A stretch of DNA of 63,076 nt, the filler included, from Choristocarpus tenellus KU-1152 (lineage: Eukaryota; Protista; Phaeophyceae), in assembly GCA_964200185.2 (NCBI GenBank). It is 9 parts of 9 records of this genome, joined end to end, with 100 filler letters (N's around TTAATTAATTAA, not from the genome) between each part and the next. Parts side by side here need not be neighbours in the genome. Positions count along the whole stretch, not along the records: positions 57,758 to 63,076 come from CAXNAD020011176.1; 8 more parts are not named here. The stretch is one strand, 5' to 3'. Position numbers and translations under genes: made by a program. The notes beneath the pieces are model-generated. The model worked only from the letters and a program-made list of their open reading frames with translations. It did no database searches and had not been told where the DNA came from. Below, one piece after another: positions 1-63,076 of this stretch (position 1 is the first letter of the stretch; every line of letters starts with the position of its first letter).

Positions 1-439
1 GGCGCCTTGGGAGTTAATTGTAGGGGAAAAAAAAAAAAAAAAACTGGAGGGATTTGCACAGGTTTTTCCCCCCCCCCCCCCCCCCCCAAAAAAAAGGGAC
101 ATTTGCCACACAGAGGGGGGAAATGGACATGCAATAGGGAAGGTCTATGGGGTAGGCGTCAAATTAGAGTAAGCGGGGTGCAGGATGCACAAGAACGACT
201 AATCATGGAACATTTACATCCTGTCTCCGACGCACTTGGCGAAACAAGCAAAAAAAAAAAAAAAATGAGAGTTATTTTGTTGGGAAAAAATAGCTCGGGT
301 TTTGTACTGGATCTCTTCTATTTTTAAAATGATCATATATTGTTAGTTGGCTACCCCACCGGCAAAGTGGACCGGGGAACCCCGCTGTCTTGGGGAACCG
401 TCATTACTTATTCTCACTTCTTCAAACAAAGACTGTGGG

Positions 440-516
440 CTATTTGTCACACACACAGATTAGCGATAGGGTTAGGGTTTGGGTTAGAATTTCGAATAAT
501 GTGTGTGAAAAAATAG
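440..516. repeat. Short imperfect hairpin enclosing telomere-like TTAGGG repeats
   Basis: Arms ctatttgtcacacaca and tgtgtgtgaaaaaatag flank tagggttagggtttgggttag. Confidence 0.45.
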
Positions 517-1099
517 TAAGTGATATTCATCACACGCCACGGCAGTTACATAATATAAACGGATACAGTCTGTAACTATACGTGGAGGGGGAAAAAAAAA
601 AATCGCACTGACAACATGGAAAACAGAGCACGTAGAGTTACCTAAAATAGCATAAAACCACCTCGTAAGGCGTGATATATATACACCAAGCCGTGCATCT
701 ACTCACTTGATAATGAAAAGTACGCCTTCCTACTTCAACATTGGATGTGTAAAAAATCGCAGGTGTGCATTGAGGGTCCCCGGATCGAAGAACTACCGAA
801 AAGCCTTACTACTTAACAAAAGAAAAGAACCAAGAGTTGGACGTATCCACAGGCACGACACCGCTCTACAAACGACGTAAAAGGGAGAGGCAAAAGCCAA
901 AAACGTATAAATAATCTTTTTGACAAAAGGCGCAGGTTAAAAACGCGAACGACCTCAGAGCTTTTTCTTTTTTTTTTTGCTTCTCTATGCCTGAACGCCT
1001 GCGGGAAGTGCTTCCGGTTCATCGACAATTAAAAAATACGATGCTAACGATGAAATTCTGGGAAGATGGCTTGCCTACCTAGTCTTGCCGAGCTTGAGC

Positions 1100-3430
1100 A
1101 CGTACGTTGTCTCGTCTACCCTCTTTGCCATGACGCCCTTTGACGATCCCCGCGGCATACGCATTTGCTTTGCAAGAGCTTCCAACGCCGTATTAGAAGC
1201 TCGGCCAAGTTGGCAAACAAAGATCTTTGCCTTGTGTTGTTGTTATTGTTGTTGTTATTGTTGTTGTTATTGTTGTTGTTATTGTTGTTGTTGCGTGCAA
1301 GACGGGGAAAAGGTTGACTCAAGTGCTGTCACATCCCTTCTCATGTAGCGGTGCCAAAGGTCTCCCTGAGAACCGTTACTCTTGTGCTATGGTACTTGAG
1401 ATACAATCGTAACTAAGATGGGTCTCTCTCTCGCTTCCCCCCCCACCGATAGTTTCACACTTAGAGGATGATTGTTTCGCATCAGATGTGCCGTGTAGCG
1501 AGGAATTGCTCGAAGTGCATTTCTATCACGTATAGGTGACGTATAGGAAGAGCAGACTAGGGTAGGCGACACAACGTGGCTCAATTTTTGTTTAAGTAGG
1601 TACTTCAATTATCTGACAAAATCATTTTTCTTATACTAAGCAGCAGTAGGCACAACACACATCGGAGGAGTACTTTGTGAGAGATAATCTCCAAATGCAG
1701 TACATTGTGGGTCACAGCACAAAAAACACGCGCGCGCACGCGCACGCGCACGCACACATTGCTTCACTGTATGATGCCAATGCATCACACAGATACTCTA
1801 TCCCAATGGTCCCCTTGTAGGACAAGTACACTGGACCAACAAAGAAAGCACCCCAAAGCACAACAGAAGCAGTATTAATAGGATCTTAAGCTTGGGATAT
1901 CCAGCAAAGGTTTAGCCACAGAGATGCAAAGGAACAACACAAACACTCACCTGCGCCTTGGTCAAACCAAGGTCAACAAGCTCTCGATGCAAGCCACCAT
2001 CGTTGAAGGCGTGCAGCGGGATGAGAGGGTCACCTCCTCGTTCCTCATGAAGTTTGCGGCTGAACTGGAGGGGAGTGACAGGGGTCGGAGGAGTGGAGTC
2101 GAGACAAAAGTTCACTGGGGTGCACATACGCAAAAGACCGAAAATGTTGAATAGCCTACGTGTGGTCTCCATAGAGGCGAAAATATGTCACTACTGCGCC
2201 TTAGTTGCAAGGAATCAACGGGGACAAAGAAAGTCGCACACTGTGAACTGATGGTGCCCTATTTTGGATTAGGCTGCTGAATCTGAAGCTGGGGTGCCTT
2301 GTAGGCAAGGTAAGAAAAAGTTCAGGACTTTCATCGTGACGATGTACTTTGGATTTGGCGAGACTGACCTGCCACCTTTCAAACACCTCGTTCTTCAACT
2401 TGATGCCAAGCTCTTTCCCAAGGACCTGTTGAACGACCGGTGAGAGAGAGTAAGGCAGGTGGGATCTATCTCTCTCAGCAGACACAATGGCAAGATGGAA
2501 TGGTACATATCCACATAAGCCTAATCAGTATCGAAGAGCACAGGAAACAGATGCGGACACATCAAGGACGTGCTGGTACCTAAACTGACTACTTTCCCTC
2601 AGATGGATATCACAGCCGACTACCACGCATCTACATATTATCCCAGGGTAAATCTGACCGCAATGCACCAGAAAAACTGCATCGAGAGGGATGACGATAA
2701 GACAGAGGATCAGATTTGGACGACACATCCACTGGGCAGATGGCAAGCTAGAACTCGCCTGAAAACGGGAGAAGACCCTGGCCACTGCCTGCTGCCTGAG
2801 AATCTCGTCATGTGGGCTCACCATCATCGGAACGCATCCCTTTCCCGACGAAAAAAGAGATGACGATCCCTTAGAGGTGTCAGAGGCCAATACCCTTCCC
2901 ATTGAAATGTGTGGGTTCCAAATGGTGTTGTTCCACCCTGTCTCTGGTACACACCGCCCATCATCTCCCTCACTTAGAGATACAATTCGTTCAAACGCGG
3001 TTTGACAAGCAGAAGAGAATGGACAGGGGATAAGAGGTCGAGGAGGTGACATGGTAGTTGAAGGAGTCGGCCATCAGCGTATCCAACTCGAGCTCTTGAT
3101 AGCTCAAGCATTTCATACAAACTGACCAAACGTTCAAAGAGCTGTTTCGAGATGGTCATAGAGATGAAATGCGAAAATATCCTTAGGGTCGTGGATGATA
3201 TGGTAGGAGAGGAGAGAGGTTACAACTACACCACTACATTCTCACTCGCACTCACAAGCACCGTCACTTGAGACCTCGTCCCACCTCATCCCGTCCGTTT
3301 CCTCATTTTCACACGAAATCTCACTCTCATCTTCCACCATTCCATTCATGATGGATAGGAGCTCTTCATCTCCCCTCAACCTCGACATCGCTCCTATCTA
3401 CTTTGCAGCACTATGCTACCATCAACCAAG
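1100..3430 (-). pseudogene. Decayed multi-exon gene with short introns, possibly a ParB-family paralog
   Basis: Coding-like blocks on the minus strand: LVDG..H..IGAMSRL (needs indels), SKQLFERLVSLYEMLE, TAFERIVSL...EILRQQAVARVFSRFQ, FSRKLHEERGGDPLIPLHAFNDGGLHRELVDLG. Confidence 0.3.
1234..1292. repeat. (TTGTTGTTGTTA)n microsatellite
   Basis: Directly visible; produces the poly-Asn, poly-Cys and poly-Val ORFs in the track. Confidence 0.95.
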
Positions 3431-5014
3431 TTTCGAACAAAGAGCCAAGTGCTAATCGTTCGATATAATCGAGATGCAAAAAATCGAACATTATCAAAAA
3501 CGTGCTGATATTATTAACATTGCATACAAACAACGATACGACATCTATAGTTCGTTCTGTTTAATTGTGATATTGCGATCCCATCTTGGTAAGTTCAGGC
3601 AGGCAGTGTGCAGATGAAGAACTATTGCATACTCTGACGATAAGGTAAATATCACTATCCCTAATCCACTTCATCTTGGAATTTTGGGCATACATTCACT
3701 TCACATCGATGACAGGAGGCAGAGTACACACACTGTTTTGTAGTTTGAGGTCAGACAAGGCGTTCTTCACTAAAGATGTGTTCTTGTCCTCTCACCCATC
3801 AACATCATCTTCACCGTTACAGTGTAAGCATATTTACCTTATCGTTAGGATCTAGGATACTATAAATGGAGCTGAGAAAAACAGTGAGGTCGAAGAGGTG
3901 ACCAAGAGGTAGGTAGTAAAGAAGTATTTTGAACGATGTCTGTTTGTGGGGTATAAAATATGCTGACAATGTGGGTAATCTAAGGCCAAAGGAAATCTGA
4001 CCAGGATGATCGCAGTGATTGTGACAAAGGTGACTAGGGCATTTGGACTGACCATATCCAACCTGAGACCGAAATCATTATATATATATATATATATATG
4101 AATGTGCCTTTGACCTTCCCCAACAAGGGCAAGCAAGTTTGGCTGAATATCGAAGTGATGGGTAGACCATTTAAAGCATGAGTGGCCCCAGGACTCATAA
4201 CCTCTTAAAACCCAACAGTCATGGGCCGATGAAGAAGTGGTTATCCCATTGCGAGGATTGAAACACAATAAGAAACATTGCCCATACAACAATAAGGAAC
4301 CTGTAACGTTTCAAACTATCCCCATAGGCCTCAATTCACAAATTAACAGCCGATCACCAAAATTGAGGATGGAGCATTTTATGGAGGATGAGTTTGACCC
4401 ACAATGGTGCGCGGAAATTGCCCATATGTTTTTTTGTAAATGTTGCGGCACTTTTTAAGGGTCCCTTCTTCTTGAATGGGAATCCGTGCCGAAGGTGGTA
4501 GTAGGACAGTGTGTGGGGGGCAGTAATGATTTCGTTTAGTCGTCGTGCATATGTATGCCCTGCGTTGGCTTGCTTACTTGAATAATTTGTGCAGTCGGTG
4601 GAGTCGTTTGACTGTCAATGATGGAGGTGGTAGAAAAAAATAGTACTTCGAAGTAGTTTTTTTCGGGGCGGCGTTTCATCGTCATTATGGATGGTTGACT
4701 GACAAGAAGAGAAGAAGAAGTGTTATTTTTCCATTTTACTATATTGTTTATCAATTATTGCTATCGCCGCCAAGTAGAGGAAGAAGCTAACATTGAGTGC
4801 ATATAAGTATTGACATTATATGATAATCGACCTCTTTGTACGAAATTGTCAGTCATGCCCGAGATATCGATTGTTGCGATCTGCCCCCCCCCCACCCCAC
4901 CCGTCAGATACTACGACCTGCATTTATCTATTTTCTCGTGCAAGTTGTTGGACTTGTAATACATCGCAAGAGAACAACAGGGAGAAGGGAGAATAAGGCC
5001 AAAACAGCCCAGGG

Positions 5015-5087
5015 CTAAAATATAGTAAAAAAAAATCTTGCATCACATAAAATAAAATAAAACATCAGCTTTTTTCATTTGCTGCTC
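5015..5087 (+). repeat. Dispersed repeat, probable transposon end (second copy at 49400-49472)
   Basis: ctaaaatatagtaaaaaaaaatcttgcatcacataaaataaaa...tttgctgctc is nearly identical at both loci; both end in CTC. Confidence 0.8.
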
Positions 5088-5347
5088 ATTCATTGTACCC
5101 CTCCTCCCCCCGCCACCGCGCGAAATTCTGCACGTCACCTGAAGCAATAATGGGCGCTGACTCTGGTATGCATGTTACATGGAGTTCAACTGACACACGA
5201 ACTACCTGCTTGAACTAACTACTGGACGAACGAGGCATCATCAACAAAAACACTCCTATATCCTCTGTTTGCCGTTGGTCAATCATTACTCTGCCAACGT
5301 GTGCGCCCGCCCGCCTCTCCTTCCCACCCCCCGTCCCGATTATCTTC

Positions 5348-6100
5348 TTACTCCTCTTCATCATCCCCTTCATCCTCCTCTCTATCATACTCTTCATCAT
5401 CCTCTTCTTCCTCCTCGTCCTCCTCCGCGTCGCTGACATACTCCGGCTCGTCTTCCATGGCAGAATCACCAGCGCCCCTCCATACCTTGCGACCTTTCCC
5501 CTTTCCACCAGTGCGGGAAGAGAGACACTTACGCTTTCTAGTGGTCATTGGCGTCAAGTCCGAGTCTGAATCCAGCACTTCGAACCCACGAGAATGCACT
5601 ACTCTAAGACCCGGGAGCACGTTGAATGGTGATCTGGTGTCATTCTTTGCCCGGGGTTTGCACACCCTCCCGACTACGGGCGTGACGAACATCTGCCCGG
5701 GGCCAACCAGGGAGACGGGGAGGAGGACCTGGTCACAGCTTCCGCTCTGCGGCACTTTTGACGTGAATTCAATGTTGGCGTCGTCTGCCTTCTCGGTCCA
5801 ACGCATGTAGTAGAGAGGGCAAGTGGCTGCCACGCACAAGTAGAGCTCTGCGCGCTGCCCACACACCTCCATTCCAGGCGAAAGCATGCGCTTGAGCTGT
5901 CTGTTGTTGGCCACATGAAGCAGACAAATGTACTGTTCTTCTTGGTCTTCAAGAGAGATCAAACTGAAGGCCTCTGATCGAGAGTTGCACAAGTCGAGAT
6001 CACCCCATGCAGGGAGGTCATTTCCGCCGACTTTGTAGTCTTTCCCTTCAAGCGGGAATAAGGCCATTTCCGCGGGATTCGAGGACGAGCTTGCACACGG
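5348..6100 (-). CDS. Terminal exon encoding a divergent SET-like domain, a basic NLS-like stretch and an acidic tail
   Basis: Open frame of ~250 codons after a ctcag acceptor. MALFPLEGKDYKVG..WGDL, CPLYYMRWTEKADDANIEF and LVGPGQMFV follow SET motif order, then RKRK and a D/E tail. Confidence 0.5.
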   Translation of the reverse strand, partial: PCASSSSNPAEMALFPLEGKDYKVGGNDLPAWGDLDLCNSRSEAFSLISLEDQEEQYICLLHVANNRQLKRMLSPGMEVCGQRAELYLCVAATCPLYYMRWTEKADDANIEFTSKVPQSGSCDQVLLPVSLVGPGQMFVTPVVGRVCKPRAKNDTRSPFNVLPGLRVVHSRGFEVLDSDSDLTPMTTRKRKCLSSRTGGKGKGRKVWRGAGDSAMEDEPEYVSDAEEDEEEEEDDEEYDREEDEGDDEEE

Positions 6101-6162
6101 CTGAGCATTGCGGAAGACAAAGACGGTGGTGGGGTTGGGTGGGGTCGAGGGGTGTTGGGGGG

Positions 6163-6262
6163 NNNNNNNNNNNNNNNNNNNNNNNNNNNNNNNNNNNNNN
6201 NNNNNNTTAATTAATTAANNNNNNNNNNNNNNNNNNNNNNNNNNNNNNNNNNNNNNNNNNNN
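6163..6262. other. Artificial scaffold spacer N44-TTAATTAATTAA-N44
   Basis: The same 100-bp spacer occurs at 10696-10795, 19668-19767, 23136-23235, 34817-34916, 39445-39544, 49300-49399 and 57658-57757. Confidence 0.98.
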
Positions 6263-6532
6263 GTGGCGCAAAGGGGAGGAGGGCGGGGGAGGGAGTTGTG
6301 CGGGGGCGGGGGGCGGGGAGGAAGACCGACCCGGCTTTAGTGTACAGTTTGGTTATGGCTGCGTGTCACGCAGCGGGTCGCTATGCGGAAGGCTTGGCTG
6401 TGATGTCTATGGCAAGGAGCGATGGCGTGAGAGGGGATTACAACTTCTACCGAGGGGGTCTTAGTTGCTGTGCTGGGGTTGGGGGTGCGGGGGGGGCAAG
6501 AGAAGCAGATCGCATCTTGGAGGAGATGGAAT
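6263..6532 (+). CDS. Pentatricopeptide-repeat protein, exon (5' end truncated by the gap)
   Basis: VYSLVMAACHAAGRYAEGLAVMSMARSDGVRGDYNFYRGGLSCCA matches the PPR pattern; donor site is uncertain. Confidence 0.8.
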
Positions 6533-9500
6533 GTGAGGAAGGCGTTTGAAGGAGGCGTTTGTTTTTTTCGAAACTTTGATGTGTGTCTGTGTGTGTTTTA
6601 CTACACTAAAATTAAGCTGGTTGGTTTGGGTTGATGTGGCACAGGGGCGGGTGGAGGGGTCATTTGTGGCTCAGACGCGGAGGGGTTTGCTGTGTGTGCA
6701 ACTGCGTCTGCTTGTAGGCTTTTCCTCTTAAGCTGTTACCAGTGATCCCATGACTCCCGACTCTTGTTACAAAAGCAAGCGTTTTAAGCATGTCATACAG
6801 GAGTTCAGCAAGGTGGTCATTGATTGTGCACTGATAAAGTATGGTATGTTGGGATGGATTGAGGACCTCGTGTGTTTGTGGTTTGTGAATGCGACTGTTG
6901 TCATTGTGTTGGGAAGTGACTGTTGGGTCTGGGATCTACTGTGTTGAAAGCTCTCAATGGACAAGTCACACCTACTATATTTTTTGGATGCATCTACAAG
7001 GTAGCACACCCACCCTCTCCAATCTGATATCAGGTTGACTAATGCTTTCCCTTTCACTCTTGCTCTCTCTCGTCTGTACTCTTTTCTGTCACTCCTGTAT
7101 CTTGTCTTGTCACTTTTGGTTTTGTCCTTTATGTTCTCGTGTGATGTTGAATGATGTGCTGACTGATTGATTTATGTTGTGGGGTGGGGTTTGCTTTTGG
7201 TCCCTGGTCAGTGGTGGGCGTGAGATGTCCAGTGGAGGGATACACCCTTGCGGCCCAGGTGCAGTAATAGTGGAAATATGACAATTGAAATAGGCAATGG
7301 TTTACTCGTTTTTCTCCTTTCACTCCAGTTGTACGGTCGGTTACATGCCTACGAGGTTTGTCTAACTGTTTGTAACGACATTTGTAACTGTAAGATAAAC
7401 TGAGGTAGTTAATGCTGTCGTTGTCTTTGCCATAGTGAGAATCGGGTGGGGAGGGAATTTCGACTGTGCGGTTTGTTTTATAAAAACGTAAGAAATAAAT
7501 AAAAGTATTTTTTTTACGATGTTTGCAGTCCAACTTTGCAATTGTAGTATTATGCTCTAGTCTACGGTTTGGAATTGGGTATGTTTTTGGCAGTTACAGT
7601 TACAGTTACAGTTTTGGATGTACCTGTTTCTCCTATGGTCAACAATGATGACAACATGACCCTTCCGTGGTTGTGGACGGCAATGGCACGGGACTCTAAA
7701 CTATCCTTATGCACAGTGATGTATAGGAAACACCAACTACAGTAATGGGAGCAGAGCAAAGGAGTGTGTAGATTATTTACATTATTTATTTGTCCAAAAT
7801 TAAAAATATTTTTAGGTGTATTCGGTGCATGTGTCATCTAGGACTTTAGTCTGGGTAACCAAATAATTTTTATGGTGTTGGTGGAATGGTATGACTAACT
7901 AGCTGTGAAAGAAGCTGATGACGGTATGACCATGTTGAGTATATACCATCAGCAGTAAATGCGTATATTGGTGGTGTATTGTATAACCTCATAACGTTCC
8001 GCTGATCCCCCCAGGGTCTGGTTGGCGTAGATCTCCGATTTGGCCTCAAAATCGTTGGCCCTCCCCCAAAAATGTCTATGTTTGGTGCCGTAATTTTAAA
8101 TGTAGTGTTTTATTACTAGTACAACAGTACCAGGGTGAAAGGCAGTTGAATGATTGAATGCCCATAAGTAATGAATGAATTAGTAGATAGCTTTTCGGAA
8201 GGAACTGATAGGTAGGGATCAAAACTTGTCATTATAGGCTGCTGCTTCTTTTTCTACTTTTTGAGAGGCAAAAATTGCATAGTTTTTTTTTAATCGCTAC
8301 CAAAGCCGTCACAGTCTATTTAATCCGAGTGTGGTTCGTTGGGAATATCAGGATACTGTCGTTCCACAGGTACACTCTTGGCTCGAAGTATCTGGAGGGG
8401 GGTCTACACCAGGGTGTCCATTTGGGCCCTGACCAGGAGAAGTTTACTTACAATATCCATCCAACGCATGCAACCAAATCACCCAAAAATCGTGACATGG
8501 AAGAAGGGACCCAAAATGGACAGCCACCACCCCCCCGCCTCCGCCCCTCCAAATACTTTGTGCCTCTTCACCTACAGGGGAGTCGTAGCGGTTGCACAGT
8601 GGTGCCTGTAAGTTGAGAGGTCAGTTTTGAGAATCTGTGATCAGGTTGGGAATAATCTCGATCTGACGATGTGGAATGAAGCAATGGACTCTCCATACCG
8701 TACTGTACTGGGTAGCTGGTCACGGTGCTCCACTCCAAGAGATGAGATTGACACACTTCATAGTCTTTTGAAAGATACAAGTGAGACGATACAAGGGGTA
8801 TCACAATTGGGCTTATGAGGACTTTTGTGACAGTCCAGATCATGGGGAAGTGCAATACTTGTAGAAAACATGTGCAAGGGGTTGAATCCGCTAAAGGGGA
8901 CGAAGATGATGGTCGAGTTGGTAGCCTTGAGAAGTGAAGTTGCCAAATGTGTCAGGGCTAAGAAGAAAGAGCTGAATCCAAGTGAGGAGGATGAAGAGGA
9001 TGAGCTGAGGGAGGAGAACATCATTGCTCCTTTAGGACTGAGGATGGCATGTTGTGAGCGTCAGGGATTGAGGAGGATGTAGAAGAGATAGAGGAAGAGG
9101 AAGGCAGGGGATGTGGATAATGAGTTGGATGGAGACATGGCTGCCCATGTAGAGATTTAAAGAAACAGCGAGCCTGCGTGAGCACGAAGAAACTTCCACG
9201 GTTCACTTCTTCAGTAACCGGAGCATTTTGTGAACAATGAGGCCTGGAAGGCCAGTTCCACACATCAACACGAAGGGATAGATGTTTGTCTTTGTCTTCC
9301 CCCCACCCCACCCCACCCCACCCCCCTCACCCGTCCACAAAAAACATGTGTGGGAATAATAATATGTTATTGTAGGTGCGTCCCAGCACAGTACGGTTAC
9401 AGTAGAGTCACGGTATTACAACTGGACAACGGTATAGTCGTTGTACTAGATACCATCTGGACGGTAAGATGTGGTTCATGGTCAACACGGTATGGTTACG

Positions 9501-10032
9501 GAATTCTGACAGTATTGCATGGTTTTCGGATGTCTCCGCAGTTACAAATGATTGGGTAGGGACTTCCGACAGTAGAGTTGTGGTGTAGACTAACTGTGGA
9601 CAATTTTCCCAACTGTAACTGTAACTGTGAAAAGTGAACGTTTTTTTTTGCCACAGTATATTTTTTTTATTGCGTAGACCCCAGGAAGTTGGGGTGTGGG
9701 AAGTGCAGTGAAGGTGTACTTTTGGGGGGTTGGGACATTGCACAAGGTTTGTGGTTGTGTGTGAGCAAAGGGATTGAGGGCAGGCAAGAAGGACAAGGCT
9801 GGGTTGAAATGTTTATTCTTAAACAAACAGACCACTTGGCTTGAAAATCCGGACCCTCACCTCCCCCCCATCTGAATCAATCCCAAGGTATCTCAATTCT
9901 TGCCCCATCGGATGACCCCTCAGTGCCCCTCAGTGCAACCTAGTATAATTTTCCTTGGGCTTTTCCTGGCGACCTGAGTCTCTATGTTCCTTTTGTTTTG
10001 TTTTGTTTTGTTTTTTGTGTAAACGAACACAG

Positions 10033-10533
10033 GCCTATGGCGCAGCGGGGAGATGGGAGGACGCTCTTGCTATCCCCCACCTTTTGACTGCACCATCGTC
10101 AGGGGTGAGGGGTGAGGGAAGAGGTGCTGCTGAGGTGAAAAAGAACCACAGTGTTCAGTTCAAACCAGACACAATCCTCTTCTGCAGTATTATTAGTGCC
10201 TGTGGAGAAGGGAAAGCCTGGCGAGAGGCTGTGGCAGTGGTCCAATCTATGCGTGAAAATGCTGCAGCCTATGCTTCTGCCCAGGGCGGTGCTGGGACTG
10301 AGGTGGGCACCAGCTCTGGGGCTGAATCCTATCCTCCTCATCCTGACGTGGCTGTGTATGGGTGTGCCTGCCGGGCCTGTGCACTTTCTGGACAGTGGGA
10401 GGCGGTCCTTGGTCTCATAGAGGATATGCGGGTAGATAAGGTGGCACGTGATGTGGGGGTGTATGCGTCATTGATGAGGGCATTGGCTGCGGTGGGGGAG
10501 TGGGAAAGGGCCATCAGTGTGGTCATGGAAGAG
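10033..10533 (+). CDS. Pentatricopeptide-repeat protein, exon
   Basis: Bounded by acag| and |gtgagg, 501 nt. PDTILFCSIISACGEGKAWREA, PDVAVYGCACRACALSGQWEAVLGLIEDM, RDVGVYASLMRALAAVGEWERA. Confidence 0.92.
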
Positions 10534-11799
10534 GTGAGGTGTGGCAGTAATTGGATTGGTATTCTCGATTTCTTGTTTCAGGGAGGGGGGGGGTGGGGGG
10601 GGGGGGTATTGTTCTTGATAGGTCTGTTCCAGTTTTGGAGTGTTTGTCTGTTTGGCCTTTGCCGGTAGGTGGGCCGTCCTATCTTAGTAGCATTTNNNNN
10701 NNNNNNNNNNNNNNNNNNNNNNNNNNNNNNNNNNNNNNNTTAATTAATTAANNNNNNNNNNNNNNNNNNNNNNNNNNNNNNNNNNNNNNNNNNNNCTGTA
10801 CTGCTGTATGGTAGCATGAGTCAGGAAGAAGGGCACTCTTCGCGACAATTTTTTCGCGCGCGCCACTCTCGCGTGAATATATCTGGCATTTTGTGCCAAA
10901 TCGCCCGAATACGAGAATGAATTCCGATACAAAATCATAATTTTTGGGGGCATGTCGAAAAAAAGCGGTACAGAATTGAATATTTTGAATTTGGTTCATA
11001 ATATTTGGCCCAAAATAGGCTAACCTACTGTATTGACTTGGTCATCTATTTTATTCTAGTTTTATTTTTGAACCTCAACAGCACAACTTCAACGTCCACA
11101 GTCAGATACACAAGTAGCGAAAACTACGAAGTCTCGTCTAAATGTTCAAAACAACACTTCTCTTGAAATCACATCGCAAAAATGTTCCCAAGTTGCTGTG
11201 ATTAGATGAGTTGAGCAACAAATATTCGATGTTTTTCATACAGTGATAGTTGCATAACTGTCATCAATATATGTTGGGAGATATTATCAAAGGTTGCCTT
11301 GTTTTCTTGAGTAGCGATACTTGCGTAGACATTTTTCATTCAGAACGTACTCTAAAAACAGGAAGTCGTTGGAGATATAGATGCAACACTGACTTTTGCC
11401 TGTGTCCTGAATCAAATCTATATGCGCAAACTAGAAGCAGTCCATAGATTTGCGTAACAACAACAATCGCACTAATTTTTAATTTTGCTTTGTCGCTCAA
11501 AAGTCTGCGTTGCTATGCAGGGTAAAAAGAGAAACCCAGGTATAACACACTAGGACCAAATACTTGGCATAGGACGCAATTAGCGTTATCACATATTGTC
11601 AGATCCTATAAGACAAAGAGAAAAGAAAAGTGTTAGTGTCGGACCCAGTCCATATAATCCAGAACACCACTCATCACGTACCATTAAAAGAAGGGATAGA
11701 TTAAAAATAGAGAAAATACGAAAGGCAGTATTCAGCAGGCAGTGGTGAGTTTGCTTGTGCTCTAATCTGCTTGGGATGCCTTAGCAGGTGCTGTAGTAT

Positions 11800-14300
11800 A
11801 TGACATACACCAGCTAATGCAGCTCCTCTAACTTGCAAGGTGCATTGTCCGCAAAGATGTTTGTGCTGGGCACCATACACTTGTACCAACAGTGTTGGTT
11901 TGTTTCCCTAATGCTTTATCCCTCATCCATGATCTTAAACTTCTCAAGGCGAACTTGCAGGCACATCCACTGGTTTTTCTCCTGTTCGCTTACTTCTGCT
12001 TTCCATCTGCAAGCCCCCCAAACATCAACACCTACGAGAGTTCCTCATTCCTAATGTGCGTAACTGACCCTGTGCACAGTAGTCTACGTCTTCACACATT
12101 TGCCTCCATACTGTCACACACTCTCATCCAGGGACATCTACATTGGGCAGTGAGTGATCATGGTTGTATCTACGAATTCGATGGAGGAGGAATTGTGTTG
12201 GTGAGAGCAAAGGTTCATATGATGGACCCAGCAGCGGGGTTTGTCTGTCACAGAAGCATGTAATAGGGTCTGAAGCACTTAAGCCTTGAGTATCTAAGTG
12301 TTACTTGAAAGCGATATATTGATGGTTCTCTCGCAAAGCACTTGGCTATCCTTACAGAAACAACCCTGTGGTTTTTGAACTCGTCAATTGATCTCAGCGG
12401 CGATACCAGCTTCATTACATGGTACCTCCAAGGTAAACACACTTGCCAGTGTGATTACAGCTCTGGGCCAAAGCTCTCTCCTGCATAAGGTTTGCGACCT
12501 TATTGGGAGGGCAAAGGCACATGATCTCCATCTTCAGAACTAGTCGGCCCAAATGAACAGACCACCTCTACAATCAATGTTGTAGTCCTGGCCGAACTTG
12601 CTTAGGTCTCAGATACAAAGTCCATATCGTCTGCATAAAATGTACTCCACAGGTTCTGCACTCCGTCATTTATGCTCCTGTTTTTTCGTAGCTCCCTTGA
12701 TGACAACAAGGTCCTTCGCAATACTTGGCTCAGTATTGAACTCCTGAAGCGCTTTGCTTAATACTGCAGTGAAGATGTTGAGTAGGATGGGACAAAACAC
12801 ATCCTAGCTAAAGGGCATTGCATCATCTCAAACTAGTTTGCACACTCTCCCTAATCCATGCAGACACATACCCGATTTCGATCACGGAATTGAGTTATGA
12901 CTAAGATACTCTTCCCTGGCATTCCAAATTTGGAAATTTAAGGCATCTCTGCAGTTCCAAGTTACGAAGACAGTCGTCCCCTATATATGGTACACCTTGT
13001 GATGGCGCCAGGTGCTTGGTCAGCGATGATGAGATTGAGGAATTTACTTGGAGCTCGACGCACCTCAACTGTGCACTTCCAAGTGGGTGACTCCCCTATT
13101 GGCCAATCTACGTTTACCATGTGGGTCAAGTTATGAGTTAGGAGAGGGTTCCAGGCTGACATCACCACTCCATTCCATGAACAATCGGAGACAATATTAT
13201 GCTCCAGAGCATTATCTTGCTCGTTCACATAAGGCTTCATACTTCTACGTATTGAGCTACGTAAGGCACTGGCGGAACACTTGAATCTACAAGCTCTACA
13301 ACAGCTAGGCCCACACAGTGGACAAATGACCAGCGTTTTCAAGATAATTCACACAAAAGTCAAAGGTGTAATCACCAAAAGAGTACTGCTGAGGAACACC
13401 TATGTCTACTGCAGCAGCACATACGTAGGTCACATTCAAAAGTCTGCATCCAGCTATATGGTGCATCTTCTGCACACGTCATGGACAGCCTTAAAGACAC
13501 AATCTTGCTCACACTGTCAAAATCAACCTGTCTGCTCACATCGATTGACTGGTATATCCAACTGTAGCAAATATGCTTGGGTTGGGGAAAGTTCAGCAGC
13601 ATATTGTTCAATGAAGCAATGGCATGTGAAACTTGAACTGCAAAAAACCCCATCAAAAGGTTGACAGCTGGGCGAAATCAACACGCCTGTCCAATTGGTA
13701 AGGGCTGGTGCAAGTTGACAATAAGAAGGCATAGTATATCTGAGAAAAAATCTCAAGATAGAATCACCAAGAAATCTTCACACCCTCCCCTCCTATGGGG
13801 ATCAACTGGGGAGCTGGAACTTGAAGTAGAGTTGCTCTATCTCGTGGTGTGGAACCTTCAATATCAACGGAAGAGGACAAAAGTGGAAGGGGAGACATAT
13901 GAGCTGCTCACAACTTGATCGTTCATGATACTATCAGTGCTGCATCTTTGACTCTCAAATACGTATTTGGAAATATGAATATAGTGAGGGAGGGGCAAGG
14001 GGTAACCTTGTTGGATGACCTGATCACACCAAGATCCAACATCTGCAGAGGCCTAACACACACTGTATCTACATACACCATACTTTCGTACATAACGACT
14101 GTTGCAAGCGCATATTCTGTCAGCTAAAGCAAACTTGATACATGTCTGTATGCACCCTATGTACATCAAGGTTAAAAAAAACACATGTATGATGCTGCTG
14201 TGAACTGACATGAAATGAAGCAATCAAAAATAGATAGGTGGCAAGACAATCAGTCAAGAAGACATCTCGTCTAAGTCCTTTGTATCCCCTCTTAAAGTTC
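11800..14300 (-). mobile_element. Decayed LINE (RTE-like) retrotransposon
   Basis: Minus-strand FYADD at 12626-12637 with an upstream CPILLNIF RT segment; many stops and frameshifts; boundaries approximate. Confidence 0.7.
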
Positions 14301-14503
14301 ATAGTGAGTGAACCTCGTACATATTGCCTCTTGTTTGCAGGTGCGGCTTGTGGAGGTGGTGGAAGAAGCAAGTGCAATAAAGATCTTCATCAGAGTCATC
14401 ACTTGCTCAAAGTTAAAACTCATATGTAGAGTATGAAATAAACGATCACCTACTCCAAAGTATTAGACTGGGAGTTCACAGCCTCACACGTTGGTGACTC
14501 AAG

Positions 14504-14713
14504 TCATGCCATACTTTGGGCAGCTGACTCATTTCATGATCTCACCAAGTAGTGCAAGTTATAAAACGACTACCCTACTGAACCACTTCCTATGGGGCTA
14601 ACAATTGTATCAGTACAAAAAGAGAAGCAAGATATATTATATAGTATTGTGACATTTTAGCAGCATTGCTGGTTCAGACCATATAATGAGTCAGCTGCCT
14701 TAGTATAGCATGA
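14504..14713. mobile_element. ~210-bp MITE-like element with ~40-bp terminal inverted repeats
   Basis: tcatgccatactttgggcagctgactcatt versus the reverse complement of aatgagtcagctgccttagtatagcatga. Confidence 0.6.
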
Positions 14714-14780
14714 TACAATTCAGTGCAAGTATAGCAACAAGTATGAGCTGGTGATGGCTCCAGCAATGACCTTCTTTGAC

Positions 14781-15476
14781 CTACACATTTTCCCCCTTTA
14801 TCAGCTTCTGTTCCCTCGGAAACAGCCATCCCTCCACCTGTTCATTGACCTCTAAGGATGTACAAAAAATATGCATACCACTAGCCGCCACAACTGTGAG
14901 ATACGAAGACACAGGCACAAAACGAAAATTGACCTTTCCAACATAATATTCCACCCAATCTTCCATTAGTATTTCTCGCACAAATACATCTGCCATACGA
15001 CACAGAATTGACTTTGTCATTGAACGACCTAGCTCAAGGTCACTGTTCTGGGTTAGGGTTGGAAATATATTGATATCATAAACAACAGAATAAGTTGGCG
15101 AATACAAAAAAAAAATGCAACAAACACGGCTCCAAACCTCAAAACTTACGCAAACTCGCATACCCATCTGAGGTTGGTTCTGCCTCACCATCTTGGGTTC
15201 CTGCCTGGCCTTGTCATCATTCGTCTTTGATGCATATTCCTCAGCCAGAACACAGTCCACTCCCGTGCTCAATGCTGCACTCACACACCTCTCTACCACA
15301 GAGGTACCCCCCTCGCCACTTATTGGTGCACTAATACCCCCCTTGCCCACTGACAGCGGGGATGAGGACGAAGAAGTGGATATTGTGGACGATGACCTTA
15401 GAGAGGGACTGAGGGTGTCCATCTTCTGGGTGACCTCAGTCAAGAGTTCAGACTTCTTCACCTGTGAAGGTAACAA
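14781..15476 (-). pseudogene. Unidentified coding-like remnant (Ser-rich segment plus downstream block)
   Basis: 231-aa ORF in the track; flanking frames are broken by stops; no family recognised. Confidence 0.3.
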
Positions 15477-17581
15477 GTGTGTGACGATATCCGGTTCACA
15501 CTTGCAGCTATGAAAAGGTGGTTGAAGGGACCGACACTGAGATTATACCAGCTTTATCAAACACATTGAGTCCAGGCATTGAGCACTACCTGAAGGGAGG
15601 TGGTGGAGGGGAGGGCGAGGATGTTCGGAGCACCTACTCATTCATAGCACACTTGAAGATGAAATAATAACACCAGCTACAAAGCACTCCAGCAAAAAGT
15701 AATATTCTCAATTTTATTGGGGTTGGTTATATGAACAAAAAAAGTATTATCCCATTCACCAAGGTCGCCCAACTCATGCCGTTGGAAGGGTTACCACTGT
15801 GCTGCATACAGCCCAAGAATAGCTATGTCATATAGGATTTGCAATTCAAAATGTACTCCTATCGCATCAGAAAAAATGACACCGAATTTCTTATTTTAAC
15901 ACCTCAAACATGTTTCAGCAGAATCAATAACGACAACCTAGAAGATAAAATACAGGATATCATGGATAGTTTCTACAGGAACAATATATTCACAACTTCG
16001 GTACTTCTGCTCTTAAAATTCTCTGGAGTATACTCAATCGACAACTTCAGGGTATATCCAACTCATGCCACCACAGGTCTTTGACCAGAACCGGCCCATA
16101 AGTTGAACTGTGATATATCAAGAATATCAGAACTGTACCCATGACAACTCATCCAACACCTGGCTCACAAATAATGCAGGACCTTACCTGACTGGGCCTT
16201 AGCTAGCAACAGACTCGCCAACCCACAAAAAACCACAAACCAAACCACATCTTGGTCTCAACTCAGATTCATAGGACAACACCAGCCATGGAAGCAATTA
16301 CATGGACCTTCTACTCAGTTCATTGTTCAGCTCCCATGAGCGCATTGAAGTATCCTCAGGTATTGATCTCCATTCCCCCACATTCAATTCCACCGTCCCA
16401 TTCGCCACACAAATACCTCCATCATATCAGTTAGACTGTGAAGCAAAGCTCCCAAGGCTGACCGGTATAAGAAGCCCCACTCCCTAGTCTCTTTCCCTGC
16501 CTCTTGTAGGACCTGTCGGGAAACATTTGTGGGTATTATAGCATCCACATTAGGCCACGAATAGACAGGGAAGTGGATAGGTTATCACATATAAACAAGA
16601 AATTTTGAGCGGGTTTAGGGGAAGAGTTAGCGAGCATTCTGGGAGGAGGGTTGTGCACACAAACACATGCATATCAAGCTGCACACGGAAAAATCATTAC
16701 ATTGATTTCATCCTGTCCTGAGGTTGTGGTTATCATATCACATTCGAAATACTAAAATATCGTAGTATTTCTTTGATTATAGATTCCTGGTCCTGTGTTC
16801 GGACAGTAAGAATCAACTTTGGTTTGAAAAAGAGACTATGAACTGAAGAGTGAGGGATGTGTACCAACGTACACCTCGCACCCACCCCCCTTCACTACAG
16901 ATGACTCCATGAAGTGTTTCGTATTGCTTATAGCTTCTTGGTAAGAGTTGGATTGTTGGAACAAGACCTGAATATAGGACTTTGGACACCAACAATTGAG
17001 TATTGGAAATGCTGGGGGTGTTGAGGGAATTGAGATCTTAGAAACACAATTCGAGATAGTAGGTGATGCTATCAGCGTGTTCATTGCAAAAAGTGGGTTG
17101 GTTCTTGGCAAAGCTATTGCAGAACAAGTCGGGCAATACCACACAAGATCACCACACTCTATACCATCGAAACTCTGTTATTATGTATAGCACCAGCTCC
17201 AATCACCTATCATATAGCTCACCCCTCAATAACCATCTGTGTATGTTACACCAAGGGTGACCTTAAACAAAAACCACCAGGGTATGCAATACCAGTAGTA
17301 AAAAACTCTGAGAGCATCTGTATGAATCGTGCCAAAGGTGAGCCTCCAGATCTTACTATCATGTACAAGTATTAGGTTCATCGGACAACTCAAGGCAGTC
17401 ATGAGCCTACCAGTAAGTAAATTAGCACTAAAAAGAAAGAGTGATTAAGAAAACAGTTTCATTCCAAAATTCATTCCAAATCCCTACCATCAGCGGAACA
17501 GGCTTATTCAAGACCTGAAGAGGAAATGGTACTGTGGTAAAGAATCTTCCGTACATTTGGACAACAACATTAACTCCATAC

Positions 17582-17705
17582 TACATAGTGCTCTGGAATA
17601 TTACATAGTGCTCTGGAATATTACATAGTGCTCTGGAATATTACATAGTGCTCTGGAATATTACATAGTGCTCTGGAATATTACATAGTGCTCTGGAATA
17701 TTACA
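17582..17705. repeat. Minisatellite, 6 perfect copies of the 20-bp unit TACATAGTGCTCTGGAATAT
   Basis: Directly visible, no spacers between units. Confidence 0.97.
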
Positions 17706-19767
17706 CAGCACCGCCAGGAAAGAACAGATATACCTCAGGTTTCACAAGCAGCTGCCCTTCTGACCAAGAGGGAATTGTATGCTAAATGAGGAGCATAGCA
17801 GGACTTTTCATTTTGGTTCACGGCATGAAGAACAAACATATCAGACATCTGCATATTTCGGACACCCCTACAACATCAAATGAAGACTTCTAGCATCACC
17901 TTTCCTGCTGCGCACCTATATGGAGAAGGTTTGCTTCCTCACACAGTAACACTGAGAGGCAGGCATACGTGTTTTGTGTTCTAATTAACGGTAACTTCAA
18001 GGGGGGGGGGGGGGGTTAACCCCTGTGCAATACGCCCTATTCTTACGTCCTAAGTGCACAATTGAAGCCCCAAAAGAGGAAACAGTCACTGCATAAGAAA
18101 GGCCAACAAAAAAAATCCCACAATCAATCATGTGCACACGTCGTAATGTTTTTAATATCGACGATTTCTTACCAATTCCGGGGATCCATGCGCAGATCTC
18201 TTGACTAGTATGACTCACACTGTGGTTGCAAGCAAGTAATAATAAAAACAATATACTACGTTCAGATATCTAGAATACTTCTTAAAAGAACATTCAATAC
18301 AGAGAACGACTCAAACAACGTAACACCACCACTACCAGAAAATTACTACTCATAAAAATAGTGCTGCTTTAACTTGAAACTCCAGCCATGTTCTTGTCAA
18401 GATATTGCCTACTTCAAGTACAAGACAAGATGACATCCAGATGCAGTGGTATCCAACCCGCCCTAGCACAATGTGTCCCAAAACACCTCCGCCAGAGGCC
18501 AGGGGTATGCAAAGTACTCAGAGCATCATACTTTGTGTATGTATGTTACTTAAATTACATAGCCTGTACTCTGGAGTACACACAAGATGGCATCAAACTG
18601 CCTGTGAACCCCAGACCCGACAAGCCAACACAAAAGCAGTGCAATAGTATGCCATGCATCGGACAGACTCTAGACGATTTCTGTGCACTGCATGCCATCA
18701 TGTTTTGCATACCCCAATACCATGCAATGGGATGTAGCAATTATACCCACCTCAAAGTACTACAGTGTCACCAAAAAAAACAGCAGAGCGACACTGGAGG
18801 GCAATTTCATTACTCAAAGCGCCTGCTGCCATGTGTGGCATTGAACCTACATAGTGCAAATACATTTTCTGCATTCCTATCGTGTTCATAGCCTTGACCC
18901 TCACTATAGTCTCAATATCGTTTTTGCCCCTTGCTCAATATCATCTGCAAATCGTATCCCCCTGATCTCTCCTCCCCCCTCCCCTCCTGACCCCTTCACC
19001 CAGATCTTGCCTGTAATATCAATACTACAATAATTGAATATTTCTCCTACTCAAGTAATCGATAGTTCCAAGTATGTCTCACCTTCACTGCTTGGTTTAC
19101 CGCAGGTTTAATCTGCCCATCTCTGATGGTGCACCACTCATCGAGCCCCAGTAACTGATCCTGTTTTTGCAGTAATAAAAAAAAGTGATGTCATGATTAA
19201 ACCTTTCCGTTTGACAAGAACAGTTCACTTCTCTAATCCCTGATCCAAATCATGCCATGATACATGGGGGATGTTTGGCATAGAAACAAAAAATCAACAT
19301 CAACCACAATATACCAACACTGATATGAGCAGCTTCAATAATCGTCTTCATACAAAAAAATTCTAGATCTCTAGTGTGGTGAAATGTATTGATTCAATTA
19401 CATCCAAGTAAGAATTTCATTCAAACGCCTTCAACGTATGTTTAGAGAACCAAAATGAGCGCTCATGAGGAAAAATCAGTAGAACTCCGAGCAGACATTT
19501 CAAATGAAAACGACACATCCAATCGAGTCTATAAAACCTCGATTTTTATTGTTGAAATACGTTAGTTTTGGTGGCTAAAAAAAGGGAGGGGGGGGGGGGG
19601 GGGGGGGGGGGGGGTGGGGGGGGGGGAAAAAAAGAGTAGGGGGGGTGATTTTTTTTTTTATATAATANNNNNNNNNNNNNNNNNNNNNNNNNNNNNNNNN
19701 NNNNNNNNNNNTTAATTAATTAANNNNNNNNNNNNNNNNNNNNNNNNNNNNNNNNNNNNNNNNNNNN

Positions 19768-22700
19768 TTCACTTGTCCGCACCATGCTTTCGATGGGGGC
19801 TGATGGCTCTGCTGATGGACCGGGGGGGGGGTTGGACAATCCTTTTTCTTCACTGGGACTTAGTGCTCTTGGAGCATTAGGGGCCCTGGGTGGGGTGGGG
19901 GGTGGGGGTAGCTTACTGGGTGCCTCAGGGGGTGGGGGTGGAGGGGAGTTTATCCTGCTCAATGACTTTGTTCGGCAGCTTATACAGTCAGGCAATGCAT
20001 CTATGGTAAGACCTGTGAAAGAACCTTGCAATCACCGCGCTCCTCGCCAATAAATACATTATTTTCAGCTGCTAGCTATAATTGTATTAGGGCCTTTCTT
20101 TTGATGTGGTATTGTCACCCCAAATATAACTTTTGATAATGTAATATGAAGTCTTGTGAAGAGGATGATTTTTGGTGGTGGTGTGAGAGAAGCATGCCTC
20201 TCTCTCTCTCTCTCTCTCTCTCTGCAGTTGGGGATGGGGGGAGGTGTCTTTATCTCGTACTGTGTAGTATTCAATTGTACTTCAGTTATTTGGGTTTGTA
20301 CGTTTCATTGCTGTGTTGTAAGTCTCGTAAGAGTCGTCAAGTGAAAGGATAGGACAGGTACATGGGGAAGCGGATAAGCATAGAGCTGTAGTAGTACAAT
20401 GAAAGAGTGGTCTGGTGGGTGATACAAAAGAAAAGAGACAGATAGTCTTAGTTGATTCCTGTGGTCATGTTAGATTGCCTTTAAAAAGCTTGTGTGATCA
20501 AGCTGTGGTGTCCAACTGGACAATTCAGCTCTTGCCCTAAAGTGATTTCCTGTTTCAAAGGCTGTTGGCACCTCTGTTCCTCTCCTAAACCTGATTCACC
20601 CAGACTCATGAACCCTTCCAAGGGCTTCCCCCCACCCCGCCCCCTGCCTTTTCCACGAACATTTAGAGTGATGCCAATATTGATGGGGAAAGGGTAGGTT
20701 GCAAGGAGTATGTGTCGTGTTGGCCCAATCTGATATCAAGGCTGTCCTAATGGTATACATGTCGCTCCTTGCAGAATGTTCCCGAATCCACAATCTTGTT
20801 ACTATTGAAATTTATATCAGCATGTGCATCTACCTCGCCACTCCTGAAACCTCCCCCTATGCCGTGTGCCTGCTTCCTTTCCATACCTCTTGTCTTGTGC
20901 ATGCGGCATGCCTACAGCTTCGCCATCTGCTGGAGGGAGGCGCTAGCCCCAATAGGCCGCTTGCCCCTGGCCAAACTCCCCTCACGGCAGCAGCAGGGCA
21001 TGCATCGGGCCCCACAACAGCCCTGGAGATGACCAGGGTCCTGCTGAATGGGGGGGCTGATGTTTCGTTCTGTGGTCCACAAGGCACAGCAATGCATGCC
21101 GCTGCCTCTGCGGGCTATGGCGAGGTGGTCTCTGCTCTGCTGGAGGTGTGTGTGGACTCTGTCCCTTTCTTGCTTGTGTGTGGATGTGTGACTCATCACC
21201 ATCTGTGGTCATATGGTATGTTGGAAGAGACAGATAAGAGAAGGGAGATTGCCCTGAGGAGGTGGACTTAGTTGCCTTGAGACTGCTAAAAATGCTCTAG
21301 GGGAAGGCATGCTGAGGTTTTTGTTTTGGTTTGGAGTATTGAGGTAGGTGCTTGGAACCTCCAGCACCCTGCCCTATCTTGTTGCTGAGGATTTGCTGAA
21401 GTTAATTTCTAGGTGGGCAGGAATTTTGCAACTGAGGTAAATGTGCCTATTCACTTGCTGTCTCTGATTAGAACTTGTATGCGCTTCTCTTCAAACCATG
21501 CTCCTTGCAGTTCTCTTTTTGAACCATTTTTCCAACCCTTCAATGCACCTGAGGTTCAGTACATGACCAAGGGATCTCAACCAATAGGCTAAGAACTTGT
21601 TTGGGCTTATGTGGGTGATAAAGCCTCCGGCTCTAACAGCATTGCTGCTTTTTTGTATCAGCGTTTACATTGTCAATGAATAGTCCCCACTAATTCTCCA
21701 GTTGCTTGGACAATCAGCCCTTCATAACAGCAGGTCTGCAAAGTACACCAAAAATCTTTCAAAATTGTATATTCCAAGGCTTGTATCATGGAAGTGACTT
21801 CTTTGGAGAAATAGTGCGGTCACTGATGACTAGTAGCCACCTATCCTTGTCCTCATGTGTTGGGAGCTTCGTTATTGGATTGATATGATTCTCGCTCACT
21901 GGTATTGCCATATCTCATTGATCCTAGCACAACCTTCAGCATGCGCAGAGCTTAAGAGACAATTGCTAGGCCGATCCTGTCTTTGCTCAGATACTGTTTT
22001 ACTTTGAAAGTGGCCATTGCCCTTACTGCCACAAGTATGACTAGGACAACCAGTTTTTTTCCCCAGCACGAAGCCTTACTGCCATGCCCCCTTTCCCCTA
22101 GTGCTATCAATGAAGGTCACTGACTTGCCACCCCCCCTCCCTCCCCCACACACATCCCCATTTGATTCCCCACATGATACGGGATATGGGTACTTGATAG
22201 GCCGGGGTGGACCCCAATGCAACAGATAGTCAGGGGTGTACTGCTCTTGAGGTTTGCACAGAGGAGGCAGTGATGCTCATCATTACCCAACATTTGGAGG
22301 GGATGTCTGGGACAGCAGGAAGTCAGGGGGATGGGGTAGAGGACGAGGATGGCGATGAAGATGGGGTAGAGGATGAGGACGAGCTGAAAGGAGAAGGTGG
22401 AGTGGAACATGGTGATGGCAGTCGCCTCAGTCTCCATGGTGGAGGTTCACGAGGGAATGGAGAAGGCATCGTTCTTGCTGTGGGAGATGCACATGGAGTT
22501 GCAGCTAGTGATGTTGCCTCCTCAGGCACTGCTGATCCTTATCCTTCCCCTAGTCTTGAACCAGTTCCTGTTGCAGGTGTTACTGCTGCTACATCTTCTG
22601 TATCCCTCAGTAATTCTTTGGAAGATGGTGGAAGGGGGGCAGGAGCTCTTGGGAGTAGAAAGACGGCAGTGGGCAGCCCCATCATGGGGCCATCCTCAGG

Positions 22701-23135
22701 AGATGGAGAGGCAAAGACAGATACTGTTCAGTTGCATCTCCCGGATGACAGGGAGGAACTGGTGAGAGGAATCTTTCGTTGCCTCTGATCTTAGTGCTGT
22801 ATTTTTTTCATTTTTTTTTAAATCTGGTCCGAGTGTGTTACATTTTACTTTTTTAAATCCCTTCGTGCACCAGACTTTCAATTGGTTGACTGTAATTTTT
22901 TTGGTACTGTACTGGGGAGTGAAAAATCGAGACTCAGATCCATTACTGTTGCTTGGTACCATGTGCACAACCTCCCCCATTCATCCATGTTGACTCTGAT
23001 TGCTCCTACCAGGTCTGTGTCCTGTTGCGGGTCTTGAGCTGTGGCTTCATGTCCAATACTGCAGCAGTGCAAGGACTCACTGCTGCTTTTGCACCGCCTC
23101 CCAATGCCCCAGCTGGTGGCGGGGGTGGAGCAGGG
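19768..23135 (+). CDS. Ankyrin-repeat protein, internal exons 19768-20005, 20918-21145, 22201-22761, 23013-23135
   Basis: Phase-0 GT-AG junctions. LRHLLEGGASPN..GQTPLTAAA, VLLNGGADVS..GTAMHAAASAGYGEVVSALLE|AGVDPNATDSQGCTAL. Confidence 0.88.
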
Positions 23136-24139
23136 NNNNNNNNNNNNNNNNNNNNNNNNNNNNNNNNNNNNNNNNNNNNTTAATTAATTAANNNNNNNNN
23201 NNNNNNNNNNNNNNNNNNNNNNNNNNNNNNNNNNNAGCTCCTTTTTGTGGTATACAATCAAGTACTTACATACAAAGGGGGGAATGACTTCGATGTGGAG
23301 CACACAGGGGTAAGGAAGAGGCAGGTTGTCTGGTGAGCTTGAAAACGCGCGGAAGGTAGACATGGAGACCTCTTCTGTGACTGATAAAATTGTGATGGAT
23401 GGGGATTAATAATAATGAAAAGAGCTGACCCTAACCAGAACTTCGTCAAGGGTTCCAAATTTTCTTTCAGAAATGAATCTCATCATCATCTTCAAAAGTT
23501 ATGGACAACACGGCACATACTTCTGGCACAGAGGTAGTATATATATTTGTGGGGCATCCTGTATTCAAGTGGTTTGATGTCTTTTGTGTGGTTACTCCTG
23601 AGAGTGTGTGCTAATTTTTTGTTTTAGTCAACGCCTCTTGCTCTCACACCTGCAACACACTTGGTTTCTTTCACCTTGGGAGGCATATTTTCTGCATTGT
23701 TTGGTACTGTGCTTGTGTCAAAGAGGTGGTAGGTGGTATCACCGTACATATGTTGTACTTTGAGCACTTTTGTACCTACAGAGATAATTTTCTATTTTAA
23801 AGTATACTGTAGATGCATTATGTTGCAAATAGGGGATGAGATGTTACAGGGTGGTGTTGGTAGGTTGAGAAGTTATAGTGAAGGAAAAGACCTTTTTTGA
23901 ATTTTAGCACATACAACAAGACATCAGTAAGCAATACACACGAAAAGCCTTTCTCCATCATACAAACCCATTGCGTCAACTCAATACCCTCTTGTATTCT
24001 GGCAGTCCCCAATTTCTTATCAAGGCGATGTCTGGTTTATGTGTGGCACATTGGAACCCCCCGAAGTCGTTGGTTCCTCTGAGCATGACCAATCATCATC
24101 CCTCCCTCCCTCCCTCCCTGTCAATCTATGTGTTTGAAG

Positions 24140-26243
24140 GTGATCCCAGTTGAGGTACATTCGGCGTCCAAAGGTTTTCTGAACCTATCATTGGGTCTCA
24201 ATCAAGGGGATGATCCACAAGTAGTTGCGGAAGACTTTTGTGGCCTTCATGACTTGGGCCATGAGTGAGTTCCTTTCTTGCCAAGTGTATGTACATGTTT
24301 TTTTTGTATATTGATTAGGATTGGGGAAGGTAGTGGACAGGTTTTCTATTACTTGGAAAGGGTTAGAGTAAACGAGAGAGGTACCCAGGTTTTGAACTTT
24401 TTGCATTTTAAGCAGTTTTTCAATCTTACCCAATTCGCCCATATTTTATATTGTATCGATGATTTGTATGGATGAAGTGCTACGTGTTTGACTTGAGAAA
24501 ATTGATTTATCTATTGCTTAAAAAATTTCGAAACAGTTTCAAAACATCCCTACAAACGTTTGTAAAAAACATGGATGAATGTTTCACATGTTTGTCGATA
24601 TCCTTAAAAAATACAACTCTGGGTACCTCTCATTTGACTCTTCTTTTTTTTCATCAATGCCATATTTTTTTTAATTTCCTTCAGTTATATTATTTTTTGT
24701 GTCCGATAGACAGACACACTGTTGAGGGAGGGGTGTAATAGACTTACACCTACTTTTGTGGGTTGTAGGACTTGCAAGCCCCACTCTTTATGATCTCTAG
24801 TTTGTATCATGTTATCATGTTACACTTGAGTGTGTGTCTACTTCTCGTGAAAGACTATATTTATATATATATATTTATATATATATATTTATTCAATTCT
24901 GAAGTTTTATTCTTGAAGGAGGAAGTCCCTTCCGTGACAGAATCTTTTTACTCTCATTTGGTAGTTCGACTGTAAGTGAAGTATACTGCCAGGTGATGAG
25001 TTGGCGGTGAGCAACAAGGAATTACAATGATGTTAGAGTGACGACTGATAACTCGTTGGTTGGTTCTAGTGGAGCACTGTTTGGGAGTCGTTCTTGCAGA
25101 CTGGTTGGTATGTAGATAATGTAGGTTTTGAAATACAGAGAAGACTATATTACTGTTTGATAGTTTTGAAGGTGATGCTTCGACTTTAATCCTTTAGGGT
25201 ATACATACCTTTTTTGGAACTGTTTTTGAGAACATTCTAAACGGGGTGAACATTGCTTTTGTGCTTCAGAGACCATGCTTTGAGTTGTAGATGGTACCAG
25301 GTGTTGAAAATTCTTAGAATAGTAACAAATAGTACGCTATCCCTGGACCCCTTCAAAATTGTGTCTAAAGTTTTCTAGACAGTGTTTGAAATGGTGTTTT
25401 TTTATATTTCATTTTAATGTAATTACAACAATCAACGGCATATAATATTATTTAAGTTTTTTTGAGGACGACAGATCATTTTTTCCAAGACCCAAAAATA
25501 CGCAAATCTGTTCCTTTACGAAAAATATTTCAGCAGGTCATTTCCTCCGCACTATGTAAAGTATATATACATACAGGCTTGTTTGAAAAACAGACACCCA
25601 ACATTTTGTCTTCCATTTTTTGAAAAAATAACTGTAAAATAAAAAAACCAATTTTAAATGTGTAAAATAGAGAAAGTATTATGATCTAAATGATAGAATG
25701 ATTTGTGCTGTGGGAAATGAAGTTACCTAACCTGGCATTTCACCCTCAACACAGAGCTAAAGCTAAAAAGCTGGAATAGTAGTAATATGTGATGTTTGTA
25801 GCACTTCCAAGGATACTTTAAAAAATCTCCACTTGACAAATGCATATAAAGGTCTTCTCTGGAGTTACAATGATGTTTATCTTGTTTGGTCTACAATTCT
25901 GAACATCATGTGAGGAATATTTGAATACTACCATGGCAGTGTTGCTTTAAACTGCTTGAACTTTATTTTAACTCAAGCACGTGAAACCATTTTGATGTAT
26001 ACTTGGTTTCAACGATGTGTTTGAGTTGGAAAAGCTTGCATATCTACCCTATCCCGGTATACAAAGCATATTGTAAAATGACCTACTTCCTCTCCATTCC
26101 CAAAAGAAAGCTAAAGTCTGTCCGTCCCCATGTTACGCCTTTTATTCCATGATTTTGAACTGGAACCCTCCTACCTCAGGTATCGGACACAGATAGCAGA
26201 ATTTGTGTCAATGATGGCCACTTTGAAGGAGCCAAATATTTGA
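24140..26243 (+). CDS. Last two exons (24140-24264, 26180-26243) of a protein ending in a PFU-like ubiquitin-binding domain
   Basis: Spliced product VIPVEVHSASKGFLNLSLGLNQGDDPQVVAEDFCGLHDLGHE|YRTQIAEFVSMMATLKEPNI*; intron phase is consistent; resembles the Doa1/PLAA PFU consensus. Confidence 0.7.
24366..24640 (+). mobile_element. MITE family B copy (degenerate)
   Basis: gagtaaacgagagaggtaccc...gggtacctctcatttgactc; internally similar to 43240-43497. Confidence 0.75.
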
Positions 26244-27092
26244 TTGAGTGTAAGTGATACTAATTTTTTTTTTTACATTTTATGATTGATTGCAGGGGTG
26301 ATGAAATAAAGGCTGCATGGTGTAAGCATCCAGTCAACTCATCAGGATCGATTCGTATGGATGGGTCCATTGGTGTGTGGGGTGTTGTAACCCATTATGC
26401 GCTCTTGAAAAATTTATGTCCTCCTTCCCTACCTCAGTTGTTGGACAACAATGGATTCACCTAGCCCAAGCTACTATTTTACTTCGAGTTGAGAGAGTAG
26501 GTATTGGGTGTTTGTTGTGGGTATTTGCTTCTTGCAATGAGCTGGGATCTGTTTAACCCACTACAATGTGAGGAAAGGGAGTACTTGATCACTGCATATT
26601 ATTCTGGATTTAAGAAACTATTTGTTTCCTCACAGGCTTGAAACTCTGTATAGTTTGGTTGTTTCTTCCAGTCCAGACTACAGAAACAAATTGTGTGAAC
26701 GCATATTTTTATTCTTCCACAATGTGTAATTTCATCTATCTACTGGGTGGAGGAAACACCAAACCTAATACAACATACGAAAAATTGTTTTCCACACTGA
26801 TTGGGAAACACATCCTTGTAGACTTGAGCAATTTTTATGATGTGGCATATTCAACCAATCAAACAAATCCACACTCATTATTGACAGAACCAGCCATTTT
26901 ATAGTCAATGGGTGTTCACACCCACTATTCCATGGATAAAGCTTCATTACTCACAATGCTGTCAAGAGCTATCTACTCCCTGAACAGTTAGTGGTTGTGC
27001 ATTATCAAAAGAAAAAAGTAACACACATAGCACTCTTGCTCTTGGTTCATGCCAGCAGAGTCTACTTGTTTCTCAAAGGTGAAAGAGAAATC

Positions 27093-30000
27093 TCATAGCA
27101 CCCCACCCTCCCCAAACTTGTTGACAAGGTCATCCAGAACAGGTTGGACCTGTGGAGAGGGTAAGAGTTTCTGTGTGTGAGGAACATAATTGAGAAGTTA
27201 ATGAACAGTTTCATTCCTGTATTACAGATATTTTATCTACTGATGTTGAAACCACCTTATCAAGAGCTTCAAAAAACAAATGGTAGCAATATAAAATTTG
27301 ACTACAACAGTTGCGCTGTATATAGTAAGAATCCTCCTATTAATTGTTCAGATCTTCCCCCATGCCATCATTTGGAAATGAAGTAGATAACAGCCAATTA
27401 TGTGCAGCACAAGCCCACCCAACCAATCTGTCCATTTGTTGGATGAGGTGTTCATCCCATGACAAAATCGATTGCAGATCTAGTTACACAAAATTACTCT
27501 TTTTACTTAATGCTACTTGTTACACGTGACAAAATGCGACTACTTCTAAAGAGGGAGGTCTCTGTTCTACTGTGAACAATAGAGATGCCATTGTTGTATT
27601 TCACATGCTTCTTTTCAGGCTGTGTCTTCCTCCTCCCCAACATCGACAAAACCCCCCAAAAAACATTGTTGCTGCTACACGGCATGTGTATGATGTAAAT
27701 AAAACATGGTGTGCAGTTAACAATCTACATACATAATGAAAGTATGGTTTGAGTGTGTGTGTGCAAGAGAGAGAAAAAGGACAGACAAATATGGGATTGG
27801 CAAGAAGTTACAAACATGGACGATGGATAACCGGAGTACTAGTAGTTATCCTCCTAGATTATGCAATTTCCAACGATTTCCCGAAGGAGTGAAACACGAT
27901 CTGGTAAAGACCACACATGGACAAGGGAAACATGCTTGTGCAACATCTTAACACTTCAGAGTGGATTTCGTATCCTCCCATACATAGTCGCGATTTTGAG
28001 GTTTACATCTCAGGACAGATATAACGGAAAATGCGAATTCTTAAAAAGGTCTTTTACTTAATTCATTTTATACCCCCCCACACAAAGCGGTTCATCTTCG
28101 TAGTAAAAAAAAAAAAGGACTTTCCACTGAGACAGAAAACCAACCTCATGTTCAAATTGTTCAAGGATACAAAACAGCACACCGTACATTGAACAAAATG
28201 ATACTTGTGTACGTGAAAAATAATTATATTTTCATGTAATAAAAATAAAGTGAATCGAACGAAATCTGTCCAAAATCCCACAAAAAAAAAGCTTTTTTGC
28301 TCCAACTTGACCATCACTCACCCTTTGTTTCTCCTCTGGAGCAAGACGGTCCGGAAACACCACGCCATCCAAGTGATCATACTCGTGCTGCAACGTAACA
28401 AACATCCAGATCAGATTGTTTGTTTAAACTCAAATTACTTAAGCAATGAATGTACAAAGTAGTATGATCTTTCAATGTTTCAGGAAGAGCTCTTTCACAC
28501 TCCTTGCCCAAGACATCATCACTGTCCATTCTCAACAGCAAGTACTTCCCATTACTTTCCCTTTCATCCTTCATACAATGCACAAAAATACACATCGCAG
28601 ATCATGCATCACATGTCACACAAAAAATGAAACTTGAAAAAAAATGCGATATATTGATGAAATGAAGTTACAAAGAATTATTCGCTGTCGGGGATGTAAT
28701 TTACTACTTACCCTCCTAGAATTTCTTTGTAAAATAGGCGCAAATGTATGCAATCAAACGGCACAGTCACTTTTTCTTGTAGCATTCAAAACAAAACACT
28801 TTCACAAAAACTTGTTACATTGCATCAAAGATGATGACGCAATACCTGGCTCAAATCTAACAAAAAAAAGTGTTTCATGCCACGCAACGCCTATGACTAT
28901 GTAAACACGTCCAGCACCAAAGTCCTAGCCTGAAACCCTAATTGGGTTGGACACCTAAGAGTCCTCTTACTAAAACCTCCCAACTTTCTGACACCTCCAC
29001 AAATATTAGAGCTCTAGGGTGTACTACTACAGCTAACGTGTCAGACTCTGCAACACACAAACATGAATAACAGACTACCTATCACAAATTTTATGCTATG
29101 TATTTTTTCTCCATTGCACTCCAGTGCTTCGAACTCCTTATCTCTGTCTGTGCCACCCATGTGGTCAGGGCTCTAAACAGGACCACAAAACAGGAGGCGC
29201 ATTGCTGTTTATCTCCAGATGTATCCAATGGCTTGGTAATTCCCTCTGTGTCAACATAAGCTCAACCCATTAATGTATCATTCGCATGTTGCTGCAGTTG
29301 TGCCATACCAAACAATTAACTGTAGCCCTATTTACATCCTAGCATGAATAGCTAACTAACTCAAGACCAACTAAAAAAACAGCCATCAAAAAGGATGACA
29401 AAGCCCCCTCGAATGTGCTCAAGTGTATGAAATATCAAATAAAGCCGTTTCACAACTAAAAAAATCAATGCATCAGTGACAGAAAAAAACTTGAGAAAAA
29501 AATCACTCTAAAAAAGAACCATGGTAAAGCAACCAGATAGTACAAAAACAACACACCCTTGGAACAAAGAAAAGGTGTGTAATTCCAGATTATAAAAAAT
29601 AGCACCATATCTAAGAAAAAACAATGACTACCACATAAAATGCACAGTAACAAATCAACGGTTTTATCTCTGGTGTGCTAGAATGAACCATATTTATATT
29701 TTGTGTGTGTGAATGAAGACCTGTGAAGATAACATGTTCGTTGGCATTATCAGTAACTATGCCCTGTATCAAATTTGGTGCAAAGGTCTTCAACTACTAA
29801 GGATCACATCTTTTCCCAAATTTTTCAGGAGGGGGACATTCCTGTTGTCACCAACAACTCATCCACAAGCACTATTCTCAGCCTGTTGTCTTGCTCCTTG
29901 TGTACTCCCTTCAAGTCATTGTTGATCAAGTGCTTCAGCTGTCTTACATCTTGCAAGGAGTCTAGGTCACCTGCTAGAGCTGTTTATGGGTCTCAGCACC

Positions 30001-31352
30001 ATAATCTCATTATGTCTTCATCGTGTTTTTCACAAAGCCATGGATGTTGTCCAAGTGAATCATGTCTGCACTGGTCTGCAGTGAACAAAACAACCTTGAG
30101 GCACAGATTGTTCACGTCCAGTGACTGAGCAGGTAGCTTGACCACATGTATCAAGTAACCTCCAGAAGAGGCCCAACTTCCCCTCCTTTTTGCCGGATGC
30201 TGTATGCGGCCATACATTGTCACCCTGAAGTAAAACAATGTCCTGCTCTGAGAGGCTCGAGGCACACACAACATATCGTAGGACCTCCTTGAGCTTTTTC
30301 TTGTGGAGGTCATCATCCCCGTTGACAGTCTTGGTCTCCAAGGTATATATCACCAGTGCGATTACAGGATGGTCATCCCAGTCACAGCCTACCTTGTCAA
30401 TGGTCAAACGCCAACCTTCCTGTCCCATGAAGCTCTGTCCTCCAGAAGACAGGGGTGTGTGTTAACAGTCAGCACATTGTCCTCCAATTGAACTTGGTTT
30501 GTCAGAGAGGGTTTGGTATGATTCGATTCCCATTCCATGATATACTTCCTCATCTCGCATTTGGCAAATTAAGCCCTTCTGCAGTTCATCTGCTCTCTCG
30601 CGGGCTCATTCAGGCACAAGGACTGCTTCAATCGCATCAAGCTCCACTCGCAAGAGTTGTCTTGATCATCTCTTGCAAAGAAACGATATCCAGTTCGAAT
30701 CATTCCGGACTTGAGTGCCACATGTGTCCACTAGGAACCATAGCAGATCTTCCCAAAGTCCTTGCCCAGTCGAAAATAATCTCCAACAATACCTCACCAC
30801 TGGTTATATACTCCGTTTCTCCACCATCCCAGCTTTGGTGCCCATTGATACAGTCTGTGTCGAGAATATGAAATCCCAACGTCTTGCAATCACGCTCCTC
30901 AGCAGCAACGCAACCCAGACACCCACGATCAATTTTACCATTTCAGACACGACTTTCACCCCCTCCGACAGGGCACTGCCGTCCTTTGACCCACACCACT
31001 CTACAGAACGATGAACACGATGAAAACACTCAGACGTTGAGATCGATCAGGCTCTCATGACCAAAAATATATATTGCAACTGCCTCCACACAGGACCCAC
31101 CCCCCCCGAGAGGTCAAGAAACATTACTATTGATTTATTTGTAACAAACCAGGGAGAACAAACAAAAAAAATAAAACGTACATGCATTAACAGAAAAAAA
31201 AGATCCGTGCCCTCAGCACTCCTACCATATCTTGAAAAAAACAAAAAAGTTAATACCTGGAATATCCGTGCGATCCAGTCAGTATACTTCTTCTTTACCT
31301 TCTTCCCCTGCGTGTTCACTGCCTCTATCTTAACCCACGTGGACCTTTCCAC
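27093..31352 (-). CDS. def: Peptide deformylase (organellar type), three C-terminal exons 31352-31257, 28387-28322, 27149-27093
   Basis: Spliced product VERSTWVKIEAVNTQGKKVKKKYTDWIARIFQ|HEYDHLDGVVFPDRLAPEEKQR|VQPVLDDLVNKFGEGGVL*. Contains the QHExDHLxG motif; all junctions GT-AG phase 0; the EGCLS exon was not found. Confidence 0.93.
29700..31010 (-). pseudogene. Decayed coding insert in a def intron, possibly a YqaJ/PD-(D/E)xK nuclease-like transposon gene
   Basis: QLEDNVL...WRLTIDKVG...VIYTLETKTV (ExK motif); frameshifted. Confidence 0.3.
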
Positions 31353-31556
31353 CTGGAAGGCGTAACAAAAAGACAAAATTACCTCGTGACAAAGTTGCGC
31401 GATACTTTTCATCGCGACAACTTTTTTCTTTTTTCTTTTTTTTTCCTCAAAAATAGTGTATGTATGTGATGGAGATTATCGATCGAACAATTGGCTGATT
31501 GATTACTTCATGTAAGTGTTGGTGAATGATGCAATGCCGATCAATTTGGCAGGTGC

Positions 31557-31592
<36 letters not shown>

Positions 31593-32485
31593 GTACAAAA
31601 AAAAATACCTACTACAGTTCATTCTTTTTTTGGATTCAATGTTAGCATCATCTTGTGCGATCAACTTTCACAATTTTTTCTTAACAGGTATCTCCTACCT
31701 ATTTCACCACAGCAAAATATCAAGTCGGTCTTCTTCTTCTTGGGTGACAGACATCCACATTCTTGCCAACTCTTTTTCACATTCATACATACACATACAT
31801 AAAAAGTCAACAAAACAAACACAAATTACTCACATAGAATACTACTCTCCTCGACTGCTTTTAACAGAGGATGTTATTTATTTAGTGAGCAGTACAGTAG
31901 GATGGTGAAAGGAACTGGCGACAGTCCATGTGAAATTTATCGTACCAATGTCGTTAGGCATCAGAAAACAAACATCAACATCGTCGTACCTCTCCACAAA
32001 GCGGTGTCCTGCCTGGTAGTAGAACTCCATTAAAATGGCTGATAGATACAGGTAATACTCTTGATATATTGATTGGTACCCACAAAGTGTACTAAGGCAA
32101 AAAAAAAAAATGAAAGTTCAAAAAGTCATAACAAGTGCCAAATGTGCTCACAATAGGCTGTTCCACTTGCTGTGGCGCTGAAAGGGGTCCTGGTAGCAAC
32201 ACACGGATGTATGACTTAATTCAACCAACAGCTAAAGAGATTTTTGGAGCGACAGGGGTGATGAGCCATCCCCATCTGAGCATCAGCTGCAACTTAAGTA
32301 CATTTCCCTTTGGTGGGAAGGGGGTGGCAAACCAACCCCCCGGGTGCATGTTGAACAGCTTGTTGGAGGGAATGGTGTTGATGACCGTGAAACATGACAT
32401 ACAGGTGTAACAGTCCAAAAAAAACCGACATCCGGGAGCTCTTAGAGTGGGCCGCTGAATCGGTTTTCCAGGTTTAGCAGCTACA

Positions 32486-32492
<7 letters not shown>

Positions 32493-32565
<73 letters not shown>

Positions 32566-32576
32566 TGTGTGTGTGT
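32493..32576. repeat. (TG)n microsatellite
   Basis: Directly visible. Confidence 0.95.
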
Positions 32577-35500
32577 ATATATATATCAATGACAATCTCA
32601 TGGTGCTATTTTATTATACAAAGTAAAAATAAAAATACTTCATAATACTTCAAGAAACAGTGGAGGTGGAGCAAAAAGGTGCTTCAGGTTATCTGCCTCA
32701 TAAGTTTTCTCTCACTACCCTGAGAGAGCCTATCCGATAAGACCTAGTCAACCAATACCTATTGCATGAAGGTGTCACCTTGTATCTTTCTCAAGACCCC
32801 CTCGAAGTCTTCCTGGCAGTAGTGCCCAAGCACCAAAGAGGAGTTGACCACAAAATCGAGTACTCTTCTGGTACCCAACACCTTTCCCGAAAAGGTTTAA
32901 GAACTATTCCGACTTCAACGGATATCACCAAGGGACCACAACGGCACCAAAATAGAGTTAAAAAAAAATGGGTTAACGGTTTCGAGGAAAAACCAGAGAT
33001 TTCCACCAATCAGATACTGGGCTCATCAGCAGATCAGTATGATGTTGTATGGAATATGTCCAATATACACCTATATACCACTGAAGGTATATCCCTAATA
33101 TTCCACACCTTTATTGATTTCTCTTACAGTCAGTCATACCGACCCGTCAAGAGCTATAATAATAATAACAATAATGTACAGTAGGATATTTGTTATCCTG
33201 CAATGGACATGTAAGGACAAACTGGCTATAGAGTCTTCAAGAAAGAAGACAAAACTCACATCCCTAGCAAGAGACGTGCATCCTAGCTCTTGGTTGGAAG
33301 GGTAAGTCAGGGGTACAGTCAATCGCCTGGAACTCATTACTCAGTATCACTTACAGCCCAGTCTGTAGAATCTTGGGCATCAGATTTTGCTGCTCATTAT
33401 CGTATCACAAACAATGGAAGTTCTGGGAATTTCACACATTACAACAGGAACAGTATGTTCTTGCCAGCTCCTCTCTTGCAACAAGTACATGGGGTACCAC
33501 AAGAAGAAATGCCAGTGCTGGCAGGTCAGTATGACTATCAAACTACTGTAAAGCAAACCAATGACGGTATGAAGAGTTGAACATATACCGTCAGCGTTAT
33601 ATACTTCGAAGTATGCATTATATTGACAGTATACTGTACAAGGTCATACCAATCAGCTGATCCCTTCAATATATGGACGGTGGGGATATCCCATTTATCG
33701 GAATATCCCAACAATCACCTTACAGCATATTTAGTACTATTGAGAACTTGTTTCACCAAAAGAGATCCCAAATCGACTGAAGCCCTAGATTGCAAGCTGA
33801 AAAGTCCACATGGCGTGAAGGAAATCTCAACTCGTTTCACAAATTGCAACGCAGTGTTCAGAAAACTCTGTAACTGTATCTGTATTGAAGTGCAATATTG
33901 GAAATCGGTTTCAAAGCCACTAATGAGAGACCCAAGCACTTCAATACAGTTACAGAAACAGAGACAAAGAAATAATACCGTTCTTAACAACTGCACCTAT
34001 CTCATCTCACATGGAAGTTGGTAATGAAAGGCCGTGGAAGAGTCAAACCAACATTAGGTACACAGGCGACATGTGATGATGCAATAGGCAAATCGAAAGG
34101 GTCTCAGTAAGATCACACTGACAACACGCTACTAATATCTAGGGACACGGGACAGGCCATAACTTGAGTGCAACAGCTGCAAGGTTGCCAGGAGACGACC
34201 ACCTGCTTGATATAAACACTCCAAACACCAAAAAGCTAGATGAAGTAGAAACCAAGCACTACCCAGAGATGACTCAGATCCTTACACCACCTACAAACTT
34301 CCACTAGATGGGTCTTGGTATTGGCGATGTTTGAGTTGTTTGAGTTGTTAGAGTTGATATCTCAATCCAGGAATGGACAGCACAATACAGTAACCACGGC
34401 AAAAACAATCATTCTCAGACACACCAAAGGAGGAACTGAATTTTATTTTTATTTTTTATTTTACTTGCTATCTGCTGATACGAGAAAAGTGGTCACGCTT
34501 TCCACTTAGGTAACACTTAGGAACGGCATACTAGTATGTAAATCTAAGAGATGGGATGTACTTTTTGAAGCAGAGGCTACTTCATCCACACTGAACAGGA
34601 GTAATAATAATAATAATAATAATAATAAGTGTGCGTTAGCGCAGCCTGCATACACAAAAACTGACAATTCAATCAGATAATCCATCAGCAACAGCAACAA
34701 CTACGATGGATAACAAGACCACTAAGCAACTACCGATATATAGATACCACAGTGCCACAACAAAATGTGTCCGTATCAGACGATCCTACACCGTAGACTT
34801 AGTAACCCTCCCCCCCNNNNNNNNNNNNNNNNNNNNNNNNNNNNNNNNNNNNNNNNNNNNTTAATTAATTAANNNNNNNNNNNNNNNNNNNNNNNNNNNN
34901 NNNNNNNNNNNNNNNNTTATTACTACTAATACTAGTAGTAGTACTGGTGTTAGTACGTTATTACCATTATCACCACCAATATTATTATTGATATATCTCA
35001 CTGTTTACTCCTAGTCTGGAACTGTTCCATTACCTCCACTCTACCTACCTCGCTGACCTGTGGTCAGATGGCAGTGCACACTGCACCATTATTTCCACCC
35101 TACAAACTACCTTTTGCACTGCGTTACTAATTGCACCATTCCATACCTACCTTGATTATTTTCTCTTTTGCAGTGTCCAGCCCTCCCGCCGCTTGCCACT
35201 CCACCTCCTCCCTCAAATCACGTGCGAAATCCCTCCATCTGCAGGAAATCTTCTCCAACACGATCCAGAATTTTCCGTGTATCCCCTTTTGTGGTAAGTA
35301 CGAGACAGAAAGGTACAGGTGTACCTCGCCAATGCACCTGCCAGGTGGTTCATCCAAGTCAGTCAAATAAATTTCCTGCCAAGAAAATCTCATCTCTGCA
35401 ACCAGCGTTTGAATTAGAGTTTGTCAAGGAAAAGAAGAGTAAGGCAAAGGGACTGAGAGGCACGCTTTACCATGTTGGGGGGGGCAGATTCAATAACATC

Positions 35501-36115
35501 ACTCATCAGAATGAAAACATTCCATAGAGAGTCGAGAGTGGAAACCATCTGTGTGGTAGAGCTTGTGGGATCTGCGACATTGTACCCATGGAAGCTGTGA
35601 TTTCATAGGACATGATGTAGATGCACTGTGAAACAGTCGGCGGAACAACAAACAAAAATCAATTGGTGGAAGACCAATAAATAGATTCCAATCAGATCAC
35701 CCCCTCCCAATGTCACCTGATTGTGTGAGGGAGTGCGAACACTCATCAATACGATCAAGGCGCATCAAGGGTGCTAGCTGGAAGGACAACATAGCACCCT
35801 AAAAAAAAGAAAAGATAAGTGCTTCCGAAAAGAAAACATGTACTCCATGTATCACAACAATACGTTGTCGTCTCAATGCTAGAATGAGAAACCCACTCAT
35901 AATAAGTTGAAGCAATGCCATCCCCTTGATTAATATTAATGTGACTCAGGGCATGCAGCATCCCAGACTTGGCACTTGTATCCAATGATTGTGGGTGGAT
36001 TGAAACATCAACAAACAAAATGCAGTTGTGAGCTTGTATTGCTCAGCCACTTCATCTGGACCAAGGGTGAGGAGAAAAATATAATACCACTCCGGGTCAA
36101 AAGGATAATGCACCA

Positions 36116-36374
36116 GAGTGAAAGTATCTTAGAGGGTACAAGTTTTGCCCTGTTTGTCCATTCGAGGCTTAGCTTCCCTCAGGGTTTTTAATGACATTTT
36201 CCTGCACCAAAATATTTCGGAGTAGGTAAAATGCATACGTTATGAAAAGGTGTGTCCGGAACAAGGATATTGACACTTCTTAACAAACACGATAGCCAAA
36301 ATTACATCAAAATCGCAATATTGGATTGTAGACCCCAAATGGACGTGGCTCTACCCTCTAAGATACTTTGGCTC
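36116..36374 (+). mobile_element. MITE family A, TSD ACCA
   Basis: TIR GAGTGAAAGTATCTTAGAGGGTA / TACCCTCTAAGATACTTTGGCTC; ACCA on both sides. Confidence 0.93.
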
Positions 36375-36399
36375 ACCAGGACGGTCGGGTTTGACACAA

Positions 36400-39300
36400 C
36401 AAAATCAAGATTTTCCGTGCAAACTACACTGATGTTTCCTTTGCTTGTTTGCGAACATAGTAGACCACAGGCGGTATGAGGGAAATAGCCACAAAAGAAC
36501 TACGACAAGGGTCAACAAGCTGGGGATTGGGACTATTGTCTCAAGCATGTGGTCTATGAACTAATGAATTTACTCCAGTCTTACTATTTGGAAATGTTGA
36601 AACGTTGTTGGTTGTGGTGTCCTTTGCTACATGCCTGGCCTAAATCACGGGGTGCTAGCTCAAATGTGAGGTGCACATTAATCGTTGAACGCCGAATAAG
36701 CGGTTGAGGTGTGGAAGGCGATGTGGCATTGAAAAGGCCAAAAATGGTAGGAAAATATCAGTGTAGATTAGGGTTTTTCCCAAATGTCCACCCGATGAAG
36801 AACGATGGCGGTGTGCATGTGGTCCCAAGTGCTACAATGGATTAGTAGTACTAGTTGGCGGCAGAAACTGTAATGTTTTCGAATGTGACCGATACAACAA
36901 GTCAGTTGCTGGATCAATGGACAAGTAAGGCATACTAAATCCAATCTGCCTGGTGGGTAATATCGCTGTAAGAGATTGTTTGATATGCAGGAATTAAGAA
37001 CCAAATCGGGCTTCCTGTGCATCACGAATTCTTATGCCTCCTAGAGTGGAAAAGTGTCCCCTGCACTTGTAAAATGGTCGTGGTCACCCTCTACCTCTGA
37101 AATTTAAGATTATCAGGGTAGTGTTCATGCTCTTGTCATTTTTTTGGATATTTGAAACATGATTCGCCAGGGACATTGCGGCAAATAGGGGGTAAGGCAG
37201 CAGGAAGGTATGTAAGTTCACCCTCTTCAAATCCAAGCAAACACCACAAAGCATCCAAAGCCTCTTGATCTTTGTTATTTTTATGCTGCACAGAGAAGAA
37301 GAAAAATAGTGCAATGGAATAGTCCAGTGCGTGAGCATATTGGATGTATCTTGTATGGAATACAAGTAGCAAAGAGTTGCGTTATCAGTAACCACTGTAA
37401 AGTGCTTTACCCCATTATAAGATCTCCAGTAAGTAATGAGCAAAATAGCAGCAGGTAATTACTCTATAGGATTACCTGAATAATGCTACTTGGCCTCCTC
37501 AGATTTCTTTCTGAAGCCCACTGCAAGTAGTGGACTAGATCTATTGAGGTCAACAAATCTTGAGGCGAGAAAAGAAACAACCCCAATACCTCTTGCATCG
37601 ACAAGCACCGCAAACTCTCTGCTAAAAGAAAGAAAGAGTGCAGAATAGGACCTATGGTAAGCAACCTTTTTGTTCACTCAAAAGCAGCGTACTGATCCTC
37701 CTCCAAAGATTTCGATGCACTCATCGATGCTTGGTTTTAACGCACTCACCCTTCATGGGTAAAATTTAACAGCAGCCCCATCATTTGGGTGAAGTTTGGT
37801 GTGAACCCGTGAACAAAATTTACAGTGTACTCGATACAAATCTGACTTCTGTAATAGTGCGTGGTTGACGAATCCGTGTCTCACCAATTCGAATACCAGC
37901 GCTAGAAATGATATGACCTAAATAGTCAACACTTGCTGGACCAAAGTATTGTCTTAGATGGCCATAACGTCAATCCTGCTGTGTAAAGTGGAGAAAACAC
38001 GCACTAAAATCAATTGCAAAGAGGGTTCCCAGGAAGAAGAAAATGTCATGAGATCATAAAAAAAACAGAGAAGCTCGAACTGGTGCAAACATCTGGTAAG
38101 GCAAGGGACATCATGCATCGAAACAACCAAGCGAGTCGTATTTGTGATGCCAAAAGGCTTTTGATTGAAAATAAAATCTGCCCAATAAATAATATCACCT
38201 GGAGCCCTTGGAAGCTGATGGAACGCAGATTGAACGTCTGCTATGGTTATGAACTTTGCAGCTCCAATGGAATCCAGACGTGCCTCAGCGCATGACATAG
38301 GCTTAAGTCTTCTTAATAATACTCTTGTTAATAGTGACCCTATAAACTATACATAATGTCAGAGTGCCGCCTTTCTTGGTCAGAACGGTAACAGTTGAGC
38401 CCCGAGGATTTTGTCGTCGTTCAACAACGGACAACACACTCGTCAGTAGCACCCCTATCATGGGAGTTGGCTGCACGAGTAGCTCAACCAACAGGTCCAG
38501 TTCCAGGGCGTTGGGATTTCTGACTCAGCGATTGTGCAGGTACCCAATTGGGGCGAATTCAGTGAAAGACTGAACGATTCTTAGGATGTAAATTCAAGAT
38601 CTGTGAAACATGAGTTGAGTTGCATTAAGAGTCCTGTTAGCAGAAGAAGGCTTAAGTGCAGCATTTATTTCTACTCGACCAGTTGTAGAAATGGGGTGGT
38701 GCGTTAGATATAACACTAGCATGAGAGCATTATACGGCAATGTAACGTTAACCAAAATGGCTTTTACCCAGTACTGCACCTGCCTTGTTTACTTTAACAC
38801 CATCACTAGGAGGCAAGTTGGGCAGTCGCCGAACAATCAATAGTATGCCACATATTGTGCGTACATAAACTGCAATATACTTCAACAGATCCTGCTTTTC
38901 CAGAGGATTGATACCTTGAAATGACTAACTTTGTGCTCGAGTACAGCAGGTGCTGCGGTAAAAGCAGGTGAACTCGAGCTAACAGCGGGAATCAAAGTCC
39001 CTTGCTCCGGAGAGATGTAAATATGTAAATATCTTCTCGGATTGCTAAGGGAGAAAATGTTTTCCTGAGGCGTCAATTGTAGCCTCTGTTCTCGAATATT
39101 TAACCTCGTTATGTTCGGGTCTTTAAATGGCCTCACCAAGATTTGTTACATGCGCCTCGTTGGGTTGCAGTAGCTTGGAAGTTCTAAGTATTCCTTCAAA
39201 CAAAGCAATCGCAAGTTCTGAGCCATATATTTCGGGGGTTAAGAACCTTTAGAAGCACACTCTACCTTCAGACGCAAGAGGTGTTTGAAATTGTCGAGAT

Positions 39301-39444
39301 TTGAGAGGAAAGGCTTCTACGGTTTCTGAGTGATATATGTCCAATGACGATCATACTCGGCTAGTGCATGTGTAGGCAGGCGCTGAAGATTAGTTGAACG
39401 TCGTCTTCAAATCATGCCAGGAACGTGGCGGAATAATGGGGAGA
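36400..39444 (-). mobile_element. Decayed Ty3/Gypsy internal region related to the 51-57 kb element
   Basis: gag remnant near 39.3 kb, RT segment LDSIGAAKFITIADVQSAFHQLP, RNase H segment HFTVVTDNATLCYLYSIQDTSNMLTHW; internal deletions. Confidence 0.88.
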
Positions 39445-39574
39445 NNNNNNNNNNNNNNNNNNNNNNNNNNNNNNNNNNNNNNNNNNNNTTAATTAATTAA
39501 NNNNNNNNNNNNNNNNNNNNNNNNNNNNNNNNNNNNNNNNNNNNTTTTCTTCTTTGGGGTTTGGGATAAAAAAG

Positions 39575-39605
<31 letters not shown>

Positions 39606-41882
39606 ATTTATTTACCCCCCCCCCCCCCCCCCCCCCCTTCTTTACAGTAATTTAGGAGCGTGGGAAAACTATGTGTCACATGCCATATGCGATACCACAG
39701 GATATTTTTTACAGATGATAGCTAGACTGTTTTAGCACCTTATTAGAGAAATATGTCAAGTGTCTCAGCTATTCCTGCGGAAGTACGCGTCCCAAGTGCC
39801 ACTACATGAAAGGGAGGCAGTAAGATGCACCCTTTTTCCTGTGCTGTGCAGTAGGCAGAAGTAGAAGCTAATCTTGCGAAGCTGCCCTAATGAGGCTTCA
39901 TGTATGTACAGGGCGATACCTAGTGTAGAGTAAAAAAAAACAGTGCATGTCTGTGTCTGTGTGCGTCTGTGTGTCAGTATGCTGTCGTTTTCATGCATAT
40001 GCCAGTGCCAGTTACTCTTTGGGCACTATTTCTATTTCGGCTTGATGGCAGGAGCTGGTATTTTGTTACAAACTCAACCAACGCCTAACTCATAGGGTGA
40101 GGTGGTGCTCAACCTCACTGACTCTGACAGATCGCGTATATGCCTGGGCCAAATACGTGTGCCACCCTTGTGAATCGTTAACAACAGCACCTTGCGCCGA
40201 CTCTAGCCGCATCTTGTACATCCCGTTCTGTCATGTTTGCTCACTGTCTAGGATCTTGTGTGTTCTAAGTGCTTTCCGCAACTGTTTCGTAAGTGTGTGA
40301 TTACTTTGATAGGCAGATGATGGTATGAATGTGACGCATGCGGAATTGCAACTGCTGCAGAGAGTTGCAGAGATTGAACAGCAGAGCCTTGATATCACGT
40401 ATCGTCAGGTGCTCGGAGTCACATAATCATTGAACAAAATGTACACACCGGGTGTGATAGGAACGACTCCGCATGCAATTGACTCTGAAGCAACTTCTGT
40501 TGACTCTTTCTCCTTCACTCACCAAGGCTGCTCTTAATTCACCAAAACAAGAAGCTCTCACGTTTCTCTGCCGTACATGTGTACACTGTGAGCTGTCCAT
40601 GTCACTCCCTGAGTGGCTAATTTATCTTATTATTTTCCATCTTTGAACTGCACCGTTGTTGCGCCCAATGCTCTTCAAACTTTGGGTTTTGGGACCTGTT
40701 GGCTCACTCAGCCGAGATGATCTGTAAGGGCCTGCAAGTGAAGGTTTTTGGTCCACTTTTTCAGGGAAGTCTTAACAGGTGCCAAATTCTGCGGACAACC
40801 ACTGGGGAAGTGAGATGTCCAACATTTGGCCCCTATCCTTACACCAGGATCTGGCAATTCCCAATTTCGGGGATATGAGGTTCACCAGCTTCATGTTTTC
40901 GTAAATTATGTTCAGTCTCATTGAATCGTGGCATGCTGGACTAATTTGAAACATTCGTTCCCTGAAGTAGGTCTTGAACATCAGTTTATGCCATGCACTA
41001 AGAGTGTTACCTACCCTGAGGTTCACAGCCTTACAATACACTGAGTCCGCCATGCTCCACTCTACAGGTACCAACCAGACTATGATATGACCCCAAAATG
41101 TGAGCAATGCCAAGTTTGCGTTGTTTGCACCAAGAGGTCAAATTGACAGTATCGCCTCCGGAAGTGCTCATGCTTGTATCAGCAGTATGATGTAGGCAGG
41201 AACAGCTCACCCTGGCTTAGGTACTTTTCATTAACTGGTGACCTTCTGCTTCAACCAAAATAGCAACATCATTGAGCCATATAGGATTCACTTGGGTGAT
41301 GATGGGGTGGCTCCAGAATATCCCTGACAATGTGGGACCTTCAGCTGCTGTGCTATATTATACAGAATTGTAGAGTTGGTTGAGCTTTCAGTAGACACTG
41401 CTCCTGCAGGTATGATGCAATCAAGGCATAGAGTTTAGTGACTGTGACTTCCTGCTACAGCCTTCCACGGCATGATACACAAGCTGCTGGGGAGCAAGCA
41501 TTACATGCTGCTCTTCGTGGGGCAGCTTTATGCATTGTTTCAGGGGTTGATGCAGTACAACATCAGGAGATGAGGGTCGTTGAACAAAATATGGAGGCGT
41601 CCATGTACGAAGTGTGCACTTGGGACAAACCAAGGCAGTGTAGAAATGGCACAACAGCATAGACTTAGTATTGTATATTTTGATTTGAACAAAGAAAAAA
41701 AAGAGACAATGAGCATGGTATCCGATGGCAAATATTTAGAGATGAGGGGTGGGCAATGATGTAACTGGGTGTGCACTTGCAGTTCAATTCAGTCAGTTTA
41801 CTGCATGCAGGCATTTACATTTTGAAATCAGCTATACGCATACTCAGTAAATATTACTCCACAGTACATACTAGTGTTTTTC

Positions 41883-43128
41883 CAGGGCTCTAAACTGACC
41901 AGTATTAAGCAGGCTGGCCCTGGCCTGATGCTGTAAAAATACCTACCCCGGGCCGGCCTGCAACCTGGTACAGTCAAACTTTTTGGGGCCCAGCCCAGGT
42001 AAACAACATTTTATATGGGGCAGCTTTGAGTCAAAGTGAGAGGTATCCAGGTTTTGACCGTTTTGCATTTGAAGACTTTTTTTTGTAGTTCACCTATACG
42101 ATATTTCTATGGATAAGTTCTAAATTTGATTTGAGAACGTTTATTTCTCGACTGTGAAACTTCTCCGAAGCAACTCAAAAGATATCTTATGGAAATTTGT
42201 TTTTTTTTCAAGTCTAATTTTACACATGCTTTTCAGCATCCTTAGTCAAGAGTATTGTATTATCCAGACCGACCTTGTCAGTTAAGCGGGCTATGTTACG
42301 TTCTGTTATATTTTCTTCGAAGCATCTGTCATGCAAAATATTGCTATCATCTCGATATCATAGAGTTCCACACTCGTTAACATTGAAAAACCTTCGTGTA
42401 TTGCTTTCCTCTGAGTACTTTTTGATGACTAAATGCATATACGAAGTATATGCATGCACCAAAGAATGTTCTAGAGTGGGATAAAAATAGGAGTAGAGAA
42501 CATTCTGAAATAATATTTCTTGAACAAAATTTGTGAGGAGTAGAAACTTCTTGAATTGAATAGATGAGATGGTTAACAATGATACCTATTATTGGCAATA
42601 TGCATGAAATAATATTCGTATTAGTATGGTATATATGGATTTGTACTAATTTACCCAATTTCACAATAACAATTGAAGGATGGACGCCACCACGCACCTA
42701 CCCTCAATGCATAGTGCATAGCACATAACGGCTGTCACTTACTTAGCACACACTTCGCGATGATCAGGGGACCAAGTGATGACCAAAGTCCAAAGGAATA
42801 GAGTCTACAGATCAGTAGGCAATGAGAATCGCTGAGTTGCAAATCACCCAGTCCAGCCTGATCGACCTGAGCTTCGGCCCAGATAAGATTGAAACCCAGC
42901 CCTGTCCTTTTCAAAATATATCTTACCCTAACTGATTCGTGACCCAACCCCTTCATAGCCTTGAAAGGTCCTGGCTGGGCCCTTTCAAACATATTTTTAC
43001 TAAGTCACCTTACGGGCAACCCCACGAAAATTCCAACACGCCTGGTCCGACTCTTTCAGAAAACTTTCTTACCAATTCACCTCATGGTCCGGCCTTATCA
43101 CAGATACCTGGTCTAGTACAAAGCCCTG
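41883..43128. mobile_element. Non-autonomous hAT-like element with a nested MITE
   Basis: TIR CAGGGCTCTAAACTGACC / GGTCTAGTACAAAGCCCTG; GGCCC-rich subterminal motifs; the same terminus recurs at 29166. Confidence 0.65.
42028..42245 (+). mobile_element. MITE family B copy (3' truncated)
   Basis: gagtcaaagtgagaggtatccaggttttgacc... similar to 43240. Confidence 0.7.
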
Positions 43129-43239
43129 TATTTTAATTTTCCACCCGAGTCATATTTAAAACAAAGTAGGCTACTAGAGGATTTTCCTTCTCTTATTTAG
43201 TGCCAACTTGTGGACTCTTCTTAATCTTCTTCTTCTTCT

Positions 43240-43497
43240 GAGCCAAAGTAAACGAGAGGTAGCCAGTTTTTGGACGTTTTGCATTATAAGCCAGTTTCAT
43301 TATCTTTCGTTATTCACCCACCTTTATATGGATGAAGTGCAAAATTTGACCTGAGAGAGGGTTGATTTCTCTGTTATTTGAAACTTTTCGACACAACTCC
43401 GAAATATCCTACACGCTTATGTTCCAAAAAAAAATATGGACTTACTTTTTGACATCCCTAAAATATAACTCAGCGTGCCTCTCGTTTACTTTGACTC
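43240..43497 (+). mobile_element. MITE family B
   Basis: TIR GAGCCAAAGTAAACGAGAGG / CCTCTCGTTTACTTTGACTC; flanks TTCT and GTCT. Confidence 0.88.
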
Positions 43498-43724
43498 GTC
43501 TATGTTTTGAACTACCACACACTGTTCTGTGTATAGTTTATAATAATTGTATATTTTTTTGGAGATAATATATCGTCATATATACACTCTGTGAGTGCAG
43601 GGGAAAATATATAGCGACAGAGTACTCCACAGTCAAGCTTCACAAAAACAATGAAATGATTGCCATTAGTAGATAAGTTCGACGTTCATTCATGCATCCA
43701 TCCATCCACCTAAATATTTGCATT

Positions 43725-43982
43725 AAGCCAAAGTAAACGAGAGAAACCCAGCTTTTGGTCATTTTGCATTTTTATCCAGTCTTTCAATGTTTTTCCATTC
43801 GTATATATTTCTATGGATGAAGTGCTAAGTTTGTTTTGAGAGAGTTTATATGTCTGTTGTTTGAAAGATTTTGGCATAATTTGGAAAATACCCAACACAC
43901 TTTTGTAAAAATGCCGAATTTCGCACATATTTGCCGAGATCCTTAAAGTGTAACTCTGGGTACCTCTCGCTTACTTTGACTC
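43725..43982 (+). mobile_element. MITE family B
   Basis: aagccaaagtaaacgagag...cctctcgcttactttgactc. Confidence 0.85.
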
Positions 43983-44973
43983 ACTTCATAAATATTCTAA
44001 ACATAGGTATGACCATACATATAAATATATTTATCGAATATTTGCAGTTTCTACCAGCCTACACTGTTGCTGTACTACCAGTATGTTATCTGAATGCAGG
44101 ACTTGATATAAGTCGTACAAGTAAAAAAAGGTGTAAACTAACTGAGCACTCACCAATATTATTGAAGTATGGAAAACGATCGCAATAATGTTAGAGTGAT
44201 GTAATACAAAATGCTGGAGTATGTCGAATACTTACACGGATATTCTCTATCATCTGGAGGAGCATAGTAGAGTCCACGTTTGTTTTGGTGGGTTACCCCT
44301 TTTTCTTTTTTCTTTATGTTTTCATCTTTGAATGGGCAACCTGGCGGGTAGAAGGTTGAACATACATTCTATAAGTGAACATGCAGACAATACATGAGAA
44401 ATATTGGTCTTCACCTTGTTGGTAGTAGTTTGTTTTTTGAGGGTTTTACTAGTAATTCCTCAAACTACGTGCCCTATGATATGAATGTTTGATCGGTAAA
44501 ATAACTTGGTTGCGGACTGTCACTGTCATATTTGGATCCCTGCAAAGGGTTCCATTAGTGAAGATAACGGATGTTCTGCGTGATGCTAAGACGATTCAGA
44601 ACACAATATGATATTTTAAGAATAACACCCCAACGCAGCCATTAAACTGCCCTTCTTCTGGTGTGTGTAGGTATACTAAAAAACTATGAATTCGCATTTT
44701 TGTTGTGGTGTGCTTTCCTTCATTTGAAAATACAGTTGTTGATTACCCATAACCCTCAAGTGGTGTGGTAAGAAAAATAGTAGTACGAAATATGTATGAT
44801 ATACGGATGCACGTTCTTATTTCGCCCTTCACCCCTTCCTTGCTGCGAAGAGGTAAGCTGTACAAAAGTCTCTAGGAGGTTCATTTTTTCTGTCCGACCC
44901 ATCCATGGTGTTGTGGTACACAGATTGTGGGAGTTGGAAGCTCTTTCCAGTCCCATTTTTCACGATAAATCCA

Positions 44974-45203
44974 GAGCCAAAGTAAATGAGAGGTACCTAG
45001 GGTTTGGGTGTTTTGCATTTTAGGCCTGTAGTTCAATCTCTAGCGATTCACTCTTATTTCTATGGATGAAGTTCTAGGTTTGACTTGAGAGCGTTTATTT
45101 CTCTATTATTTAATATTTAAACCTTATTCGACATAATATTATGAAAAATATCCTACACGGGTTTGTAAAAAAATCGAATTTTGCACATATTAGTCAGCAT
45201 CTC
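44974..45203 (+). mobile_element. MITE family B copy (3' truncated)
   Basis: gagccaaagtaaatgagaggtacc... with the shared internal tatggatgaagt motif. Confidence 0.75.
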
Positions 45204-46640
45204 CAACTGTCACCGCCCCACACTCTGATTTCTTTTGTAGAGGAGGATATTTCTATAATCAGGAAGAATAAACTCAGTCAGTTAGATAACTGTTTTTTTG
45301 GCGCATGATGAAAAATAAATTCACACTTTGTTCCAAAACTGGTGGGGGGTTTTTAAAGGAATTACAACACATACATACAGACGTCATTCGTAAGCCTTAC
45401 TATTGTGTCTGTACATTCTCTGCCTTCTATTATTCTGTACTGTATTTTTCTATCCCTCTTTTTCCCATAATAATAGGAGGTCATGTTGATGATATCAACA
45501 ATATTGAATTCCAGCTAGTATTAGGTGCTAGTTAGTAGTGTGTTGTGCCTAGGTTTCTCTTCTTCTTGGCTGTTGTTCCTGTTATAGTATTCAAATTAGT
45601 AGGTAGGTACATTAGTTCTTCTGTCATCCCACAATTTTCATGTTTGCTATTTTTTAAGTATTTTTTTTGTTTCCCAAATATTGTCCTTTTCCTCTATCTT
45701 TAAAACCACATTTCTATACTAACGTAATGTTTAATAAAATACTTCGGTAAATAATAATGATGTTGATCAGACATGGTATGATCATGATGCGAACAAATTT
45801 GACTCTAATGAAGTTATCACTAAGTAAATAAACGATATGATTTTCACATTGTGATATATTATCAAAAATAAATTGATATCAATCATACTAGTAATAAATT
45901 GGGTTACTGCTATTATTATACTAATTTTTGTTGTACTATCAATAGTATTAAAATATATACTAAATATATTGTATTTGTATTGATACTGCTACTATACTAC
46001 GACTGTGGTACTACTTTTTGATCTACTCACTCAAATGTAATGCCACCCTCTTCCTGTAGAACAAGAGAGAAAAATCGTAAGGGGATCGCTTCGGTTGAAC
46101 ATCAAGATCAGAGAAAAATCGTGTCTCGCACACCAACTACCGTGCTCTACATATGGACATCCCTGACGGTATGTACTGAACCTCTTGGAGGGTTGACGAC
46201 AGGGTATTGCAAGACTGCCTCGGAGAATTGTCCGTAGGAAAGCGTCATAAATCCTAATTCAGTGTTGCGATTCACAACGCAAATCCCCCTTTTTTGAGCA
46301 GGGGCAATCTACGGTGATCTACGGAGACATAAACATGTGTTCATCTGCACCTTCAAGCACAATCTGAAACACTCACGCTGTCTCCCCCCTATTAGCTTCC
46401 TGAGAACTAGTGGGTCACACAATCTCTATCCCGCCATTTACTCCCGTCTCCATCACCCCCAGGTGTTAGTTAAGAAGACATTGTGCAAGCCACGCGTTGT
46501 CGTACGGGCAATCGGAAGGAACAGGAGATGGAGCCTTTGTAACTGCTGAAACAACAATGCGTGCACCTTGAATCAGAAATTCACCTTCATTGTAATGAGC
46601 ATACGAATGAAGGTGAGATCGGAGCGTCCCCCTTACTCAG

Positions 46641-48970
46641 GATCTAGTCCAGACCGTCAAGAAGATACACCTGCAGCTTGGGGTGCCTTGGTTGGGGTTG
46701 AGACACCCTCTGTGAGCGCGAGACGGGAGGTGGGAGGGCACCGTCGTAGTGTCGTCGCTCCAGGCATCGTTGTCTCCCCAATCTCTGCCCAGACCGACCC
46801 CAGCTCCGAGACGGACGAAGACGTCCCAACAGAGGATATCGCTGGAGAGGAAGGCGTAGGCGAATGGAAGCAGTGCGAGGTCCTGGGGCGTGGTGCACAT
46901 GGAGTCGTTTTTCGGGGGATATTGGCTACCACAGGAGAAAGCATTGCAGTCAAGCAAATCACAACCTGTGGGATGGGTGCAGCCGAGCTGCAGGTGTCAG
47001 TACCCATGCATGAAGTCTGCTTCCGAAACAATCTGGATATGGACTGTTGCTATCAATTTTTTTGAAGACTCCCCATCTCCCAGTGTTGCGTTCGTTCACT
47101 CTCGAGAAGTCTCCACACTTTAGACTCTTTTTGTGTATCCGATACTTACAACGAAGTTACATTTTGAGGTATGCTCTGGTGTTGTTGGACATGCCATGTT
47201 TTGGTAGTGTTGATGGGGGGATAGGCCTAGCAGCGTGCGACCTGTAAAGGATTCCACAGTGAGTGGGACATATACACCATACTATCATACAAACAGGGCA
47301 TGATAAAGTCGAACACTTCGGAAAGTTTGATCCTGGTGTTTTGCAGAGTGGTACTACGAAGGACTCCGATTTTCTCGACATGGTTTTTCCCCAGACACTC
47401 TAAGTTGTCTGGAGATTGCATACAGAATTCCACCCTATGTGTGACTGACTTTTGGGAAGAGGCTCTAACATGGCAGATGTGGAGAGAAGAAGAAGCGAAG
47501 TTTGAAGTATCCAAACATGTTCTAGTCTAATTTTAAACCCAACCTGATTTTATTGGGGGGGGGGGGGGGGGGGGACAACACCCCTCCCCCCAAAAAAAAA
47601 AAGAAAAAGATCGGGTGGGGGAGGCGCGTTTTTTCTCTTTTTTTTGGGGGGGGACTATCACCTCTGTCTCACACAATAATAGTAGCAAGACCTTTGGATG
47701 GTGCAGCTTGCTATTCCCTTTTTTGCCATTCTAAATTTATCTGATACAGATTATCATTTTGCCTGTAAGCTTATATTCTATTTCAAAACAAGGGAGACAT
47801 CACATAGGTGCACTTATCTATGTAAATTGGCAAACAACGAGACACACCACTGTTGCTCCCTCCCTAAATCACACAACTCCCTGAAACACACACTACTGTG
47901 GTTCCCGTCATTCCTGCCTGCAACCCTCATTTGCAATTGAACAGCATGGATGAGATGAAATGTGGTCTATATTTTCTTTCCTCCAATGCTAGCCCCCTCA
48001 TTCTCTTTTTTTTCTGTGCACTGTCCTGCTTAATGCTCGACATGCTTGGAAGGCGGTGAAGAATGAGGTCCGCATGGTGCGGAACCTGCAACACCCAAAT
48101 GTTGTTCGCTACCTGGGGGTTGAGCAGGTGAGGTGTGGTTGGCAAGGAAACCATTATGGTAGGCATGAGGGGGAGGAGGGATTCAAGGTGCAGGGATACA
48201 TCCATAATAGATTGAAGGGAGAATCCGGGTTTGCAGCGCTCCTTAGTCGACTCCTGTTTCATGTAAACGAAATAGTTAGGGAGAGTAGAGGATCTACAGT
48301 TGAAGGACAATTGGCATTGTACTTGGGCTCCCCCCACTACTTGAGCCTACTTGTTGGGACTGGCACAGGCAGAATTTATCCAAAATATCATGTAGCTGAA
48401 GTATCAATCTGTGGGCCTCATATGACAGTTCCTGACCCATTCATAGGTCTTACTGTATTTTGACTATCCATACATATTTAGAGTGAAAGTATCTTAGAGG
48501 GTACGATTTTTTCCCTGTTTGTTCATTTGGGGCTTGGCTTCCCACGGGTTTTAATGGCATTTTACCTACTCCAAAATGTTTCGGAGTAGGTAAAATGCAA
48601 AAGTTATGAAAAGGTGTGTCCAGAACAAGGGGCATTGACATCTCCTAACAAAAATTATAGCCAAAATTACATCCAAATTGCAACATTGGATTTTGGCTGC
48701 CAAATAGACGCGGCTCTATCCTAACCCTAAGATACTTTGACTCTTTATGTTCTTACTGCTCTTCGTCTTTGGACTCATGGGATGTATTTTTTGCCACAGG
48801 TTGGGAATCAGCTCAATCTATTTTTTGAGTATGTTGATGGGGGTAATTTACGCAAACGACTGGAACAAGCAGGGCCCATGACAGAGGAGAAAACTGCAGA
48901 GTATACCTTCCACATCCTTGCTGGTCTATGCTACCTCCACTCCAAGGACATTTCCCACAGGGACGTCAAG
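46641..48970 (+). CDS. Ser/Thr protein kinase, MAP3K/STE11-like; exons ~46641-46993, 48053-48127, 48800-48970 (continues beyond)
   Basis: WKQCEVLGRGAHGVVF..AVKQ|AVKNEVRMVRNLQHPNVVRYLG|LFFEYVDGG...HRDVK covers subdomains I-VIb; phase-0 GT-AG junctions. Confidence 0.93.
48481..48743 (+). mobile_element. MITE family A, TSD TTTA, inside a kinase intron
   Basis: Same TIR and internal sequence as 36116; TTTA on both sides. Confidence 0.93.
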
Positions 48971-49399
48971 GTGGGGAAGTTCGCAAGGATTCAAAATATC
49001 TTGCGTTTGTCTCTTGAATTTTGCAATTATAAAAAAAGGATCACTCACCAAGAACATTTTCCCAAACCCACCCCTCTTTTATATCCATCTGTGCATCCCC
49101 TGATGATGCACCAACCCTAACCCTTTATCACTCTTCGGTGGTAATTTGAAAAATATTTTTATAGTTGGATGATATCTATGAAAGACCAAGCCCTCATTCC
49201 ACCTTATTCCTTCAGGCCTCGCCAACCAGCCCTGTCCCTGGCTCCTACATTGTGTTGATTTTCTCCCCTTTGATGGGTCAAAGTATCTGGGGGGGGGGGN
49301 NNNNNNNNNNNNNNNNNNNNNNNNNNNNNNNNNNNNNNNNNNNTTAATTAATTAANNNNNNNNNNNNNNNNNNNNNNNNNNNNNNNNNNNNNNNNNNNN

Positions 49400-49472
49400 C
49401 TAAAATATAGTAAAAAAAAATCTTGCATCACATAAAATAAAAGAAAACATCAGGTTTTTTAATTTGCTGCTC
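49400..49472 (+). repeat. Second copy of the 5015-5087 repeat, followed by TTAA
   Basis: Direct sequence match. Confidence 0.8.
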
Positions 49473-49579
49473 TTAAAGGACGCACCATATCTGTGCATGT
49501 GACGTTTGTGAGTTTCATCTTATATGAGCCAAGCAAGGTAGTGCTGCTCTAGGAGCTGGGACAAGCCCTTCAGAGTTAA

Positions 49580-49720
49580 GTCCCGCGTTCTGGATCCGTG
49601 GGCATTTCCATCGGCAGGCGAGTGGGTTGTTGTTGAGGGAATGTTGGACATGGCAAAGATTGGGAGGGTGTGATGGGAATGGATATGTAAGAGGTCTGCG
49701 TGGTATCTACAGAAGGGAAT
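49580..49720 (-). pseudogene. Truncated 5' copy of the ParB-domain gene (ATG at 49651)
   Basis: Reverse complement aligns to 57758-57895; encodes MSNIPSTTTHSPADGNAHGSRTRD versus (K)SSIPSTTTHPPAEGAAHGSIMWD. Confidence 0.8.
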
Positions 49721-49725
49721 GAATT

Positions 49726-49762
49726 GAAATGAGGACTGCGGGATGGGAGGTGCTGTTTTATG
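49726..49762 (-). promoter_or_regulatory. Putative core promoter: CATAAAA about 25-30 nt upstream of a TCATTTC initiator-like motif
   Basis: Motifs and spacing are visible upstream of gccATG; function is inferred. Confidence 0.4.
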
Positions 49763-50031
49763 TCGTCTGGTCTGTCGATCCTCAAAACTCAGATTTCACA
49801 ATTTTTTTGAGAATTGTGTTACAAAAATACGAATATCAAACAGCATACGATTTCATATTGAACTGGGCCAGAGAGTATCTATATTCTTGTGACCTTTTCG
49901 TTCCGTATGTTTCAAACGTATTAGATCAATGAAGGATGAGGTTTGTATCTGTATTTGTTGGTGTAAAGATTAGAATATCATTCTAATTTTGTAAAAACCC
50001 TAACGCACGTGTTTTGGGTGTTCAACAGTAA

Positions 50032-50053
50032 TCAAGATTAGCGCTAATCTTGA
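50032..50053. repeat. Perfect 22-bp palindrome TCAAGATTAGCGCTAATCTTGA
   Basis: Directly visible. Confidence 0.9.
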
Positions 50054-51012
50054 ATACCATAGATCCGCTTTTTTGTGGTCTCTAGTGTTTATTTAAATAT
50101 CAAAGATGCCAAAAAGCGGATTTAGTATTTAAATAAATAGTGGGCACCAGTTAGAAAGCCTTCTTTTAGTTTCTGAAAATTGGAAACGTGTGAGACCCAT
50201 AAAGTGCGTTCTTGGTATTTTTAATAACCCTAAGAACGGTTTTTAGTGGATTTGCTATTTAGAAAAACACTAACGCACGTGTAAAGTGGATCTTTGGGTA
50301 TTCGTGCTTAGCGGTAATCACTCTTAACCAAAGAAGCACTTCTTATCGACTCCAAAGTTTATGACAATCGATATGTCCGATTTGGTAACATTTTGTACTT
50401 CAAATACGTAGAGGGTTAGAGTTGTTTATTGACGTCTTGGTTACTGTAAATTGGAAACATACAAGATCAATTAAGTATGTGATTGATATCTTGAAATTTT
50501 TCTTGTCTGGCATTGCCCCCTCATAATACATCATGCTCACTCTGCACTACTTGTACCTGATAGCACCAGGATGCAATAAAATCAGAGTTATTACATCCTC
50601 AGAAACCCTTCTCAGCCAAGGTGACAAGCCTTTCTCCACAGAGCATACATTTCTTCATTTGAGGGACTTAAGGAATGGTCACACTTTCACATCAACCATC
50701 ATCTGATTGAGCAAAACATGTCGTCAGATCTAACAAGACAAACTCACCGGTGCTTTGTTGCACTATGACACCCTTCGCCCCAAGCTAGACACAGCACAAC
50801 CAAGCACGACACATATCAAATTTATTTTATTTACACTTAGTATACGTAGTTTTCATATATTCGATTACAATACTAACTGTATACAATAAGAAGTACAGAT
50901 TAGTTAAATTAGTACTATATAAATATATAATATATAAAGTACTATAATAACAAATTAATTGTATATATATATATAATTAAATAATGTCAAAATAAAAACA
51001 ATTATCCTAAAT

Positions 51013-51127
51013 TGTGAGAGCCATCTTCCACAGAAGGTATACCCTGATGGTGACCTATCTTGAACACTATGATTTTCATATGACATGTGTTCTTATATGT
51101 TGAAGGTGACATCTGCTTGAAGTAAGA
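51013..51127 (+). repeat. 5' LTR (short or partly deleted) followed by PBS-like CGGTGGCAGGGG
   Basis: First ~52 nt match 57569 onward with 4 mismatches; the 3' boundary is approximate. Confidence 0.75.
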
Positions 51128-51135
51128 TTCGGTGG

Positions 51136-51389
51136 CAGGGGTTATTGTCTTCTGGGCCCCATCAATTTCTGCTATACTTTCTAGCTTTTGCCTCATCTAT
51201 CTTTCTCTGTCTTTCCTCTTCCGAAACTCGTACCGGTGCTCCTGGCATATCAACATAATCCTGACACCATGCCCAGTCATGGTTTTTGAATTTTTGTTTA
51301 CATTGGGGGTTTTCGTAGGTAATGCGATGTGACGAACGATTTTCCTGTTGACGTTTTACTCCTTGTTGGCGACCACGTGAAGAGGGCAT
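51136..51389 (-). repeat. Inverted copy of the gag 3' region (partner at 52428-52680)
   Basis: ~254-bp inverted repeat; about 14 substitutions and 1 indel by manual count. Confidence 0.95.
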
Positions 51390-53508
51390 TGGTGACGTCG
51401 TCTACTGGAGACCTGTGCATAAATCTGATCAATGACGAGTTAAAGGCTGCAGTGGAGGAGAAGCTTCCGCCAAACATGGACCTCATCCGGAACTTGACAG
51501 AGATGAGGGATATGACTGATGTAAGGCAATCCCCTCCAATTGCCCCCATTACTGCTTGCCGAAAATGTCATTAGCGAATTTTTCTAAAGATATTCGACTA
51601 AAACTAATGTACCAACTCTTTTGACAAGTTTCTGTCTGCATGTCACACTTCAACTTCATGATTCGCAACGTGACTAGTCAACCATTGATAGGGCGTGCAT
51701 CGCCTATTTGCCTCTGATTTTAGATACAAATGCCAATATGCTATATTTTCAGAGTATGAAAGGCAAAGTTGAATGGCGCTCACCTGCCCAATTACATGTC
51801 ATTCAAATGCAGAATACTTCCACCGATCCTGTTCCCATCGTGGCCCCTATAACATAGGATAAATTATGCACTGTTTTTATCAACACATTCAGTCACGCGA
51901 ATGTGATGGGAGACTGGGGCAGACAGTGGGCAAATATTTCTCAAAAGCCTGTTGAAACCCTTGAAGCATATGCCCTTCGTTTTCGACACCTTCTTGGTAG
52001 ATTTACTACAGCTGTTGATCGTTCATCTACAGGTTCTAGCGACCGTAAATATATTGATCAAATCGTGATTGTCCTTTTTGAAGGTGGACTGGCGGACTGC
52101 AACCCCACCTTCAGCTAAAACACAGTTCAGTGAAGGTTTCGCTTCCACATTATCTGAAGCTATCAATCCCACTAAACGTCATGAAGCCAACAATCTAACG
52201 GGAAAATGACATGCCCATGCACTTGCCCCTGTTCCTTCGACTCCGCCGACTGTTTCGACTGCTGTTTCTGCTATTTCCGCCGGTCACTCCGCGCAGCCTA
52301 CGTTCCCTTCGGCTAAGATTGTGGCACTACAAGCTACCAATAAGCGACTTGAACGAGAAGTTCGAAATTTAAGTCGACATTTCATTGGACGTTCAAGCAA
52401 CAACCACGCTCCTTCGACGCCCCTCTGATGCCCTCTTCATGTGGTCGCCAACAAGGAGTAAAACGTCGACAGGAAGATCGTTCGTCACATCGCCTCACCT
52501 GCGAAAACCCCCATTGTAAACAAAAATTCAAAACCATGACTGGGCGTGGTGTCGGGATTATGTTGATCTGCCAGGAGCACCGTTACGAGTTTCGGAAGAG
52601 GAAAGACAGAGAAAGATAGATGAGGCAAAAGCTAGAACGTACAGCAGAAATTGATGAGGCCCAGAAGACAATAACCCCTGTAGTTCATTTGGGTCCGAAG
52701 TCGAGTCTACTACAAGATTCGCCGGGGTTGTAAAACGAGCGAAACATTATTCGTCTACTGTAGCATTGGCTCCACAAGCACAGTTTATTCCTCAAAACAT
52801 CCAGAACAAACATTCTTCACGTCCACTTTTTCCTTTAGGTGCAGATCAGAACTTTAATAATATAACTACCTTCTCGTGGTATTCCAGTGCATTGTCACAT
52901 TATGCACCTCTTCCTTTGTGTATAAAATCATCATCCAAACGTGTATGTGTTCCGGGAAAATTAATTCTGAACCAGCCACATTGACCTTGGACACTGCAAG
53001 TGACATAAATGTATTTCTCACATATTTCTACGTTCCAGAATTCCCATATTGAACCAATTCCACCAGGTGAAATTAATCTTTGGTCTGCAGATGGCTGTGC
53101 TTTGACCATCATGGGGTTTATCAGGTTTTGTCTTCAATTAGGTGATACTACAATCCCAGTTGAGCTTTAGTGTTGCCCATTCTAGGACCTGATGATGTTC
53201 TTCTTGATAACAGTGTTCTGGGTGCTTTTGGAGCAACATATGACTGGAAAACTCAAAGTTTACCAATCCAAAAAAGTGCAACTATCATACCTGCCATTAA
53301 TCGTACTGCCCCTTCTTTGGATGTGTCATCCCCTATTCGAATAGCAGCTATACAAGCGAAAGTTCCATCTGTCCCATTTCGTCTGAGGGAAAAATTTCCA
53401 TTCCCCCAGAATCAGAAATGCTAATATCTTCTATAAGTGATGAAACCCCCTCTGATACTTGTGATGCTGTTTTAGAACCACGCATATGTTCATTTCATGA
53501 TATTGATT

Positions 53509-53767
53509 GAGTGATAGTATCTTAGAGGGTACGAGGTTTGCCCTGTTTGTCGATTTGGAGCTTGACTTCCCATGGGTTTTTAGTGACATTTTACCTAGTT
53601 CGAAATAGTTTGGAGTAGATAAAATGTACATGTTATGGAAACGTGTATCCGGAACAAGGACATTAACACTTCCTCACAAATATGATAGCCAAAATTACAT
53701 CAAAATATCAACATTGGACTTTGGCCCCCAAATGGACGCGGCTCTACCCTCTGAGATATTCAGACTC
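53509..53767 (+). mobile_element. MITE family A inserted in Gypsy pol
   Basis: Same TIR and internal sequence; flanked by ATT (extendable to ATTGATT) direct repeats. Confidence 0.9.
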
Positions 53768-54464
53768 ATTGATTAATATTAGTGATCCTTGGCAATTCAT
53801 TGTTGTTGCTCTAACAGTTACAACGTGGGATTCTGATGATGGATCAGGGGTAGTACAAATTGCTAGTATGTCCTCACAAGCAGTTCATTTACCAAAGAAT
53901 ACTCTACTTGGTCACATCTACCCTGCGAAGATAGTCAACACCAAATACTCTCACACTATCTGCAACATCTCTATCTGGGTCTGAACGAACGCGGCTTGAA
54001 AATGCGTTGAAACCTGCTTTTGCCAACACTACTTTCTCTTCACCTCAAATACGAGAAACACTGAATCTTTGTTCCAAACTCCGTTCAGTATGCCCCTTGA
54101 TACCTCTGAATTGGGAACTTGCACCATTGCTGTAGACAATTTCCCTCTCGAACCTGGTACCAGACCTATTAGTTGTGCACCATATCGAACCAATCCACAT
54201 GTTAGAGGTATTATTGATAAATGTGTTGAAGATTTACAAAACCAAGGACTAATTGAAGCTTGTTCTAGCCCATGGGGTTCCCCTGTTATTATCGTTGCTA
54301 AAGCAGATGGGACCCTAAGATCCTGCATTGATTATCGACACACCATAAATAAACACCAAATTAAACATTTTTGGCACATGCCTTTAGCTGAAGAACATCT
54401 TGATTCCATTGGTGCAGCATTTTTTTGTTGTTGTTGCAGATGTTCAATCAGCATATCAATTTCC

Positions 54465-54724
54465 GAGTGAAAGTATCTTAGAGGGTACGAGTTTTGCCCT
54501 GTTTGTCCATTTGGGGCTTGGCTTCCCATGTTTTTTTTAAAGACAGTTCGCTACTCCAAACCGTTTAGGTGTAGATAAAATGTATACATTATGAAAAGGT
54601 GTGTCCGAAACATAGATATTGACACTTCCTAAACAAACTCGATGCTCAAAATTACATCAAAATCGCAACATTGGATTTTGAACCCCAAACGGACGCGGGT
54701 CTACCCTCTAAGATACTTTTGTTC
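54465..54724 (+). mobile_element. MITE family A inserted in Gypsy RT, TSD TTCC
   Basis: Removing it restores SAYQFP-VAEADIDKTAF. Confidence 0.93.
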
Positions 54725-57568
54725 TTCCTGTGGCGGAAGCAGACATTGACAAGACTGCTTTTGTCACCCATAAAGGCAAGTTTGTATGGAAACGACTTCC
54801 TTCTGATTTAAGCAATGCTCCATTTATTTATTTAATGCATGATGGCTTGAGCTGTATCTGATTTTGGCATGGGGTCAGGTCTGCTATGTTACATGGATGA
54901 TCTCATTCCTTGTTCTTCCACTTGGGACCCTTATATAGCTTTGCTTAAAAAAAAAATTATGGCCCTTCAAAATGCTGGCCTTACTTCAAAACCTTCTAAA
55001 TTGAAGTTTGCTCCAGCAGAAGTTGAATAACTTGATCATATTGTTTCTAGTGCTGGGCTATGTCTTGGGAAAGCTCGAATTCAAGCTATTGTTGACCTAC
55101 CTACTCCTTGAACACTGAAAGACATTCGTTCTATCCTTGGTATGCGGATTTTTTGTCGAAAGTTCATCCCAGATTATACAGATCTGACAGAACCCCCTCT
55201 AAAGTTCGCACATAAAGAGTTCGTAGCACGTCTTCCTGGTGAAATTGGAAAGTCATTAACATCGGCGCCCCTTCTACATTATCCTGATTTCTCAAAATCT
55301 TTTGTGGTACATGTGGATGCTTCCAATTTGGGCGGTGGTGGTTTTCTTGCTCAAAAAGCATCAGATGATCCAATGAATAACTCACTTCATATTGTGGCTT
55401 ACTTTAGCAAGAAATTTGATGGAGCACTACGAAATTATTCAGCCACATATAGAGAATGTTTAGCAGAAGTCCATGCCATTAACCACTACAGTCCATATCT
55501 TTGGGGTCGACATTTTGATTTATTCGCTGACCATGCGGCACTCAGATATCTGTATTACATGCAAGACACAGATAATATATTGACACGTTGGGCTCTTGCT
55601 CTTCAATGTTTTGACTTTACAGTCCATCATAAACCAGGCAGAGACAATGTTGTACCTGATGCCCTTTCTTGCCTCTTTGATATTGAGATTGATTGTATGC
55701 CGAAAGTACTTGCTCCTATTTGCAGGAATATTCCAGAAAAAACAATGTCAAGTGCAGTAACCCCACATCAAGCATACGAAATATATCCAGATCGCCTTCA
55801 TGAATTAGATATAATTCAGAGTGACCGTGAACTTTTTAGTAGTTCAGTGAACATCTTTCCAACTTCGGACCACACAAAATTCGTGAAGCACAAATGAACC
55901 AATTTTCTCTTTACTTTGCGTATTTACAAGCCCCCAATTCAGTGTCTTTACCTCCCCGTAAATCGAGGTTATAGCATGTCATCTATTGATGTTGATGCTG
56001 ACACTAACTTGCTTTGCCGATCATATTTTCCAGGGCATATACGCAAACACCGTGCTTTTTATGGTCAATTAGTGGTTCCAAAAGAATTGCAATCTTTGGT
56101 TTTACATGCTTGCCATGACCATCCCGCTTCAGGAGATCACTTCAGTCTTTCTCATACTCTTGACAAGGTATGAGACCGGTATTGGTGGCCCATGTTTCAA
56201 AAATATGTTAGAGAATGGTGTGAGAGATGTCAACTTTGCCAAAGACGAAGAACTTCTCACCGACATCCTACATTGCCGCAATGACAAATTCCTGCCACTT
56301 GACCATTCGAACGAATTGCTGTTGATCTTGTACAATATAAAACCATTTCCCGTGGTTGCCGGTTTGTTCTTTCGACCATTTGTCAGTTGACACGCTTTGC
56401 TTTTCTCATTCCCATTCCAGACAAAGAAGAAGTGGCCATTGCCAAAGCTTTGTGTGAAAGGATATTTTCAATATTTGGGGCACCCGACATCCTTCACTCT
56501 GACCAAGGTTCGTAATTTGAAAATAAACTTGTTCTTGAATTGCAGACAGTTTTTGGGCACGATAAAACTCGTACGTCACCCTATAGACCACAGGGTAACT
56601 CTGTTTTAGAGCATGTTCATTCTACTCTGCATCAAATGTTATCCATGTGCAGTAACATAGCAGAGAATAATTGGGCAGCTGATGTTCCATTCCTTCAATT
56701 GGCTCACAATATGGCATACAATACCACATTACAAGAAACACCTTTTTCCCTGCTTTTTGGACGCCGGCCAATTTTACCGATAGATGTCATTTTTGGTCTA
56801 TCTAAAACAACAGTTGCACAATCTAGTCAAGAGTTTACTCAATCAACAGCTGAGAATTTACGGTTAGCTTTTCAATTAACCCGTGGCAATCTGCGAGAAC
56901 GGAATTGCGAAAAAAATTGCTAGCAATGAAACTCTTGTTTTCCCTGTGTTTCAAGTTAGAGCTCAACTTTTGGTGCACCGTCCACACACTGACCGTGGTG
57001 GACCTTTCACAGTGACTGCCAAGATTTCTCCTGTAGTTTACTGTGTCCGCAAACAAGGTGACATCAAAGATATTTCTGTTCCCTTAGCCCACTTGATACC
57101 TTACATTCCAAACACACAACCACCTGCACCTGGTTTTATGAAACTCAATGAATTTTTTCTTGGCCGAACTTTGCCCTTACCGGATCTTGATGATTTAGAA
57201 TCCCCAGTAACCATTGGTCCTTACATTATTGAAGCTATTATGGTGCACAAGTTTGACCATGGACCCCGTTCACCTATGAACATAGACTATATATTTCGCC
57301 TTAAAGGCTATGACCGTGCTTCTGATGTATTCTATCGTCCACGTGATTTGCCATAATGTGCAGAAATGATTGCTGCATACAGGCAACAACTTTGTCTGGA
57401 TACACCTAATTCCAACACAAAACCTTCGATTGATATCAACTCTGATTCATGAAAACGTTTCCATGCTTGATTTAATTTTATGCTGGAGGTAATATATTAA
57501 AAAAATATATAGTGGTGTTGCGAATTATATTCTTGTGTTTTAGTCAATGATTTGTGGTTGTGTTGTTA

Positions 57569-57657
57569 TGTGAGAGCCACATTCCACAGAAGGTATACCC
57601 TGAAGGTTACCTATCTTGAATATCACGTAGATGGTATGCCCTGAAGGTGACCTATCT
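57569..57657 (+). repeat. 3' LTR, truncated by the gap
   Basis: Matches 51013; contains an internal tandem ggtat(a/g)ccctgaagg(t/g)..cctatct motif. Confidence 0.8.
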
Positions 57658-57824
57658 NNNNNNNNNNNNNNNNNNNNNNNNNNNNNNNNNNNNNNNNNNN
57701 NTTAATTAATTAANNNNNNNNNNNNNNNNNNNNNNNNNNNNNNNNNNNNNNNNNNNNTCCCTTCCGCACATACCACGCTGACCTGCTTTTTATCGATCCC
57801 CATCACACCCTCTCAATCTTCGCC

Positions 57825-60800
57825 AAGTCCAGCATTCCCTCAACAACAACCCACCCGCCCGCCGAAGGCGCTGCACACGGATCGATAATGTGGGACAGCG
57901 ATCCAAAGGGCATGTCGTCGCTCCTAGAACATCACTATCTGGGCACATACCGGATGAAACTGGGCAACATCACATGCACCGAGATGGTGCATCCACTGAG
58001 CGAGAGTGGCCTCGCGCGCGTAAGCAAGTCCATGCAGGAGAAAGGCTGGTGGAGCAGTTTGCTCCGTCTATCGTGATCCAGCGAGACTGTTTAGGTAATG
58101 GAGACCAGCTCACCGCCAAAACTGCGCTTACCATTCAAGGGCGAGTATTGGATGGAAACCATAGAATAACGGTGCTCAAGAGAGAGTTTGATCCCGAACG
58201 CGCTTTCATGATGCGGGTCTACATGGAGTTCAACCAAGCAGAAGAGAGGGTAATTGCAAACGGTGGGTGATGGAGTGTTTTCGTTATTCCATGATCCCCG
58301 GGCGACTCTGATTAACCAAGCAACAAAGTAAGTGGAGTGTTTACGTGGTTCCATGATCGCCTGATGACTGTTCTGATGTACAAAGTTGTTGCCGACTTTC
58401 CTTATCTTGGTTCATCGTCAGTGAGTCCATTGAGGATCTTTTCGTTGGTGATCTTTTCTTCCCTCGTGGTATTTCTGTCTGCAGCAGCATATTGCTCCCT
58501 ACTGCATGCCGCGTGTGTCCCGACCGCTCCCCACCTAACCCTTGTCCCATTCGCCCACTGGACCGCCACGCTTATAGCATTCAACGACGCGACCGAGAGT
58601 GTGGTTGAGCGCACACTGTACGATAAGATATTTTTTCACCACGAGCTCCAAGAATCTATCAAGCGACAGACGAAGAAAAAAGAAGTGTCAATAGTGGAGA
58701 TCTGCACAATGTACAAAAGGGTGAGGGAGTTGTCAACGTTAGTGAGATGGTGGCGCTATAGTCCTCCTCTAGTTGGGTTACAGCTGTTGTGAAATCCCTC
58801 TGTGTCCTCCTATTCAACCTAAGTTGATATAGTTATCCCGCGTTTAGGAACCCTGTCAACCAACTTACGGATTTACGGCTGACCACGTGGTAGTATGTAT
58901 GAGTGGTTAACCACAGACGAACAATGAATATATCCTTGTTTGTTTCATCATTAGGCCAGGCCGCTGAATAACCCCCATACACACTCATACATACCCCGTT
59001 GGCGCGGAAATAACAATGCCTCATCCTGGCTGACTGGGTGCATGATGTTTTCCTTTTCTGCTCATCACCAAGGTGGGCGTTGCTCCCCCGTCGAAATCAA
59101 CTCTACGAAACTGGCAGAAAGGCGTAAAGTCCCTTAAACCAGAGTCCTTCGAGGTACGGAAGGAAGTGTGTGAGAGCAAGGCACCGCAGGTCGACCGCCA
59201 CGCAGTCACACTGAACTATTTCAGTCGCGAGGAGTTTGCCGACTTCACTTCTCTCTAGCAGGGGCTATGCATCCATCTGCTTGCTAGGCAAGTCAAACCG
59301 CCGCTGTGTTTTATCGTGTAGACAGCAGTAAGCGCAATGTATGCAGGTCGCAGGACATTGCACATTGACGTGAAATAAGTGTCTCCTATGATGAAGAATA
59401 TTGTCTGCCATTGTTGTGTCGAACGAAGAACCCTTCATAGTATTATGTAGATTCAACCAACAGTGTGTGTTTCCTGATTATGCGCGCTGTTGTCTGTCAT
59501 GAACTACAACTATCGATCCATGAATATCTAATGCATGGGCGACCCTTTCGTCATCACTACCTGTGCATTGTTCTCGTTGACGTCCTTCATGGCCATTCCC
59601 TTTTTGCAGATACAAGTCGTTCAACAGGAGGGTTCCTACGGCGAGGGACTACAAGGACATCGAATCGGACGCGCACATGTCTGAAATGGTTGTCTCGCAC
59701 ATGAGGCAGATTGTGCCCAAGGAGAAGTGGACACGAGAGCTCCAAAGGTTTGTAAATGGTGGAAGTTATAGCGGTTTCTTCCTTTTTTTCCTTTTCCGTA
59801 TCTCCAGTGCACCCATACGTGGCCATGCGCCCCTCAATTGAAAAATATACTGTCAGCATAGTTCTTGGCATCGCACTTATTGGCTGTTGCAAAACTTCTT
59901 TTTTTGACGTTACGTGAATGATGCACGGGCTGCCAGGGAAATGAACAAGCTCGCATATGAGAACGGCAATATGCACGACATCTGGGTCAAGCCCAACTAC
60001 GAGGAGAGGAAGAGGGAGGTGGCCGAACTTCTGGAGAAGGTTTTATCTGGCGACCAACAAGCGGGGCCCGTCCGGCAGCTGAGGGCAAACATCGCGACGG
60101 TAGTCGGAATGAAACCCATGCAACGGGTCAGAGCCGTGAGTGTGCCTCCTGTGTTGGTAGTTGTAGCTGAAATATGACTTGTACAAAAACAATTAGTTGA
60201 CGCTTCGTAGGATTCGTAGCGGGTCTTCGTCATCATCATGAGCGACAGAGTTGCCTTCCCTACAACAAGCGATGCTATTTTGTCAGTTCTAGTCTTTCGT
60301 TGCTAATAGTGGGAATAGCCAATCATTTCCTTCTACTCTAGACAACGATCTTCGTCAATCTCCACCTCGTTTCTGCCTCCAACACGTGTCACTGTCGTAA
60401 CCTACAGACTGGCGTCCTCGACATAGACTTCTTTCAAACTATTTCGCCCTGCAAGCCGCATCCATTAAACACGTTCACCACATAAACCGATAGGTTTGCT
60501 CCGTTGTTCGGTTGACATGCTATCGTAACTCCATTACACGCTCCCATTTTTAACGTTACCATCGCCCCCTCCTCTCCTCAACAACGTCCTCCGCCGTGCC
60601 CAACACCAGATTATCGAGAAGGACTGAGTGAAAGTATCTTAGAGGGTACGAGTTTTGCCCTGTTTGTCCATTTGGGACTTGGCTTCCCATGTTTATTTAT
60701 TACATATCCCTACTCCAAAATGTTTTGGGGTAGGTAAAATGTACATGTTATGAGTAAGGTTTGTCCGGAACAAGGATATTGACATTTCCTAACAAGCACG

Positions 60801-63076
60801 ATAAGCCAAAATTACATCAAAATCGCAACGTTGGATTTTGACCCCAAATGGACACGGCCCTACCCTCTAAGATACTTTATCTCACTCAACTCTACGCGCT
60901 TACCTCACCACCTGGGATTGGAAATACCAGGATGTCCTCAACCAGATCAACCTCCACCAGGTCCACAGCGGGCCGGCCGGTCATGGCAGCGGCGCAGACG
61001 TCCAGAGCAAGAACGGATCGGCATCAGATGGCCGTGAGAAAGAAGACAAGAGAGGGTGCGAACATAGAGGAGGAAATGGAAACGAGGGAGGAGACGAACA
61101 TGAAGGAGGGGAAGAAGACGAGGGAGGGGACGGACTGCCACACAGGGAAGATACGGGCGCAGGGGGGTTCTGTCGGCAGCGTTCCTGGTGTGGAAGAACA
61201 ACAAAACGGTCATGGAGGGTGGAACGCGGGCGTTTGCTGTACTGGATGCAATCCTCCGCCTACGTCTCGGTGAGTTATGTAGTTGTAACGGTGCACACAG
61301 GGATGGTGGGTAATTAATGGCGTAAGATTGGTTTCCATCCAATCTCCCGAACGGCTAACTAGGTTATCTCTTTTCAGCGGTGCACGCCAGTAAACCGGTG
61401 GAACTTGCGGGGTCCCTCTGTGTGTGGTGCTGCAGACGCTACCCACCCGTCTCTTTATTTTCCACTGTCCGATTGTGTGTGTTAATGCATGTACATCACC
61501 GACTGTTATATCTCACCTGTACTACTTTGTACTGTTTTGCGCCACCAATTTCGTGGTACTTCGTAAACGTGCATCCCCGCGTTGCGTTATTGCGTCCAAC
61601 TAATGATTTCGAAAAATACTAACCTGCCTCTTTAACGCTCTCCTTCGATGACACAAGCGACAGGTATTCATGTCCAAAGTGCTCCATCACACGTATGGGC
61701 GAATGTGCCTACGCGGAGACTGTAGGCGACGAGAGGCACAAGGATCGATTATGTATCAATTGCCCCATGGCACAGGAGGGCAGCGAAGGGTCTGGATCGG
61801 CGGGGAAGGAAACGGCAGGTCGGGGCAGGGGCAAGGGTAAGGATAAACGTAAGGCAAGGAGCGCGGGCGGGTCACCCACCGGACAAAGTCTTTTACGTCC
61901 CCCCTCACCCAGCGGACATGGAGAAGTGCATGTGGGTCTCGGTGTGGTTGCACATCATACGGACATACAAGTCGTCTCTACGTGTTCCGTTTCACATTGC
62001 TTTGCACGTGGGTCTTGGCTGCTTGTACATCATGTGGATTGCTTGTCCTTTGTGCATTGGATGTGTCGTTTTTTTGGAGGTTTCCATGGACCATGGAACT
62101 TAATGTTTTTACGTCTACCCTCCTTGCACGAGATGTATCTCATGGGTCTGGCGTTGTGGAGGGTGCGCCTTGACTTTTTGGGGATGCCGTCGAAATATTG
62201 TCAGGACCTCACTCAATGGTACGATTGCCTGCACTGTCGCTTACAACGCTGTCCTTGTTGTGCTGTCTGTATACCGTGTCGTGTGTCATGATGTCGAACC
62301 AGGACTACTGAGAACACTGCACTACACGACCTTCGCCCTCTCGACCCTACGATACCCTTAGACAGCCTGAAAGAGTTCGAGTTCCGTAACGCGCCAAAGC
62401 TCGCCATAGTGTCCATTGCCGATGAGCCAATACTCCTCAACGACGAAGAGGCGACCAATGAACACTTGCGCACGGTGATTAAGTGCTTGCAGATGAAGCT
62501 ACATCCTCAGGGCACCATCGCGCTATTTGTGCACCGCCCGTGGGCCGTGCACTTACACCGCCTACACAGTGAGTTCGGGAGTTCACCAGCGCTGAAATAC
62601 GGGGTATATTGTTCACTACACGATTTTTGCCGTCTTTCCTCCTATTACAGGATTTCCTATAGTTTGCATCTCTTTTTTCCATTTGTTATTTGCCTTGCGT
62701 TCCACAAAAATAGGACTATTATAATGTTAGTGGTATGAGATTTCATGAAACTCTACCATACCTACTTGTGTGATGACACTGTCAAGTTTGACGCATGCTG
62801 GACCCACGCGCTCGCTCCCGCCTTCTCTTCATTCTGGACCTCTTCTCGCGTCGAAGGCGGGCTTGGTTGTGGAGGATAATCCCCTGCTTGTAATATACAA
62901 CACGAGGGGGAGGGGCGCCCTGTCACAGGCACTGATAACCATCTCAGATCTTGCCTGGACATGATTCTTCTCTCGCACAACGGTGGGACAGAGTACACAT
63001 GCAACTAGGGAGTCACCATCGACCACATCTTTGGCCATGGGCGTCGTGCATATCCTCCGGTGCTCCAAACCATGTG
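57825..63076 (+). pseudogene. Multi-exon gene: ParB/Srx domain, putative HTH region, acidic linker, PHD-like finger and beta-class N4/N6 MTase-like domain; disrupted copy, runs off the window end
   Basis: Exons ~57825-58262, 58578-58720, 59073-59153, 59610-59748, 60610-61269, 61658-~61880, ~62133-62218, ~62366-62603, ~62857-end. Motifs SESGLARVSKSMQEKGW..APSIV, RVLDGNHRITVL, CTGC..CPKC..MGEC..CINC, GDAVEIL, KLHPQGTIALF. Start codon mutated to AAG; frameshifts; MITE insertion. Confidence 0.72.
60626..60883 (+). mobile_element. MITE family A inserted in an exon of the ParB-domain gene, TSD ACT
   Basis: Removing the element and one ACT restores IIEKDSTLRAYLTTWDWKY. Confidence 0.92.

Follow-up and report, generated by a model that had tools for sequence, protein, structure and literature searches.

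The locus described here raises the question of whether a gene that joins a ParB-like domain to Cys-rich and methylase-like modules belongs to its brown-algal host or to a mobile element, and of what its protein could do. The window is a 63,076-nt stretch of DNA from Choristocarpus tenellus KU-1152, and the piece analyzed covers positions 57825-63076 (~5.3 kb), with the gene continuing past its edge. The first-pass annotation had read this piece as a prokaryote-derived ParB-methylase fusion that gained introns and a PHD histone reader and travels on a eukaryotic mobile element. Our analysis indicates that the gene is very probably a decayed copy of an accessory gene, bacterial in origin, of a giant, brown-algal DNA transposon of the Sola-1 type. 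The best explanation of the whole, that this Sola-1 accessory gene encodes a noncatalytic protein that binds its own transposon, is one that we favor with less assurance but consider probable.

RESULTS

Gene structure

All of the peptides quoted in the first-pass annotation are present in the sequence, and its claim of one spliced gene with the modules in the order proposed is supported by collinear exons in Sphacelaria and other brown-algal contigs. In Sphacelaria, exons A, B, C, D, E, F, G, I, M, and O are collinear on a single 8.4-kb contig, and exons I, J, K, M, O, Q, and R are collinear on contig L014. About 720 codons fall within the piece (Table 1), with more exons beyond it. The 58262/58578 splice is the same in the annotated Choristocarpus and Sphacelaria proteins P0002 and P0008, and exon 2 is kept in contigs L003, L004, L007, and L008. 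The GT-AG exons first proposed stand for exon 1, its junction with exon 2, exon 3, the Gly-rich linker, the intron of the Cys-rich module, and the C-terminal exons, but that set lacked exons 4, 5, and 6, the nested MITE, and position 60610 as the beginning of the linker exon. The joint from exon 6 into exon 7 was found in run X3 with the MITE absent. An intron does follow 61269 as proposed, but its acceptor in L001 and L014 is 61663/61664 rather than 61658, both being in frame. The stretch LFGDAVEIL, previously taken as coding, is not coding: it lies behind an in-frame TGA within an intron, and both the annotated homolog P0001 and an X3 joint splice across it.

Table 1. Exons and other features of the gene in the window (positions along the whole stretch)
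Feature	Start	End	Strand	Remarks
Exon 1, ParB/Srx N-terminal domain and DGNHR box	57888	58262	+	Start codon is a candidate
Exon 2, end of ParB domain and next helices	58578	58720	+	Spliced as in P0002 and P0008
Exon 3, putative HTH recognition helix	59073	59153	+	44-63% identity in four relatives
Exon 4, 29-nt micro-exon, GC donor	59259	59287	+	Matched in L003, L004, and L008
Exon 5, domain without assigned fold	59610	59747	+	30-48% identity in L003-L007
Exon 6, domain without assigned fold	59910	60135	+	X3 joint leaves at 60135
Exon 7, with a conserved stretch, the acidic Gly-rich linker, and the first pair of Cys residues	60610	61269	+	One open frame in L001
Nested 258-bp MITE in exon 7	60626	60883	.	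23-nt terminal inverted repeats (GAG...CTC); 3-nt ACT target duplication
Exon 8, remainder of Cys-rich finger and basic linker	61664	61931	+	Matched by P0001 and L014
Intron containing LFGDAVEIL (62174-62200)	61932	62302	+	P0001 splicing and X3 joint
Exon 9, methylase-like domain, first part (region of motifs IV-VI)	62303	62568	+	No DPPY-type motif
Exon 10, further methylase-like strands	62837	63076	+	Runs into piece edge; open and longer in L014

Decay of the window copy

The window copy is a pseudogene that is unable to make the protein, given that it carries four frameshifts, one stop, two lost acceptors, and a Harbinger-type MITE within an exon. Exon 1 has a 1-nt frameshift after 58049, where other copies have an extra C, and the exon 6 acceptor is CG instead of AG. 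Exon 7 has a 1-nt insertion near 61159 in addition to the MITE, exon 8 has an 8-nt deletion near 61913, and exon 10 has lost its acceptor and contains a 1-nt frameshift near 62909 and a stop at 63006-63008. The few indels corrected in the first reading are genuine decay, with the frame open at those places in other copies. The MITE is a short element with terminal inverted repeats and an ANT-type (ACT) duplication, which fits an ANT-targeting (Pangu-type) Harbinger nonautonomous element under the published target rule (PMC12477816). Its summed depth was ~100-fold higher, empty sites were seen, and contig L001 carries two other insertions of it.

ParB/Srx fold and HTH region

The assignment of the N-terminal domain to the ParB/Srx group was borne out by an AlphaFold model and structure comparison. 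The model was that of the natural homolog P0008, built with an alignment including the window exons, and reached a pLDDT of 82. The best Foldseek match was ParB 6sdk (E 1.5e-4), all 50 of the 50 matches listed were ParB/Noc/KorB/Srx-family proteins, and comparison with PadC gave a Z of 9.4 and an rmsd of 2.5 over 95 residues. Pfam searches of single exons returned no match, and those of homologs returned weak matches to ParB-clan families only. As modeled, the N-terminal domain has the ParB/Srx fold. The nucleotide-binding GxxR-type box reads DGNHR in the window and DGxHR in 21/25 homologs, while the bacterial box is GERR. A conserved helix pattern is found where ParB proteins have their DNA-binding domain; the P0008 model ends there with low confidence, and by position and pattern exon 3 is a putative HTH recognition helix.

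Cys-rich finger

The reading of the Cys-rich module as a PHD histone reader is unproven and was not supported by comparison with its homologs. Their finger has the spacing C-x3-H-x3-C and no Trp, whereas the PHD C4HC3 finger has C-x4-H-x2-C and a Trp before the last Cys pair. The window copy has Arg in place of the His, and Sphacelaria has no Cys-rich module. The larger half of the finger, searched as a single exon of a domain that spans an intron, had no Pfam or PDB sequence match.

Methylase-like C-terminal domain

The proposed beta-class methylase-like domain was upheld in part: there is weak support for the fold, but the catalytic motif was present in 0/8 homologs. Profile, PDB sequence, and fold searches were run exon by exon. 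Exon 9 scored above shuffles against the motif IV-VI region of 13 beta-class methylases (hhalign score 18.7 versus a shuffle maximum of 15.9 for the single exon), and P0040 gave 7.4 bits versus a shuffle maximum of 2.0, also for a single exon. SAM-dependent methyltransferase-type clusters made up 7/10 atlas rows for exon 9, including an N6_N4_Mtase cluster (TM 0.55), and motif-like stretches follow the beta-class order over three exons. An atlas feature search gave a weak methyltransferase lead for exon 9 and an unrelated lead for one L014 exon. Single exons of the methylase part had no Pfam, PHROG, or PDB sequence match. Between exon 9 and its distant Sphacelaria copy, dN/dS was 0.22, indicating purifying selection, with dS saturated.

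It has been proposed for the Ectocarpus accessory protein (PMC12477816) that it is an active methylase, and intact copies of the same element could accordingly be N4-cytosine or N6-adenine methylases marking their own transposon. The domain prediction published with that proposal, the exon 9 scores, and the N6_N4_Mtase cluster are consistent with such activity, but motif IV, [DNS]PP[YFW], is absent in either possible register from eight exon 9 homologs of 30-77% identity. Motif I could be assessed in one homolog, L014, the sole copy reaching it; there its place, beyond the window, reads GDTVVSLSAE, degenerate relative to FxGxG, the SAM-binding motif expected near the C-terminus, in a contig that is itself decayed. 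All of the copies sampled for the methylase part are fragmentary and several are decayed, so that an active subfamily may have escaped sampling. We consider active methylation unlikely, and the sequences compared suggest that the methylase-like part seems to lack working residues.

Alternatively, the C-terminal domain could be another alpha/beta domain that is not methylase derived, making the protein a ParB-type DNA binder. This would account for the exon 9 model (pLDDT 63), for which Foldseek returned nothing under E 0.001 and structure comparison gave a best Z of 4.4 with hydrolases tied, and for later C-terminal exons that scored inside the shuffle range. The proportion of methyltransferase-type atlas rows, the beta-class order of the motif-like stretches, and the separate published call in Ectocarpus argue against it, and we regard this origin as improbable.

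Copies and transposase linkage

The claim that the gene travels on a mobile element is supported by its multicopy state and by a transposase beside its relatives. The whole 5.3-kb piece is multicopy, with contigs at 85-99% identity over all 30 bins in four runs, and in close copies the introns (82-85% identity) are as conserved as the exons (85-87%). A search for copies and a linked transposase found multiple copies and, in relatives, a Sola-1-type transposase gene in head-to-head orientation on the minus strand (L004, L007, L008, L009, and L029, the last a Choristocarpus copy with 83% DNA identity to the window). Compared by eye, the motifs GSM.AAG.PVC, CKGT, and DFM.C..CTL of this neighbor are those of the published Sola1-1_Ec32 transposase. 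The linkage is known for relatives only, because the transposase and element ends lie outside the window piece. At the Ascophyllum-type loci L002, L005, and L006, no transposase was found within 10 kb, and element ends (terminal inverted repeats and a 4-bp duplication) were not made out at loci of this type. In L029, a strongly palindromic array of 269 bp, made up of three copies, is located between the accessory and transposase genes and is a candidate binding site of the accessory protein; the upstream regions of L004 and L007 yielded no such palindromic array.

A host gene family, or two neighboring genes joined by the reader, would explain the GT-AG introns and the annotation of homologs as unnamed proteins of the host, which in Sphacelaria is divided among three models. 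This reading is very improbable and already largely refuted by the multicopy state that includes the introns, the transposase linkage, the collinear in-frame exons, and the X3 joints across the linker. Viral inserts are numerous in brown algae, and viruses can have ParB and methylase domains, but an origin of the gene from an endogenous giant virus of the phaeovirus type is scarcely credible in view of the ten spliceosomal exons, the lack of any relative on viral contigs, the transposase neighbor, and the report that Discosporangiales are without integrated proviruses.

Metagenome scans with exon 9 found no homolog, the actinobacterial contig L015 from a metagenome scan being a false match. 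The long low-complexity matches to P0006, P0016, P0024, P0025, and P0032 were spurious, Rfam gave no match, and in a further homolog search the query itself was the sole match.

DISCUSSION

We return to the Sola-1 accessory gene encoding a noncatalytic DNA-binding protein. How intact copies work as a whole can be proposed tentatively, with a little less than an even chance of being right. Transcription of the accessory gene would point away from the transposase, the two genes having an upstream region in common. In its product, the ParB domain may bind a nucleotide triphosphate and dimerize, and the HTH that follows would bind palindromes repeated within the element, from which the protein may then spread. 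The C-terminal domain would keep a methyltransferase-like fold and serve as a DNA-binding or scaffold module rather than a writer, because its catalytic and SAM-binding motifs appear to be lost. The outcome would be a protein that recognizes the element carrying it and thereby controls that element's chromatin or the promoter of the transposase. A more specific version, doubtful in this full form, is a eukaryotic ParB/parS-like system on Sola-1, in which a nucleotide-gated clamp loads on the array between the two promoters and spreads, while the dead methylase fold, with a zinc finger in some lineages, shields the element from silencing or joins its distant ends. If this is true, a bacterial ParB mechanism would be acting on nuclear chromatin, a rare occurrence, in a lineage from which PRC2 and most DNA methylation have been lost (PMC13076208). 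The window copy itself is dead, and its value is that of a pointer only.

Comparison with known systems

Bacterial ParB/Noc/KorB CTP clamps and phage ParB-methylase loci have in common with the present gene a ParB/Srx fold and, putatively, an HTH-like region after it, but the present gene differs from the bacterial proteins in having a DGNHR box rather than GERR, in being spliced, and in having no ParA partner seen. ParB has been linked with amino-methylases before (PMC4738411). A prokaryote-type amino-methylase fold in a eukaryote, putative here, is shared with bdelloid N4CMT, an active host enzyme whose chromodomain provides a chromatin reader (PMC8885841), and with the DIRS1 methylase domain, which is inactive on a transposon but belongs to another methylase group and to a retrotransposon polyprotein (PMC4738411). 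The Plavaka accessory genes PAG2 and PAG3 of red-algal EnSpm/Plavaka elements (bioRxiv 10.1101/2025.02.11.637652) also provide a transposon-borne ParB-domain protein by tandem inverted-repeat arrays and a transposon-borne N6-methylase domain, but as separate genes that combine ParB with a 2OG oxygenase and the methylase with SET.

The novelty implied by the first-pass annotation does not hold, since this kind of accessory gene was published in 2025: the Ectocarpus giant transposon Sola1-1_Ec32 carries a ParB and N4/N6-methylase accessory gene of 1104 aa, with a self-binding proposal (PMC12477816). Both genes come from brown algae, combine ParB-like and N4/N6-methylase-like domains, and lie on the strand opposite a Sola-1 transposase (in our case, in relatives), and the ~720 codons in the piece plus further exons are compatible with that size, the two genes being compared by description. 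Our gene differs in belonging to another brown-algal order, in the broken state of the window copy, in a Cys-rich finger, on which the paper is silent, and in missing catalytic motifs, which are undiscussed there. What is new here is that the methylase-like part seems to be without working residues and that some copies have gained a zinc finger. Our findings take the published kind beyond a single Ectocarpus element to at least three further genera of brown algae. They also add three points that can be tested, namely a methylase part that may be a pseudo-enzyme, a candidate array for binding, and a zinc finger that comes and goes.

Results

The region analyzed (57758-63076) holds a gene of ten exons, which we delimited from splice contexts, annotated homologs, and homologous loci. 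Database searches were run on single exons; the Cys-rich finger and the methylase-like domain span introns and were each searched as parts. All peptides quoted in the first-pass annotation were found in the sequence, and most modules of its exon model lie in the proposed order, although neither exons 4 to 6 nor the MITE appear in it, and the LFGDAVEIL peptide that it gave as the methylase start (62174-62200) is intronic and lies behind a TGA. The modules do form one gene, given that the ParB and methylase-like exons share order and strand on one Sphacelaria contig (L003) and that linker, finger, and methylase-like exons are collinear at locus L014, followed by more exons past the window's edge. 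Intron 1 starts with a 37-nt local duplication (81%; 58271-58307 and 58333-58369).

Exons, lesions relative to close copies, and MITE insertions of the gene (window positions unless locus L001 is named)
Feature	Position	Remark
Exon 1	57888-58262	
Exon 2	58578-58720	
Exon 3	59073-59153	
Exon 4	59259-59287	29-nt micro-exon, GC donor; peptide conserved across distant copies
Exon 5	59610-59747	
Exon 6	59910-60135	
Exon 7	60610-61269	split by 258-bp MITE
Exon 8	61664-61931	
Exon 9	62303-62568	
Exon 10	~62837 to edge of window	
1-nt deletion	after 58049	
1-nt insertion	near 61159	
8-nt deletion	near 61913	
1-nt deletion	near 62909	
Stop codon	63006-63008	
MITE	60626-60883	ACT duplication
MITE	L001:1080-1331	
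MITE	L001:2706-2894	

The proposed N-terminal ParB/Srx module was borne out. The AlphaFold model of a homologous protein, P0008 (24 aligned pieces, pLDDT 82), resembles ParB, Noc, PadC, KorB, and sulfiredoxin, with a Foldseek E value of 1.5e-4 and, in structural comparison, a Z of 9.4 at an rmsd of 2.5 across 95 residues. DGxHR is present in 21 of 25 homologs. An HTH after this domain is plausible from position and conservation, model confidence there being low.

The proposed beta-class methylase module was weakly supported, and in fold only. When compared with 13 beta-class methylases, exon 9 aligned to their motif IV-VI region and scored higher than column shuffles did; the Sphacelaria version reached 7.4 bits where shuffles peaked at 2.0, and the window's own exon 9 gave no score in the same comparison. 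The single-exon model (pLDDT 63) had no Foldseek match; it recovered many SAM methyltransferases at Z <=4.3, level with other folds, and 7/10 structure atlas rows were of methyltransferase type, one being N6_N4_Mtase. This weak but one-directional signal suggests a methylase-like fold. However, in eight homologs the DPPY position after the predicted strand reads SIAxEP, SIGAEP, or DLSRET-like, and NAPK, DPPM, or TPPK precedes the strand, with the aromatic residue never present. Given that these motif IV residues are missing and that motif I is altered in L014 (GDTVVSLSAE), the domain appears to be catalytically inactive in the copies sampled and, judged on motifs, we do not regard the protein as an active beta-class methylase. 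Although apparently dead, the domain seems constrained between distant copies (dN/dS 0.22-0.46, versus 1.0 between two close decayed copies; rough values from short exons).

The Cys-rich module, read across its intron, offers eight candidate ligands and is thus likely a zinc finger. Its His-flanking spacing and absent Trp set it apart from PHD, Arg replaces the finger His in the window copy, the larger half had no profile match, and the Sphacelaria gene passes from linker directly to exon 9 without a finger. The suggested histone reading is therefore unsupported, and a PHD protein is not proven.

The nearest named relatives are in Choristocarpus tenellus (79% in exon 9; 83% DNA identity, introns included), Sphacelaria rigidula, and Ascophyllum nodosum. 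These relatives point to a brown-algal source for this copy, probably Choristocarpus or close kin. The piece belongs to a repeat family: contigs from four runs of one study, mostly at 90-95% identity, covered all 30 bins of the piece, with up to ~47 distinct contigs over single places, depth being no measure of copy number. Indels, a stop codon, two acceptors without AG, and the MITE in exon 7 make the window copy a pseudogene. In sequencing run X3, intron depth was low and joints tracked exon boundaries, linking 60135 with the 60610 exon, 61932 with 62308/9, and 62566 with 62840; these look like spliced transcripts of other copies, in a record that carries no RNA label. The MITE family is very abundant, with three different insertion places within two copies of the gene, including the start of the finger exon in L001; the ACT duplication in exon 7 fits the ANT-targeting Harbingers described in PMC12477816. 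One divergent family member (L008-L013) has identical sequence in several marine metagenomes. Three Ascophyllum-type loci (L002, L030, and L031; gene at ~10001) retain nothing of the gene but its first exon and, 1.6-3.8 kb downstream, a stretch resembling the last exon; they are probably internally deleted non-autonomous elements.

Discussion

In five related loci, a minus-strand gene lies head-to-head with exon 1. It has no Pfam family name, and its motifs, compared by eye, match those of the Sola1-1_Ec32 transposase printed in the PMC12477816 supplement. Between transposase and ParB gene, the Choristocarpus locus L029 carries a three-copy 269-bp tandem array (1088-1798) with long palindromes (folding z -5 and -6), a candidate binding site. 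Repeats of 113 bp that have inverted arms lie upstream of the Sphacelaria gene (L003:267-500) and could represent an array or a terminal repeat; a repeat search upstream of the gene at L004 and L007 found none.

DNA methylation is mostly absent from brown algae, and Discosporangium retains DNMT1. In red-algal Plavaka elements, ParB and methylase accessory genes adjoin inverted-repeat arrays (bioRxiv 10.1101/2025.02.11.637652). Sola1-1_Ec32, a 21.5-kb element, carries a 1104-aa ParB-like and N4/N6-methylase gene on the strand opposite its transposase, and such accessory proteins have been proposed to bind the element that carries them and to modify it (PMC12477816). Set beside that gene by its published description, with the transposase likeness judged by eye, the window gene is very probably a Sola-1 ParB-methylase accessory gene and, in intact copies, would work like one.
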